This document shows, piece by piece, positions 1 through 39,911 of a stretch of 39,911 bases of DNA (positions within the stretch are counted from its first letter, which is position 1; the number at the start of each line of letters is the position of its first letter). Source of the stretch: a virus; the IMG/VR virus record IMGVR_UViG_3300023082_000005, positions 1 to 39,911 of that record. One strand, given 5' to 3'. A model generated the notes under the pieces. That model saw only the letters and a program-made list of their open reading frames with translations. It was not told the origin of the DNA and made no database searches. Both the position numbers and the translations under genes were made by a program.

Positions 1-127
1 CAAGCATAGCGGCTTCATTGAACCAGACTACAGTCGACATTATCAAACGCGCATTGGGCGAAACGAATACGCTTGAATTGGATCGGTTAGGTAGGGTAAG
101 GTTTTGGAATAAAGAAGTTAAAGAGAA
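1..127. repeat. 127-bp terminal direct repeat, identical to 39785..39911 (circular assembly overlap)
   Basis: Base-by-base comparison of both window ends shows an identical 127-mer. Confidence 0.9.
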
Positions 128-485
128 GTTCGGCAATAGGGCATTGGCTATCTCGCGCACTGAGGCAACGACACTGAGCAATCTAGGTAAAGACATTGGC
201 GCAAGGTCATGGCTCGATGAACAGCCCGGCAAGTCGTACAAGATATGGTTTGGCCGTGTCGCTGGAGAACGTGATACGCATCTAGCTACCAACGGTATAT
301 TCAAAGAGGTAGACGATTTGTTTACGGTCGGTGGTGAGCAATGCGAAAGGCCAGGGGACGCTTCATTAAGCGCAAAAGAAAGGATTCAGTGTAGGTGTTC
401 GATGATATTTATATCGCAGGCTATTTTTAAGCAGTATGAGAAGCGAGGGAGAATTTCAGGCGGTAAAATAAGTGGGTTAAGTTAA
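1..485 (+). CDS. Mu F / SPP1 gp7-like head morphogenesis protein, C-terminal part (continues from 39433..39911)
   Basis: The frame is continuous across the junction (joined ORF 837 nt). RALAISRTEATTLSN and GERDTHLATNG resemble the Mu F family core. Located just downstream of the portal gene. Confidence 0.7.
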   Translation, partial: SIAASLNQTTVDIIKRALGETNTLELDRLGRVRFWNKEVKEKFGNRALAISRTEATTLSNLGKDIGARSWLDEQPGKSYKIWFGRVAGERDTHLATNGIFKEVDDLFTVGGEQCERPGDASLSAKERIQCRCSMIFISQAIFKQYEKRGRISGGKISGLS

Positions 486-637
486 AAAAAACAGATAAAA
501 GGACTATGGCTGTCACGCTCTTACTCTCGTCCAAATTGAGTAAAGACCACCCGAGCTAGTAAATATGCCGATGCAATATCGGGTAAAGCGTGGATCTGTT
601 TTATTTAAAATATTTCATATGAGTATTTAATTTTGAG

Positions 638-671
638 AACCGATATTGCTGGATGGCGTATCGGGTTTTTA
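638..671 (+). terminator. Rho-independent terminator-like hairpin
   Basis: AACCGATA..TATCGGGTT stem (one bulge) followed by TTTTT. Confidence 0.45.
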
Positions 672-698
672 ATTTATTTGCTATTTCGAATTATTATG

Positions 699-706
699 TA
701 TATTTG
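699..706 (+). promoter_or_regulatory. Bacteroidota-type -7 promoter box TATATTTG
   Basis: Exact TAnnTTTG match 4 nt upstream of ATG 711. Confidence 0.5.
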
Positions 707-710
707 CTAC

Positions 711-806
711 ATGGCAAAAGATAAGAAGCTAACTGATGTTGAGATACAGAAGTTAAAGGACATCAAAACCAAACAGGTTAAAGAACAAGAAACGGTAAAG
801 AAATGA
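711..806 (+). CDS. Small hypothetical protein (31 aa, MAKDKKLTDVEIQKLKD...)
   Basis: ATG-initiated ORF. Its stop overlaps the next ATG (ATGA at 803-806), and a promoter motif lies directly upstream. Confidence 0.4.
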   Translation: MAKDKKLTDVEIQKLKDIKTKQVKEQETVKK

Positions 807-1603
807 GGTTAACCCTACCAGAGTTTACGAATAAGTCTGATTTGTTTGATTATTTGATCAGCAACAAAAACGATATGATTAACCTAGCAAAGAGTACGGT
901 AAAATATGCCGATTCTTTTGGTTTGTCTAATTTCGAGACTACGGTAACTAAAGACTTCAATTCAGGTACAAATCCTGACGATAGCGATACTGAAATTAAG
1001 CGTACTATTATCGGTAACACATACAATTGGATGGATTCGCACGATGATGTTCATTTAGATAATGTTTTTGCCGTTAGTATTGATCAAAAAAGAGGCACAC
1101 AGCAGCATCTTCATGACCATGTTTATCAGTTAATGGCTAAAGTTGGAGTTCCATATAATATTTATGAAGGTAATATTGCCTGGACTAAATTAGGCGTAAA
1201 CAAAGCAGGTTACACTACTGCATTATTTATGGATTCAACTATAAAAAGAGCATTAAATCAGTCTATATTTGACCAATATAAAGCAGGAGAAATACAGCAA
1301 CATAGTGTTGGTATGCAGTACTCTAAAATATTTCTTGCCGTTAATGACCCTGAAAGAAAAGAGGAATACGCTGTTTGGAATCAATATAGACCTTTGATAG
1401 GTAATGGATCTAAAGCAGACGAAAAAGGATATTTTTGGGCGGTAAAAGAGGCGAAACTAATTGAAATTTCGTGCGTAATTGCTGGCTCAAATGAATTAAC
1501 ACCGACACTTGACCCGAATAAGTTCAGTCAAGAAGAAGTACAAACAGACCCGTCTTCTGACAGTCAACAATTAATCAAATCATTTTATTCAAACTTTATC
1601 TAA
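803..1603 (+). CDS. Prohead (HK97-family, S78-like) serine protease
   Basis: Lies between the Mu F-like and capsid genes. Has WMDSHDDVH and HSVGM motifs (candidate His/Ser) and a C-terminal EISCVIAGSNELT like the family's E.S.V..P.N signature. Confidence 0.6.
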   Translation: MRLTLPEFTNKSDLFDYLISNKNDMINLAKSTVKYADSFGLSNFETTVTKDFNSGTNPDDSDTEIKRTIIGNTYNWMDSHDDVHLDNVFAVSIDQKRGTQQHLHDHVYQLMAKVGVPYNIYEGNIAWTKLGVNKAGYTTALFMDSTIKRALNQSIFDQYKAGEIQQHSVGMQYSKIFLAVNDPERKEEYAVWNQYRPLIGNGSKADEKGYFWAVKEAKLIEISCVIAGSNELTPTLDPNKFSQEEVQTDPSSDSQQLIKSFYSNFI

Positions 1604-1610
1604 AAAAGAT

Positions 1611-2894
1611 ATGACACCAGAAGAAGAAAAAGCAGCGGCTCTGTTAGCGGTTAAAACGGCAGCAGAAAAAGCGGCAGAGGCAAAAGTGCCTGAATTAGTA
1701 AAAGCCGGGTTAACAACCGAAGAAGCAAAAGAGGCTATTAAGGGCATTGTGCAAAATGTAATGTCTACGGTAACAATTAAAGATTTTGATGGGAGTCAAA
1801 AAACAATTGAGGCCGTGGTGAAAGCAATGCAAGATCAGCACGATGAATTAACTAAAATCGTAAACGCTCAAAAAGAAAGCGGCGAAAAAGAAGGTGTTTA
1901 CATCAAATTTGTAAAGGACAATATCGCTAAACATGCTGACATTGCAAGCGAAAAAGGGTACAACGAGCAATTGATTATCAAGGCGCCTGCATTGATGACT
2001 ACTGCCAACGTTACACCGAACGTTGCTGGAGGTTTTTCACCGCTATTTGGTAATTATATTGATCGTGAAATCGGACATGTTCCTAAGCCGGAAAATATTA
2101 TCTTGCCATTGGTAACTGTTAAAAATCAGCCAGGGACTGAAAGCATTTGGTACACAGACCGTATCAATGAAGAGGGAGACGCTGCGTTTATTGCAGAGGG
2201 GGACTTAAAACCGCTTGCTGACGCTGAATGGGCAACTACTAAAGCGCCTGTTAAAGAGGTTGCGGTACGTTGGAAGTTCACCAAGCGATTAATGAACCAT
2301 GCGCCATCCGTTGTTTCCGATTTCCTGGAGCACGTTAAGGAGTTGGTGGATGCCAAGGTTGATGACGGTATCTTAACCGGAAATAACACAGGTAATAACT
2401 TGAATGGCCTGCAGACTGTAGCTGCACCTTTCGTAGTTCCTACTCAATTGGCTGCATATTACCAAAATGCGAACATCTACGACGTTATTATCGCAATGGC
2501 GACACGTATCAGGTTGTCAAACTTTAAAGGTCAGATTACGGTTGTTTTAAACACTGTATGGCAGGCTAAAATGATGGGTTTAAAAGATAACGAAGGGCGT
2601 TACTTGATGCCTCCATTTGTTTTGGCTGATGGTACTCGCGTTGCAGACATTGAGATTAAATTCTCAAACCGTATTGTCGATACAGCGATCCTGATTGGCG
2701 ATCTGAAAAGGTTTAACGTTGTTTGGGCAGAAAAAGTTACTTATGACGAAGGTTATGAGAACGATGATTTCTCGAAAAACTTAGTATCTCGTAAATTAGA
2801 GGCTTTTATCGGTACGTATGTTAGACGTTCTGATGCAGGGTCTATCCTTTACGATGATATTGCAGGTGTTTTAACCGATATCTCAGCAGTATAA
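1611..2894 (+). CDS. Major capsid protein, HK97 fold, with N-terminal Ala/Glu/Lys-rich delta/scaffold-like domain
   Basis: 427 aa, directly after the protease. Helical N-terminal about 100 aa, then a typical capsid-length body. Confidence 0.75.
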   Translation: MTPEEEKAAALLAVKTAAEKAAEAKVPELVKAGLTTEEAKEAIKGIVQNVMSTVTIKDFDGSQKTIEAVVKAMQDQHDELTKIVNAQKESGEKEGVYIKFVKDNIAKHADIASEKGYNEQLIIKAPALMTTANVTPNVAGGFSPLFGNYIDREIGHVPKPENIILPLVTVKNQPGTESIWYTDRINEEGDAAFIAEGDLKPLADAEWATTKAPVKEVAVRWKFTKRLMNHAPSVVSDFLEHVKELVDAKVDDGILTGNNTGNNLNGLQTVAAPFVVPTQLAAYYQNANIYDVIIAMATRIRLSNFKGQITVVLNTVWQAKMMGLKDNEGRYLMPPFVLADGTRVADIEIKFSNRIVDTAILIGDLKRFNVVWAEKVTYDEGYENDDFSKNLVSRKLEAFIGTYVRRSDAGSILYDDIAGVLTDISAV

Positions 2895-2906
2895 TCTTAA
2901 ACTTAT

Positions 2907-2935
2907 ACCTGCCATGCTGAAAACGTATGGCAGGT
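2907..2935 (+). terminator. Stem-loop after capsid gene (attenuator or mRNA stabiliser)
   Basis: ACCTGCCAT..ATGGCAGGT, 9-bp perfect stem. The downstream T-tract is weak. Confidence 0.35.
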
Positions 2936-2951
2936 TAATATAAAACACAAC

Positions 2952-3188
2952 ATGGCAGAAAAAGAAGCAGAATTAGCAGTTTTTGACAGCAAAAAAATGC
3001 TAAAAGACCTTGGTAAGGCAGAAACAAAAATTAAATACAACGACCGTATGGCTGTTGAAGTGATAGCGGCAACTAAATTTCATAAAGTTGGCGACATTTT
3101 AAACCCGCATAAGGTTAAGGCAGAGGCTATGATCTCACAAAAGATCGCCAAAAAATATACAGCCCCTGAGCCTAAAGATTCAGAATAA
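2952..3188 (+). CDS. Hypothetical head-module protein (78 aa)
   Basis: ORF in the late operon after the capsid gene. No motif recognised. Confidence 0.5.
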   Translation: MAEKEAELAVFDSKKMLKDLGKAETKIKYNDRMAVEVIAATKFHKVGDILNPHKVKAEAMISQKIAKKYTAPEPKDSE

Positions 3189-3209
3189 TCCTAGTTTTCA
3201 TATCCAAAG

Positions 3210-3246
3210 AAAATGCGCTGTTACATTAAATTGTAAGGCGCATTTT
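3210..3246. terminator. Bidirectional rho-independent terminator
   Basis: AAAATGCGC..GCGCATTTT outer stem with inner TTACA/TGTAA pairing, A/T runs on both sides. Lies between convergent genes. Confidence 0.65.
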
Positions 3247-3248
3247 TG

Positions 3249-3533
3249 TTAAAAGTCACATTCCTCTTTCTCAAGTTCTATAAGGCAGTTTTCAGGTTCA
3301 AATTCTAGTTTTATCAATTCAATGTGACCATTACACATATATGATACGCCACAATAAGGACACTTTACATTATAGGCAAATTCAGCATCCAAGTGCATGT
3401 GAGCGCCACATTCACAATGGATATCCATACATACATCAGTTCCTTTCCACTGAATCCATCCATGTGGCTTACCTGCATAAGTCTCCTGTATATCCCATGC
3501 TTCTTTTTCTGTTTTAGCTACTTTCGTTTCCAT
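3249..3533 (-). CDS. Cysteine/histidine-rich small protein (94 aa), putative zinc-binding, unknown function
   Basis: ORF on the opposite strand to the surrounding structural genes. Contains CMDIHCECGAHMH ... CPYCGVSYMCNGH. I prefer ATG 3533 over the TTG at 3539 given by the ORF track. Confidence 0.6.
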   Translation of the reverse strand: METKVAKTEKEAWDIQETYAGKPHGWIQWKGTDVCMDIHCECGAHMHLDAEFAYNVKCPYCGVSYMCNGHIELIKLEFEPENCLIELEKEECDF

Positions 3534-3536
3534 ACC

Positions 3537-3544
3537 CAAATATA
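3537..3544 (-). promoter_or_regulatory. -7 promoter box TATATTTG (minus strand)
   Basis: Exact TAnnTTTG match 3 nt upstream of ATG 3533. Confidence 0.5.
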
Positions 3545-3580
3545 CGAAGCCTGCCCTTTGGTTTTATGTAACGATTTGAT

Positions 3581-3588
3581 TACATTTG
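3581..3588 (+). promoter_or_regulatory. -7 promoter box TACATTTG with upstream TTTG (3557-3560)
   Basis: Exact TAnnTTTG match. A TTTG lies 20 nt upstream. Part of a 16-mer shared with 8904-8919. Confidence 0.5.
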
Positions 3589-3604
3589 AAATAAACTTAA
3601 CAGT

Positions 3605-3727
3605 ATGTCCTACCAGATCAAATTCATTCGGATATTAACGCCTGACACGGGTACAGATCAATTCCCTGATGGATTGGTAGACTTCAGTTTAACCCTTGAT
3701 TTCACTAAAACAGTAAACTTCACATAA
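3605..3727 (+). CDS. Small hypothetical protein (40 aa, MSYQIKFIRILTPDTG...)
   Basis: ATG ORF whose TAA overlaps the next ATG (TAATG at 3725-3729). Starts 17 nt after the promoter motif. Confidence 0.4.
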   Translation: MSYQIKFIRILTPDTGTDQFPDGLVDFSLTLDFTKTVNFT

Positions 3728-5952
3728 TGGCTATAAGAATCACAGACGGGTCATCCGTTGCTAATTTGGCGAACGTTATAAATGAACATGACGACAGTAT
3801 AGTCAATCACGAAACCAGGATCGATGAACTTGAGCAGGGCGGTGAATCAGGAGGAGTTATTTCGGTTAACGGAGAATCTGGGATTGTTGTGTTAGACAAA
3901 TCTGATATTGGATTGTCATTAGTTAATAACACTTCAGACTTAGATAAGCCAATATCCACGGCACAAGCCACGGTCAATACCGCTAAGGCTGATTTAGTAG
4001 CAGGCAAAGTACCAGCATCGCAATTACCATCATACGTAGACGATGTTTTAGAATTCACCAATCTTGCAGCATTCCCTGCTACAGGAGAGACTGGGAAGAT
4101 CTATATAGCTATAGATACCAATCGTGAATATCGTTGGTCAGGAAGTGTATATGTGCAAATAGTAGCAAGCCCTGGAACGACTGATAATGTGCCGGAAGGC
4201 ACTACCAACAAATATTATACTGAAGACAGGGTTGCAGCAGCACCAAGTGTAACAAACAAAGTGTTGCAGTCTGTATATGATGCTAACAAAACAGCAACCG
4301 ATTTAGCTATTGCCGGTATTCAAACATACTATCAGCCGGAAACAATTTCATACGTAACTCGAGTTAAAACAGCCGGAGGTATTTTGACTGCCACAGAAAT
4401 AGACGCGGTAGATTCATTTATAGTTAAAGGCAGGAATGATGGTTGGTTGACTTTAATGAAGTGGGTATGGTGTCCTATGGGCAATAATCTCGCATCATCG
4501 TTGGTTAACTTAATAGCGGTTTCAGGGGTTAATCAAACATTGATAAACAATGGGTTTGTTGAGGCTGACTATAGTAAGATCCTCGGCTTTGGAACGGGTA
4601 GCGGGGCAAATACGGCTAAATTCTTAGGGACAGGCATAATTCCTATAAATCAAGGGTTGACCAGAAAGAATTTATCATTTGGAGCCTACATACCGGATGA
4701 TAGCTCTAACGGAGGTACAGCAACCCAATTCCTTGGGACAACTCCTACAAGCGGAAATACGCCGTATTATATTACGAGCAACCCCGGATTCACGATTGGA
4801 CAGGACGGTATCACTTTAGGGCAAGGTAAAATAACTGTTTTCGCTCCATCAATAGGTAGCGTAAGTTATGGGCCTGCAAATGAATATTATTCATATACGA
4901 ATAATGTCGCATCGGATCTATCCACGGGATCACCTGCAACTTTAACTGATCTCGATACCGAAGTAACCGTATTTAAAGCGAACAGTACCCGTTTTTCAGC
5001 AGGTAGACTATCTTTTGTATACATGTCGTCTTTCTTGAATCAAAACCAATTAAAGTCACTGCAAGATGCTATACGAGATTTATCAATATCCATAGGTAGG
5101 TATGATGTATCAGGTGGTACAGGACTTTGGTTTGGTGATTCTATTACGTTTGGCTCAGGTGCAACCACAAGAGATACGAGATGGTCAACTATTGTTGCAA
5201 GAAATCTAGGTTTAAAGGAATTTAATACCGGTAAAAGTTCTAGCCAGTTAAGGCAGAATGTTGTATCAGGGGCATACTTGGGTAGAGCAGGAGGATTTCA
5301 GACTTATTCGGAATTTTCAACCGTACAGGCAAGTACGGCATTTATTATGTATGGGACTAACGATTATATAACTGGTGATGTAGCTGTAGGCGGTACACCA
5401 TCCATAATTGCGGATTATAAATCAAAACTGAATACTATTGTAGCGTATTTTAAAAATAGGCGCATTAGGGTTATATTGGTTGGTATACCTTGGGGTACGA
5501 ATACTGATGTAGTAAAAAGGAATTTATATCAAACGGCAATGCAGGAAGTTGCAATTGCGCAGGGGGTAAGGTATGTGGATAACGAAACTGTTTTTACGGA
5601 TACCGGTAACCCATCAGCTTTGACTACTGATGGCGTTCACCCTTTAGATACAGGTCATGCCTTGATTGCTCAAAATGTGATCAACGTTACAAATGGAATT
5701 ATGGTGCGAAAACCAATATTAGATTTCCCATCTATTGCGGCAAATTCGTTTCAGGAATTAACGCTAACATTCCCAACGGTAACTACATCTAATTCTATGG
5801 CAGCACCATCCGGGTATGCGCCTTTGCCGGGAGTGATATACGAAAATTATATTAGTTCAACAGGTGTAGTAACGGTTAGAGCCACGAATATAACAGCAGC
5901 AGCCATAGACCCTGCATCACAAAAAATGACTATTCAGGTTAACTTAGTATAA
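3727..5952 (+). CDS. Fibre-like protein with C-terminal SGNH/GDSL hydrolase (esterase) domain
   Basis: The N-terminus has fibre motifs (VNGESGIVVLDKSDIGLSLVNNTSDLDKPIS; GETGKIYIAIDTNREYRWSGS). The C-terminus has SGNH blocks GLWFGDSITFG, YGTNDY and DGVHPLDTGH. Confidence 0.75.
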   Translation: MAIRITDGSSVANLANVINEHDDSIVNHETRIDELEQGGESGGVISVNGESGIVVLDKSDIGLSLVNNTSDLDKPISTAQATVNTAKADLVAGKVPASQLPSYVDDVLEFTNLAAFPATGETGKIYIAIDTNREYRWSGSVYVQIVASPGTTDNVPEGTTNKYYTEDRVAAAPSVTNKVLQSVYDANKTATDLAIAGIQTYYQPETISYVTRVKTAGGILTATEIDAVDSFIVKGRNDGWLTLMKWVWCPMGNNLASSLVNLIAVSGVNQTLINNGFVEADYSKILGFGTGSGANTAKFLGTGIIPINQGLTRKNLSFGAYIPDDSSNGGTATQFLGTTPTSGNTPYYITSNPGFTIGQDGITLGQGKITVFAPSIGSVSYGPANEYYSYTNNVASDLSTGSPATLTDLDTEVTVFKANSTRFSAGRLSFVYMSSFLNQNQLKSLQDAIRDLSISIGRYDVSGGTGLWFGDSITFGSGATTRDTRWSTIVARNLGLKEFNTGKSSSQLRQNVVSGAYLGRAGGFQTYSEFSTVQASTAFIMYGTNDYITGDVAVGGTPSIIADYKSKLNTIVAYFKNRRIRVILVGIPWGTNTDVVKRNLYQTAMQEVAIAQGVRYVDNETVFTDTGNPSALTTDGVHPLDTGHALIAQNVINVTNGIMVRKPILDFPSIAANSFQELTLTFPTVTTSNSMAAPSGYAPLPGVIYENYISSTGVVTVRATNITAAAIDPASQKMTIQVNLV

Positions 5953-5955
5953 TAT

Positions 5956-6501
5956 ATGGAACCAGTAACCTTACAAGAGATAAAATCGGCCTGCAGGATT
6001 GACCAGGATAGCACGTCTGAAGATGACGACCTGATGTTAATGGCCGGAGCCGCGCGTGAATTGCTGGAGAAGCAGTTGAATATCGGGTTAGTACCTCAAG
6101 AACTCGAATTACAGTTCGATGGTCGCAAGATGGAGTTACCTATGTCACCAACGATACGTATCATCAGCGTAAAAGACAGCGCGGGTGAAGATGTAGCGTA
6201 TTCAACCGATAATTACCAAGCTAAATCCATTTGGGTTGATCAGGAGGGTTCTTTGCTAGGCAATTGGGAGTATTGGCCTAACAATGGATATGTAGAGTTT
6301 ACACCTTATTCTAATGGCAAATGTGAGATGTATACGGTAAGGTATGAAACGGGGTATGAAACGTTGCCTTATGGGCTGAAAAACGCTTTACTTCTGCAGG
6401 TGTCTTACCTGTATCTCACTCGAGGGGAGCCAGTATCATCACCAATTAGCCAAAATGCTTTGCAATTAGCTAGGCAATATTCAAGAAACCTCGTGCTATG
6501 A
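5956..6501 (+). CDS. Head-tail connector protein (gp6-like)
   Basis: N-terminal LQEIKSACRIDQDSTSEDDDLMLMAGAARELLEKQLN is typical of the family. Position fits. Confidence 0.65.
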   Translation: MEPVTLQEIKSACRIDQDSTSEDDDLMLMAGAARELLEKQLNIGLVPQELELQFDGRKMELPMSPTIRIISVKDSAGEDVAYSTDNYQAKSIWVDQEGSLLGNWEYWPNNGYVEFTPYSNGKCEMYTVRYETGYETLPYGLKNALLLQVSYLYLTRGEPVSSPISQNALQLARQYSRNLVL

Positions 6502-6839
6502 AGCTAAGACCAGGAGCGTACAACCAAAAGATCGAGATATACAAGCAGGAGAACTTACCATCTGATGACGGGGGTTCATATCCTGTTGATGTGCTATATT
6601 GGTCAACTAACGCCAATGTCACACCAATACGTGCAGCGAAGTCATTACAGGCGATGCAAGAGGTTTTAAAGCCCGCCATGCTGTTTATCATACGTTACCG
6701 GACAGACAAGCAGGTAAGCCCTGATATGCGTATTCTTTGGCGTGGTGAGTGGTTTAGTTTGCTGACGGTTGAAAGTGACTATGTATATAAAGAAACGATC
6801 AAACTAACCGCAATTGCTGACCAAGTACCGCAACGATGA
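6498..6839 (+). CDS. Head closure / head-tail adaptor protein (SPP1 gp16-like)
   Basis: YNQKIEIYK...DDGGS...NANVTP...IIRYR...ILWRGEWF pattern. ATGA overlap with the previous gene. Confidence 0.7.
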   Translation: MKLRPGAYNQKIEIYKQENLPSDDGGSYPVDVLYWSTNANVTPIRAAKSLQAMQEVLKPAMLFIIRYRTDKQVSPDMRILWRGEWFSLLTVESDYVYKETIKLTAIADQVPQR

Positions 6840-7339
6840 AGAAGTTTAAAAATATGGCTGAACTATCGAGGGCTATTGATAAGCTAGGTAGTGAATTTAA
6901 GGAAGAAGTTCAGGGTATAGTCGGATTTAACTTGACTGAAATGGAGGCTCAAGCCAAACGCGATGCTCCTACCAGTGGCGAGAAGGTAAGAGTAGGCGGC
7001 GGAGGTCGTACAATTGACCAATTAGACCACAAAAACAGATGGAACGGTAACATTGATCAGTTCATCAATAAAGAAATAGCCACTGATGGTTTCTCGGGAA
7101 CTGTTTTAGTTGAAAAAGCAGCAGGAGAAATCGCAGCATACGTAGAATTTTCCACTGGTCAGTCGGCAAAAGTGTATTTGGCGACCGTACCGCCTGAATG
7201 GAGAGCGGCAGCTTTAAAATTTCTGGTTGACGGAAAAGGCAAAATCATAGGAAAACCATATTTATATCCGGCATTCGTACGTTATTCGATTGAATTTCAA
7301 AAAGAACTAAAGGAAGCATTAAACAATTTGTCATTCTAA
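6836..7339 (+). CDS. HK97 gp10-like tail component
   Basis: AKRDAPTSGEK, AAYVEFSTG and KPYLYPAF motifs. ATGA overlap with the previous gene. Confidence 0.65.
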   Translation: MKKFKNMAELSRAIDKLGSEFKEEVQGIVGFNLTEMEAQAKRDAPTSGEKVRVGGGGRTIDQLDHKNRWNGNIDQFINKEIATDGFSGTVLVEKAAGEIAAYVEFSTGQSAKVYLATVPPEWRAAALKFLVDGKGKIIGKPYLYPAFVRYSIEFQKELKEALNNLSF

Positions 7340-7340
7340 C

Positions 7341-7814
7341 ATGAAAATAACCACCTTACCATTCCGAACTGCAGTAGTCACTAACCTAAACTTAGGTACG
7401 GGCGTGGTATACCTAACTAAAAAGATACCTGTTTTTGAGGAAATCGTTACCGTAGATACAACGCGCCCAATCCCAACGATAGGCAAGTACACCGCCTACA
7501 TCCTACTAATCAACCAAACGACAAATAATGACCCGATGAACAAGTGTACGCACAACGAACAGGTGACTATTCAGATTCAATGCGTGACTAAATGGCCATC
7601 TGGAACGGGTAGCTCTGGAGAAGCTGAACGTATCGCTCAATTAGTGTTAGACAGGTTATTTCCGGCAAGCGATATTAAGCCTAATTTAACGCTCTCTAAT
7701 GGACTTGATTTGTGGAAAGGTGAAGTAATGTCAATTCGTAACTTAAATTACGCTGACGACGCGAATCATGTGTGGAATACGATAATTACGCTGTTATGTC
7801 GGGTGATGCAGTAA
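7341..7814 (+). CDS. Putative tail terminator / tail completion protein
   Basis: Assigned by position only, between the gp10-like gene and the tail tube gene. Confidence 0.4.
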   Translation: MKITTLPFRTAVVTNLNLGTGVVYLTKKIPVFEEIVTVDTTRPIPTIGKYTAYILLINQTTNNDPMNKCTHNEQVTIQIQCVTKWPSGTGSSGEAERIAQLVLDRLFPASDIKPNLTLSNGLDLWKGEVMSIRNLNYADDANHVWNTIITLLCRVMQ

Positions 7815-7990
7815 CAAAAGAAGAATGGGAACGCCTTGCTGAAATCAAGTATAAGTACCCACTCCGTCTATGTACGTCTGTTAAAATGAAATATGACTAT
7901 CTACGCGCTAAATGGGTGCGCGAACAGATGGGTATTCCGGTTAATCCTGCTGTTGTTGAGGCGATGGAGCAATTTATTAAAGGTTGCTAA
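7796..7990 (+). CDS. Hypothetical protein (64 aa)
   Basis: ORF 7772..7990 from the track. An internal ATG at 7796 reduces the overlap with the upstream gene. Confidence 0.4.
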   Translation: MSGDAVTKEEWERLAEIKYKYPLRLCTSVKMKYDYLRAKWVREQMGIPVNPAVVEAMEQFIKGC

Positions 7991-8159
7991 ACATTTGAAA
8001 AGCTAATTCTATATTTCTACGCTCCATATCCATTACCATTATTGCGCTGTCCAATATTTTGTCTAGTCTTTCTTTTGAAACGCTGTCCTCAATTTTAGGT
8101 AGGTTAAAAACTTGTCTTTTAAAATTGATATTAGCCAAAGCTAATTCTCTATTATCCAT
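7977..8159 (-). CDS. Hypothetical protein (60 aa), 4th gene of reverse cassette
   Basis: ORF with an 8-nt overlap with the upstream cassette gene. Looks helical by composition. Confidence 0.55.
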   Translation of the reverse strand: MDNRELALANINFKRQVFNLPKIEDSVSKERLDKILDSAIMVMDMERRNIELAFQMFSNL

Positions 8160-8433
8160 TTACCACCCCTCCAATCATTTCTATAATAACGTAGTTTTGC
8201 TCCTTAAATCCTCCGAATGCATCAAAGAATGACTTAGACATATTAGCCTTATCGGTTATAAACCGAAATTCTAAATTACCATCAGGTAGTTTAAATTCGT
8301 CTTGTTCTTGATGAAATTCGTAACCCATCCTTACGATAAGCTTACGATCTTGGATAAATGCTATGTAAGTATTTTTTAGTACAGGTATAGCTAAATACCT
8401 TCTTTCTTTCTGTTTAAATTCTACAATTTTCAT
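8152..8433 (-). CDS. Hypothetical protein (93 aa), 3rd gene of reverse cassette
   Basis: ORF with an ATGA overlap with the upstream gene. Confidence 0.6.
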   Translation of the reverse strand: MKIVEFKQKERRYLAIPVLKNTYIAFIQDRKLIVRMGYEFHQEQDEFKLPDGNLEFRFITDKANMSKSFFDAFGGFKEQNYVIIEMIGGVVNG

Positions 8434-8639
8434 AATATATTTTTAATCATTTCCTTTGCCAATCCTATCAATTCCTCATCAGTCCTAAGTTTAACCCGTT
8501 CGATCTTAGCCTGAATAATAAATGTTCCGAAATCAATGACAAATTCGGCTTCTGTTGGTTGCGTTTGTTTACCTGCGACTTTATTGCTAAAGTCCATTTC
8601 CTTGGTTACTTTCCAGGATTTTACTTGTGGTTGTTGCAT
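8430..8639 (-). CDS. Hypothetical protein (69 aa), 2nd gene of reverse cassette
   Basis: ORF starting 1 nt after the upstream stop. Confidence 0.6.
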   Translation of the reverse strand: MQQPQVKSWKVTKEMDFSNKVAGKQTQPTEAEFVIDFGTFIIQAKIERVKLRTDEELIGLAKEMIKNIL

Positions 8640-8640
8640 G

Positions 8641-8847
8641 TTACTCCTCCGAGTTTAGTTGAATGATAAAGTCATCTAAGGGTATTTGAAATGAAAAAGT
8701 AATCAATGCCATTCCTTTATATCCTATTGGACTTTCTATTTTAAGGTCAATTTGGCCGGGAATAATGTCACCGTTTGGCATGCAGGCTACTAAGAACCTA
8801 TTTCCGTCTTTTTTTACTTTACAAAATTGTGCTGTTTCTTTTTCCAT
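8641..8847 (-). CDS. Hypothetical protein (68 aa), 1st gene of reverse cassette
   Basis: ORF with a promoter motif 4 nt upstream of its ATG. Confidence 0.6.
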   Translation of the reverse strand: MEKETAQFCKVKKDGNRFLVACMPNGDIIPGQIDLKIESPIGYKGMALITFSFQIPLDDFIIQLNSEE

Positions 8848-8851
8848 ACCC

Positions 8852-8859
8852 CAAATGTA
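8852..8859 (-). promoter_or_regulatory. -7 promoter box TACATTTG (minus strand)
   Basis: Exact TAnnTTTG match 4 nt upstream of ATG 8847. Confidence 0.5.
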
Positions 8860-8904
8860 ACTATATGTATTCTAATGCTTATTGTATTATAGTAACCTTT
8901 TCGT

Positions 8905-8912
8905 TACATTTG
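8905..8912 (+). promoter_or_regulatory. -7 promoter box TACATTTG
   Basis: Exact match 17 nt upstream of ATG 8930. Part of the 16-mer TTACATTTGAAATAAA shared with 3580-3595. Confidence 0.5.
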
Positions 8913-8929
8913 AAATAAAAAATCATACG

Positions 8930-9421
8930 ATGGAAATTATCACCTCAAAGGAGTACCTGATGTACATTGACGATGTAACGCCTACAGCTAATACATTAAG
9001 ACCGGCTACACAGGACAATTACAAACTGGTTGCTTGCTGGACGAGTAACGGATTTTCGCAGACAACTGCCGGAAATGAATTTACAAACAAATGTTCGGGC
9101 GGTAATGCAGAGTCAGCGCCAGGAACTAAATCATCTAGCATGACGGGTTCGGGGCAGGCATTTGGATTAACGGAAGATGAAGAAGAAGCACAAGCAAACT
9201 TCGAAACTATCCTTAACCTGTCTAACGCTGATGATGGTAATGTGCATTTCGTGAAGATTGTTAGACCTGCTGTTGACGGCTTACCCGCTGTATGGCGTGA
9301 AGCTAAAGCCTGGATTTCGGACTACTCTGAAACGGGTGACGATATTGCGCCTTTGACATTTGACGCTACATGGACTGTAACAGGCCGCGTATTTACTTCT
9401 CCATTAGTTGTAACGCCATAG
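8930..9421 (+). CDS. Major tail (tube) protein
   Basis: 163 aa, directly upstream of the chaperone pair and tape measure gene. ATG 8930 is preferred over the TTG at 8882, which would lie upstream of the promoter motif. Confidence 0.65.
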   Translation: MEIITSKEYLMYIDDVTPTANTLRPATQDNYKLVACWTSNGFSQTTAGNEFTNKCSGGNAESAPGTKSSSMTGSGQAFGLTEDEEEAQANFETILNLSNADDGNVHFVKIVRPAVDGLPAVWREAKAWISDYSETGDDIAPLTFDATWTVTGRVFTSPLVVTP

Positions 9422-9422
9422 T

Positions 9423-9782
9423 ATGAACGGAATAGCAGAGGTAACGATTAACGGCACATCATACGCGCTTAAGTTCGGTATGCAAGCTGTTGCAGCACTA
9501 GAGGACAGAACGACTAAAGGAGGCTTGCTCATCACAAGCACTGAAGGTTATTCAAAGTTCTTAAGCGACCTGATGTATTGCGGGATGTATGGTAATTCAA
9601 TCCGAAAGGACATTGCTATTGTGCCGTATGAGGAAGTGATGGATCTATTTGAAGAACTATCGATGCAACCGGATGCTGCAGAACAATATGCCAACATGAC
9701 TAAAGCTTACTTTGCATCTATCGAAGATTTGAGAGCGAAAAAAGAAGCCATTGCCGAGACTGATAAAAAAAAAGCGAAGTAG
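9423..9782 (+). CDS. Tail assembly chaperone (G-like, short product)
   Basis: Positioned between the tail tube and tape measure genes. Ends just after an A9 slippery run. Confidence 0.7.
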   Translation: MNGIAEVTINGTSYALKFGMQAVAALEDRTTKGGLLITSTEGYSKFLSDLMYCGMYGNSIRKDIAIVPYEEVMDLFEELSMQPDAAEQYANMTKAYFASIEDLRAKKEAIAETDKKKAK

Positions 9783-10117
9783 CGCATAAGGCTAACAAAG
9801 CAACGTTAGCCGAACTACTCATGCTCGCGTACGGGGAAATGGGATTGTCACCTTCACAATTGGAGGAATACACCCATGGTCAGTTCTTATTAAAGGCTGA
9901 AGGTTTTCAGAACGCAAAGGATAGGCAGGAAACGATATTTCGCAGGATGACAGGTTTTATTATTGCGCCTCATTTATCTAAGAAAGCGAAATTCAAAATT
10001 GAAACTGAATGGCCGATATTGAGCGACAAGAACAAGAAAGAATACCGTACCGAGGCTATGTTTAGTAAGGACAAAATCAAAACAATGCTGGACTTAATGG
10101 CTAAAGAAAAGAAATAA
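9423..10117 (+). CDS. Tail assembly chaperone, -1 frameshift fusion product (GT-like, about 231 aa)
   Basis: A -1 slip on A_AAA_AAA (9767-9773) enters a frame that is open from 9770 through the 9821..10117 ORF. I translated 9770-9823 and found no stop. Confidence 0.65.
9765..9773 (+). promoter_or_regulatory. Programmed -1 ribosomal frameshift slippery run (A9)
   Basis: GATAAAAAAAAAGCG lies 7 nt before the G-frame stop codon. Confidence 0.65.
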
Positions 10118-12258
10118 TGGCAGATGCTCAATTATCGGTAGAACTCAGGGCGCAGGTTAACCAGTATATTAACGGTATGCGTAATGCTGCCGGTGAAACT
10201 AAGAAAACGGAAAGCACCATAGATAAAGCCTCTAGCACGATTGGGGGTTACATCGCAGGAGCATTCTCTGTAGGTGCAATTATCTCATTTGGCAAGGCTG
10301 TTATCGATGCGACTGCTGAATATCAGAAATTTGGGGCTGTTTTAGGGAATACGCTTGGTAGTTCGGCATTAGCAAACTTAAAGCTGAAGGAACTACAGGA
10401 TTTTGCCGCTAAAACACCTTTTTCAGTCAATGAATTAACAGCTTCCTATGTTAAATTAGCCAATGCAGGGTTCAAACCTACAGGCGAACAGCTCACTAAA
10501 CTTGGGGATTTAGCCTCTAGTACGGGTAAGACATTCGATGAACTTGCTGAAGCCATTTTAGATGCACAGTCTGGTGAATTTGAACGTTTAAAGGAGTTCG
10601 GTATACGCGCTAAGGATGCCGGGGACAAAGTAATATTCACTTACAAGGGTGTTCAGACGCAAGTTGATAAGACTGCGGGTTCAATTCGTGAATACATCAC
10701 GTCATTAGGTGGTGCCGAAGGTGTTTCTGGATCGATGGCGGTCATAAGTGAGACTTTAGGGGGTAAAATATCCAACTTAGGGGATTCCTGGGATCAGATG
10801 TTGATCAGTGTAGGTAAGAATACGAGCGGGGTATTTAGCGAGTCAATAGGCATCATATCCGCTACGATCAATAAGGTTACCGAGTTCAATCGCGAACTGG
10901 AGGTAGCTAGTCAATATAAAATCAATGGCGGTCTAAAAGACTTTTTCGAGACGTTATATAAGTATAGTGCAGGCGGTCTAGCTGGCGGTGCCCAATCGAC
11001 CACAAAAGAGAACCGTATCAGCGCGATTACTAAAACACAGGATGATATTGCGTCATTTGTTTCTCAAGCGATTGCGGGGGCTAAAAGCGCGGCAGATTTC
11101 GGTAAGGCATTAGCAGATTTAAAGGCAAAAGGTGCAGCGGGTAAAGGATTAAAAGGGTTGAAAGGTGATGCTGAAGTCACAAAAGGAGTTGCAGATGCGT
11201 ATGCAGAGGGCGTAAAAGCAATTCAGGATGCCAGGCGTAACTTTAACAAGGAAGCAACGGCAACAGATGGTAATTTCGGTAAAGCTGGAGGTAAAGGGAA
11301 GACGATAAAATCGGTTGCTGATATCCTCAAAGAGCTAGATACTAACTTGCGTGTTACTGAAAACCAATTCGGGGCTACTTTTGACGAGAAAACAGAGGGT
11401 GCGATTAAGAACTACCAGACCGCGATCAATGATTTAGCTAAGAAAGGTACACCGGATGCGATTGCGGCTATTGGTCAGTTAAACGCTGTACTGAAGCAAA
11501 CACAGCAATTAGGTCAAAATATCAGCTTTTCAGGCAGTATTTTAGGCGCTACGACTAACGGAGGCAATGCTTCTTCTTTATACAATTCACAAGGCGGTAA
11601 AGGATCGTCAGGAATTGAGGTAAGCGATCCTACATTAAATGCTTTTAAGAAAAGGGATAAGTTACTCGACAATATACGAGCGTTAAATGCGGACATTAAT
11701 AACGAACTGACTAACGGATTATCTTCTGGCGTAGCTGGATTTGGTCAGGCTATCGGTGATGCGCTGGCAAATGGGGGTAGCGTGATTGAAGCGGTAGGCG
11801 CAAGTCTATTAGGGTCATTTGGTAGTTTACTTACTCAGCTTGGTGAAATCGCAATTAAAGTCGGTATAGGGATGCAGGCGATTAAGATTGCGCTGAAATC
11901 ACTTAACCCTGCTGTTGCAATTGCTGCAGGTATTGGTTTAGTTGCCTTGGGCGCGTTCTTTTCGTCAAAAGCATCATCTGTAGGCGATGGAATCAAAGGG
12001 GGCGCTGCAACAAGCAATGTGACAGCATTTGCAAACGGTGGCATTGTTTCTGGCCCCACATTAGGCTTGATCGGTGAATATCCTGGCGCTAAATCAGATC
12101 CAGAGGTGGTTGCGCCACTAAGCAAGCTAAAAGACATTATTGGTAAAGGCTCTGCGAATAACCCGAATAACAGTACCATGGTGATGGATCATGAAATAGT
12201 GCTAAAAGGTAAAGATTTGGCATTGATTATTAAACGCGCTAACGATTCAAGAACATAA
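10117..12258 (+). CDS. Tape measure protein
   Basis: 713 aa, Ala/Gly/Lys-rich and helical, with hydrophobic C-terminal segments. Canonical position after the chaperone pair. Confidence 0.85.
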   Translation: MADAQLSVELRAQVNQYINGMRNAAGETKKTESTIDKASSTIGGYIAGAFSVGAIISFGKAVIDATAEYQKFGAVLGNTLGSSALANLKLKELQDFAAKTPFSVNELTASYVKLANAGFKPTGEQLTKLGDLASSTGKTFDELAEAILDAQSGEFERLKEFGIRAKDAGDKVIFTYKGVQTQVDKTAGSIREYITSLGGAEGVSGSMAVISETLGGKISNLGDSWDQMLISVGKNTSGVFSESIGIISATINKVTEFNRELEVASQYKINGGLKDFFETLYKYSAGGLAGGAQSTTKENRISAITKTQDDIASFVSQAIAGAKSAADFGKALADLKAKGAAGKGLKGLKGDAEVTKGVADAYAEGVKAIQDARRNFNKEATATDGNFGKAGGKGKTIKSVADILKELDTNLRVTENQFGATFDEKTEGAIKNYQTAINDLAKKGTPDAIAAIGQLNAVLKQTQQLGQNISFSGSILGATTNGGNASSLYNSQGGKGSSGIEVSDPTLNAFKKRDKLLDNIRALNADINNELTNGLSSGVAGFGQAIGDALANGGSVIEAVGASLLGSFGSLLTQLGEIAIKVGIGMQAIKIALKSLNPAVAIAAGIGLVALGAFFSSKASSVGDGIKGGAATSNVTAFANGGIVSGPTLGLIGEYPGAKSDPEVVAPLSKLKDIIGKGSANNPNNSTMVMDHEIVLKGKDLALIIKRANDSRT

Positions 12259-14942
12259 TGGCATTTAAAACAGTATATAGGGGGTCGTTCTGCAATAGAC
12301 AAGGTGGTAATGTTGTTGTTGATTTCTTGCGTAATTTCCCGGACGGAGTAGAGTCATTAGTGACCGAGATCATCTTTGCAGGGGAAAATGACGAACCTGT
12401 TATTATAGAGTACAGCGAGGATGGGGTAAATAAAGATACACCCATCAATAAATCACAATGCACGGTTAACATAAAAGCGGTAGACGGGTTTGAATTATCT
12501 AGCCTTTATACGGAAAATGATAAAGATTGGAAAATAGTCATATCAGGTGCATGGAACTGGTCTGGGTGGATGCTACCGGATAACTCTAGCGAACCTTACG
12601 AGGATGAAGGGTACAATGTATCGGTACAAGCTACGGATGCATTAGGGACACTGGATGATGTGCCATTCCAAAATAGCGATTTGACCAAGATCAAAGGATT
12701 ATATTCTGACTTTGATATATTAAGATTAGCCCTCAATAAAACAGGGTTACCGTTAAACTTATTGATCGGAGTTTCAACCTATGAAACTAAAATGACCGTA
12801 GGCACATGCCCTATGAAACAATCTTTCATACAGTCGCAAACATTTATAGCTGCCGATCAGACTTCATTTAGTTGTTCTGAAGTTATCCGGTCAATATTAG
12901 CACGTTATGGATGCAGATTGTTTCAATTTAATGGTAAATGGCAAATCGTTAATGTATTAGAATATTCACGTGGTACGGTGTACGCTTGGGAGTTCGACAA
13001 TTCAACAGGTAATCAGATTGCAACGTATAGTAATATAGTCAACTCTATAGCTACAGGTGATTTTACAAGGTCAATACGTCCTGTAAATGCTACGGGGTCA
13101 CTCGCACGCGGGTATGGGTCATCAACAGCCTACTATCAATACGGCTACATTACCAATTCATTGATTAACGGTAATATGGACACGTGGTCAAGTAAGCCAA
13201 CCGGTTTACCTGATGGATGGAGTGTAATACAGGATGGAGGCGTAGTTACTGCAGTTGGTGGTATTAGGCAGGTTAATGGAGTGGACACCACGGACTACTT
13301 CATTACGGTTTCTGGAGCTGGGGGCGGTTATGTGAGAAATACCAATGCTACTCAAATCCGCGCTAACGATACCGCTTCATTGTCATTCGTATTTTACGCT
13401 CCTTCAGCACCTCCGGGGGGTTCTGGGAGTGCTTATCTATCGGTACTCATCAGGGATAACGCAGGGCTTTACTATACGAATACAGGCTGGCAAACCGGAT
13501 ATGGTCTATATGTCATCAAATACGTTACAGGAGATACCGACTGGTCAAGTCAGATTAGTGTTAATTTCACGATTAATCCACAATCTGCAGACTATCAAAT
13601 TGTAGAGGTAGGAATATTGCCTTTGGGTACGGTAAGCGGCACACCTACTCATTATGCCACAAGCATAAATGATGTTAACATCAATTCAGGCAAGGATTCT
13701 GCTACCCTACAGGCAATAGGATCTTACAATAAGCAAACCCAAACCTCGGCACAGCAAACCTATTCGCCTGAACCGATATTGATACTGAATAGCGATGATT
13801 ACAGCACACAAAGAACGTCACCTATACTAGTTACCGGACTACCTACTACGGCATGGAAAAGACAAGGCATAACCGAGTCAGTGAGTTTGCTTCATACCAT
13901 TGCCAATACCCAATTAAGATTACATGCGAAGCCTTATAAGGTGTTCGAAGGTGATTTTAAAGGACAAGGTGTATTGAACGTAAATAGCTTAATCACGATT
14001 GACCTTAATCCAGGAAATTTTATATTTATGTCTGGTAAGTTCAACTTAAGAACTGATGTACATACGTTAAGATTTGCCGAAATACTGATCGATGAGCCTA
14101 TATATGTTGAAACGCAGCGCTTAGACTATGGTGACGCTAAGAAAAACGATGGATTAAGTGTTGGTACACCGCAAGGTGTAAGCGATCAGCCAGGAGGGAG
14201 TTATGTTGACTTGACTGGATACGCTAAACTAACAGATGTTGGGGTTGCTGCTACCAATGTTGAAACACAAAACGGAACGGTAACCAATAAATGGGTTTCT
14301 CCATCAACTCTAGCTAATTGGTGGGCGTATGTGAGAGGATTGGCTCAAAATGTTACGGGGGCGTGGAGTTTTTTAAATGTGACTGTTTTTGGTACAGGAG
14401 AAAAAGTGAGTATATACGGGACGGCAACAGAATCAGCTATTGGATTTAATAGAAATGCAGCGTCAGGAGCAATATTTAACACCTCTAACAATGCCTTTCA
14501 GTTATTACACAATTCCGCCGGCACATTAGGCATAACGCTATTTACCAATGCAGGGGCATCGGTAAGCATCCCCTTATCTATTAGCGCCACGGGCATTGTA
14601 TCAAGTCCATCAACACCAGTTGGTGACAATGATTTATTAAGAAAAATAGACCTTATTAATTTTAATCCGTCCTATAAAGAGGTATCTTCAAGTTATGAAA
14701 TACTTCAGTCGGACAGCACTGTTAACATAATATCAGGCACAGTAACCGTTAGATTACCTACCGCTGTAGGCATTACAGGCAGAGTTATGAGGATTAAAAA
14801 TAGCGGCACAGGTACCGTTACTATAGGAACTACAGGCACCGAACTGATAGATGGCACTGCAACAAAAGTTATTAACACTCAATATTCACTTTTTGGACTG
14901 CAAAGCACAGGGACAAAATGGATTATCATAAGTCAGTTGTAA
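12258..14942 (+). CDS. Distal tail / tail fibre (host-specificity) protein
   Basis: 894 aa, directly after the tape measure gene. The C-terminal third has a fibre motif (ETQNGTVTNKWVSPSTLANWW) and a terminal knob-like domain. Confidence 0.55.
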   Translation: MAFKTVYRGSFCNRQGGNVVVDFLRNFPDGVESLVTEIIFAGENDEPVIIEYSEDGVNKDTPINKSQCTVNIKAVDGFELSSLYTENDKDWKIVISGAWNWSGWMLPDNSSEPYEDEGYNVSVQATDALGTLDDVPFQNSDLTKIKGLYSDFDILRLALNKTGLPLNLLIGVSTYETKMTVGTCPMKQSFIQSQTFIAADQTSFSCSEVIRSILARYGCRLFQFNGKWQIVNVLEYSRGTVYAWEFDNSTGNQIATYSNIVNSIATGDFTRSIRPVNATGSLARGYGSSTAYYQYGYITNSLINGNMDTWSSKPTGLPDGWSVIQDGGVVTAVGGIRQVNGVDTTDYFITVSGAGGGYVRNTNATQIRANDTASLSFVFYAPSAPPGGSGSAYLSVLIRDNAGLYYTNTGWQTGYGLYVIKYVTGDTDWSSQISVNFTINPQSADYQIVEVGILPLGTVSGTPTHYATSINDVNINSGKDSATLQAIGSYNKQTQTSAQQTYSPEPILILNSDDYSTQRTSPILVTGLPTTAWKRQGITESVSLLHTIANTQLRLHAKPYKVFEGDFKGQGVLNVNSLITIDLNPGNFIFMSGKFNLRTDVHTLRFAEILIDEPIYVETQRLDYGDAKKNDGLSVGTPQGVSDQPGGSYVDLTGYAKLTDVGVAATNVETQNGTVTNKWVSPSTLANWWAYVRGLAQNVTGAWSFLNVTVFGTGEKVSIYGTATESAIGFNRNAASGAIFNTSNNAFQLLHNSAGTLGITLFTNAGASVSIPLSISATGIVSSPSTPVGDNDLLRKIDLINFNPSYKEVSSSYEILQSDSTVNIISGTVTVRLPTAVGITGRVMRIKNSGTGTVTIGTTGTELIDGTATKVINTQYSLFGLQSTGTKWIIISQL

Positions 14943-14947
14943 AATAT

Positions 14948-15238
14948 ATGAACGTAATACAGTACACAACATCAACGAATGGCAATATAATTGCAAATAA
15001 TACGCAACAGGATTTAATTGTGTTGCATAACGCTACGGCCTTAGCGGCGGTTCTAACATTCACGCTGCCTACCATACCTGTTAACGGTCAAATAGTCACT
15101 TTTTCTACTAAAAATGGGGTTACATTATTTACTTTGGCTGGCGGTACGTTAATCACCACTATAAGTACACTGCTTAGTGGTAGTTATGTAACATGGGTAT
15201 ATTCGCTAGATGCAAGTTCTTGGTTTAGGATAAGGTAA
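14948..15238 (+). CDS. Small protein (96 aa) related to the C-terminal knob of the 894-aa fibre
   Basis: LTFTLPTIPVNGQIVTFSTKNGVTLFTLAGGTLI...W aligns with VTVRLPTAVGITGRVMRIKNSGTGTVTIGTTGTELI...W. ATG at 14948. Confidence 0.5.
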   Translation: MNVIQYTTSTNGNIIANNTQQDLIVLHNATALAAVLTFTLPTIPVNGQIVTFSTKNGVTLFTLAGGTLITTISTLLSGSYVTWVYSLDASSWFRIR

Positions 15239-15245
15239 ATTTAAC

Positions 15246-15253
15246 TATATTTG
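15246..15253 (+). promoter_or_regulatory. -7 promoter box TATATTTG
   Basis: Exact match 4 nt upstream of ATG 15258. Confidence 0.45.
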
Positions 15254-15257
15254 AAGT

Positions 15258-15788
15258 ATGATCAATGGCCGTTTTTATGGGATATTTATAGATGATGTAA
15301 CACCTAGATCAGCGGGCAAGGGTGCAAATTACCGGATGGTGGCTTGTGCTACTGAAAACGGATTCAGTGCCTCTGCTGATGGAGTAAGTTACAACAATAA
15401 GTCTGATGACGGCTTTGATCAATCCTACACAGGCAGAATTAGCACTTCATTTTCTCTGTCAGGTCAAGCTGTAGGGCTTAGAACGTCAGAAAAACTAACA
15501 CAGGTTAACTTTAACGAGTTGCTTACACTTATGCTTAATAAACGGGAGTTCTGGATTAAAATGTATGACCCTGTTGACGAAACAATCATAAGAGAAACAT
15601 GGTGCCGGATTGGTAGTTACGACGAATCAGCACCATTAGAGGGTGTTTACACTTTTAACGCCTCATTTGTGGGTGTAGGAAAGCCGGTAAGCGTTGGTGA
15701 TTACATTATCAAGCGGTTGAGAGCTACAGATAATAGCGGGGAAGAATTAAGACAAGATGGTAAAAATAACATTTTAGAAGTAAGATAA
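15258..15788 (+). CDS. Major-tail-protein paralogue (176 aa)
   Basis: Collinear similarity to 8930..9421: IDDVTP, NY(K/R)(L/M)VAC, NGFS, SGQA(F/V)GL, NF(E/N)..L.L and a similar C-terminal block. Confidence 0.6.
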   Translation: MINGRFYGIFIDDVTPRSAGKGANYRMVACATENGFSASADGVSYNNKSDDGFDQSYTGRISTSFSLSGQAVGLRTSEKLTQVNFNELLTLMLNKREFWIKMYDPVDETIIRETWCRIGSYDESAPLEGVYTFNASFVGVGKPVSVGDYIIKRLRATDNSGEELRQDGKNNILEVR

Positions 15789-17644
15789 TGACAGAATTTG
15801 AAACAGTAACGATAGCGGATTTAGACGACCTGGTTTTAACAATCAATACCTTTTTAGAGGGGTGCAACCAAGACGGCGTAAGCGGTAAATTTACAGCCTC
15901 ACAATTGGCAACGCTTTTGGCGCCGTATGTGGTGGCTGTTGGCGGTAGTAGTTTTGTGCCTACGACAGGTAGCGCTATGCCGACCGCCGGAGCAGGTAAG
16001 TTCACTTTTTTAACCCCTAAAACATATACCCAAACTACCGGGGGTAGCTTAACGCCAACAGGTATTTTAACTTTGGCGGTAAGCAGCGCAACAACATGGA
16101 CATTATCTAGCGTAATCATCGATTCTATCACTGGCGCGCCTAAGCAAGTTCAAAACTTATATTACCCGTTGTCTAGCGGTGTTCAAAAAAATACTTCATT
16201 AGGCGGGGACGGGGCTATAGTAACAGGGTTGCCTGCGGTTGGATATGCGGTTTCTGCACCTATATTAGTGACGCCAGGGGCGCAATATACATTATCTGGG
16301 CCCACAGATACCTACGGAAGGGCTATACAATTTCAAAACACAGCAGGGGTTCAGGTTGGATCACTAGTTGCGACATCGTATCCTTACACTTTTACGGTTC
16401 CCGCTAATTCTGACAGGCTTATTTTTACATGCAAATTATCCATAGAGGGTCCGGGATTACCGGATATGTTTTTAATGGCGGTTGCAACAGACCCAATACG
16501 TAATACTGAAACCGTAGGTGGGGCAAATTATTTATACGGAGGTACGAACCGTTTGTTAACCGCTGATAATTTAAAAAAATCAGCCACGATAAGAGGGGCA
16601 AGTATTACAAATAGTATTGATCTGGAAGCAAGACTTGGTAACGGATTAAATCTATACGCGCCTTTATACACAATAGCCGATTACTCATTAGGTCTGGACG
16701 GTACAACGCAACCGCAAACAGGGGCTGCGATAACGGGGTCAATAAAAGTTGACCCGCTTACGAATTACGTGTTAAGTGGTATATCCGGGGAAGTAGCTGG
16801 TGCTCAAAGGGCTATCCGTTTCGAGAATACAGCAGGAGCAAACATAGGGGTAGCTATTGCTACACAATATCCTTTCTATTTCACAACTCCTGCTAATACA
16901 TTTAGTCTTGTTTTTACATCCAGGCTTGCAACTCAACCAGTGCAGCCTAATCTTAAACTGGCGAAATATACGGCTAACCCTTTAGGATTATTGCCTTATT
17001 CTGGCCGAATAGTATGCGTTTACGGGGACAGTATATCGAATGATTATCCAATTTATAACTCCCTACTTAAATACAAATTAAATGCTTCATCAGTATTAAG
17101 TGCCGGACAAAGCGGAGCATCTTTCGCTGGAGCTTTGCAAACAACAGCCTTGCTTAATGCTGCGGGATCGTTAGGGGCAAATGACTCTCTTTTTATAATG
17201 GGTAGCGTTAACGACTTTCGAAGCAGCGAACAGCCGGGGACGATATCTAGCGCGTCTGGTAGCGCGACAATGGTTGGCGGTATGAAAAAGATAATTGAAT
17301 TTTTTCAATCTAGAAATTCCAAAAGCGCAGTAGTAGGCTGGACGTCAACAACTTTTGGTGACGTGAAATTATTGGGCTATCCGGATTCGTTTGACAGTTC
17401 ACAAGTTAACTTGTTAGGGAAATATCTGCCTGAATACGTAGATTTGCAGAGGCAAGTGTTTCAAATGTATGGTGTCCATGTTGTAGACATGACCTCTATG
17501 TTTGGGGCAAAGCCTAAAATGGAGAGTATTGCCGCCCAAAGAAGATTTACTAGAGACGGTGTACATCCAAGTGATGATATAGGTTACCCTAAGTTTACAG
17601 ATATTTTAGCAAGGGCTATAAACAATATACCAGTATTCCCTTAA
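15788..17644 (+). CDS. Fibre / receptor-binding protein with tandem internal repeat and C-terminal SGNH/GDSL hydrolase domain
   Basis: SGNH blocks VCVYGDSISNDY, MGSVNDF and RDGVHPSDDIGY. Two roughly 100-aa repeats (about 16150-16450 and 16645-16938). Confidence 0.7.
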   Translation: MTEFETVTIADLDDLVLTINTFLEGCNQDGVSGKFTASQLATLLAPYVVAVGGSSFVPTTGSAMPTAGAGKFTFLTPKTYTQTTGGSLTPTGILTLAVSSATTWTLSSVIIDSITGAPKQVQNLYYPLSSGVQKNTSLGGDGAIVTGLPAVGYAVSAPILVTPGAQYTLSGPTDTYGRAIQFQNTAGVQVGSLVATSYPYTFTVPANSDRLIFTCKLSIEGPGLPDMFLMAVATDPIRNTETVGGANYLYGGTNRLLTADNLKKSATIRGASITNSIDLEARLGNGLNLYAPLYTIADYSLGLDGTTQPQTGAAITGSIKVDPLTNYVLSGISGEVAGAQRAIRFENTAGANIGVAIATQYPFYFTTPANTFSLVFTSRLATQPVQPNLKLAKYTANPLGLLPYSGRIVCVYGDSISNDYPIYNSLLKYKLNASSVLSAGQSGASFAGALQTTALLNAAGSLGANDSLFIMGSVNDFRSSEQPGTISSASGSATMVGGMKKIIEFFQSRNSKSAVVGWTSTTFGDVKLLGYPDSFDSSQVNLLGKYLPEYVDLQRQVFQMYGVHVVDMTSMFGAKPKMESIAAQRRFTRDGVHPSDDIGYPKFTDILARAINNIPVFP

Positions 17645-17646
17645 TC

Positions 17647-17733
17647 TTACTTATCGTATTTCATCCATTTTGACGGATGGAAGACAATTGCAAACGTAAT
17701 AAGTGATACTGCTGTGATGATAAATTCTGTCAT
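17647..17733 (-). CDS. Small hydrophobic peptide (28 aa, MTEFIITAVSLITFAIVFHPSKW...)
   Basis: ATGA overlap with the upstream gene stop. One predicted TM segment. Confidence 0.4.
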   Translation of the reverse strand: MTEFIITAVSLITFAIVFHPSKWMKYDK

Positions 17734-17927
17734 GACCTTCTTCCTTTGGGTGATGGTAACTGTAAATCTTTATGAGCGTCCCTGTAACCATGATCATACG
17801 CCTCACGCATGAGTAGCTTTTGCTCTGTTGATAGATTTTCGCTTAGTGAATTGTGATACTCTGAAAGTATGTAATGCATAGGGGTTGTCCTAACCCGAAT
17901 GAAGAAATGGTAGCCTAATATTTTCAT
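17730..17927 (-). CDS. Hypothetical protein (65 aa)
   Basis: ORF track. ATGA coupling on both sides. Confidence 0.55.
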   Translation of the reverse strand: MKILGYHFFIRVRTTPMHYILSEYHNSLSENLSTEQKLLMREAYDHGYRDAHKDLQLPSPKGRRS

Positions 17928-18076
17928 TGCCCAGGGTGATAAGGATATCCAACACTTGCCGAATGATCAACATCAGGTCTATTCCACCATTCTTGGGCTT
18001 TCTCATCGTATTTTTTGCATAATAATGCCAATGCTATAATAAATAGCCATGCGAGGTAAATGTTTCTATTTTTCAT
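17924..18076 (-). CDS. Small membrane/lipoprotein-like protein (50 aa, MKNRNIYLAWLFIIALALLCKK...)
   Basis: ATG ORF coupled at both ends. The N-terminal hydrophobic segment ends in Cys. Confidence 0.45.
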   Translation of the reverse strand: MKNRNIYLAWLFIIALALLCKKYDEKAQEWWNRPDVDHSASVGYPYHPGQ

Positions 18077-18263
18077 AACTTGAAATGTGTTTAATGTTAT
18101 TTAAAGGTGTCTGCCAAAGTACTGATTCAGCAAATTGAATTAAAAATACAGTGTCATCCATTGGATCTACTGATATACCCTTGCAGAAGGTTAATAACTG
18201 CTCGTTTACGGGCTGAAAAAACTCTACCCTAAGCATAAGCAACATAATTACATATATCGTCAC
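18066..18263 (-). CDS. Hypothetical protein (up to 65 aa; start uncertain, possibly 18236 or 18245)
   Basis: ORF track. Overlaps the upstream gene unless a downstream Met is used. Confidence 0.45.
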   Translation of the reverse strand: MTIYVIMLLMLRVEFFQPVNEQLLTFCKGISVDPMDDTVFLIQFAESVLWQTPLNNIKHISSYEK

Positions 18264-18426
18264 TGATAGCCTGTATTGACTTCATTGGCAATATGCTATC
18301 TCTGCCGGTTTCTTTCCACCACTGAATTACTGATTCTTTGCAATCACCGGCAACGTTTAATACGCTAATTCCGGTCGGTGTCATGTTATCACGACAAAAT
18401 ATTTGAAAGACTTGCTGATTTTCCAT
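18229..18426 (-). CDS. Hypothetical protein (65 aa), first gene of reverse cassette
   Basis: ORF with a promoter motif 4 nt upstream of its ATG. Confidence 0.55.
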   Translation of the reverse strand: MENQQVFQIFCRDNMTPTGISVLNVAGDCKESVIQWWKETGRDSILPMKSIQAISDDICNYVAYA

Positions 18427-18430
18427 AGGT

Positions 18431-18438
18431 CAAATATA
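18431..18438 (-). promoter_or_regulatory. -7 promoter box TATATTTG (minus strand)
   Basis: Exact match 4 nt upstream of ATG 18426. Confidence 0.5.
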
Positions 18439-18531
18439 CGAGGTGAAATAATAGGTTGTATGATTGTATCACTCATGTTACAAATGTCACTTTCATTTAT
18501 TATCTTTACGAAACAATTAACATTATTAGCC

Positions 18532-18615
18532 ATGAACATCTACAACGCACCGAAGCCAAAACCGCAGGACGAAGAAGGATTACCACACCCTCCAGGAACA
18601 CCAATTAAACCTTAA
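18532..18615 (+). CDS. Small proline-rich peptide (27 aa, MNIYNAPKPKPQDEEGLPHPPGTPIKP)
   Basis: ATG ORF ending 3 nt before the next ATG. The longer 18403 start in the track looks spurious. Confidence 0.3.
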   Translation: MNIYNAPKPKPQDEEGLPHPPGTPIKP

Positions 18616-18618
18616 TTT

Positions 18619-18972
18619 ATGTTCGGAAGAATATGGATTAAAAGTTCAGTTATACTCTACGTCCTATGTGTCGTAGGGTATAACTTCTTTGGTAAGTCAA
18701 CTACAGGGTGGACTGATTTCTATTTTACTTTTGAAAAAGGCATGGCGTTTGTGTCTACAATGTGGGGCATAAATAAGCAATCATTATCGGATCGGCTTTT
18801 CATTGATTACGCTAGATTTTTGCAATTCTTAACTTTTTCGTTTTTTATTCTATGTTCTTTCAATGATTCGCTGTGGGTATATCATAAAACAACCATGGTA
18901 TCATTTTTGGTGCTATCTTCGTTTGGTACTGTGTGCGTACAATATCATCTTATAAAGGAGAAAAAAGCATGA
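18619..18972 (+). CDS. Integral membrane protein (117 aa, about 3-4 TM)
   Basis: Several 18-22 residue hydrophobic stretches. Confidence 0.6.
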   Translation: MFGRIWIKSSVILYVLCVVGYNFFGKSTTGWTDFYFTFEKGMAFVSTMWGINKQSLSDRLFIDYARFLQFLTFSFFILCSFNDSLWVYHKTTMVSFLVLSSFGTVCVQYHLIKEKKA

Positions 18973-19229
18973 AGAGAATAAAATATTTAAAATGGACACT
19001 TCCAGGGCAGATATTAGCGATGATTGGGGCGATAAGCATTATATTTCAATCGTGCACCATCCCCATTGAACAGACAACTAAAGGCCGGTTTATCAATATT
19101 AACGATTTATATACCCCATTTATAGCTTGTGGGATCATGCTGCTAATTGGAACAGTGTTCAGCATATTTAATTTCATACAATTAGCCAAAATTAGCCAGA
19201 TTTTAAAGGAACGTGGCTATTCCATTTAG
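18969..19229 (+). CDS. Membrane protein (86 aa, 2 hydrophobic segments; the first ends IFQSC, lipobox-like)
   Basis: ATGA overlap with the previous gene at 18969-18972. Confidence 0.55.
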   Translation: MKRIKYLKWTLPGQILAMIGAISIIFQSCTIPIEQTTKGRFININDLYTPFIACGIMLLIGTVFSIFNFIQLAKISQILKERGYSI

Positions 19230-19237
19230 GATGACAA

Positions 19238-19534
19238 ATGACAGACATACAAAAAGAGCAATTGGGATTGTCCGTAAAGTGGAAGAAATTCCAACTATAC
19301 AGTGTTCAAATCGCTTGCGGCTCACTTTCGGCTTATTGGATATGGTCATTGGATATGGTAGAGAAGGCCTTTATCAAAGCGCAATTGCCAACATTTCACG
19401 CTTTATTCATGGTTGGCATAATAGTGGTGGGCGTATTATCTATATTTTGCTCAGGGGGGATAGGCTTACTGAGATTAATCAACGCAAAACGAGTTTTACA
19501 GATGATAGACAAGGAGGATAAAGATGGGCAGTAA
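19238..19534 (+). CDS. Membrane protein (98 aa, 2 TM)
   Basis: Hydrophobic segments present. Chosen over the overlapping alternative frame 19213..19521. Confidence 0.55.
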   Translation: MTDIQKEQLGLSVKWKKFQLYSVQIACGSLSAYWIWSLDMVEKAFIKAQLPTFHALFMVGIIVVGVLSIFCSGGIGLLRLINAKRVLQMIDKEDKDGQ

Positions 19535-19871
19535 CGTTACAACATTAGGTATAGTTATAACATCTTTTAACGTGATTACAGTTTCACTGGTCATGTATAA
19601 TATCGTCTACTGTTACAACAAAGCATCCGACATTAACAAGGCGTCAAGTACTGAAGATGTAAAATATTACTTCCGCCAGATATTTACCTCAATGATATTC
19701 CTGGTTGCAAATGCAATCGCTACGTATACCGGCTTTTTAACGTATATCATGCATCCTTATACTTCGCTTGACATGATTGTATGGTGGCGGCTTGCGGATC
19801 GCTTGTCGATGCTATGCGTGGCTTTGACGATGGTGTGGAATAGCAGAAAATATACGCCTTTTACAAACTAA
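19524..19871 (+). CDS. Membrane protein (115 aa, about 3 TM)
   Basis: Hydrophobic segments present. 11-nt overlap with the previous gene. Confidence 0.6.
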   Translation: MGSNVTTLGIVITSFNVITVSLVMYNIVYCYNKASDINKASSTEDVKYYFRQIFTSMIFLVANAIATYTGFLTYIMHPYTSLDMIVWWRLADRLSMLCVALTMVWNSRKYTPFTN

Positions 19872-19889
19872 ATCCGTCAGATTAAATAT

Positions 19890-19936
19890 AGTCACCCCGC
19901 TTCCCGAAGATCAGCGCGCTCAGGGTGGCTTTTTTA
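19890..19936 (+). terminator. Rho-independent terminator
   Basis: GTCACCC..GGGTGGC stem (one G-U pair) around a GC-rich loop, followed by TTTTTT. Confidence 0.6.
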
Positions 19937-19962
19937 TTTCAAATAATTTGTAACTTTATACT

Positions 19963-20502
19963 ATGGAATTACCGGAAAAATATAAATGGCTCTCAAAGGA
20001 GGGCGCGCCAAAAATGTTAGTAGAAGCACTGAAGCACTACGGAATAATGGAAAAAGTAGGGAAAGGATCTCAAGTTGATATAGCAAAATGGGCTGTAGAG
20101 GTCGGTGTTTCCGGATGGTATACGGATGATGATATTCCATGGTGCGGTTTATTCGTCGGAGTAGTTGCTAAACGTTGCGGATATCCATTTTCTGCAGGAA
20201 AATTACTTGCTGCCAGGGAATGGGTTAATTGGGGCGTTGGAGTAGCTAAGGCGAACGCAAAACTTTGGGACGTCCTCGTATTCTCTAGAACCGGAGGTGG
20301 TCATGTGGGCTTTTATGTGGGGGAAAATGACAAAGCATACTTAGTTTATGGAGGAAATCAATCTAATGCTGTTGGGTTTGCCTTTATCGCAAAGGATAGA
20401 TGTATAGGGGTACGCAGGCCTGCCTATAAAATAGGTGAACCTGCGAATGTTAGAAAGATTTATTTGTCCGAAACAGGTAACTTATCAACCAACGAAGCGT
20501 AA
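19963..20502 (+). CDS. Endolysin, NlpC/P60-CHAP-like cysteine peptidase (TIGR02594-like)
   Basis: IPWCGLFVGVVAKRCGY (candidate catalytic Cys), GGHVGFYVGE (His) and YGGNQSNAVG motifs. Confidence 0.75.
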   Translation: MELPEKYKWLSKEGAPKMLVEALKHYGIMEKVGKGSQVDIAKWAVEVGVSGWYTDDDIPWCGLFVGVVAKRCGYPFSAGKLLAAREWVNWGVGVAKANAKLWDVLVFSRTGGGHVGFYVGENDKAYLVYGGNQSNAVGFAFIAKDRCIGVRRPAYKIGEPANVRKIYLSETGNLSTNEA

Positions 20503-20789
20503 TGAAATGGGGCGTAGAGAACATAAAGGCGATCATGGCGTTTATTGTCGTGTTTTTGTCATTCATATACTTCTTTACCGTTACATTTTTCAATGTTACC
20601 GCAGACCCGCAAGTGATAATCGCGATAGTTGCCGCTATGAGTAATGTTTTGCAATATTATTTTGGAGCATCACAAGGCAGCACAAAGAAAGACGAACTCA
20701 TATCTGCACTATCTAGTCCTTCTCCGGCAACAACAAACACCGGAGACATAAACATCACTCAAACTAAGCCAAATGAAATTGATCATTAA
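20502..20789 (+). CDS. Holin-like membrane protein (95 aa, 2 TM)
   Basis: TAATG overlap with the endolysin gene. Two hydrophobic segments, then a polar C-terminal tail. Confidence 0.5.
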   Translation: MKWGVENIKAIMAFIVVFLSFIYFFTVTFFNVTADPQVIIAIVAAMSNVLQYYFGASQGSTKKDELISALSSPSPATTNTGDINITQTKPNEIDH

Positions 20790-20829
20790 CATTATTTAAC
20801 ATATAAACATACATTTCACATAAAATTGG

Positions 20830-20837
20830 TATATTTG
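20830..20837 (+). promoter_or_regulatory. -7 promoter box TATATTTG
   Basis: Exact match 4 nt upstream of ATG 20842. The 16-mer ATTGGTATATTTGTTT is repeated at 29993-30008. Confidence 0.5.
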
Positions 20838-20841
20838 TTTT

Positions 20842-21504
20842 ATGAAAAAAGAACAAAATCATACCAGTTTTTTAGTTAAAACCGGAAGGATATTAAAGTT
20901 AGATATTAATTATGCAAAGCCGTTTGTTGAGTGTAGGTGCATCTGTGGCAGGATAAGATTTTATAATCAGCGAAGTATTGATTACTTTAATAGAATAAGC
21001 TGCGGGTGTAAGAAAAAAGGGCTTAATTCTGCGGTAGCAACTCATCTAGGAACCGGGACTCGGCTTTTTAGTATATTTAACAATATGAGACAAAGATGTT
21101 ATAATAAAAATTCTTATGGATATAAATGGTATGGGGAGAGGGGTATAACTGTATGTGATGAGTGGAATTATAATTTTTACAACTTCAAGCTATGGGCATT
21201 AAATAACGGTTATTCCGAAGATCTGACATTAGACAGGATAAATGCAAATGACAACTATGAACCAGAGAATTGCAAGTGGTCAACAGCAAAGGAACAAAGT
21301 AATAATAGGCGCAATAATAGGATTATTGAGGTTGATGGAGTAAAAAAAACACTAACCCAATGGTCAAACGTTTTAAAAAAACACCCATCATCGCTTTCCT
21401 CTACTATAGACAGGACAAGTAGGTATGGACTAACGCCACAAGATGTTATTAAAAATTTACAAAGTAACCCTTCTTTTAGGTTTTATAATAAAAATATATC
21501 ATGA
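20842..21504 (+). CDS. Free-standing homing-endonuclease-like DNA-binding protein (degenerate HNH_3-like domain, N-terminal Cys cluster)
   Basis: MRQRCYNKNSYGYKWYGERGITVCDEW ... LTLDRINANDNYEPENCKWSTAKEQSNN, where Arg replaces the first His of the HNH motif. CRCICG...CGC zinc-like cluster. Confidence 0.5.
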   Translation: MKKEQNHTSFLVKTGRILKLDINYAKPFVECRCICGRIRFYNQRSIDYFNRISCGCKKKGLNSAVATHLGTGTRLFSIFNNMRQRCYNKNSYGYKWYGERGITVCDEWNYNFYNFKLWALNNGYSEDLTLDRINANDNYEPENCKWSTAKEQSNNRRNNRIIEVDGVKKTLTQWSNVLKKHPSSLSSTIDRTSRYGLTPQDVIKNLQSNPSFRFYNKNIS

Positions 21505-21998
21505 ATTTATTAATTAGATTTGCCCTATACACCATCATTGCGCTCGTTCCGGTTGGGTGTGGCATGCGGAAGGTTGAAAGCGAAAAACTAAAAATAGAGA
21601 CTAAAAATACAAATGAGTCTTCTAACGAAGGTAATTCCGATAAATACCAGTCGATATCAACTCAGGAGGAAGCGTTAAATACGAATAAGACCACGAATAA
21701 GACCGTAGAAACGATTAAAACTAAAGAGTATGATTCTGCTACGGGAAAACTGTTAAAAGAGCAAGAATCGACTAAAACTGGTGATTATTCAGAGATTAGA
21801 ATTAATAGGTTGAAAACGGTTACGAATAACGTACTTCATGAAATTGAGAAGTGGAAGATTAAAAATAAAGTCATTACTCACACTGTTACCAACTGGAAAA
21901 CAAAAAAGTCCACCTCAGAGAGAAATGGACTTTACTATTTAGGCGGTTTTGGATTGCTTATCCTTGGGGTATTAGCCTGGTTGAAGCGGATTCGTTAA
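21501..21998 (+). CDS. Unimolecular-spanin-like protein (N-terminal lipoprotein signal plus C-terminal TM anchor)
   Basis: ALVPVGCG lipobox-like at residue 20, a long charged Lys/Glu/Thr/Asn-rich middle, and a C-terminal YYLGGFGLLILGVLAWL TM segment. Confidence 0.5.
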   Translation: MNLLIRFALYTIIALVPVGCGMRKVESEKLKIETKNTNESSNEGNSDKYQSISTQEEALNTNKTTNKTVETIKTKEYDSATGKLLKEQESTKTGDYSEIRINRLKTVTNNVLHEIEKWKIKNKVITHTVTNWKTKKSTSERNGLYYLGGFGLLILGVLAWLKRIR

Positions 21999-22267
21999 TC
22001 TTTTATATCTAGGTCGAACTTTGCTACATACCATGATTCAAATGATCCAAATTTAGATATAGGCCTGTATTTAAATCCATTTTCATCACACCATTTTTTA
22101 TGGTATTCGTTGCTTTCATCCCATTCAATTTTGGCCAATGCCATGTGTTCGTTTTTAGCTTTTAAAGCACCTTTTTTAGTCTTGTGATAAGATTTAATAT
22201 ACGAAGCTGACTCGTGAATCATTGGGTTGTACCAAAATGCCCATAGTTTAATTACGCCCAATTTCAT
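21995..22267 (-). CDS. Hypothetical protein (90 aa), last gene of leftward operon
   Basis: ORF track. Its stop overlaps the convergent spanin-like gene stop (TTAA). Confidence 0.55.
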   Translation of the reverse strand: MKLGVIKLWAFWYNPMIHESASYIKSYHKTKKGALKAKNEHMALAKIEWDESNEYHKKWCDENGFKYRPISKFGSFESWYVAKFDLDIKD

Positions 22268-22442
22268 ACCTCCTTCCTATTAAATATCCAGCGCCAATCA
22301 TACAGGCATAACCTATCCCTGTAATCAGCGTGTAATATAGTTTATAATGACCGTAACCATGACTATGCAATGTATAGGTAAATCTATGGCCGTAAAATGC
22401 GAGGATTCCGGCAATGATAATGAGTGTTAGTGCGTATTTCAT
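22248..22442 (-). CDS. Membrane protein (64 aa, 2 TM)
   Basis: Two hydrophobic segments. Confidence 0.55.
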   Translation of the reverse strand: MKYALTLIIIAGILAFYGHRFTYTLHSHGYGHYKLYYTLITGIGYACMIGAGYLIGRRYEIGRN

Positions 22443-22445
22443 ATT

Positions 22446-22745
22446 TTAGTTTGAGGATGTCGTACTATTTAATAAATTAATGATAGATAATTCAAGTTCT
22501 TCCTGGTCTTTTGCATGCCTCTCTCCTTTCGCTTTTGCTTCTCTATCCATCCTGAACTGTTCTTTACTAGCCTTAATATCAGCTTCCATTTGCAAATTCC
22601 TAAGCGTGTCAGATTCACTGATCACAACCGGCTTAACCTGTTTCTTTGTCGGCATACATGACTGAATTGATACGATACAGCATGTTGCAGTTAGGCAAGC
22701 AACCACATAGCGGTCAATTGCCATTAATGTTGGGTGTTTTTTCAT
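22446..22745 (-). CDS. Membrane/lipoprotein-like protein (99 aa; hydrophobic N-terminus ending IQSC)
   Basis: ORF track. Charged helical C-terminal half. Confidence 0.55.
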   Translation of the reverse strand: MKKHPTLMAIDRYVVACLTATCCIVSIQSCMPTKKQVKPVVISESDTLRNLQMEADIKASKEQFRMDREAKAKGERHAKDQEELELSIINLLNSTTSSN

Positions 22746-22909
22746 AACTCAAATTGTTCTTTAAGGTGTTGAATGATTAATTTTGCTTGTCCCTGATTGA
22801 TATATTCAATTATATCATTACCCCTTGGTGTTTGAACTACAATAGCCACTTCAAAATCTGAATCTATATTTTCTATTATTAGCTTACCATTGTTTAATAT
22901 TAAAGCCAT
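22742..22909 (-). CDS. Hypothetical protein (55 aa, MALILNNGKLIIENIDSDFEV...)
   Basis: ATG ORF, ATGA-coupled downstream and TAATG-coupled upstream. Translated codon by codon. Confidence 0.45.
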   Translation of the reverse strand: MALILNNGKLIIENIDSDFEVAIVVQTPRGNDIIEYINQGQAKLIIQHLKEQFEL

Positions 22910-23013
22910 TACCCTTCCTCCTTTCTTACGCCTCTTGAGCAGATTAAACCATAAATTACTGTTGCTATTGCAAATACTTTAAAGGCAATAAACGTGATGT
23001 CTAGTGGGGTCAT
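22909..23013 (-). CDS. Small TM peptide (34 aa, MTPLDITFIAFKVFAIATVIYGLICSRG...)
   Basis: ATG ORF coupled at both ends. Confidence 0.4.
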   Translation of the reverse strand: MTPLDITFIAFKVFAIATVIYGLICSRGVRKEEG

Positions 23014-23186
23014 GATGCGAGTATTTGATATATTGCTGAAACTGTTAATTTGTGTTTTTTTGCGATTTTTTCGATACAATAGGCCGAACCTCCCTGAATT
23101 TTACCTTTAATATAAGGGCTATTCATTTCAGATTCATATGAAATCTTTATAGATTCGTTTCGCTTTTCTCTTTCTTCTTTTTTCAT
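23010..23186 (-). CDS. Small HTH DNA-binding protein (58 aa), first gene of leftward operon
   Basis: The C-terminal AYCIEKIAKKHKLTVSAIYQIL looks like a helix-turn-helix. Sits at the divergent control region. Confidence 0.5.
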   Translation of the reverse strand: MKKEEREKRNESIKISYESEMNSPYIKGKIQGGSAYCIEKIAKKHKLTVSAIYQILAS

Positions 23187-23216
23187 AACAAATGCCGTTT
23201 GATTTATTCGACATCA

Positions 23217-23224
23217 CAAATGTA
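23217..23224 (-). promoter_or_regulatory. -7 promoter box TACATTTG (minus strand), leftward promoter
   Basis: Exact match 30 nt upstream of ATG 23186. Confidence 0.45.
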
Positions 23225-23345
23225 AAACAAATATCAATACGTTGTATATAAAATTATATAAAAAAATAAATAAAATAGTTCTTGCATGGTAAACATATCT
23301 TGTGCATATTTGCCTTACCGATTCAAACAACATCGGTATAAGGAT

Positions 23346-23498
23346 ATGAAAACAGCAGAAGATTTAGCAAAAGAAATAATTGAAAGACTAGAGTTTAATA
23401 TTAGGTGTTGCTCAGACAAAACAAAAGATGATAGAGCGCGAAAAGGTGCCTATGTAGATTCTTTGGTTATCGTAAAACAGTTAGCAAGAGAAATATGA
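23346..23498 (+). CDS. Hypothetical protein (50 aa), first rightward early gene
   Basis: ATG 23346 is preceded by AAGGA and a 7-bp hairpin (23316-23338). The track's longer start at 23286 is less likely. Confidence 0.45.
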   Translation: MKTAEDLAKEIIERLEFNIRCCSDKTKDDRARKGAYVDSLVIVKQLAREI

Positions 23499-23626
23499 CA
23501 CCCTACCAAACCCAACTACACAGGAACATCAACATAAAAGCTTCGATGTTCAAAATATCACCAAAATTAATGGCGGTAACGATTAAGTTTAACGCCGGAG
23601 TTTTACGTAGTGCTAAAAACAAATAA
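23495..23626 (+). CDS. Small hypothetical protein (43 aa)
   Basis: ATGA overlap with the previous stop. Ends 1 nt before the next ATG. Confidence 0.35.
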   Translation: MTPYQTQLHRNINIKASMFKISPKLMAVTIKFNAGVLRSAKNK

Positions 23627-23627
23627 C

Positions 23628-23888
23628 ATGGATCAGCAAACAAAACAAAAAATAGCTAAGTGCCTGAAGTTATCAATGGAAATTGAAGGGGCTAATTTTA
23701 ACTGGCATATTTCATCTAACACATTAACTGTATTTGGATGGAAAGAGCAAGATGAAGACGGTAATAGAGATTATGATTTTGAATATACGGCTTATTTATC
23801 AGATTGGGTAGAGAAAAACAGAAAACATTCAATAGAGGCGTTAATTGAAAACCTGAATTATCACATTCAACATGCCAAAAAGATATAG
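23628..23888 (+). CDS. Hypothetical protein (86 aa)
   Basis: Track ORF 23610..23888, trimmed to its first ATG. Confidence 0.5.
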   Translation: MDQQTKQKIAKCLKLSMEIEGANFNWHISSNTLTVFGWKEQDEDGNRDYDFEYTAYLSDWVEKNRKHSIEALIENLNYHIQHAKKI

Positions 23889-23961
23889 CTGGTTTTTACG
23901 GATAACCATAACAATGGGTATTATCGGAGTATTTTTAATAGTTAAATATTTATATAAGTAA
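23872..23961 (+). CDS. Small TM peptide (29 aa, MPKRYSWFLRITITMGIIGVFLIVKYLYK)
   Basis: ATG ORF ending 1 nt before the next ATG. Confidence 0.3.
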   Translation: MPKRYSWFLRITITMGIIGVFLIVKYLYK

Positions 23962-23962
23962 A

Positions 23963-24463
23963 ATGGAAAAGACACACTACAAAAAACTACGCGATGTAAA
24001 TTACATTGGAGCATTTGAATTAATGCCGGAAGATGGTAAAACAATCGAATTAGTGGTCAAAATTAATGGCGTTAAAAAAGAAGAACTTAAAAACGCTGAA
24101 AAAACACAAGGAATGGTTTTATACCTCGAAGGACAAAAGCCAATGATTGTAAACAGTGTAAATGCTAAAGCGATTACGAAAGTTGCAGGCAGTCCTTATG
24201 TTGAAGATTGGATAGGTAAATATATTACCTTGTATGTCGTTAAAATACGCGCCTTTGGTGAAAACATGGAGGCTTTGCGCGTTCGGGACAAAGCGCCTGT
24301 ATTTACATTACCTGAATTGCCTTTAAACAGCAAAGCTCACTTAGGTACGGTTGAAGCTATCAAAGAAAAGAAAACAACATTAGAGGCTGGATTAGAATAC
24401 CTTAAATCAAAATACACTTTGTCTGATGAAATAATTAAAACGCTCGAAGATGCAGCTATCTAA
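23963..24463 (+). CDS. Hypothetical protein (166 aa)
   Basis: ORF track. Sits just upstream of the nuclease gene. No motif that I can name reliably. Confidence 0.55.
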   Translation: MEKTHYKKLRDVNYIGAFELMPEDGKTIELVVKINGVKKEELKNAEKTQGMVLYLEGQKPMIVNSVNAKAITKVAGSPYVEDWIGKYITLYVVKIRAFGENMEALRVRDKAPVFTLPELPLNSKAHLGTVEAIKEKKTTLEAGLEYLKSKYTLSDEIIKTLEDAAI

Positions 24464-25133
24464 AGAATTTGAATGCAGATGCTCAGGGATTGGTCAGATA
24501 ATGACTAATCCCAAAAAGAAAACAGATATTCTTTCGGTCACTTGCCTATCTTACGTTCACAAGTGGATCAAGTCACAACCAGAATTCTATAATAGAGATA
24601 CCAATTTCAGATCAAAATATACCTCTAAAGGCAACTTTTGCGAATCTGAATCTATTAAGTTAGCTGCAGATTATTATGGGTGGGGCAATGTTGAAAAGAA
24701 TGAAGAAAGGAAGTCAAATGGGTATCTTTCTGGTGAAGCCGATATTGTTTTGCCTGGATCTATTGAGGATATTAAAAATAGCTGGTCACAAGATACGTTT
24801 CCGCTGTTCAGTACCGAAATACCTATTGATGGGTATGGTTATCAGGGGCAGGGCTATATGGAGTTGTGGGATAAACCTAAATTCGGTTTGATTTACACGC
24901 TAATGGATGCACCTGAACGACTTGTTTTGTCTGAAGCATGGAGTAGAGCCAGAGAACTCGAATTAGATGATCTAGAGGCTGAATTATACGACGAAGTAAA
25001 AGCATCCATGACTTATAGTGACATTAAAATTGATCTCAGGATAAAGCGTTTCGGATTAGATAGAGACAAAGAATCGATCGTATTGGTTTATGAAAGAATA
25101 GACCTGATTAGGAAATATATTAAGGATTTATAA
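24450..25133 (+). CDS. YqaJ/lambda-Exo-like PD-(D/E)xK nuclease
   Basis: SGEADIVLPGSIEDIKNSW (D...E/D-x-K arrangement) and an N-terminal CSGIGQIM...LSVTCLSYV pattern typical of YqaJ-like exonucleases. Confidence 0.5.
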   Translation: MQLSKEFECRCSGIGQIMTNPKKKTDILSVTCLSYVHKWIKSQPEFYNRDTNFRSKYTSKGNFCESESIKLAADYYGWGNVEKNEERKSNGYLSGEADIVLPGSIEDIKNSWSQDTFPLFSTEIPIDGYGYQGQGYMELWDKPKFGLIYTLMDAPERLVLSEAWSRARELELDDLEAELYDEVKASMTYSDIKIDLRIKRFGLDRDKESIVLVYERIDLIRKYIKDL

Positions 25134-25206
25134 TTAAAGCCTAACCCATCCGGCTTGATAGGATTGGGATTACAAATTTAACCACATATATTCTATTTAC
25201 TCGATT

Positions 25207-25231
25207 AGCCCCTAAAAATTGGGGCTTTTTG
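25207..25231 (+). terminator. Rho-independent terminator
   Basis: AGCCCC-TAAAAATT-GGGGCT followed by TTTTT. Confidence 0.6.
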
Positions 25232-25286
25232 CATTTATAAAAATAATTTAAAAATAATTACGATTTAATTTGGTAATACGCGTATT

Positions 25287-25553
25287 ATGATTACCTTTAC
25301 ATCATCGGAAACAAACAATCCGGTTAATATTATGAAAAACGAACTAGCAACAACAAACGAAAACACATTATATGTTGTATACGCAATCAGAAAAGGAGAA
25401 GTTGTTTTGGAAACAGAAAATGAAAACATAGCTAAAGGAATGGTTTTTAATGACAACGGCCTGGAATACTCTAAATACCCATCGCTCACATACGCTAAAC
25501 AAAAAGACAACAGTAAAGTTGATTTATATGAAACAACTTTTTTAGAATACTAA
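25287..25553 (+). CDS. Hypothetical protein (88 aa)
   Basis: ORF track. First gene after the terminator. TTAATTTG-like motif 9 nt upstream. Confidence 0.5.
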   Translation: MITFTSSETNNPVNIMKNELATTNENTLYVVYAIRKGEVVLETENENIAKGMVFNDNGLEYSKYPSLTYAKQKDNSKVDLYETTFLEY

Positions 25554-25563
25554 TATTTAAATA

Positions 25564-26046
25564 ATGAAAAGCATAGAAGAAATAAAAGATGAATACGCAC
25601 AAGAGTCAGGATTTAATGACTTTTATGACTACATTAAAAATAGCACAATAGGAGAAATAGACCATCACTGTTCTCACGTGGCTATGGTATTTGCTAATCA
25701 ATACAAATCTGATGTTTCAAATGCTATTTCAGATGATGAGATTGAAAAAGAAGCCGATAAAAGATATACTAATCAAACTGATGTAGGTCAATTCAGAAAT
25801 TACGCTTTTCAAGATGGGGCAGAATGGTACCGAAAGGAGTTAAAATATATAAATAATTCTACTAAAAAAGAGGAAAATAATAATTGGAAAAAACAAATGA
25901 GAGAATTAGAAATCGGACAAGCATTCGAAACGGATGCCGCCAACTACGGATCAATTAGGGCTATGAGGTCGAAACTTAGATTAGATGGATTTGACTTTCA
26001 GTTCAAACTTGGAAAAGGCACACTAACAGTAAGGAGGATAGCGTAA
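25564..26046 (+). CDS. Hypothetical protein (160 aa)
   Basis: ORF track. Confidence 0.55.
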   Translation: MKSIEEIKDEYAQESGFNDFYDYIKNSTIGEIDHHCSHVAMVFANQYKSDVSNAISDDEIEKEADKRYTNQTDVGQFRNYAFQDGAEWYRKELKYINNSTKKEENNNWKKQMRELEIGQAFETDAANYGSIRAMRSKLRLDGFDFQFKLGKGTLTVRRIA

Positions 26047-26669
26047 TGAAACGAAAAATAATATTACACCTTTGTGCCGATTTGGGGTCTGACAGCTTGT
26101 TTTATCAAATGAACAGCAGAGAATATGAAGTCATATTGATTGGTGAAAAAATAGGTGTTGAAAATTATACGCCACCTAAAAATGTATACGGAGTTATTGC
26201 AAACCCAGTATGTACTGAATTTTCAACCGCTAAGGATTTCAATCATATTGGTGACATTGAAAAAGGAATGTTTTTAGTTAGGCATTGCCAAAGAATAATT
26301 GAACAGGCAAATCCATATTTTTCAGTTATTGAAAACCCATTTAATGGCCGGTTGAAAGAAATATTGGGCACACCGCCATATGTTTATCAACCTTGGGAAT
26401 TTGGGTCGCCTTGGACAAAAAAAACAGGATTATGGGGTAATTTTAATATCCCAAACAAACTATATCAGAATTGGGAAGATGTACCTAAAATACCAGAATT
26501 ATATATAAGACCAGGAAGAAAAAAACCAGGATTAGTTTACTTGCATAAATCGGCAGTAAATTTAATACCAGAAATGCAGTGGGCAAAAGATCATATTAAG
26601 TGTGACGCTGACATTAGATCGATGTGTAGTCAAGGATTTGCAAGAGAATTTTATAATTTTAATAGATAA
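26046..26669 (+). CDS. Compact C5-cytosine DNA methyltransferase-like protein (207 aa)
   Basis: LHLCADLGSDS (motif I-like), IANPVCTEFS (PC motif IV-like), VIENPFNG (ENV motif VI-like), GSPWTKKTGLWGN (motif VIII-like). Very little room for a target-recognition domain. Confidence 0.5.
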   Translation: MKRKIILHLCADLGSDSLFYQMNSREYEVILIGEKIGVENYTPPKNVYGVIANPVCTEFSTAKDFNHIGDIEKGMFLVRHCQRIIEQANPYFSVIENPFNGRLKEILGTPPYVYQPWEFGSPWTKKTGLWGNFNIPNKLYQNWEDVPKIPELYIRPGRKKPGLVYLHKSAVNLIPEMQWAKDHIKCDADIRSMCSQGFAREFYNFNR

Positions 26670-26672
26670 ATC

Positions 26673-26882
26673 ATGAAACCAATCAAACAACACCTATCAG
26701 AACTACCGGAACCACACCGGACGAACGCAATTAATGCGGCATTTATAACAATGCTTGACATGAAAGTGGAAAATACTTATGACGCTTTATTTTTAGCAGT
26801 CAATTGGAATAATGAACCTGGCATGGATTACTGGGAAGAACTGCATGACTCAATAGTAGAAGGGAGGGCTTTTAATGGTTAG
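26673..26882 (+). CDS. Hypothetical protein (69 aa), paralogue of 33712..33927
   Basis: Shared pattern MK.I.Q..SE...P ... W....P.G..YW. Confidence 0.5.
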   Translation: MKPIKQHLSELPEPHRTNAINAAFITMLDMKVENTYDALFLAVNWNNEPGMDYWEELHDSIVEGRAFNG

Positions 26883-27228
26883 TCCTTACATCTATGCCGG
26901 TTTATCTGACAAAAATAAAATGCTCATGAAAAAAGGCATTAAACCTGCAGCGCCATCAAACATCATAGAGGCTATCTGCATTGATTTAGGCGTATCACTT
27001 GAAACGCTTACTGGATCTTCCAGGAAAAGGCCGTTAGTAGAGGGTCGTCAAATTGCAATGGCATTTATCAGGTATAACAATCCAAGTATAAGCCTCATGA
27101 AGATTGGTGAAATGTTTGGAGACAGAGACCATTCAACAGTGATCTACGCCATTCAGACGTACGAGGCACTTTATAAGACAGACAAACAATTTCAGAAACG
27201 TGTGGCACATATCAAATCACTCTTATGA
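26875..27228 (+). CDS. Stand-alone DnaA domain IV-like DNA-binding protein
   Basis: RKRPLVEGRQIAMAFIRYNNPSISLMKIGEMFGDRDHSTVIYAIQTYEAL closely follows the DnaA C-terminal signature (R.iAMyL....S...IG..FG.RDHsTV.hA). Confidence 0.75.
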   Translation: MVSPYIYAGLSDKNKMLMKKGIKPAAPSNIIEAICIDLGVSLETLTGSSRKRPLVEGRQIAMAFIRYNNPSISLMKIGEMFGDRDHSTVIYAIQTYEALYKTDKQFQKRVAHIKSLL

Positions 27229-27563
27229 TCAAGACAGCCCCAACACCGAAAACAGTATTTGAAATACTAAAATCGGCACATGTAATCGGTTTGCTTGCTA
27301 AAACTATTGATGTGGAGTACCAAACAAGAATAGTAGACACCAAGTTCAAGAACCCTAACACAAATAATCACGTTAGACGCATCAAAGAAGCCTCAGAAAC
27401 GATTCAAAAAGATTTGGCATATCAATTCAAGGTTAAGGACTATGAATCGATGACATACGATTATGTGCTTGAGTTTTACAGGCTGGTTAACTATTTCAGC
27501 GAGAAGTCTGCCGATCAGATTAGAGAATTTATGGATGGAGTTGAAAAATTAAAAGAAGATTAA
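27225..27563 (+). CDS. Hypothetical protein (112 aa)
   Basis: ORF track. ATGA overlap with the upstream gene. Confidence 0.55.
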   Translation: MIKTAPTPKTVFEILKSAHVIGLLAKTIDVEYQTRIVDTKFKNPNTNNHVRRIKEASETIQKDLAYQFKVKDYESMTYDYVLEFYRLVNYFSEKSADQIREFMDGVEKLKED

Positions 27564-27564
27564 G

Positions 27565-27942
27565 ATGAGAGAGTTAAAATTTAGGGCTTGGCACACTGAG
27601 AAAAGAAGAATGTTTGAAGTTTACGGATTAGGGATAGACTTCGTAACAGAAAATACTTTTGATGGAGTTGATCCAGGAACAAATGCCTTTTGTGGAGACG
27701 ATATGAATTTCATTGAAATAATGCAGTTTATAGGAATCAAAGACGTAGAAGGTGCAGATACTTATGAAGGCGATATTGTTGGTGACGGACATTCTAAAGG
27801 AATTGTATTTTTCAATAAAGATGAAGCTAAATTTCAAGTAGATTTTTCACCTTATGACGAATGTCCACAAGATTTATCTTCAGGTGTTAATTGTTGGCAC
27901 ATTATATTAGGCAATATCTACGAAAACCCTGACCTAGTATGA
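27565..27942 (+). CDS. YopX-family protein
   Basis: MRELKFRAW...IMQFIGIKDVEGADTYEGDIV...ILGNIYENPDL matches the YopX pattern. Confidence 0.8.
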   Translation: MRELKFRAWHTEKRRMFEVYGLGIDFVTENTFDGVDPGTNAFCGDDMNFIEIMQFIGIKDVEGADTYEGDIVGDGHSKGIVFFNKDEAKFQVDFSPYDECPQDLSSGVNCWHIILGNIYENPDLV

Positions 27943-28103
27943 CCGAACTTAGTCAATATCAGCAGTGGATAATGTTCTTGGATTCAGATGAAATGATCGA
28001 ATGGCGTGAAGAGGCATTGAAAATAGCTTTAGGTGATGACGCTTACTACGATATGAGAGGCAAGCAAGGGTATAATTTTGGACAATTAGAAATTAAATTA
28101 TGA
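27939..28103 (+). CDS. Small hypothetical protein (54 aa)
   Basis: ATGA overlaps at both ends. Fills a gap otherwise unannotated in the track. Confidence 0.45.
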   Translation: MTELSQYQQWIMFLDSDEMIEWREEALKIALGDDAYYDMRGKQGYNFGQLEIKL

Positions 28104-28435
28104 AAAAGAAGATAGTATACCTGGCACATCCAGTATCGAAAGATGTATCCGGTAATTTGAAAAAGTTAGAAGGTATTTACAGGCAATTATCATTAGAAAA
28201 TGAAGTAATACCATTTATACCTTATTATGCAACGTTAATGAGCCTGCAAGATTCAGAGCCTGCAGAAAGAGAAATAGGGTTTTCTCATAATGAGGCCATA
28301 TTCCGAAGAGGTTTAGTTGATGAAGTATGGTTGTACGGTGATTTTATTAGCCGAGGCATGGAGATAGAAATAGGCTGGGCAAATGAATTAGGTATTGATG
28401 TGGTTAGTAAATCGGATGGAACTATATTATGGTAG
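28100..28435 (+). CDS. Nucleoside 2-deoxyribosyltransferase-like / DUF4406-like protein
   Basis: KIVYLAHPVS (N-terminal nucleotide-binding-like loop) and VDEVWLYGDFISRGMEIEIGWANELGIDV (conserved S.G..E near the C-terminus). Confidence 0.45.
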   Translation: MKKKIVYLAHPVSKDVSGNLKKLEGIYRQLSLENEVIPFIPYYATLMSLQDSEPAEREIGFSHNEAIFRRGLVDEVWLYGDFISRGMEIEIGWANELGIDVVSKSDGTILW

Positions 28436-29103
28436 GTATAAACTTAATAAAAGGAAGTTGCTTTGATCTCAATAAAGATATTCAAGACGAATCGATTGAT
28501 CTTATCGTGACAGATCCACCGTATGGAATGAGTTTTGTTTCTTCACATCGTAAGGTAAAGCACAAAGAAATAGCAAATGATCAAAATTTATTATGGTTGC
28601 CGGATTGGTTTAAATCACAATATAGGTTATTAAAAACAAACTCACATGCTTATGTTTTTTGCAGTTATCATCACATAGATAAATTTATATCTTGTTCTAA
28701 AGAATCAGGATTTGAAGTTAAAAACGTATTGATATGGCACAAGAATAATACCGGTATGGGGGATCTTGAAGGTGACTACGCACCACAATACGAGTTTATT
28801 CTATTCTTATCTAAAGGTAGGCGTATTTTAAACGGAAGAAGAGACTCTAACATTATAAAATGTCCCAAGACCGGCAATAACAATCATCCTACTGAAAAAC
28901 CTGTACCCTTAATTCAATTCCTAATATCTAAATCTTCAAATCCTGGAGATCTTGTTTTAGACAACTTTTTTGGTTCAGGATCTTGCGCTATAGCCTGCAG
29001 TAATTTGAACAGAAGATTCATAGGACACGAGATAGATGAAGAAAGATATAATGACGCTAGCAAACGTGTTCAAATGATATTGTCTCAAACCAAACTATTC
29101 TAA
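28429..29103 (+). CDS. DNA methyltransferase (N6-adenine or N4-cytosine, beta class)
   Basis: IDLIVTDPPYGM (motif IV), then HPTEKPVPL and VLDNFFGSGS (motif I) in the beta-class order. Confidence 0.85.
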   Translation: MVGINLIKGSCFDLNKDIQDESIDLIVTDPPYGMSFVSSHRKVKHKEIANDQNLLWLPDWFKSQYRLLKTNSHAYVFCSYHHIDKFISCSKESGFEVKNVLIWHKNNTGMGDLEGDYAPQYEFILFLSKGRRILNGRRDSNIIKCPKTGNNNHPTEKPVPLIQFLISKSSNPGDLVLDNFFGSGSCAIACSNLNRRFIGHEIDEERYNDASKRVQMILSQTKLF

Positions 29104-29105
29104 AC

Positions 29106-29687
29106 ATGCCACGCAAAGGAACACTAAAAACACCCGAACAAAAGGCGGAATGCAATCGCAAAGCCAGAGAGAAAAGAGCTGAATACCGATTACTTAACCC
29201 ATTACCACCACCCTTAACACCTGAAGAATTGAAAGCTAGACAACAGGAACGGCAGCGCAAAGTTAACGCCAAGAGCAAGGCAGAACGAGACAGGTTAAAG
29301 GCATTAGGTATTAAGCCAGTTTGCGCACCGCTAACAGACAAACAAAAAGAAGTCATGCGATTACGTGCAAGAAAGAATAGAGAGGCTTACAGGGCTTTAA
29401 ATCCTGTCAAGAAACGAACAAAAGAGATTAAAACTCCAAAAGCTAAACCAATCGTCATTAAACAACCAAAGAAAATGGAAAAAATACTAAAAGCAAGACC
29501 AGAACGCAGGATCAGCGAAAAAGTGATAAAGCCGGTCAAATTAGATCACGCCAAGCAGCCGGATGTGATCGTCATTAAATCTAATGAAGAGGGTAAGGTA
29601 AAGGTTAGGCTAAATTCTAAGACCGAAGTTTGGGCTAAGCCTGGGTATGATATTAACGCTTTAAGGAGGAAGTTTGGGATAATATGA
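29106..29687 (+). CDS. Highly basic Lys/Arg-rich protein (193 aa) with internal 22-aa repeat
   Basis: EQKAECNRKAREKRAEYRLLNP and KQKEVMRLRARKNREAYRALNP share 11 of 22 residues. Confidence 0.55.
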   Translation: MPRKGTLKTPEQKAECNRKAREKRAEYRLLNPLPPPLTPEELKARQQERQRKVNAKSKAERDRLKALGIKPVCAPLTDKQKEVMRLRARKNREAYRALNPVKKRTKEIKTPKAKPIVIKQPKKMEKILKARPERRISEKVIKPVKLDHAKQPDVIVIKSNEEGKVKVRLNSKTEVWAKPGYDINALRRKFGII

Positions 29688-29947
29688 CTGTTATAGGACA
29701 AACAACGCAGAAAGCTAAAAAATCACATTTTGACGATGGAAGTCAATATTTCAATGATGATATAATAGGCATCACGGATGAAGAATTAAAAGATATTCAA
29801 AAGTCAAAGGACAATAAGTGGCGCATTCAGCCAGGAGAAAAGTATATCAGGCAAGCTGTAGTTGACGGTGGAGATTTTTGGATTTTTAAATGCAGGGTGG
29901 AAATTTTTAATATTATTTCAAAGTATAGTTTATTTGAAGATGATTAG
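29684..29947 (+). CDS. Hypothetical protein (87 aa)
   Basis: ORF track. ATGA overlap with the upstream gene. Confidence 0.55.
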   Translation: MTVIGQTTQKAKKSHFDDGSQYFNDDIIGITDEELKDIQKSKDNKWRIQPGEKYIRQAVVDGGDFWIFKCRVEIFNIISKYSLFEDD

Positions 29948-29949
29948 TT

Positions 29950-29977
29950 AAGGGGTGAAATTCCCCTTTTTATTTTT
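29950..29977 (+). terminator. Rho-independent terminator
   Basis: AAGGGG-TGAAATT-CCCCTT followed by a T-rich run. Confidence 0.6.
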
Positions 29978-29998
29978 GGAAAAGTGAATGAGGATTGG

Positions 29999-30006
29999 TA
30001 TATTTG
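29999..30006 (+). promoter_or_regulatory. -7 promoter box TATATTTG (SSB unit)
   Basis: Exact match inside the 16-mer ATTGGTATATTTGTTT, which is shared with 20826-20841. Confidence 0.5.
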
Positions 30007-30120
30007 TTTATCCGAAACGTCCACCGGAATTAAAAAAGAAATTTAGAAGCCTTGTGAGGGGATGGAGAGTGGACGCTCCTGAACCTTGTAAGGCTTCGTT
30101 GTTTATAAACATTTTTTATT
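30007..30120 (+). promoter_or_regulatory. Long structured 5' leader, or a small RNA, upstream of the SSB gene
   Basis: Nested complementarities: 30046-53/30090-97 (8 bp), 30064-67/30076-79 (4 bp), 30018-24/30069-75 (7 bp, pairs into the hairpin loop). Then the palindrome GTTTATAAAC and a U-rich tract. Confidence 0.4.
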
Positions 30121-30465
30121 ATGAAATTACAAGGTAAAGTATTTGCAATCGGAGAAACGCAAGTAATGAGTGAAAAATTCTCTAAAAGAGATCTAATCGT
30201 TGAATACGCTGAAAATCCTAGCTATCCAGAGTTTATTAAAGTAGAAGCGTTTAATGATAAAACGTCAATTCTTGATAAATTTTCTGTAGGACAAGAAGTT
30301 GATGTTGACTTTAATCTTAAAGGCAAGCCATGGACTGATAAAGCTGGTAAGACTTCTTATTTTAATTCTTTGGTTATTTGGAAGATTAATTCGGTTGGCG
30401 GCTTATCTAATAACGTTCCCGCTGTAACAACTCCAGCAGGTGAAGAAGATGACCTTCCATTTTAA
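30121..30465 (+). CDS. Single-stranded DNA-binding protein (DUF3127-type OB fold) with acidic C-terminal tip
   Basis: 114 aa. The C-terminus EEDDLPF resembles the bacterial SSB tip (DDDIPF). The N-terminal region fits the DUF3127 pattern as I recall it. Confidence 0.6.
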   Translation: MKLQGKVFAIGETQVMSEKFSKRDLIVEYAENPSYPEFIKVEAFNDKTSILDKFSVGQEVDVDFNLKGKPWTDKAGKTSYFNSLVIWKINSVGGLSNNVPAVTTPAGEEDDLPF

Positions 30466-30479
30466 TTGACACAATTTTG

Positions 30480-30510
30480 CCTGCGTCAAATATGGCGCAG
30501 GAATTTTTTT
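30480..30510 (+). terminator. Rho-independent terminator
   Basis: CCTGCG..CGCAGG stem followed by T7. Confidence 0.65.
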
Positions 30511-30533
30511 AGCTTACATTTTAAAAATAAAAT

Positions 30534-31154
30534 ATGAATAAGCAGGAATCACAGTACTACGCGTACTTAAAAAACCTAGGATACAGCCCTGTATTCAATC
30601 AAGAAAAATCATCTTTCCTATTGAAAGATCAAAAAATTTACCTTAAATGCTGCTCATTTCCGGCCTCGGAAGAACTTAATAAGTTAGCATTACAACACTC
30701 AAAAAAATACACTATAATACTACTTGACGGTAATCTTACTTTTAAGGATTACGCGGTTTATGCAGAGGGCGAAGCTTGCCATTCTGGATTTCTTACCCAT
30801 ATAGGTAGTAAGTATGGGAGCATTTACTATGGAGAATTCGATACTGAGTACTTCCAAAAAGAAACATTTGCTATTGTAAAGGCTATCGATCCCGCTATAT
30901 TAAAATGCAGGTGTGGCAAAGAAGATCAATACATTGTTACAAAGAACATTCATTATAAAGCTACATGCAAATGCGGAAACTTTATAAAGAACCTGTCTAC
31001 TAATAAACCTATAACTATTCATTTTGGTAAATATGCCGGTAGGGAATTAGAATCGATGACCTCAAAAGAAGAAGTTCAATATCTGCAATGGGCTATTAAT
31101 TCTGGTGTATTTTCAAAGAAAGTTGCTCAGGCTGCTATAGAATTTCTTAAATAA
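30534..31154 (+). CDS. Hypothetical protein (206 aa) with Cys4 ribbon and DUF3820-like C-terminus
   Basis: CRCG...CKCG pairs. HFGKYAGRELESM...YLQWAI resembles the FGKYKG...YL.W motif. Confidence 0.45.
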   Translation: MNKQESQYYAYLKNLGYSPVFNQEKSSFLLKDQKIYLKCCSFPASEELNKLALQHSKKYTIILLDGNLTFKDYAVYAEGEACHSGFLTHIGSKYGSIYYGEFDTEYFQKETFAIVKAIDPAILKCRCGKEDQYIVTKNIHYKATCKCGNFIKNLSTNKPITIHFGKYAGRELESMTSKEEVQYLQWAINSGVFSKKVAQAAIEFLK

Positions 31155-33433
31155 TGAAGACCGACTTAGGAAAATGTAAAAAGCTATTAGATAGCGGTTT
31201 CTCATTAGTATGCGTTGGAGAGAATAAAGTTCCAAATTTCGCATGGAAAGACAAGCAGACAAAACCATATACAAAAGATGCCTTCGAAAAGCATTATAAC
31301 TATACTGGAGGCATCTTTAAAAAAGATGGTAACGAGATCGTTCCTACAAATGGTATAGGCTTAATTACAGGTTATGACAACATAGAGGTTATAGATGTAG
31401 ATCTTAAAGTCTTTAAATCTCTTAAAGAACAACAGGATTTCTGGAATGAATATATAGGCTTTTTAAAAGACAATATTGATGATTTTGACAATAAGTTTGT
31501 AATATATAAAACCGTTAATAACGGGTATCATATTATTTATAGATGCAATGTTGTTGGTGGCAATGAAAAGATAGCTGTTCTCAAAGGACAAAAAGAGGCC
31601 GTCATAGAAACTAGAGGGATTGGAGGATACGTTTTTATTTATGACAATCAGATATCTAAAAAATCATATTACGAAGTACAGGAGATATCCGTCGCCGAAA
31701 GAGCTTGTTTATTTGATTGTAGTAAGTACTTTAATTATGTTGAAGAAAAAGATGAATTAATACCTGATAAGATTAAAAAAGAATCTGAAGGTGTTGATGT
31801 ACATGTTTGGGATGATTACAATAGTAAAACGACTATGCTTGATGTGGTTGGAAGTGATTTTAAAGTCATCAAGCGTTTATCCAATAAATACGTTATAAAA
31901 CGAGAGGGCGCTACATCGGCGCATAGCGGGTATATCTTCAAGGATAGCGGGTGCATGTATTTATTCAGTACAGGCACGATATTCCCGCATGAAAAGCTAA
32001 TAAGTCCTTTTACTGCTTACACAATTAAACACCATGGTGGTGATTTTTCAAAAGCAGCTAAAGACTTATATCAAAAAGGTTTTGGTTCTAGAGTTGTTAA
32101 AAAAATAGAGGCAATAGAATTACCTGCTCCAGTTAAAAAAGAAGATTTAGTTTTCCCAATTGATATATTCCCCTTGGAAGTTCAAAACTATATGGTTAAA
32201 TGCCATGAAACACTAGATAGTTCAATGGATTATATGGGATGTAGTATGCTATGGTTAATCTCTGTAATCGTCGGAAACTCTGTAAGAGTTGAAGTAAAGC
32301 CTGGGTGGGAAGAACCTGGCACAGCCTGGATAAGTGTTTTGGGTAAAGCCGGTATAGGTAAGACTCCGTCTATACACAATATTGTCAACCCGATAATGAG
32401 AGTTAACAACCGGGAGGTTAAAAATTACATTAAAAGTAGGGAAAAATATGATACCTATATGGCATTAGACAAAAAGGAGAGAAATGATACCGAGGAAATA
32501 AAAAAGCCAGTAAAAACTCAATTTATTGCTATGGACATTACATTAGAGGCTTTAGTTGATCTGCACGAGGAAAATAAGAATGCTGTAGGGGTTTTTAAAG
32601 ACGAGTTAGCCGGATGGTTTAAAGATATGAATAAGTACCGCACAGGGTCTGATTTAGAGTTTTGGCTATCTTCATGGTCGGGTAAATCTGTTTTCTTAAA
32701 TCGAAAGACAGCAAAGTCATCATTTGTTGAGTCTCCATTGATCCCTGTTTTAGGCGGCATACAGCCGAGAATTATGGATCAGTTTTACACCGAAGAAAAT
32801 AAAGATAATGGTTTTATTGATCGTATGCTATTGTGCTTACCAGATCTTATTGTTGATGATTATAACGAAGAATCATTAGATTATGCTACTATTACCTGGT
32901 ATAGTGATTATATAGTTGCTTTTTATGACAATATAAAAAGACATATTGTTAATTATAATATTGACAATGAGATAGAGCCTATAATTGCAAAATTTAGTCC
33001 TGATGCAAAAAAAGAATGGAAGCGTATGTTTAACGACATAACAGCGATGCAGAATAGTGATATGGAAAATGAATATATGAAGTCTATGCTTCCTAAACAG
33101 AAGTCCTACATCCCTCGTTTTGCTTTATTGATAAACACTTTACAATCATTCAACAAAAGCGGTTCTTTGTCAGATTTTAATACTATTAGTTATGAGTCTA
33201 TTTTAGGCGCAGAGCGACTTTCAAAATATTTCATTGCTATGGCCAGGAAAATCAAAATTAATAGTTTAGAAGTAAATTTAATGAAGAAATATATCAAGGC
33301 TAACGATGCTAAAAACAATGAAGAAAAATTCATTGAAATGTATAAAATCAACCCGAATTTGAATAAATCTGAGGCTGCGGAACTTTTGGGTGTTTCCAGA
33401 AACATGATTTATAAATACATGAAAAAAGTGTAA
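31154..33433 (+). CDS. Primase-polymerase / DUF3987-type helicase fusion with C-terminal HTH
   Basis: N-terminal prim-pol-like region (GLITGYDNIEVIDVDLK), Walker A VLGKAGIGKTPS in the central domain, and a C-terminal LNKSEAAELLGVSRNMIYKYM helix-turn-helix. Confidence 0.75.
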   Translation: MKTDLGKCKKLLDSGFSLVCVGENKVPNFAWKDKQTKPYTKDAFEKHYNYTGGIFKKDGNEIVPTNGIGLITGYDNIEVIDVDLKVFKSLKEQQDFWNEYIGFLKDNIDDFDNKFVIYKTVNNGYHIIYRCNVVGGNEKIAVLKGQKEAVIETRGIGGYVFIYDNQISKKSYYEVQEISVAERACLFDCSKYFNYVEEKDELIPDKIKKESEGVDVHVWDDYNSKTTMLDVVGSDFKVIKRLSNKYVIKREGATSAHSGYIFKDSGCMYLFSTGTIFPHEKLISPFTAYTIKHHGGDFSKAAKDLYQKGFGSRVVKKIEAIELPAPVKKEDLVFPIDIFPLEVQNYMVKCHETLDSSMDYMGCSMLWLISVIVGNSVRVEVKPGWEEPGTAWISVLGKAGIGKTPSIHNIVNPIMRVNNREVKNYIKSREKYDTYMALDKKERNDTEEIKKPVKTQFIAMDITLEALVDLHEENKNAVGVFKDELAGWFKDMNKYRTGSDLEFWLSSWSGKSVFLNRKTAKSSFVESPLIPVLGGIQPRIMDQFYTEENKDNGFIDRMLLCLPDLIVDDYNEESLDYATITWYSDYIVAFYDNIKRHIVNYNIDNEIEPIIAKFSPDAKKEWKRMFNDITAMQNSDMENEYMKSMLPKQKSYIPRFALLINTLQSFNKSGSLSDFNTISYESILGAERLSKYFIAMARKIKINSLEVNLMKKYIKANDAKNNEEKFIEMYKINPNLNKSEAAELLGVSRNMIYKYMKKV

Positions 33434-33700
33434 ACCAATGTAAACCTAGGTTTACACTTTTAAATGATGTAACTAATTGATATATTAGTAGTTACAATAA
33501 AAAGTGTAAACCGGTTTACAGGTTGACACTAAAAAAAATAAAAAAAATAATTTCAAAAAATATAATTATAAAAAAAATAGTGTAAACCGGTTTACACTTT
33601 TAAAAAAAATCAATGTTTAAATGTGTTTAAATGCACTTTTTATTGAAATATTGGTTTACACTTTGGTTTACACTTTGGTTTACACTTTGGTTTACACATA
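33428..33700. other. Putative origin of replication (iterons, palindromes, AT-rich unwinding region)
   Basis: About 12 copies of the GGTTTACA(C)/(G)TGTAAACC half-site. The AT-rich block 33530-33579 contains no G and a single C. Lies directly downstream of the primase-helicase gene. Confidence 0.65.
33653..33697 (+). repeat. Four tandem 12-bp iterons (GGTTTACACTTT)
   Basis: GGTTTACAC at 33653, 33665, 33677 and 33689, an exact 12-bp period. Confidence 0.9.
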
Positions 33701-33711
33701 AAATTACAAAA

Positions 33712-33927
33712 ATGAAGACAATACAACAATGGATATCAGAGGCTGACCAACCTATAAAAAGTCAGGCAGAGTGGAATATTTTCAAATTTCCATACGCCAA
33801 CTGCCTAGATCAAGTAGGATCGTTTAGATCGGCTATATTGCAAGGATTTATTTGGGGGGAAACTCCAGAAGGAATCTCTTATTGGAATGATGTATTTAGT
33901 GATAAACCTAAAAAAACACTATTCTAA
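33712..33927 (+). CDS. Hypothetical protein (71 aa), paralogue of 26673..26882
   Basis: Track ORF 33631..33927, trimmed to the ATG at 33712. The upstream part only translates the iterons. Confidence 0.5.
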   Translation: MKTIQQWISEADQPIKSQAEWNIFKFPYANCLDQVGSFRSAILQGFIWGETPEGISYWNDVFSDKPKKTLF

Positions 33928-34445
33928 TGGGAAAGAAAATAACTGCATTACAATGCTTATCTGAAATGGATAAGATAAAACGGGAACTTGATGCTCCTTC
34001 TATACCCGCCAACTATATTGTTGGAACTAAGTTTACAGACAAGACGGCTAACGGGCTTACCAAGGCTATTATTACTTTCATAAACTTAACAGGTATGCAA
34101 GCTGAACGTATAAACAACATGGGGCGTATGGTAGATAAAACAAAGATAGTTGAGAACGTATTAGGGCATAAGCATAAAATAGGGTCTGTGGAATGGCAGA
34201 CCGGCACAGGAACTAAAGGAACGGGAGATATTAGCGCAACTGTAAACGGACTATCATTGAAGGTTGAAGTAAAGATACGTAGAGACAGACAAAGTGAAGC
34301 CCAGGTTAAGTATGAAGATCATATTACTGCTGCAGGAGGTATTTATGTCATTGCTAAAGAGTTTGCCCCTTTTGTAAAATGGTATGTAGGTAAGTTTGGA
34401 AAACCAGAAATATTAGATAAAGCAATTAAAAGACTTCAGTCATGA
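33927..34445 (+). CDS. VRR-NUC-like PD-(D/E)xK nuclease
   Basis: GTGDISATVNGLSLKVEVK...DRQSEAQ...AGGIYVI fits the D...E-x-K...Q layout of VRR-NUC. Confidence 0.45.
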   Translation: MGKKITALQCLSEMDKIKRELDAPSIPANYIVGTKFTDKTANGLTKAIITFINLTGMQAERINNMGRMVDKTKIVENVLGHKHKIGSVEWQTGTGTKGTGDISATVNGLSLKVEVKIRRDRQSEAQVKYEDHITAAGGIYVIAKEFAPFVKWYVGKFGKPEILDKAIKRLQS

Positions 34446-34561
34446 AATGTAAATGTAAAGAAAAAAACGAAAAACCACATTCAACTTGCCTTAATGCGAT
34501 TGAATGTCCGCATGGTGATAAATGGTATTGTTGTTTAGAAATTAATAAAGATGCCAAATAA
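34442..34561 (+). CDS. Small Cys-rich peptide (39 aa, MKCKCKEKNEKPHSTCLNAIECPHGDKWYCC...)
   Basis: ATGA overlap with the upstream stop. Confidence 0.35.
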   Translation: MKCKCKEKNEKPHSTCLNAIECPHGDKWYCCLEINKDAK

Positions 34562-34790
34562 CATCATAAAAGCGAACGGAGAATACCTAACCAACACCTT
34601 CACTGGAGCAAACGGCACTTGGACGCTAGTAGGTACAGAAAACAAAGGCAGTAAACCGATGGAGTGCAAAGATGAGTTTCGAAACGTGACCACGGGTAAG
34701 CGAATGACGGTCACTAGGCTATCCGTTTACAATATGGCAGAAGCGCAAAGTATCAACATTGTTACAACGGAAAAGAAAAGGAATAAGTAA
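34551..34790 (+). CDS. Hypothetical protein (79 aa)
   Basis: ORF track. Confidence 0.5.
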   Translation: MPNNIIKANGEYLTNTFTGANGTWTLVGTENKGSKPMECKDEFRNVTTGKRMTVTRLSVYNMAEAQSINIVTTEKKRNK

Positions 34791-34799
34791 GTTTGTGGT

Positions 34800-34967
34800 A
34801 TGAGAAAATTAGGAATAATTAAAAGATTAAAGCAGTTCATGGCCGGTATTGGTTTTAGGTTATTTATTTGGGGAAACAATACAACCGAAGAAAAGTATTG
34901 GAAGGAAATTTATGAACAAGAAAAGAGATATCTTGATGGTGTTTCTAACTATAAAGAAGATTACTAA
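34800..34967 (+). CDS. Small hypothetical protein (55 aa)
   Basis: ATG ORF. Together with 34969..35088 it explains the region better than the non-ATG track ORF 34849..35088. Confidence 0.35.
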   Translation: MRKLGIIKRLKQFMAGIGFRLFIWGNNTTEEKYWKEIYEQEKRYLDGVSNYKEDY

Positions 34968-34968
34968 C

Positions 34969-35088
34969 ATGAACCTCGGCACGAACGGACAAAAACCTAT
35001 CATTCCGGTAAAATGGTTACTGATATGTTTAGGTGTATTCTTGATAGGCATAGGATATTTCATTTTACGTGCGAATAAGGCGATTTAA
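34969..35088 (+). CDS. Small TM peptide (39 aa, ...VKWLLICLGVFLIGIGYFIL...)
   Basis: ATG 1 nt after the upstream TAA. One hydrophobic segment. Confidence 0.4.
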   Translation: MNLGTNGQKPIIPVKWLLICLGVFLIGIGYFILRANKAI

Positions 35089-35156
35089 CACAACTTCTCA
35101 ACAGATTGGGGTAAATGGTTAGGTAAATAATTTTAATTGATTTAAAAGGCATTAAA

Positions 35157-35828
35157 ATGGATAATAAACAAATACAGCAAGCAGCAAAGGAGTTTTGCAA
35201 AACAGTCAGTTGGGGTACATCAATAGATGATACTGAATTACGTGAAGGTTATGAACACCTCTTGGTATCATTCCTTCAGTCAATGATCGAAAAGGGAGAG
35301 GTTGTGACTATTGAAGAATATGAAGTATGTGATCGTTTAAGGGGGGATTATTACAGGCAAATAAAGAAGACAGATTCCACACCTGAAAGTGCCATATCCG
35401 AATTTGATAAATATGAATGGACTGAAGAGCACGGCACATTTGAGGCCATAAGATGCGCCTTTATTGATGGTTTTGATTTAGGTAAAAAATCAAACTTTTC
35501 AAGTCCCGGTAAGGGAGTGAAGACTTTGCAAGAGATAGAAGAATATATTGCCATAAGGCATGATTTTGAAAGTTGGGAGCACTTAAAGAGTATTTGCAAA
35601 AGCGATAATATGCATTACTACGATAACCTTGCAACAGAACTATTCGAATATCAATTCAAAGCAACCCCCGCAAAGGTGATTTCGGAGGAGGATGCGGAAA
35701 TTGAAGCGATAAGGTTATCTAAAACATCTCAAATTTTAAGTTCACATCGTTTTGATAAATTCAGTGTGTTACACGGAGCAATGAGCATGTATAAATGGTA
35801 TCGTGAACAATCAAACCAGCAATCATGA
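35157..35828 (+). CDS. Hypothetical protein (223 aa)
   Basis: ORF track. Confidence 0.55.
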   Translation: MDNKQIQQAAKEFCKTVSWGTSIDDTELREGYEHLLVSFLQSMIEKGEVVTIEEYEVCDRLRGDYYRQIKKTDSTPESAISEFDKYEWTEEHGTFEAIRCAFIDGFDLGKKSNFSSPGKGVKTLQEIEEYIAIRHDFESWEHLKSICKSDNMHYYDNLATELFEYQFKATPAKVISEEDAEIEAIRLSKTSQILSSHRFDKFSVLHGAMSMYKWYREQSNQQS

Positions 35829-35977
35829 ACCGCAGACACGAAAAGATGAAGCCTCATTTGGCCAGTCAGTATGAGAGGCAAGAGTTAAATTTGTATATTG
35901 AAATTACCTGGGCTAAGTCAAGATTATTTTATTTTGAAAAAGAAGGAAGTTACTTTAGTGATAGGTTTAAAAAATAG
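35825..35977 (+). CDS. Small hypothetical protein (50 aa)
   Basis: ATGA overlap with the upstream stop. Confidence 0.4.
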   Translation: MNRRHEKMKPHLASQYERQELNLYIEITWAKSRLFYFEKEGSYFSDRFKK

Positions 35978-35980
35978 TCG

Positions 35981-35988
35981 TATATTTG
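35981..35988 (+). promoter_or_regulatory. -7 promoter box TATATTTG (candidate late/packaging operon promoter)
   Basis: Exact match 34 nt upstream of the small terminase ATG. The AACAGT..ACTGTT hairpin (35999-36022, stems 35999-36004/36017-36022) lies between. Confidence 0.45.
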
Positions 35989-36022
35989 AGATTAAAAACA
36001 GTGAATAAACAACGAGACTGTT

Positions 36023-36316
36023 ATGAATGATGAAAACTTAAAACCATTTCCTAAAGGCGTGTCAGGTAACCCAGCTGGTAGACCTAAAAAGCTACCTAAA
36101 ATAGATGATTTGTTACAGGATATACTTGGTAGTGAGGAAGATAAGGATAGTGAAGCACATGCGATATTAATGAGTCTTGTTAAACAAGCTAAGGGTGGTA
36201 ATGTAAAGGCTGCTGAAATCCTGTTAGATAGAGCGTATGGTAAAGCACAACAGTACATAGATCATAGCTCCAAAGACGGCACAATGACCCCTAAAACGAC
36301 TATCAAATTCGAGTAA
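36023..36316 (+). CDS. Terminase small subunit-like protein (DUF5681-type)
   Basis: The N-terminal FPKGVSGNPAGRPKK motif is typical of this family. Lies immediately upstream of the large terminase gene. Confidence 0.6.
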   Translation: MNDENLKPFPKGVSGNPAGRPKKLPKIDDLLQDILGSEEDKDSEAHAILMSLVKQAKGGNVKAAEILLDRAYGKAQQYIDHSSKDGTMTPKTTIKFE

Positions 36317-37639
36317 ATGGACGAACTGATATTATCCAAGAAATACGCGCCACTTTTTAAGTGGCTTTCTTGTTTAGATACCGATGAGTTAGCTAAGGTT
36401 GATACGGTTGTGGTTACTGGAGGCAGGTATAGCCAAAAGTCATTTGCAATAGGCACATGGTCATGTGTAGCGGCTAAAGATTTCGTGCATAGGGTGTTAT
36501 ATACCAGATACACGCTCGTTTCTGCAGCAGACAGTATTATTCCAGAGTTCTCTGAAAAAGTGGACATTCTTGGCGCTCATGATGACTTTACGATTACTAA
36601 AGATAGGATTATAGGTAACTATAATGCCAGTAAGATCGTTTTCAAAGGAATTAAAACCAGTTCTGGCAATCAAACTGCAAACTTAAAGTCATTAAAAGGG
36701 TTCTCGGTATTCATCCTGGAAGAAGCAGAGGAGATGCCATCTTTTGACCAGTGGGATAAAATCCGGAAATCAATCAGGGCATTAGATGTGCGAAATCTGA
36801 ACATACTCATACTCAACCCTACAGTAAAAACACACTGGATATACGAAGAGTTCTTTGAAGATAGAGGCGTTCAGGAAGGATTTAACGGTATTGTTAAGAA
36901 CGTGCTGTATATCCATACCACCTATTTGGATATTAGTAGGCAATTCATACCGGATAGCATATTCCTGGACTTTGAAGAAAAACGTATAGCTTACGAGACA
37001 TACGAGGCAACGCCAAAGGATAAGCGTGAGTTTTTAGATAAGAAAATAATCAAGAACGCACTGTATTACCGGCACATCGTTAAAGGTGGATGGCTTGCTA
37101 ATGCTGAGGGTGTTGTGTTTGACAATTGGTCAATAGGTGATTTTGATGAATCTTTACCTTTTGGGTTTGCTCAGGATTACGGGTTTTCTACAGACCCCAC
37201 AACACTTGTTAAAGTTGCGGTAGATAAAAAGCGAAAACGAATTTATGTTAAAGGTTATTTCGGTAAAGCAGGAATGTCTACTGAAGATGTGTATCTTGAA
37301 AACTTACGCCATGCAGGACTGAATAATGAAATTATAGGGGATAGTTCAGAACCTCGATTATTGAAAGAGCTAAAAGATCGAGGCTTAAATATGAAACCCG
37401 CCTTTAAACCTCCTGGGTCTGTTACTGCTGGTATATCTGCAATGTTGGAATATGAGATTGTTATTTCACCAGATCAAGACAGCATACCGATTACTAGAGA
37501 AATGGCCAATTATGTCTGGCATGATAAGCGGGCTGGTGTTCCTGTGGATTTATGGAACCACTATATTGATCCGATTAGGTACTATGCCTGGCCTATAATC
37601 AAGGCACCTAAAAAAGAACGAACCATAATGAAAGTATAA
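36317..37639 (+). CDS. terL: Terminase large subunit (PBSX/Terminase_3-like)
   Basis: Walker A-like VVVTGGRYSQKS, Walker B-like VFILEEAEE. Size and position are typical. Confidence 0.85.
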   Translation: MDELILSKKYAPLFKWLSCLDTDELAKVDTVVVTGGRYSQKSFAIGTWSCVAAKDFVHRVLYTRYTLVSAADSIIPEFSEKVDILGAHDDFTITKDRIIGNYNASKIVFKGIKTSSGNQTANLKSLKGFSVFILEEAEEMPSFDQWDKIRKSIRALDVRNLNILILNPTVKTHWIYEEFFEDRGVQEGFNGIVKNVLYIHTTYLDISRQFIPDSIFLDFEEKRIAYETYEATPKDKREFLDKKIIKNALYYRHIVKGGWLANAEGVVFDNWSIGDFDESLPFGFAQDYGFSTDPTTLVKVAVDKKRKRIYVKGYFGKAGMSTEDVYLENLRHAGLNNEIIGDSSEPRLLKELKDRGLNMKPAFKPPGSVTAGISAMLEYEIVISPDQDSIPITREMANYVWHDKRAGVPVDLWNHYIDPIRYYAWPIIKAPKKERTIMKV

Positions 37640-37673
37640 ATTGCTATATTCGTAACATATTTGTTACTGAATT

Positions 37674-39062
37674 ATGAGCGCAAAGCAATATTTTAAGTCT
37701 GTCGGGCTGGCGATAATAGAACCTGCATATAAAGCATTGGTTAAATCATACCCTAATTACGCGCCTGGAGTGCCTATGTCATTAGGCAAAACATTCAGAT
37801 GGTCGTTAAACGGCAACACAGCTTATAACAATAAGATTTTCTATGCTGCTCAAAATATATTAGTTCGTAAGCTGACAGAAGCGCCAATTACATTCAGCCA
37901 AAAGAAAACAGGTAGCAAAGTAAAGTTTGACAGATACTATAGTAAGGCTATTACAAATGAAAAGCGGTCGGCATTAAAGGCATTAGCTTTAACTGAACTT
38001 GAAGAACATGATTTAAATAGATTATTCGATAACCCTAACGGCTATCAGTCCGGCATAGAACTAATGGAAGATTTCTGGCATTGGTACGGATTTGGCAATG
38101 GTTACTTGTGGTTTGAAACTTTAGGCGAAGGGACGAGAAATAAAAGTGTTGTTCATATCCATTGTTTGCCGTCTTGTAGTGTTGAGGTCGTTGAATCTAA
38201 CAACTACGAAACGCCAGTTAAGGAATATGTATACACCACTAGAATCGGACTTCAATTACGCATACCTCCTGAACAAATACTTCATCTTAAACACTGGAAC
38301 AATACGCCTGGATCTTTAGAAGGACTAGGTGTTGATACAGTTGCCGCAATGGATATTAGTCTTAATAATTCAAATAACGTTGCTCAAGGCGCTGTATTTA
38401 TTAATGGCGGTAGAGGCACTTTATTTAGTTCAGATATTGGTGTAGATAAAGATGGTGAAGTTGTAGAGAAGATGACTGCTGAACAGATGGAAGCATTGAG
38501 GGAGACTATGCAACGGGAATTAGTAGGTGCGCACAATAACCGCAAAATGTACTACACTAATGGATTTATTTCAGCACAAAATTTCGGGGATTCAATGGCC
38601 GAAATGGAGTTAATCAGTGCCGAAACTAACAACTGGAAATCAATATTCGCTATATGCGGCATACCTGTTGCTCTTGCGCCTATCACAGAGGCTTCTACAG
38701 AGAATAACGTTAAAGCGGGGTATAAAGCGTTAGTCACGAATTTAATAGTCTCAGAGCTACGCAAATTCGATCAAAAGCTAACACAAAAAGCAGCTATATT
38801 TTACCCGAATGACAAGATCATTGCAGCACATGATCTGACCGAGTACACCGAACTTGCCCCTGACCTGGAAATCATGAAGAACGTGTACGGTATGCCGTCA
38901 CTTATGGAAGATGAAAGGCGTGCGATATTTGGGTATGACGAATTGCCGGATGGCTTAGGTCAAGTGGTATTAGTCGCAACAGGACTGATGAAGCTGGAGG
39001 ATATCGTTAATGATGAATTTGCAGGTGCAGGCAATCCGAATGATAATTTAGAGGAGTTGTAA
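37674..39062 (+). CDS. Portal protein
   Basis: 462 aa, directly after the large terminase gene. Portal-typical size and order. Confidence 0.75.
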   Translation: MSAKQYFKSVGLAIIEPAYKALVKSYPNYAPGVPMSLGKTFRWSLNGNTAYNNKIFYAAQNILVRKLTEAPITFSQKKTGSKVKFDRYYSKAITNEKRSALKALALTELEEHDLNRLFDNPNGYQSGIELMEDFWHWYGFGNGYLWFETLGEGTRNKSVVHIHCLPSCSVEVVESNNYETPVKEYVYTTRIGLQLRIPPEQILHLKHWNNTPGSLEGLGVDTVAAMDISLNNSNNVAQGAVFINGGRGTLFSSDIGVDKDGEVVEKMTAEQMEALRETMQRELVGAHNNRKMYYTNGFISAQNFGDSMAEMELISAETNNWKSIFAICGIPVALAPITEASTENNVKAGYKALVTNLIVSELRKFDQKLTQKAAIFYPNDKIIAAHDLTEYTELAPDLEIMKNVYGMPSLMEDERRAIFGYDELPDGLGQVVLVATGLMKLEDIVNDEFAGAGNPNDNLEEL

Positions 39063-39217
39063 TGGAGCTATCCTTCGACATGTCCGGTTTTATGAACGCT
39101 TACAATCGGGGTATTGAAGATGCGTTCTTAGCGATGTATGATTTTAGTGAGTTTGAATCGTACATGGAATGCAACGGCATTGTTACACAGAGTAATGATG
39201 ATAAAAACGATATTTGA
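39062..39217 (+). CDS. Small acidic hypothetical protein (51 aa)
   Basis: TAATG overlap with the portal gene stop. Confidence 0.4.
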   Translation: MELSFDMSGFMNAYNRGIEDAFLAMYDFSEFESYMECNGIVTQSNDDKNDI

Positions 39218-39245
39218 GGTATGGAAAATAAGATTTATAAATAAT

Positions 39246-39428
39246 ATGGGAATGGAAATGAGTGAACCGGAAGCAATGTCAATATTGAAATTGTACGGTA
39301 CAGAGATCACTAGAGGCGGATTGATAGTTTTACCTTCGGATGGATTTTCAGGCATGCCTAAAATATTATGCGAGGCTATTATATATCTTTGCAATGAATG
39401 GGATTATGATACCGTGCTATCATCGTAA
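39246..39428 (+). CDS. Hypothetical protein (60 aa)
   Basis: Track ORF 39138..39428, trimmed to the internal ATG that avoids overlap with 39062..39217. Confidence 0.4.
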   Translation: MGMEMSEPEAMSILKLYGTEITRGGLIVLPSDGFSGMPKILCEAIIYLCNEWDYDTVLSS

Positions 39429-39432
39429 ACAA

Positions 39433-39911
39433 ATGCCACTGCCTAACCTCAAACAAAGCCAACTCGCATTTGCGCGCTTCCACAAGAACGCGGAGAAACA
39501 GTTATTGCCGTTATTTCGTAAAGCATTAAACAAGTCTATAGCAGGTGTTATAAATTGGGTTGAAATACATGGTACTGAGAATGTTCCGGTAGAGACGCTA
39601 ATCGATACGCGTGTATGGCAGCAGGTATATCCTAAAGCCTTTCAGATGATTGGCCTGAGAATGGCTAGGTTAGAGTACTACAATCAGCGTAAACAAGATG
39701 AAAATGCTAATAAAGCTAACGTGATTGATTTTTTGCGTGATGTTTGGAGCGGTAAGCTAAGGCAAGCGGCTATTGAGTACATGACAAGCATAGCGGCTTC
39801 ATTGAACCAGACTACAGTCGACATTATCAAACGCGCATTGGGCGAAACGAATACGCTTGAATTGGATCGGTTAGGTAGGGTAAGGTTTTGGAATAAAGAA
39901 GTTAAAGAGAA
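39433..39911 (+). CDS. Mu F / SPP1 gp7-like head morphogenesis protein, N-terminal part (continues at 1..485)
   Basis: ATG at 39433. The frame is open to the window end and in phase with 18..485 across the 127-bp overlap. Confidence 0.7.
   Translation, partial: MPLPNLKQSQLAFARFHKNAEKQLLPLFRKALNKSIAGVINWVEIHGTENVPVETLIDTRVWQQVYPKAFQMIGLRMARLEYYNQRKQDENANKANVIDFLRDVWSGKLRQAAIEYMTSIAASLNQTTVDIIKRALGETNTLELDRLGRVRFWNKEVKE
39785..39911. repeat. 127-bp terminal direct repeat, identical to 1..127
   Basis: Base-by-base identity with the window start. Confidence 0.9.

What the first reader, a model, noticed from the sequence alone, without database searches (positions are those of the whole stretch)
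7977..8859. Reverse-strand four-gene cassette of unknown small proteins embedded in the tail module
Four short ORFs (68, 69, 93 and 60 aa) run on the minus strand between the tail-completion genes and the major tail protein gene. They interrupt an otherwise collinear plus-strand morphogenesis operon. They are tightly coupled (a 1-nt gap, an ATGA overlap and an 8-nt overlap). They have their own exact TAnnTTTG promoter box 4 nt from the first ATG. The last gene overlaps the convergent + gene by 14 nt. I cannot find any catalytic, HTH, TM or zinc motif in the four proteins. An independently transcribed cassette inside late genes is the classic position for phage genes that act on the host or on competing elements, such as anti-defence, exclusion or toxin-antitoxin-like genes. 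The cassette behaves as one unit, so it may encode a multi-component system rather than unrelated morons.
Basis: partly seen in the sequence, partly recalled or inferred. Interest (0 to 1): 0.72.

Follow-up and report, generated by a model that had tools for sequence, protein, structure and literature searches.

The report
Variable reverse-strand accessory gene slot
The four small reverse-strand genes are real and have their own promoter, but related phages show they are independent, swappable passengers in a fast-changing accessory-gene slot of a flavobacterial-type phage tail module, not one four-part system.

Summary
Observation confirmed. Four minus-strand ORFs (68, 69, 93 and 60 aa) sit between the tail-terminator and major-tail-protein genes, with the stated gaps and overlaps and an exact TACATTTG box 4 nt before the first ATG. 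Comparison with relatives supports the promoter. All 8 complete versions of the slot have a TAnnTTTG box, and 5 of 8 place it 3-4 nt before an ATG. By published Flavobacterium promoter geometry, that spacing gives a leaderless mRNA.

Across 10 slot variants in related uncultured phages, no locus carries more than one of the four families. Only ORF2 recurs (5 of 8 complete slots, dN/dS 0.07-0.30), and it is lost in L028. ORF1 belongs to a ~15-member "MPNGD" family scattered through other phages' structural modules. ORF3 is a chimeric orphan and ORF4 has no relative. Of 60 slot ORFs, 39 are singletons.

The slot is AT-rich, always on the reverse strand, 0.6-2.9 kb long, and sometimes next to homing endonucleases. 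No Pfam, PHROG, NCBIfam, PADLOC or Foldseek match gives a function.

Best reading: a promoter-anchored, moron-like accessory island. Function is unknown. Interest is moderate to low.

The parts
8852..8859 (-). Bacteroidota sigma-A type -7 box TACATTTG, 4 nt upstream of the ORF1 ATG. The predicted transcription start is the A of the ATG, giving a leaderless mRNA.
   Evidence: An equivalent box precedes the first reverse gene in L001, L002, L010, L017, L029 and L031. The -12..-5 box position and 4-5 nt to the start site come from PMC6847099 and PMC9723704.
8840..8888 (.). Conserved promoter segment, 98% identical to L001 although different genes lie downstream of it.
   Evidence: blastn.
8892..8919 (+). 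Divergent plus-strand promoter for the major tail protein gene (box TACATTTG at 8905-8912, 17 nt before the ATG at 8930). An 86% identical copy lies at 3568-3595.
   Evidence: repeat family D11.
8641..8847 (-). ORF1, 68 aa. The bare N-terminal all-beta 'MPNGD(I/L)IP' domain of a ~15-member family with no known function. Unique to the window within this phage lineage's slot.
   Evidence: AF2 pLDDT 84.3. No PDB fold match. Homologues sit in other slots of other phages.
8430..8639 (-). ORF2, 69 aa, predicted beta-beta-beta-alpha protein. The longest-resident gene of the slot: present in 5 of 8 complete variants and under purifying selection.
   Evidence: dN/dS 0.07-0.30. Identity tracks the tail genes. 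AF2 pLDDT 84.4. No fold match. Absent from L028, L029 and L031.
8152..8433 (-). ORF3, 93 aa, a chimeric orphan. Residues ~4-51 match the N-terminus of the 143-aa protein P0011 from an unrelated contig. Its last ~9 codons equal the 3' end of the ORF2 homologues of L001 and L002.
   Evidence: junction alignment.
7977..8159 (-). ORF4, 60 aa, an orphan with no homologue. Only its first ~6 codons are shared with the 135/142-aa last genes of L001 and L002. Its 3' end overlaps the convergent + ORF by 14 nt.
8143..8181 (.). 39-bp conserved gene-boundary junction (end of ORF3, start of ORF4), 87% identical to L001. A likely recombination joint.
7796..7990 (+). Small conserved plus-strand ORF (start at GTG 7772 or ATG 7796), convergent with the cassette. 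Found in all 9 relatives surveyed (motif YP.P...C..K.K...LR..W).
7341..7814 (+). Tail terminator gene, the left anchor of the slot.
   Evidence: Weak PHROG matches (phrog_176, phrog_123; best E=0.012) plus position. Used as the synteny anchor.
8930..9421 (+). Major tail protein gene, the right anchor of the slot.
   Evidence: phrog_1407, E=1.7e-14.

Best explanation
The region is a promoter-anchored, reverse-strand accessory-gene slot. It is moron-like and sits between the tail-terminator/small-ORF genes and the major tail protein gene in a lineage of uncultured, apparently virulent siphoviruses of Flavobacteriia-type hosts.

A conserved host sigma-A type -7 box placed 4 nt before the first ATG should start transcription at the A of the ATG. 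The result would be a leaderless polycistronic mRNA running antisense to the tail operon. No terminator is detectable, and the last gene always overlaps the 3' end of the convergent small + ORF.

The four genes are independent passengers of different ages:
- ORF2 is an old resident that has diverged in step with the tail genes.
- An ORF3-like gene was already present in the ancestor of the window, L001 and L002, and those two relatives later deleted it between 9-nt direct repeats.
- ORF1 and the body of ORF4 are unique acquisitions.

Gene content turns over by recombination at short conserved boundary sequences: the promoter plus ATG, and a 39-bp junction. Nearby homing endonucleases in some relatives probably help.

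Shown: the anatomy, conservation of the promoter position, the lack of co-conservation, purifying selection on ORF2, and the deletion joint.

Inferred: the leaderless start, expression independent of the late operon (probably early) and shut-off by convergent late transcription, and that the products are small soluble cytoplasmic proteins acting on the host or on competitors rather than virion parts.
For: Anatomy.

Promoter:
- Box positions and spacing enrichment.
- A box upstream of the first reverse gene in the window, L001 and L002 (4 nt from the ATG), L017 (3 nt), L010 (20 nt), and L029 and L031 (4 nt).
- Published -12..-5 geometry with 4-5 nt to the start site.

Mosaicism:
- Only 7814-7968, 8143-8181, 8446-8633 and 8840-8888 are shared with L001.
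- The five first-found variants differ in slot content, and five more differ again.
- No locus has more than one of the four families.
- 39 of 60 slot ORFs are singletons, and all are on the reverse strand.

ORF2: dN/dS 0.07-0.30; identity tracks the terminator and major tail protein.

Deletion joint at GAAATGATT.

Composition: 31-36% GC against 42-45% in the flanks, similar to the early region. One L001 slot ORF shares a module with window early gene 25564-26046.

Homing endonucleases in the slots of L001 and L028.

No terminator-like site on the minus strand.

No structural-protein profile hit.

No integrase or repressor found, and the lineage is never seen in 185,579 species genomes.
Against: - No expression data exist. 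The timing, the leaderless start and the antisense shut-off are all inferred.
- No protein has an assigned function, so 'acts on the host or competitors' rests on position and analogy only.
- ORF2's co-divergence with the tail genes would also fit a tail-linked role.
- ORF4, and some singleton ORFs in relatives, may not be expressed as proteins.
- The sample is small: 10 slot variants, 2 of them truncated, all from metagenomes.
- The -7 box alone is not enriched in the genome.
Confidence: 0.62

Rival explanations
1. The four genes form one co-functioning multi-component system (anti-defence, exclusion or toxin-antitoxin-like).
For: Tight translational coupling and a single promoter. The position is typical of accessory genes.
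Against: No co-occurrence anywhere. ORF1, ORF3 and ORF4 homologues are absent from all 9 related slots, and ORF1, ORF2 and ORF3 homologues elsewhere never share a locus. Relatives with 80-95% identical major tail proteins have swapped partners. No PADLOC hit passes a meaningful threshold.
Confidence: 0.04
2. ORF2, alone or with its neighbours, is a tail-module component such as an assembly chaperone or a minor virion protein that happens to be encoded on the opposite strand.
For: ORF2 is syntenic, and its identity tracks the tail genes: 90%, 75% and 46% against terminator 97%, 90% and 46% and major tail protein 95%, 80% and 36%. It is under purifying selection.
Against: L028 has a major tail protein 97% identical to L010's but no ORF2, and L029 and L031 also lack it. 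The gene is on the reverse strand behind a host-type promoter. Its GC is low. No PHROG structural family or viral fold matches it.
Confidence: 0.1
3. The conserved feature is the antisense transcription itself. The divergent promoter pair and the reverse unit act as a transcriptional insulator or timer between the neck genes and the separately promoted major-tail-protein operon. The ORFs are incidental cargo.
For: Position, orientation and promoter are conserved in 10 of 10 variants while content is not. The same design recurs at 3249-3595, with a duplicated plus-strand promoter. No terminators are found, and the convergent overlap is always present.
Against: ORF2 and the ORF1 family are under protein-level constraint, so at least some of the cargo is selected as protein. 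There is no direct evidence of interference. This reading is compatible with the best explanation rather than exclusive of it.
Confidence: 0.12
4. Some of the ORFs, especially ORF4 and perhaps ORF3, are not functional genes but decaying remnants of recombination.
For: ORF4 has no homologue among 1.84 billion representative proteins. It shares only ~6 codons with the 135/142-aa genes. ORF3 is a patchwork.
Against: Both score best in their own frame. Both are open and tightly coupled to their neighbours. The ORF3 N-terminal domain is 53% identical to P0011 over 45 aa (E=2e-5 across the whole library).
Confidence: 0.1

Closest known systems
Phage morons (Juhala/Hendrix; prototype HK97 gene 15 in the tail operon; reviewed in PMC3594210)
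   Same: Extra genes lie between conserved morphogenesis genes. Their GC differs from the surrounding genes. They have their own promoter. Relatives carry different or no versions of the individual genes.
   Different: No terminator is detectable. The phage has no integrase or repressor and is never seen as a prophage, so expression from a repressed prophage does not apply. This is a multi-gene, reverse-strand unit, and every relative has the slot occupied: no relative shows an empty site.
Hyperplastic regions and mobile promoter cassettes (PeSLs) of T4-type phages
   Same: In virulent phages, orphan-rich variable regions are bounded by short conserved regulatory or boundary sequences at which genes are shuffled.
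   Different: The phage family, host phylum and promoter type are all different. Here a single conserved promoter anchors the whole slot. No stem-loop element was found, and the boundary sequences are not repeated elsewhere in the genome.
acr-aca anti-CRISPR loci inside morphogenesis operons of Mu-like Pseudomonas phages (from my own knowledge)
   Same: A strong dedicated promoter, variable small orphan genes near the promoter, one more conserved gene, and a location inside the structural module.
   Different: ORF2 has no HTH or RHH and is not at a fixed end of the unit. No Acr or Aca homology was found. Three related slots lack ORF2. No functional evidence exists.
Leaderless sigma-A transcripts of Flavobacterium (PMC6847099, PMC9723704)
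   Same: A TAHHTTTG box at -12..-5 with 4-5 nt to the start site. Here the ATG sits exactly at the predicted +1.
   Different: Leaderless mRNAs are rare in the hosts (about 5.5%). This phage has six such starts, including all three reverse-strand units in or beside the structural region.

Membership tests
Moron (independent transcription unit added between conserved phage genes) | Present between two genes that are adjacent, or differently occupied, in related phages | tested here: met
   ORF1, ORF3 and ORF4 are absent from all 9 related slots. However, the slot itself is never empty.
Moron (independent transcription unit added between conserved phage genes) | Base composition differs from the surrounding genes | tested here: met
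   Cassette 31-36% GC, flanking tail genes 42-45%.
Moron (independent transcription unit added between conserved phage genes) | Own promoter | tested here: met
   TACATTTG 4 nt before the ATG, conserved in relatives, and the spacing is enriched. This is sequence evidence only. No transcript data exist.
Moron (independent transcription unit added between conserved phage genes) | Own terminator | tested here: not met
   No terminator-like site on the minus strand of 7300-9500. ORF4 overlaps the convergent gene.
Moron (independent transcription unit added between conserved phage genes) | Expressed from the repressed prophage to benefit the lysogen | tested here: not met
   No integrase or repressor among the ORFs scanned. 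No relative of ORF2 or the terminator in 185,579 species genomes. Expression itself cannot be tested here.
Multi-gene defence / anti-defence / toxin-antitoxin system | Component genes co-occur and move as a block across genomes | tested here: not met
   No locus holds more than one of the four families.
Multi-gene defence / anti-defence / toxin-antitoxin system | Homology to a known defence or toxin-antitoxin component | tested here: not met
   PADLOC, Pfam and NCBIfam give no hit at or above the curated cut-offs. The best is PDC-M63B at E=0.0076, 13.6 bits.
acr-aca type anti-defence locus | Conserved HTH/RHH regulator (Aca) at the promoter-distal end, plus known Acr homology or activity | tested here: not met
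   ORF2 is predicted beta3-alpha with no HTH or RHH. Only L017 has a weak RHH_5 hit (E=5e-4, below cut-off). Inhibitor activity cannot be tested here.
Virion / tail assembly proteins | Profile or fold similarity to structural families | tested here: not met
   No PHROG structural family for ORF1-4. Foldseek gives no match at E<=0.001: ORF2 against BFVD and PDB, ORF1 against PDB only.

The most novel reading that the evidence does not exclude
The conserved reverse-strand, leaderless unit is a dedicated early-expressed 'cargo bay' for counter-defence or host-takeover proteins in virulent Bacteroidota phages, comparable to acr-aca loci. ORF2 would be a new non-HTH anchor or regulator. ORF1 (the MPNGD domain), ORF3 and ORF4 would be new inhibitor families with folds unlike anything solved.
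Probability: 0.13. Interest if true: 0.7.

Novelty: new variant of a known kind. Interest (0 to 1): 0.35.

Why it matters
Phages of Bacteroidota are poorly characterised, and almost nothing is known about their accessory or counter-defence genes.

This slot gives a simple, recognisable landmark for harvesting candidate accessory genes from metagenomic phages of this lineage: tail terminator, a small conserved ORF, reverse-strand genes, then a divergent TACATTTG promoter pair ahead of the major tail protein gene.

It also shows repeated use of exact leaderless promoter geometry by a phage whose hosts rarely use leaderless mRNAs.

ORF1 and ORF2 are small families with confident predicted folds and no structural relatives, so they are reasonable targets for functional screens.

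The finding as originally framed, a four-component system, does not hold. None of the functions is known, so the practical value is as a lead rather than a discovery.

Tried and rejected
1. Nucleotide similarity to deposited phages (megablast and blastn): no match. tblastn of ORF1, ORF2 and the terminator against 50,697 phage records: no match. Only the large terminase gave taxonomic context.
2. Profile searches of the four proteins in Pfam, PHROGs, NCBIfam and PADLOC: nothing significant.
3. PDB sequence-profile searches: only summed scores against designed repeat proteins, with no single stretch passing. Rejected.
4. Foldseek: no match at E<=0.001. COMM-domain chains (also beta3-alpha) appeared for ORF2 with probability ~0.2 and TM ~0.36. 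Rejected as unsupported.
5. L019 from the metagenome scan: a high-GC bacterial contig with no ORF at the match. Spurious.
6. P0010 (838-aa repeat protein): a multi-stretch, low-identity match spanning the artificial ORF1/ORF2 junction of my concatenated query. Ignored.
7. Invertible segment or transposon: no flanking inverted repeats and no transposase (ORF lists). Rejected.
8. Structured RNA or tRNA in the window: none.
9. Prophage origin: no relatives in the genome collection.
10. 'ORF2 is universal in the slot': I held this after but dropped it after searches showed L028, L029 and L031 lack it.
11. ORF1 linked to glycosyltransferases: true for the long-form branch, but the window has no glycosyltransferase among the ORFs scanned, so this does not transfer to ORF1.
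12. Weak Imm33, SUKH_6 and RHH_5 hits in relatives' slot genes: below the curated cut-offs. Kept only as leads.

Full report
OBSERVATION. The four minus-strand ORFs exist exactly as described: ORF1 8641-8847 (68 aa), ORF2 8430-8639 (69 aa), ORF3 8152-8433 (93 aa) and ORF4 7977-8159 (60 aa). The junctions are a 1-nt gap, an ATGA overlap and an 8-nt overlap. ORF4 overlaps the convergent + ORF (ending at 7990) by 14 nt. TACATTTG lies at 8852-8859 (-), 4 nt before the ORF1 ATG.

PHROG profiles support the context: Neck1/tail completion 6836-7339 (E=4.7e-8), tail terminator 7341-7814 (weak matches only, best E=0.012, so assigned partly by position), major tail protein 8930-9421 (phrog_1407, E=1.7e-14), then chaperone and tape measure. 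The four proteins have no Pfam, PHROG, NCBIfam or PADLOC match, no TM segment and no Cys/His cluster. Each is best in its own frame by codon usage.

The window is a complete genome of about 39.8 kb, since positions 1-127 equal 39785-39911. Its large terminase is closest, at about 43% identity, to phages of Nonlabens and Riemerella. No integrase or repressor was found among the sizeable ORFs.

PROMOTER. The bare motif TAnnTTTG is not enriched in the genome (51 found, 52 expected), so the match alone proves nothing. Two other lines of evidence make it credible.

First, the box recurs at the same place in relatives whatever gene follows it. In the window, L001 and L002 it lies 4 nt before the ATG, in L017 3 nt, in L010 20 nt, and in L029 and L031 4 nt. 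The 49 bp at 8840-8888 are 98% identical to L001 although the downstream genes differ.

Second, boxes 3-4 nt before an ATG that opens an ORF of at least 40 aa occur six times in the window, against 0.85 expected from the other spacings (Poisson P=2.5e-4).

Published mapping in Flavobacterium johnsoniae and F. psychrophilum places the element at -12 to -5, with 4-5 nt to the start site. It also reports that leaderless mRNAs are rare in these hosts, about 5.5% (PMC6847099, PMC9723704). A 4-nt gap therefore puts +1 on the A of the ATG, and the cassette mRNA should be leaderless. This is an inference; no transcript data exist.

A second box at 8905-8912 (+), 17 nt before the major tail protein ATG, makes the 82-bp intergenic region a divergent promoter pair. 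Its plus-strand half (8892-8919) has an 86% identical copy at 3568-3595, next to another reverse unit (3249-3533) that also starts 3 nt after a box. So the morphogenesis region is not otherwise collinear.

No terminator-like site follows ORF4.

COMPARATIVE GENOMICS. No deposited phage resembles the region. Metagenomic relatives were found through the major tail protein, ORF2 and a terminator alignment. Between the terminator/small + ORF and the major tail protein gene, the slots contain:
- Window: ORF1-ORF2-ORF3-ORF4.
- L001/L003: 81 aa, ORF2 homologue, 135 aa, plus a GIY-YIG endonuclease and two further reverse ORFs.
- L002: ~137-144 aa (start codon uncertain), ORF2 homologue, 142 aa.
- L010: ORF2 homologue and a 107-aa membrane protein.
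- L017: five reverse genes, with the ORF2 homologue fourth.
- L028: a GIY-YIG endonuclease and three small hydrophobic or Cys-rich ORFs, with no ORF2, although its major tail protein is 97% identical to L010's.
- L029: three reverse ORFs, no ORF2.
- L031: a 2.9-kb slot with about 14 reverse ORFs, no ORF2.
- L030 and L032: truncated.

Profile and all-against-all searches of 60 cassette-strand slot ORFs give five ORF2-family members, three members of the 135/142/139-aa family, a five-member family of tiny hydrophobic peptides, three pairs, and 39 singletons. ORF1, ORF3 and ORF4 are unique to the window. Every slot is on the reverse strand.

A blastp of the four proteins against all ORFs of ten loci found no locus with more than one of the four families.

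THE FOUR GENES.

ORF2 is a real, constrained gene. Pairwise dN/dS is 0.07-0.30. Its identity to the homologues tracks the tail genes: ORF2 is 90%, 75% and 46% identical against L003, L002 and L010, the terminator 97%, 90% and 46%, and the major tail protein 95%, 80% and 36%. That fits long vertical residence. The AF2 model (pLDDT 84.4) is beta-beta-beta-alpha, with no significant match in PDB or BFVD. It is dispensable for the tail module, at least in L028, L029 and L031.

ORF1 is the bare N-terminal domain of a ~15-member family with an invariant MPNG(D)xIP core. The AF2 model has pLDDT 84.3 and is all-beta, with no PDB match. Homologues sit in other slots of other siphovirus-like contigs, on either strand and with unrelated neighbours. 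A long-form branch lies directly upstream of glycosyltransferase genes after the MuF gene.

ORF3 matched only itself in the indexed search of 5.8 billion clusters. In the exhaustive search of 1.84 billion representatives, only its N-terminal ~45 residues match anything: the 143-aa protein P0011, at 53% identity (E=2e-5), on a small unrelated contig.

ORF4 has no homologue at all.

RECOMBINATION JOINTS. The alignment shows that the 3' end of the ORF2 homologues in L001 and L002 equals the left part of the window's ORF2 end joined to the window's ORF3 end, at a shared 9-nt repeat, GAAATGATT. The outgroup L010 keeps the window-type ORF2 ending (KTVL* against KNIL*). So an ORF3-like gene was ancestral to the window, L001 and L002, and was deleted in L001/L002 between direct repeats.

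The 39-bp junction at 8143-8181 (end of ORF3, first ~6 codons of ORF4) is shared with the start of the unrelated 135/142-aa genes. The promoter plus ATG is shared with unrelated first genes. Exchange therefore happens at short conserved gene boundaries.

Homing endonucleases in two variants are a plausible stimulus, by inference.

The slot's GC (about 34%) resembles the early half of the genome rather than the structural genes. One L001 slot ORF shares an 80%-identical, 46-aa module with window early gene 25564-26046. This suggests one pool of small accessory genes.

INTERPRETATION. The best-supported model (confidence about 0.6) is a promoter-anchored, moron-like accessory island that is transcribed, probably leaderless, against the tail operon. 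Its cargo is independently acquired small soluble proteins. Their function is unknown. By position and analogy it is most likely host- or competitor-directed, and probably early, with shut-off by convergent late transcription. All of that last part is inferred.

The rivals are:
- The four-component system, contradicted by the comparative data (confidence 0.04).
- A tail-assembly or virion role for ORF2 (0.10).
- Antisense transcription itself as the selected feature (0.12, and compatible with the best model).
- Non-functional remnants, especially ORF4 (0.10).

COMPARISON WITH WHAT IS KNOWN. Against the definition of a moron (PMC3594210), the island meets three criteria: extra DNA relative to related phages, deviant GC, and its own promoter. 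It fails two: its own terminator, and expression from a prophage. I therefore describe it as working like a moron or hyperplastic region rather than as a member of that class. It resembles acr-aca loci in layout only; no defining feature of those loci was met.

VERDICT. This is a new variant of a known kind of feature. Interest is about 0.35: the slot is a tidy landmark for mining accessory genes in Bacteroidota phages, and the repeated leaderless promoter use is a mild surprise, but no function or system has been demonstrated.

Noticed in passing
window 3249-3595: A second reverse-strand unit lies in the head region. It is a 94-aa Cys/His-rich (zinc-ribbon-like) ORF starting 3 nt after a TATATTTG box (3537-3544, minus strand). 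It is divergent from a plus-strand promoter at 3568-3595, which is an 86% copy of the major-tail-protein promoter at 8892-8919.
   Followed up: partly
window ATGs at 3533(-), 8847(-), 18426(-), 15258(+), 20842(+), 34800(+): There are six gene starts with a TAnnTTTG box exactly 3-4 nt upstream, which is the predicted geometry for a leaderless mRNA. The spacing is enriched about 7-fold over other spacings, although leaderless mRNAs are rare (~5.5%) in Flavobacterium hosts.
   Followed up: partly
window 1-127 and 39785-39911: A perfect 127-nt terminal direct repeat. The window is a circularly assembled complete genome of about 39,784 bp.
   Followed up: no
window 33424-33690: A cluster of GGTTTACACTTT direct repeats and perfect 21-nt inverted repeats lies immediately after the primase-helicase gene (31154-33433). 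It is probably the replication origin.
   Followed up: no
window 3727-5952 and 15788-17644: Two large proteins carry SGNH/GDSL esterase domains. The first sits, unusually, between the capsid and head-tail connector genes. In relative L003 the gene at that position instead gives a weak Beta_helix match.
   Followed up: no
L014 6001-7601, L015 501-2757, L020 5001-7236, L021 65-2300, L005 4097-7580: Long-form ORF1-family ('MPNGD') proteins are repeatedly encoded directly upstream of glycosyltransferase genes, overlapping them by 4 nt, inside phage head modules. Some long forms (P0017, P0018, P0021) end in a hydrophobic C-terminal anchor.
   Followed up: partly
L001 3937-4881; L028 2394-2867; L017 3348-4025; window 20842-21504: Homing-type endonucleases are scattered in and near the variable slots. 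GIY-YIG genes sit next to the cassette promoter in L001 and L028. An HNH-like gene lies between Neck1 and the head-closure gene in L017. The window has an HNH gene with a leaderless-type promoter.
   Followed up: partly
L010 6204-6317, L017 2003-2110, L028 2241-2372, L030 3935-4045, L032 4884-5003: A family of tiny (35-43 aa) hydrophobic peptides recurs in the slots of the L010-like clade. In L010 and L017 it lies directly after the ORF2 homologue.
   Followed up: no
L001 2300-2590 and window 25564-26046: The C-terminal 46 aa of a reverse ORF in L001's tail-module slot are 80% identical to the N-terminus of an early-region gene of the window. This shows module shuffling between the tail slot and the early region.
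   Followed up: partly
window 7772-7990: The small plus-strand ORF convergent with the cassette is conserved in all 9 relatives surveyed (motif YP.P...C..K.K...LR..W). It has no known function or family, and it is the real constant of this region.
   Followed up: partly
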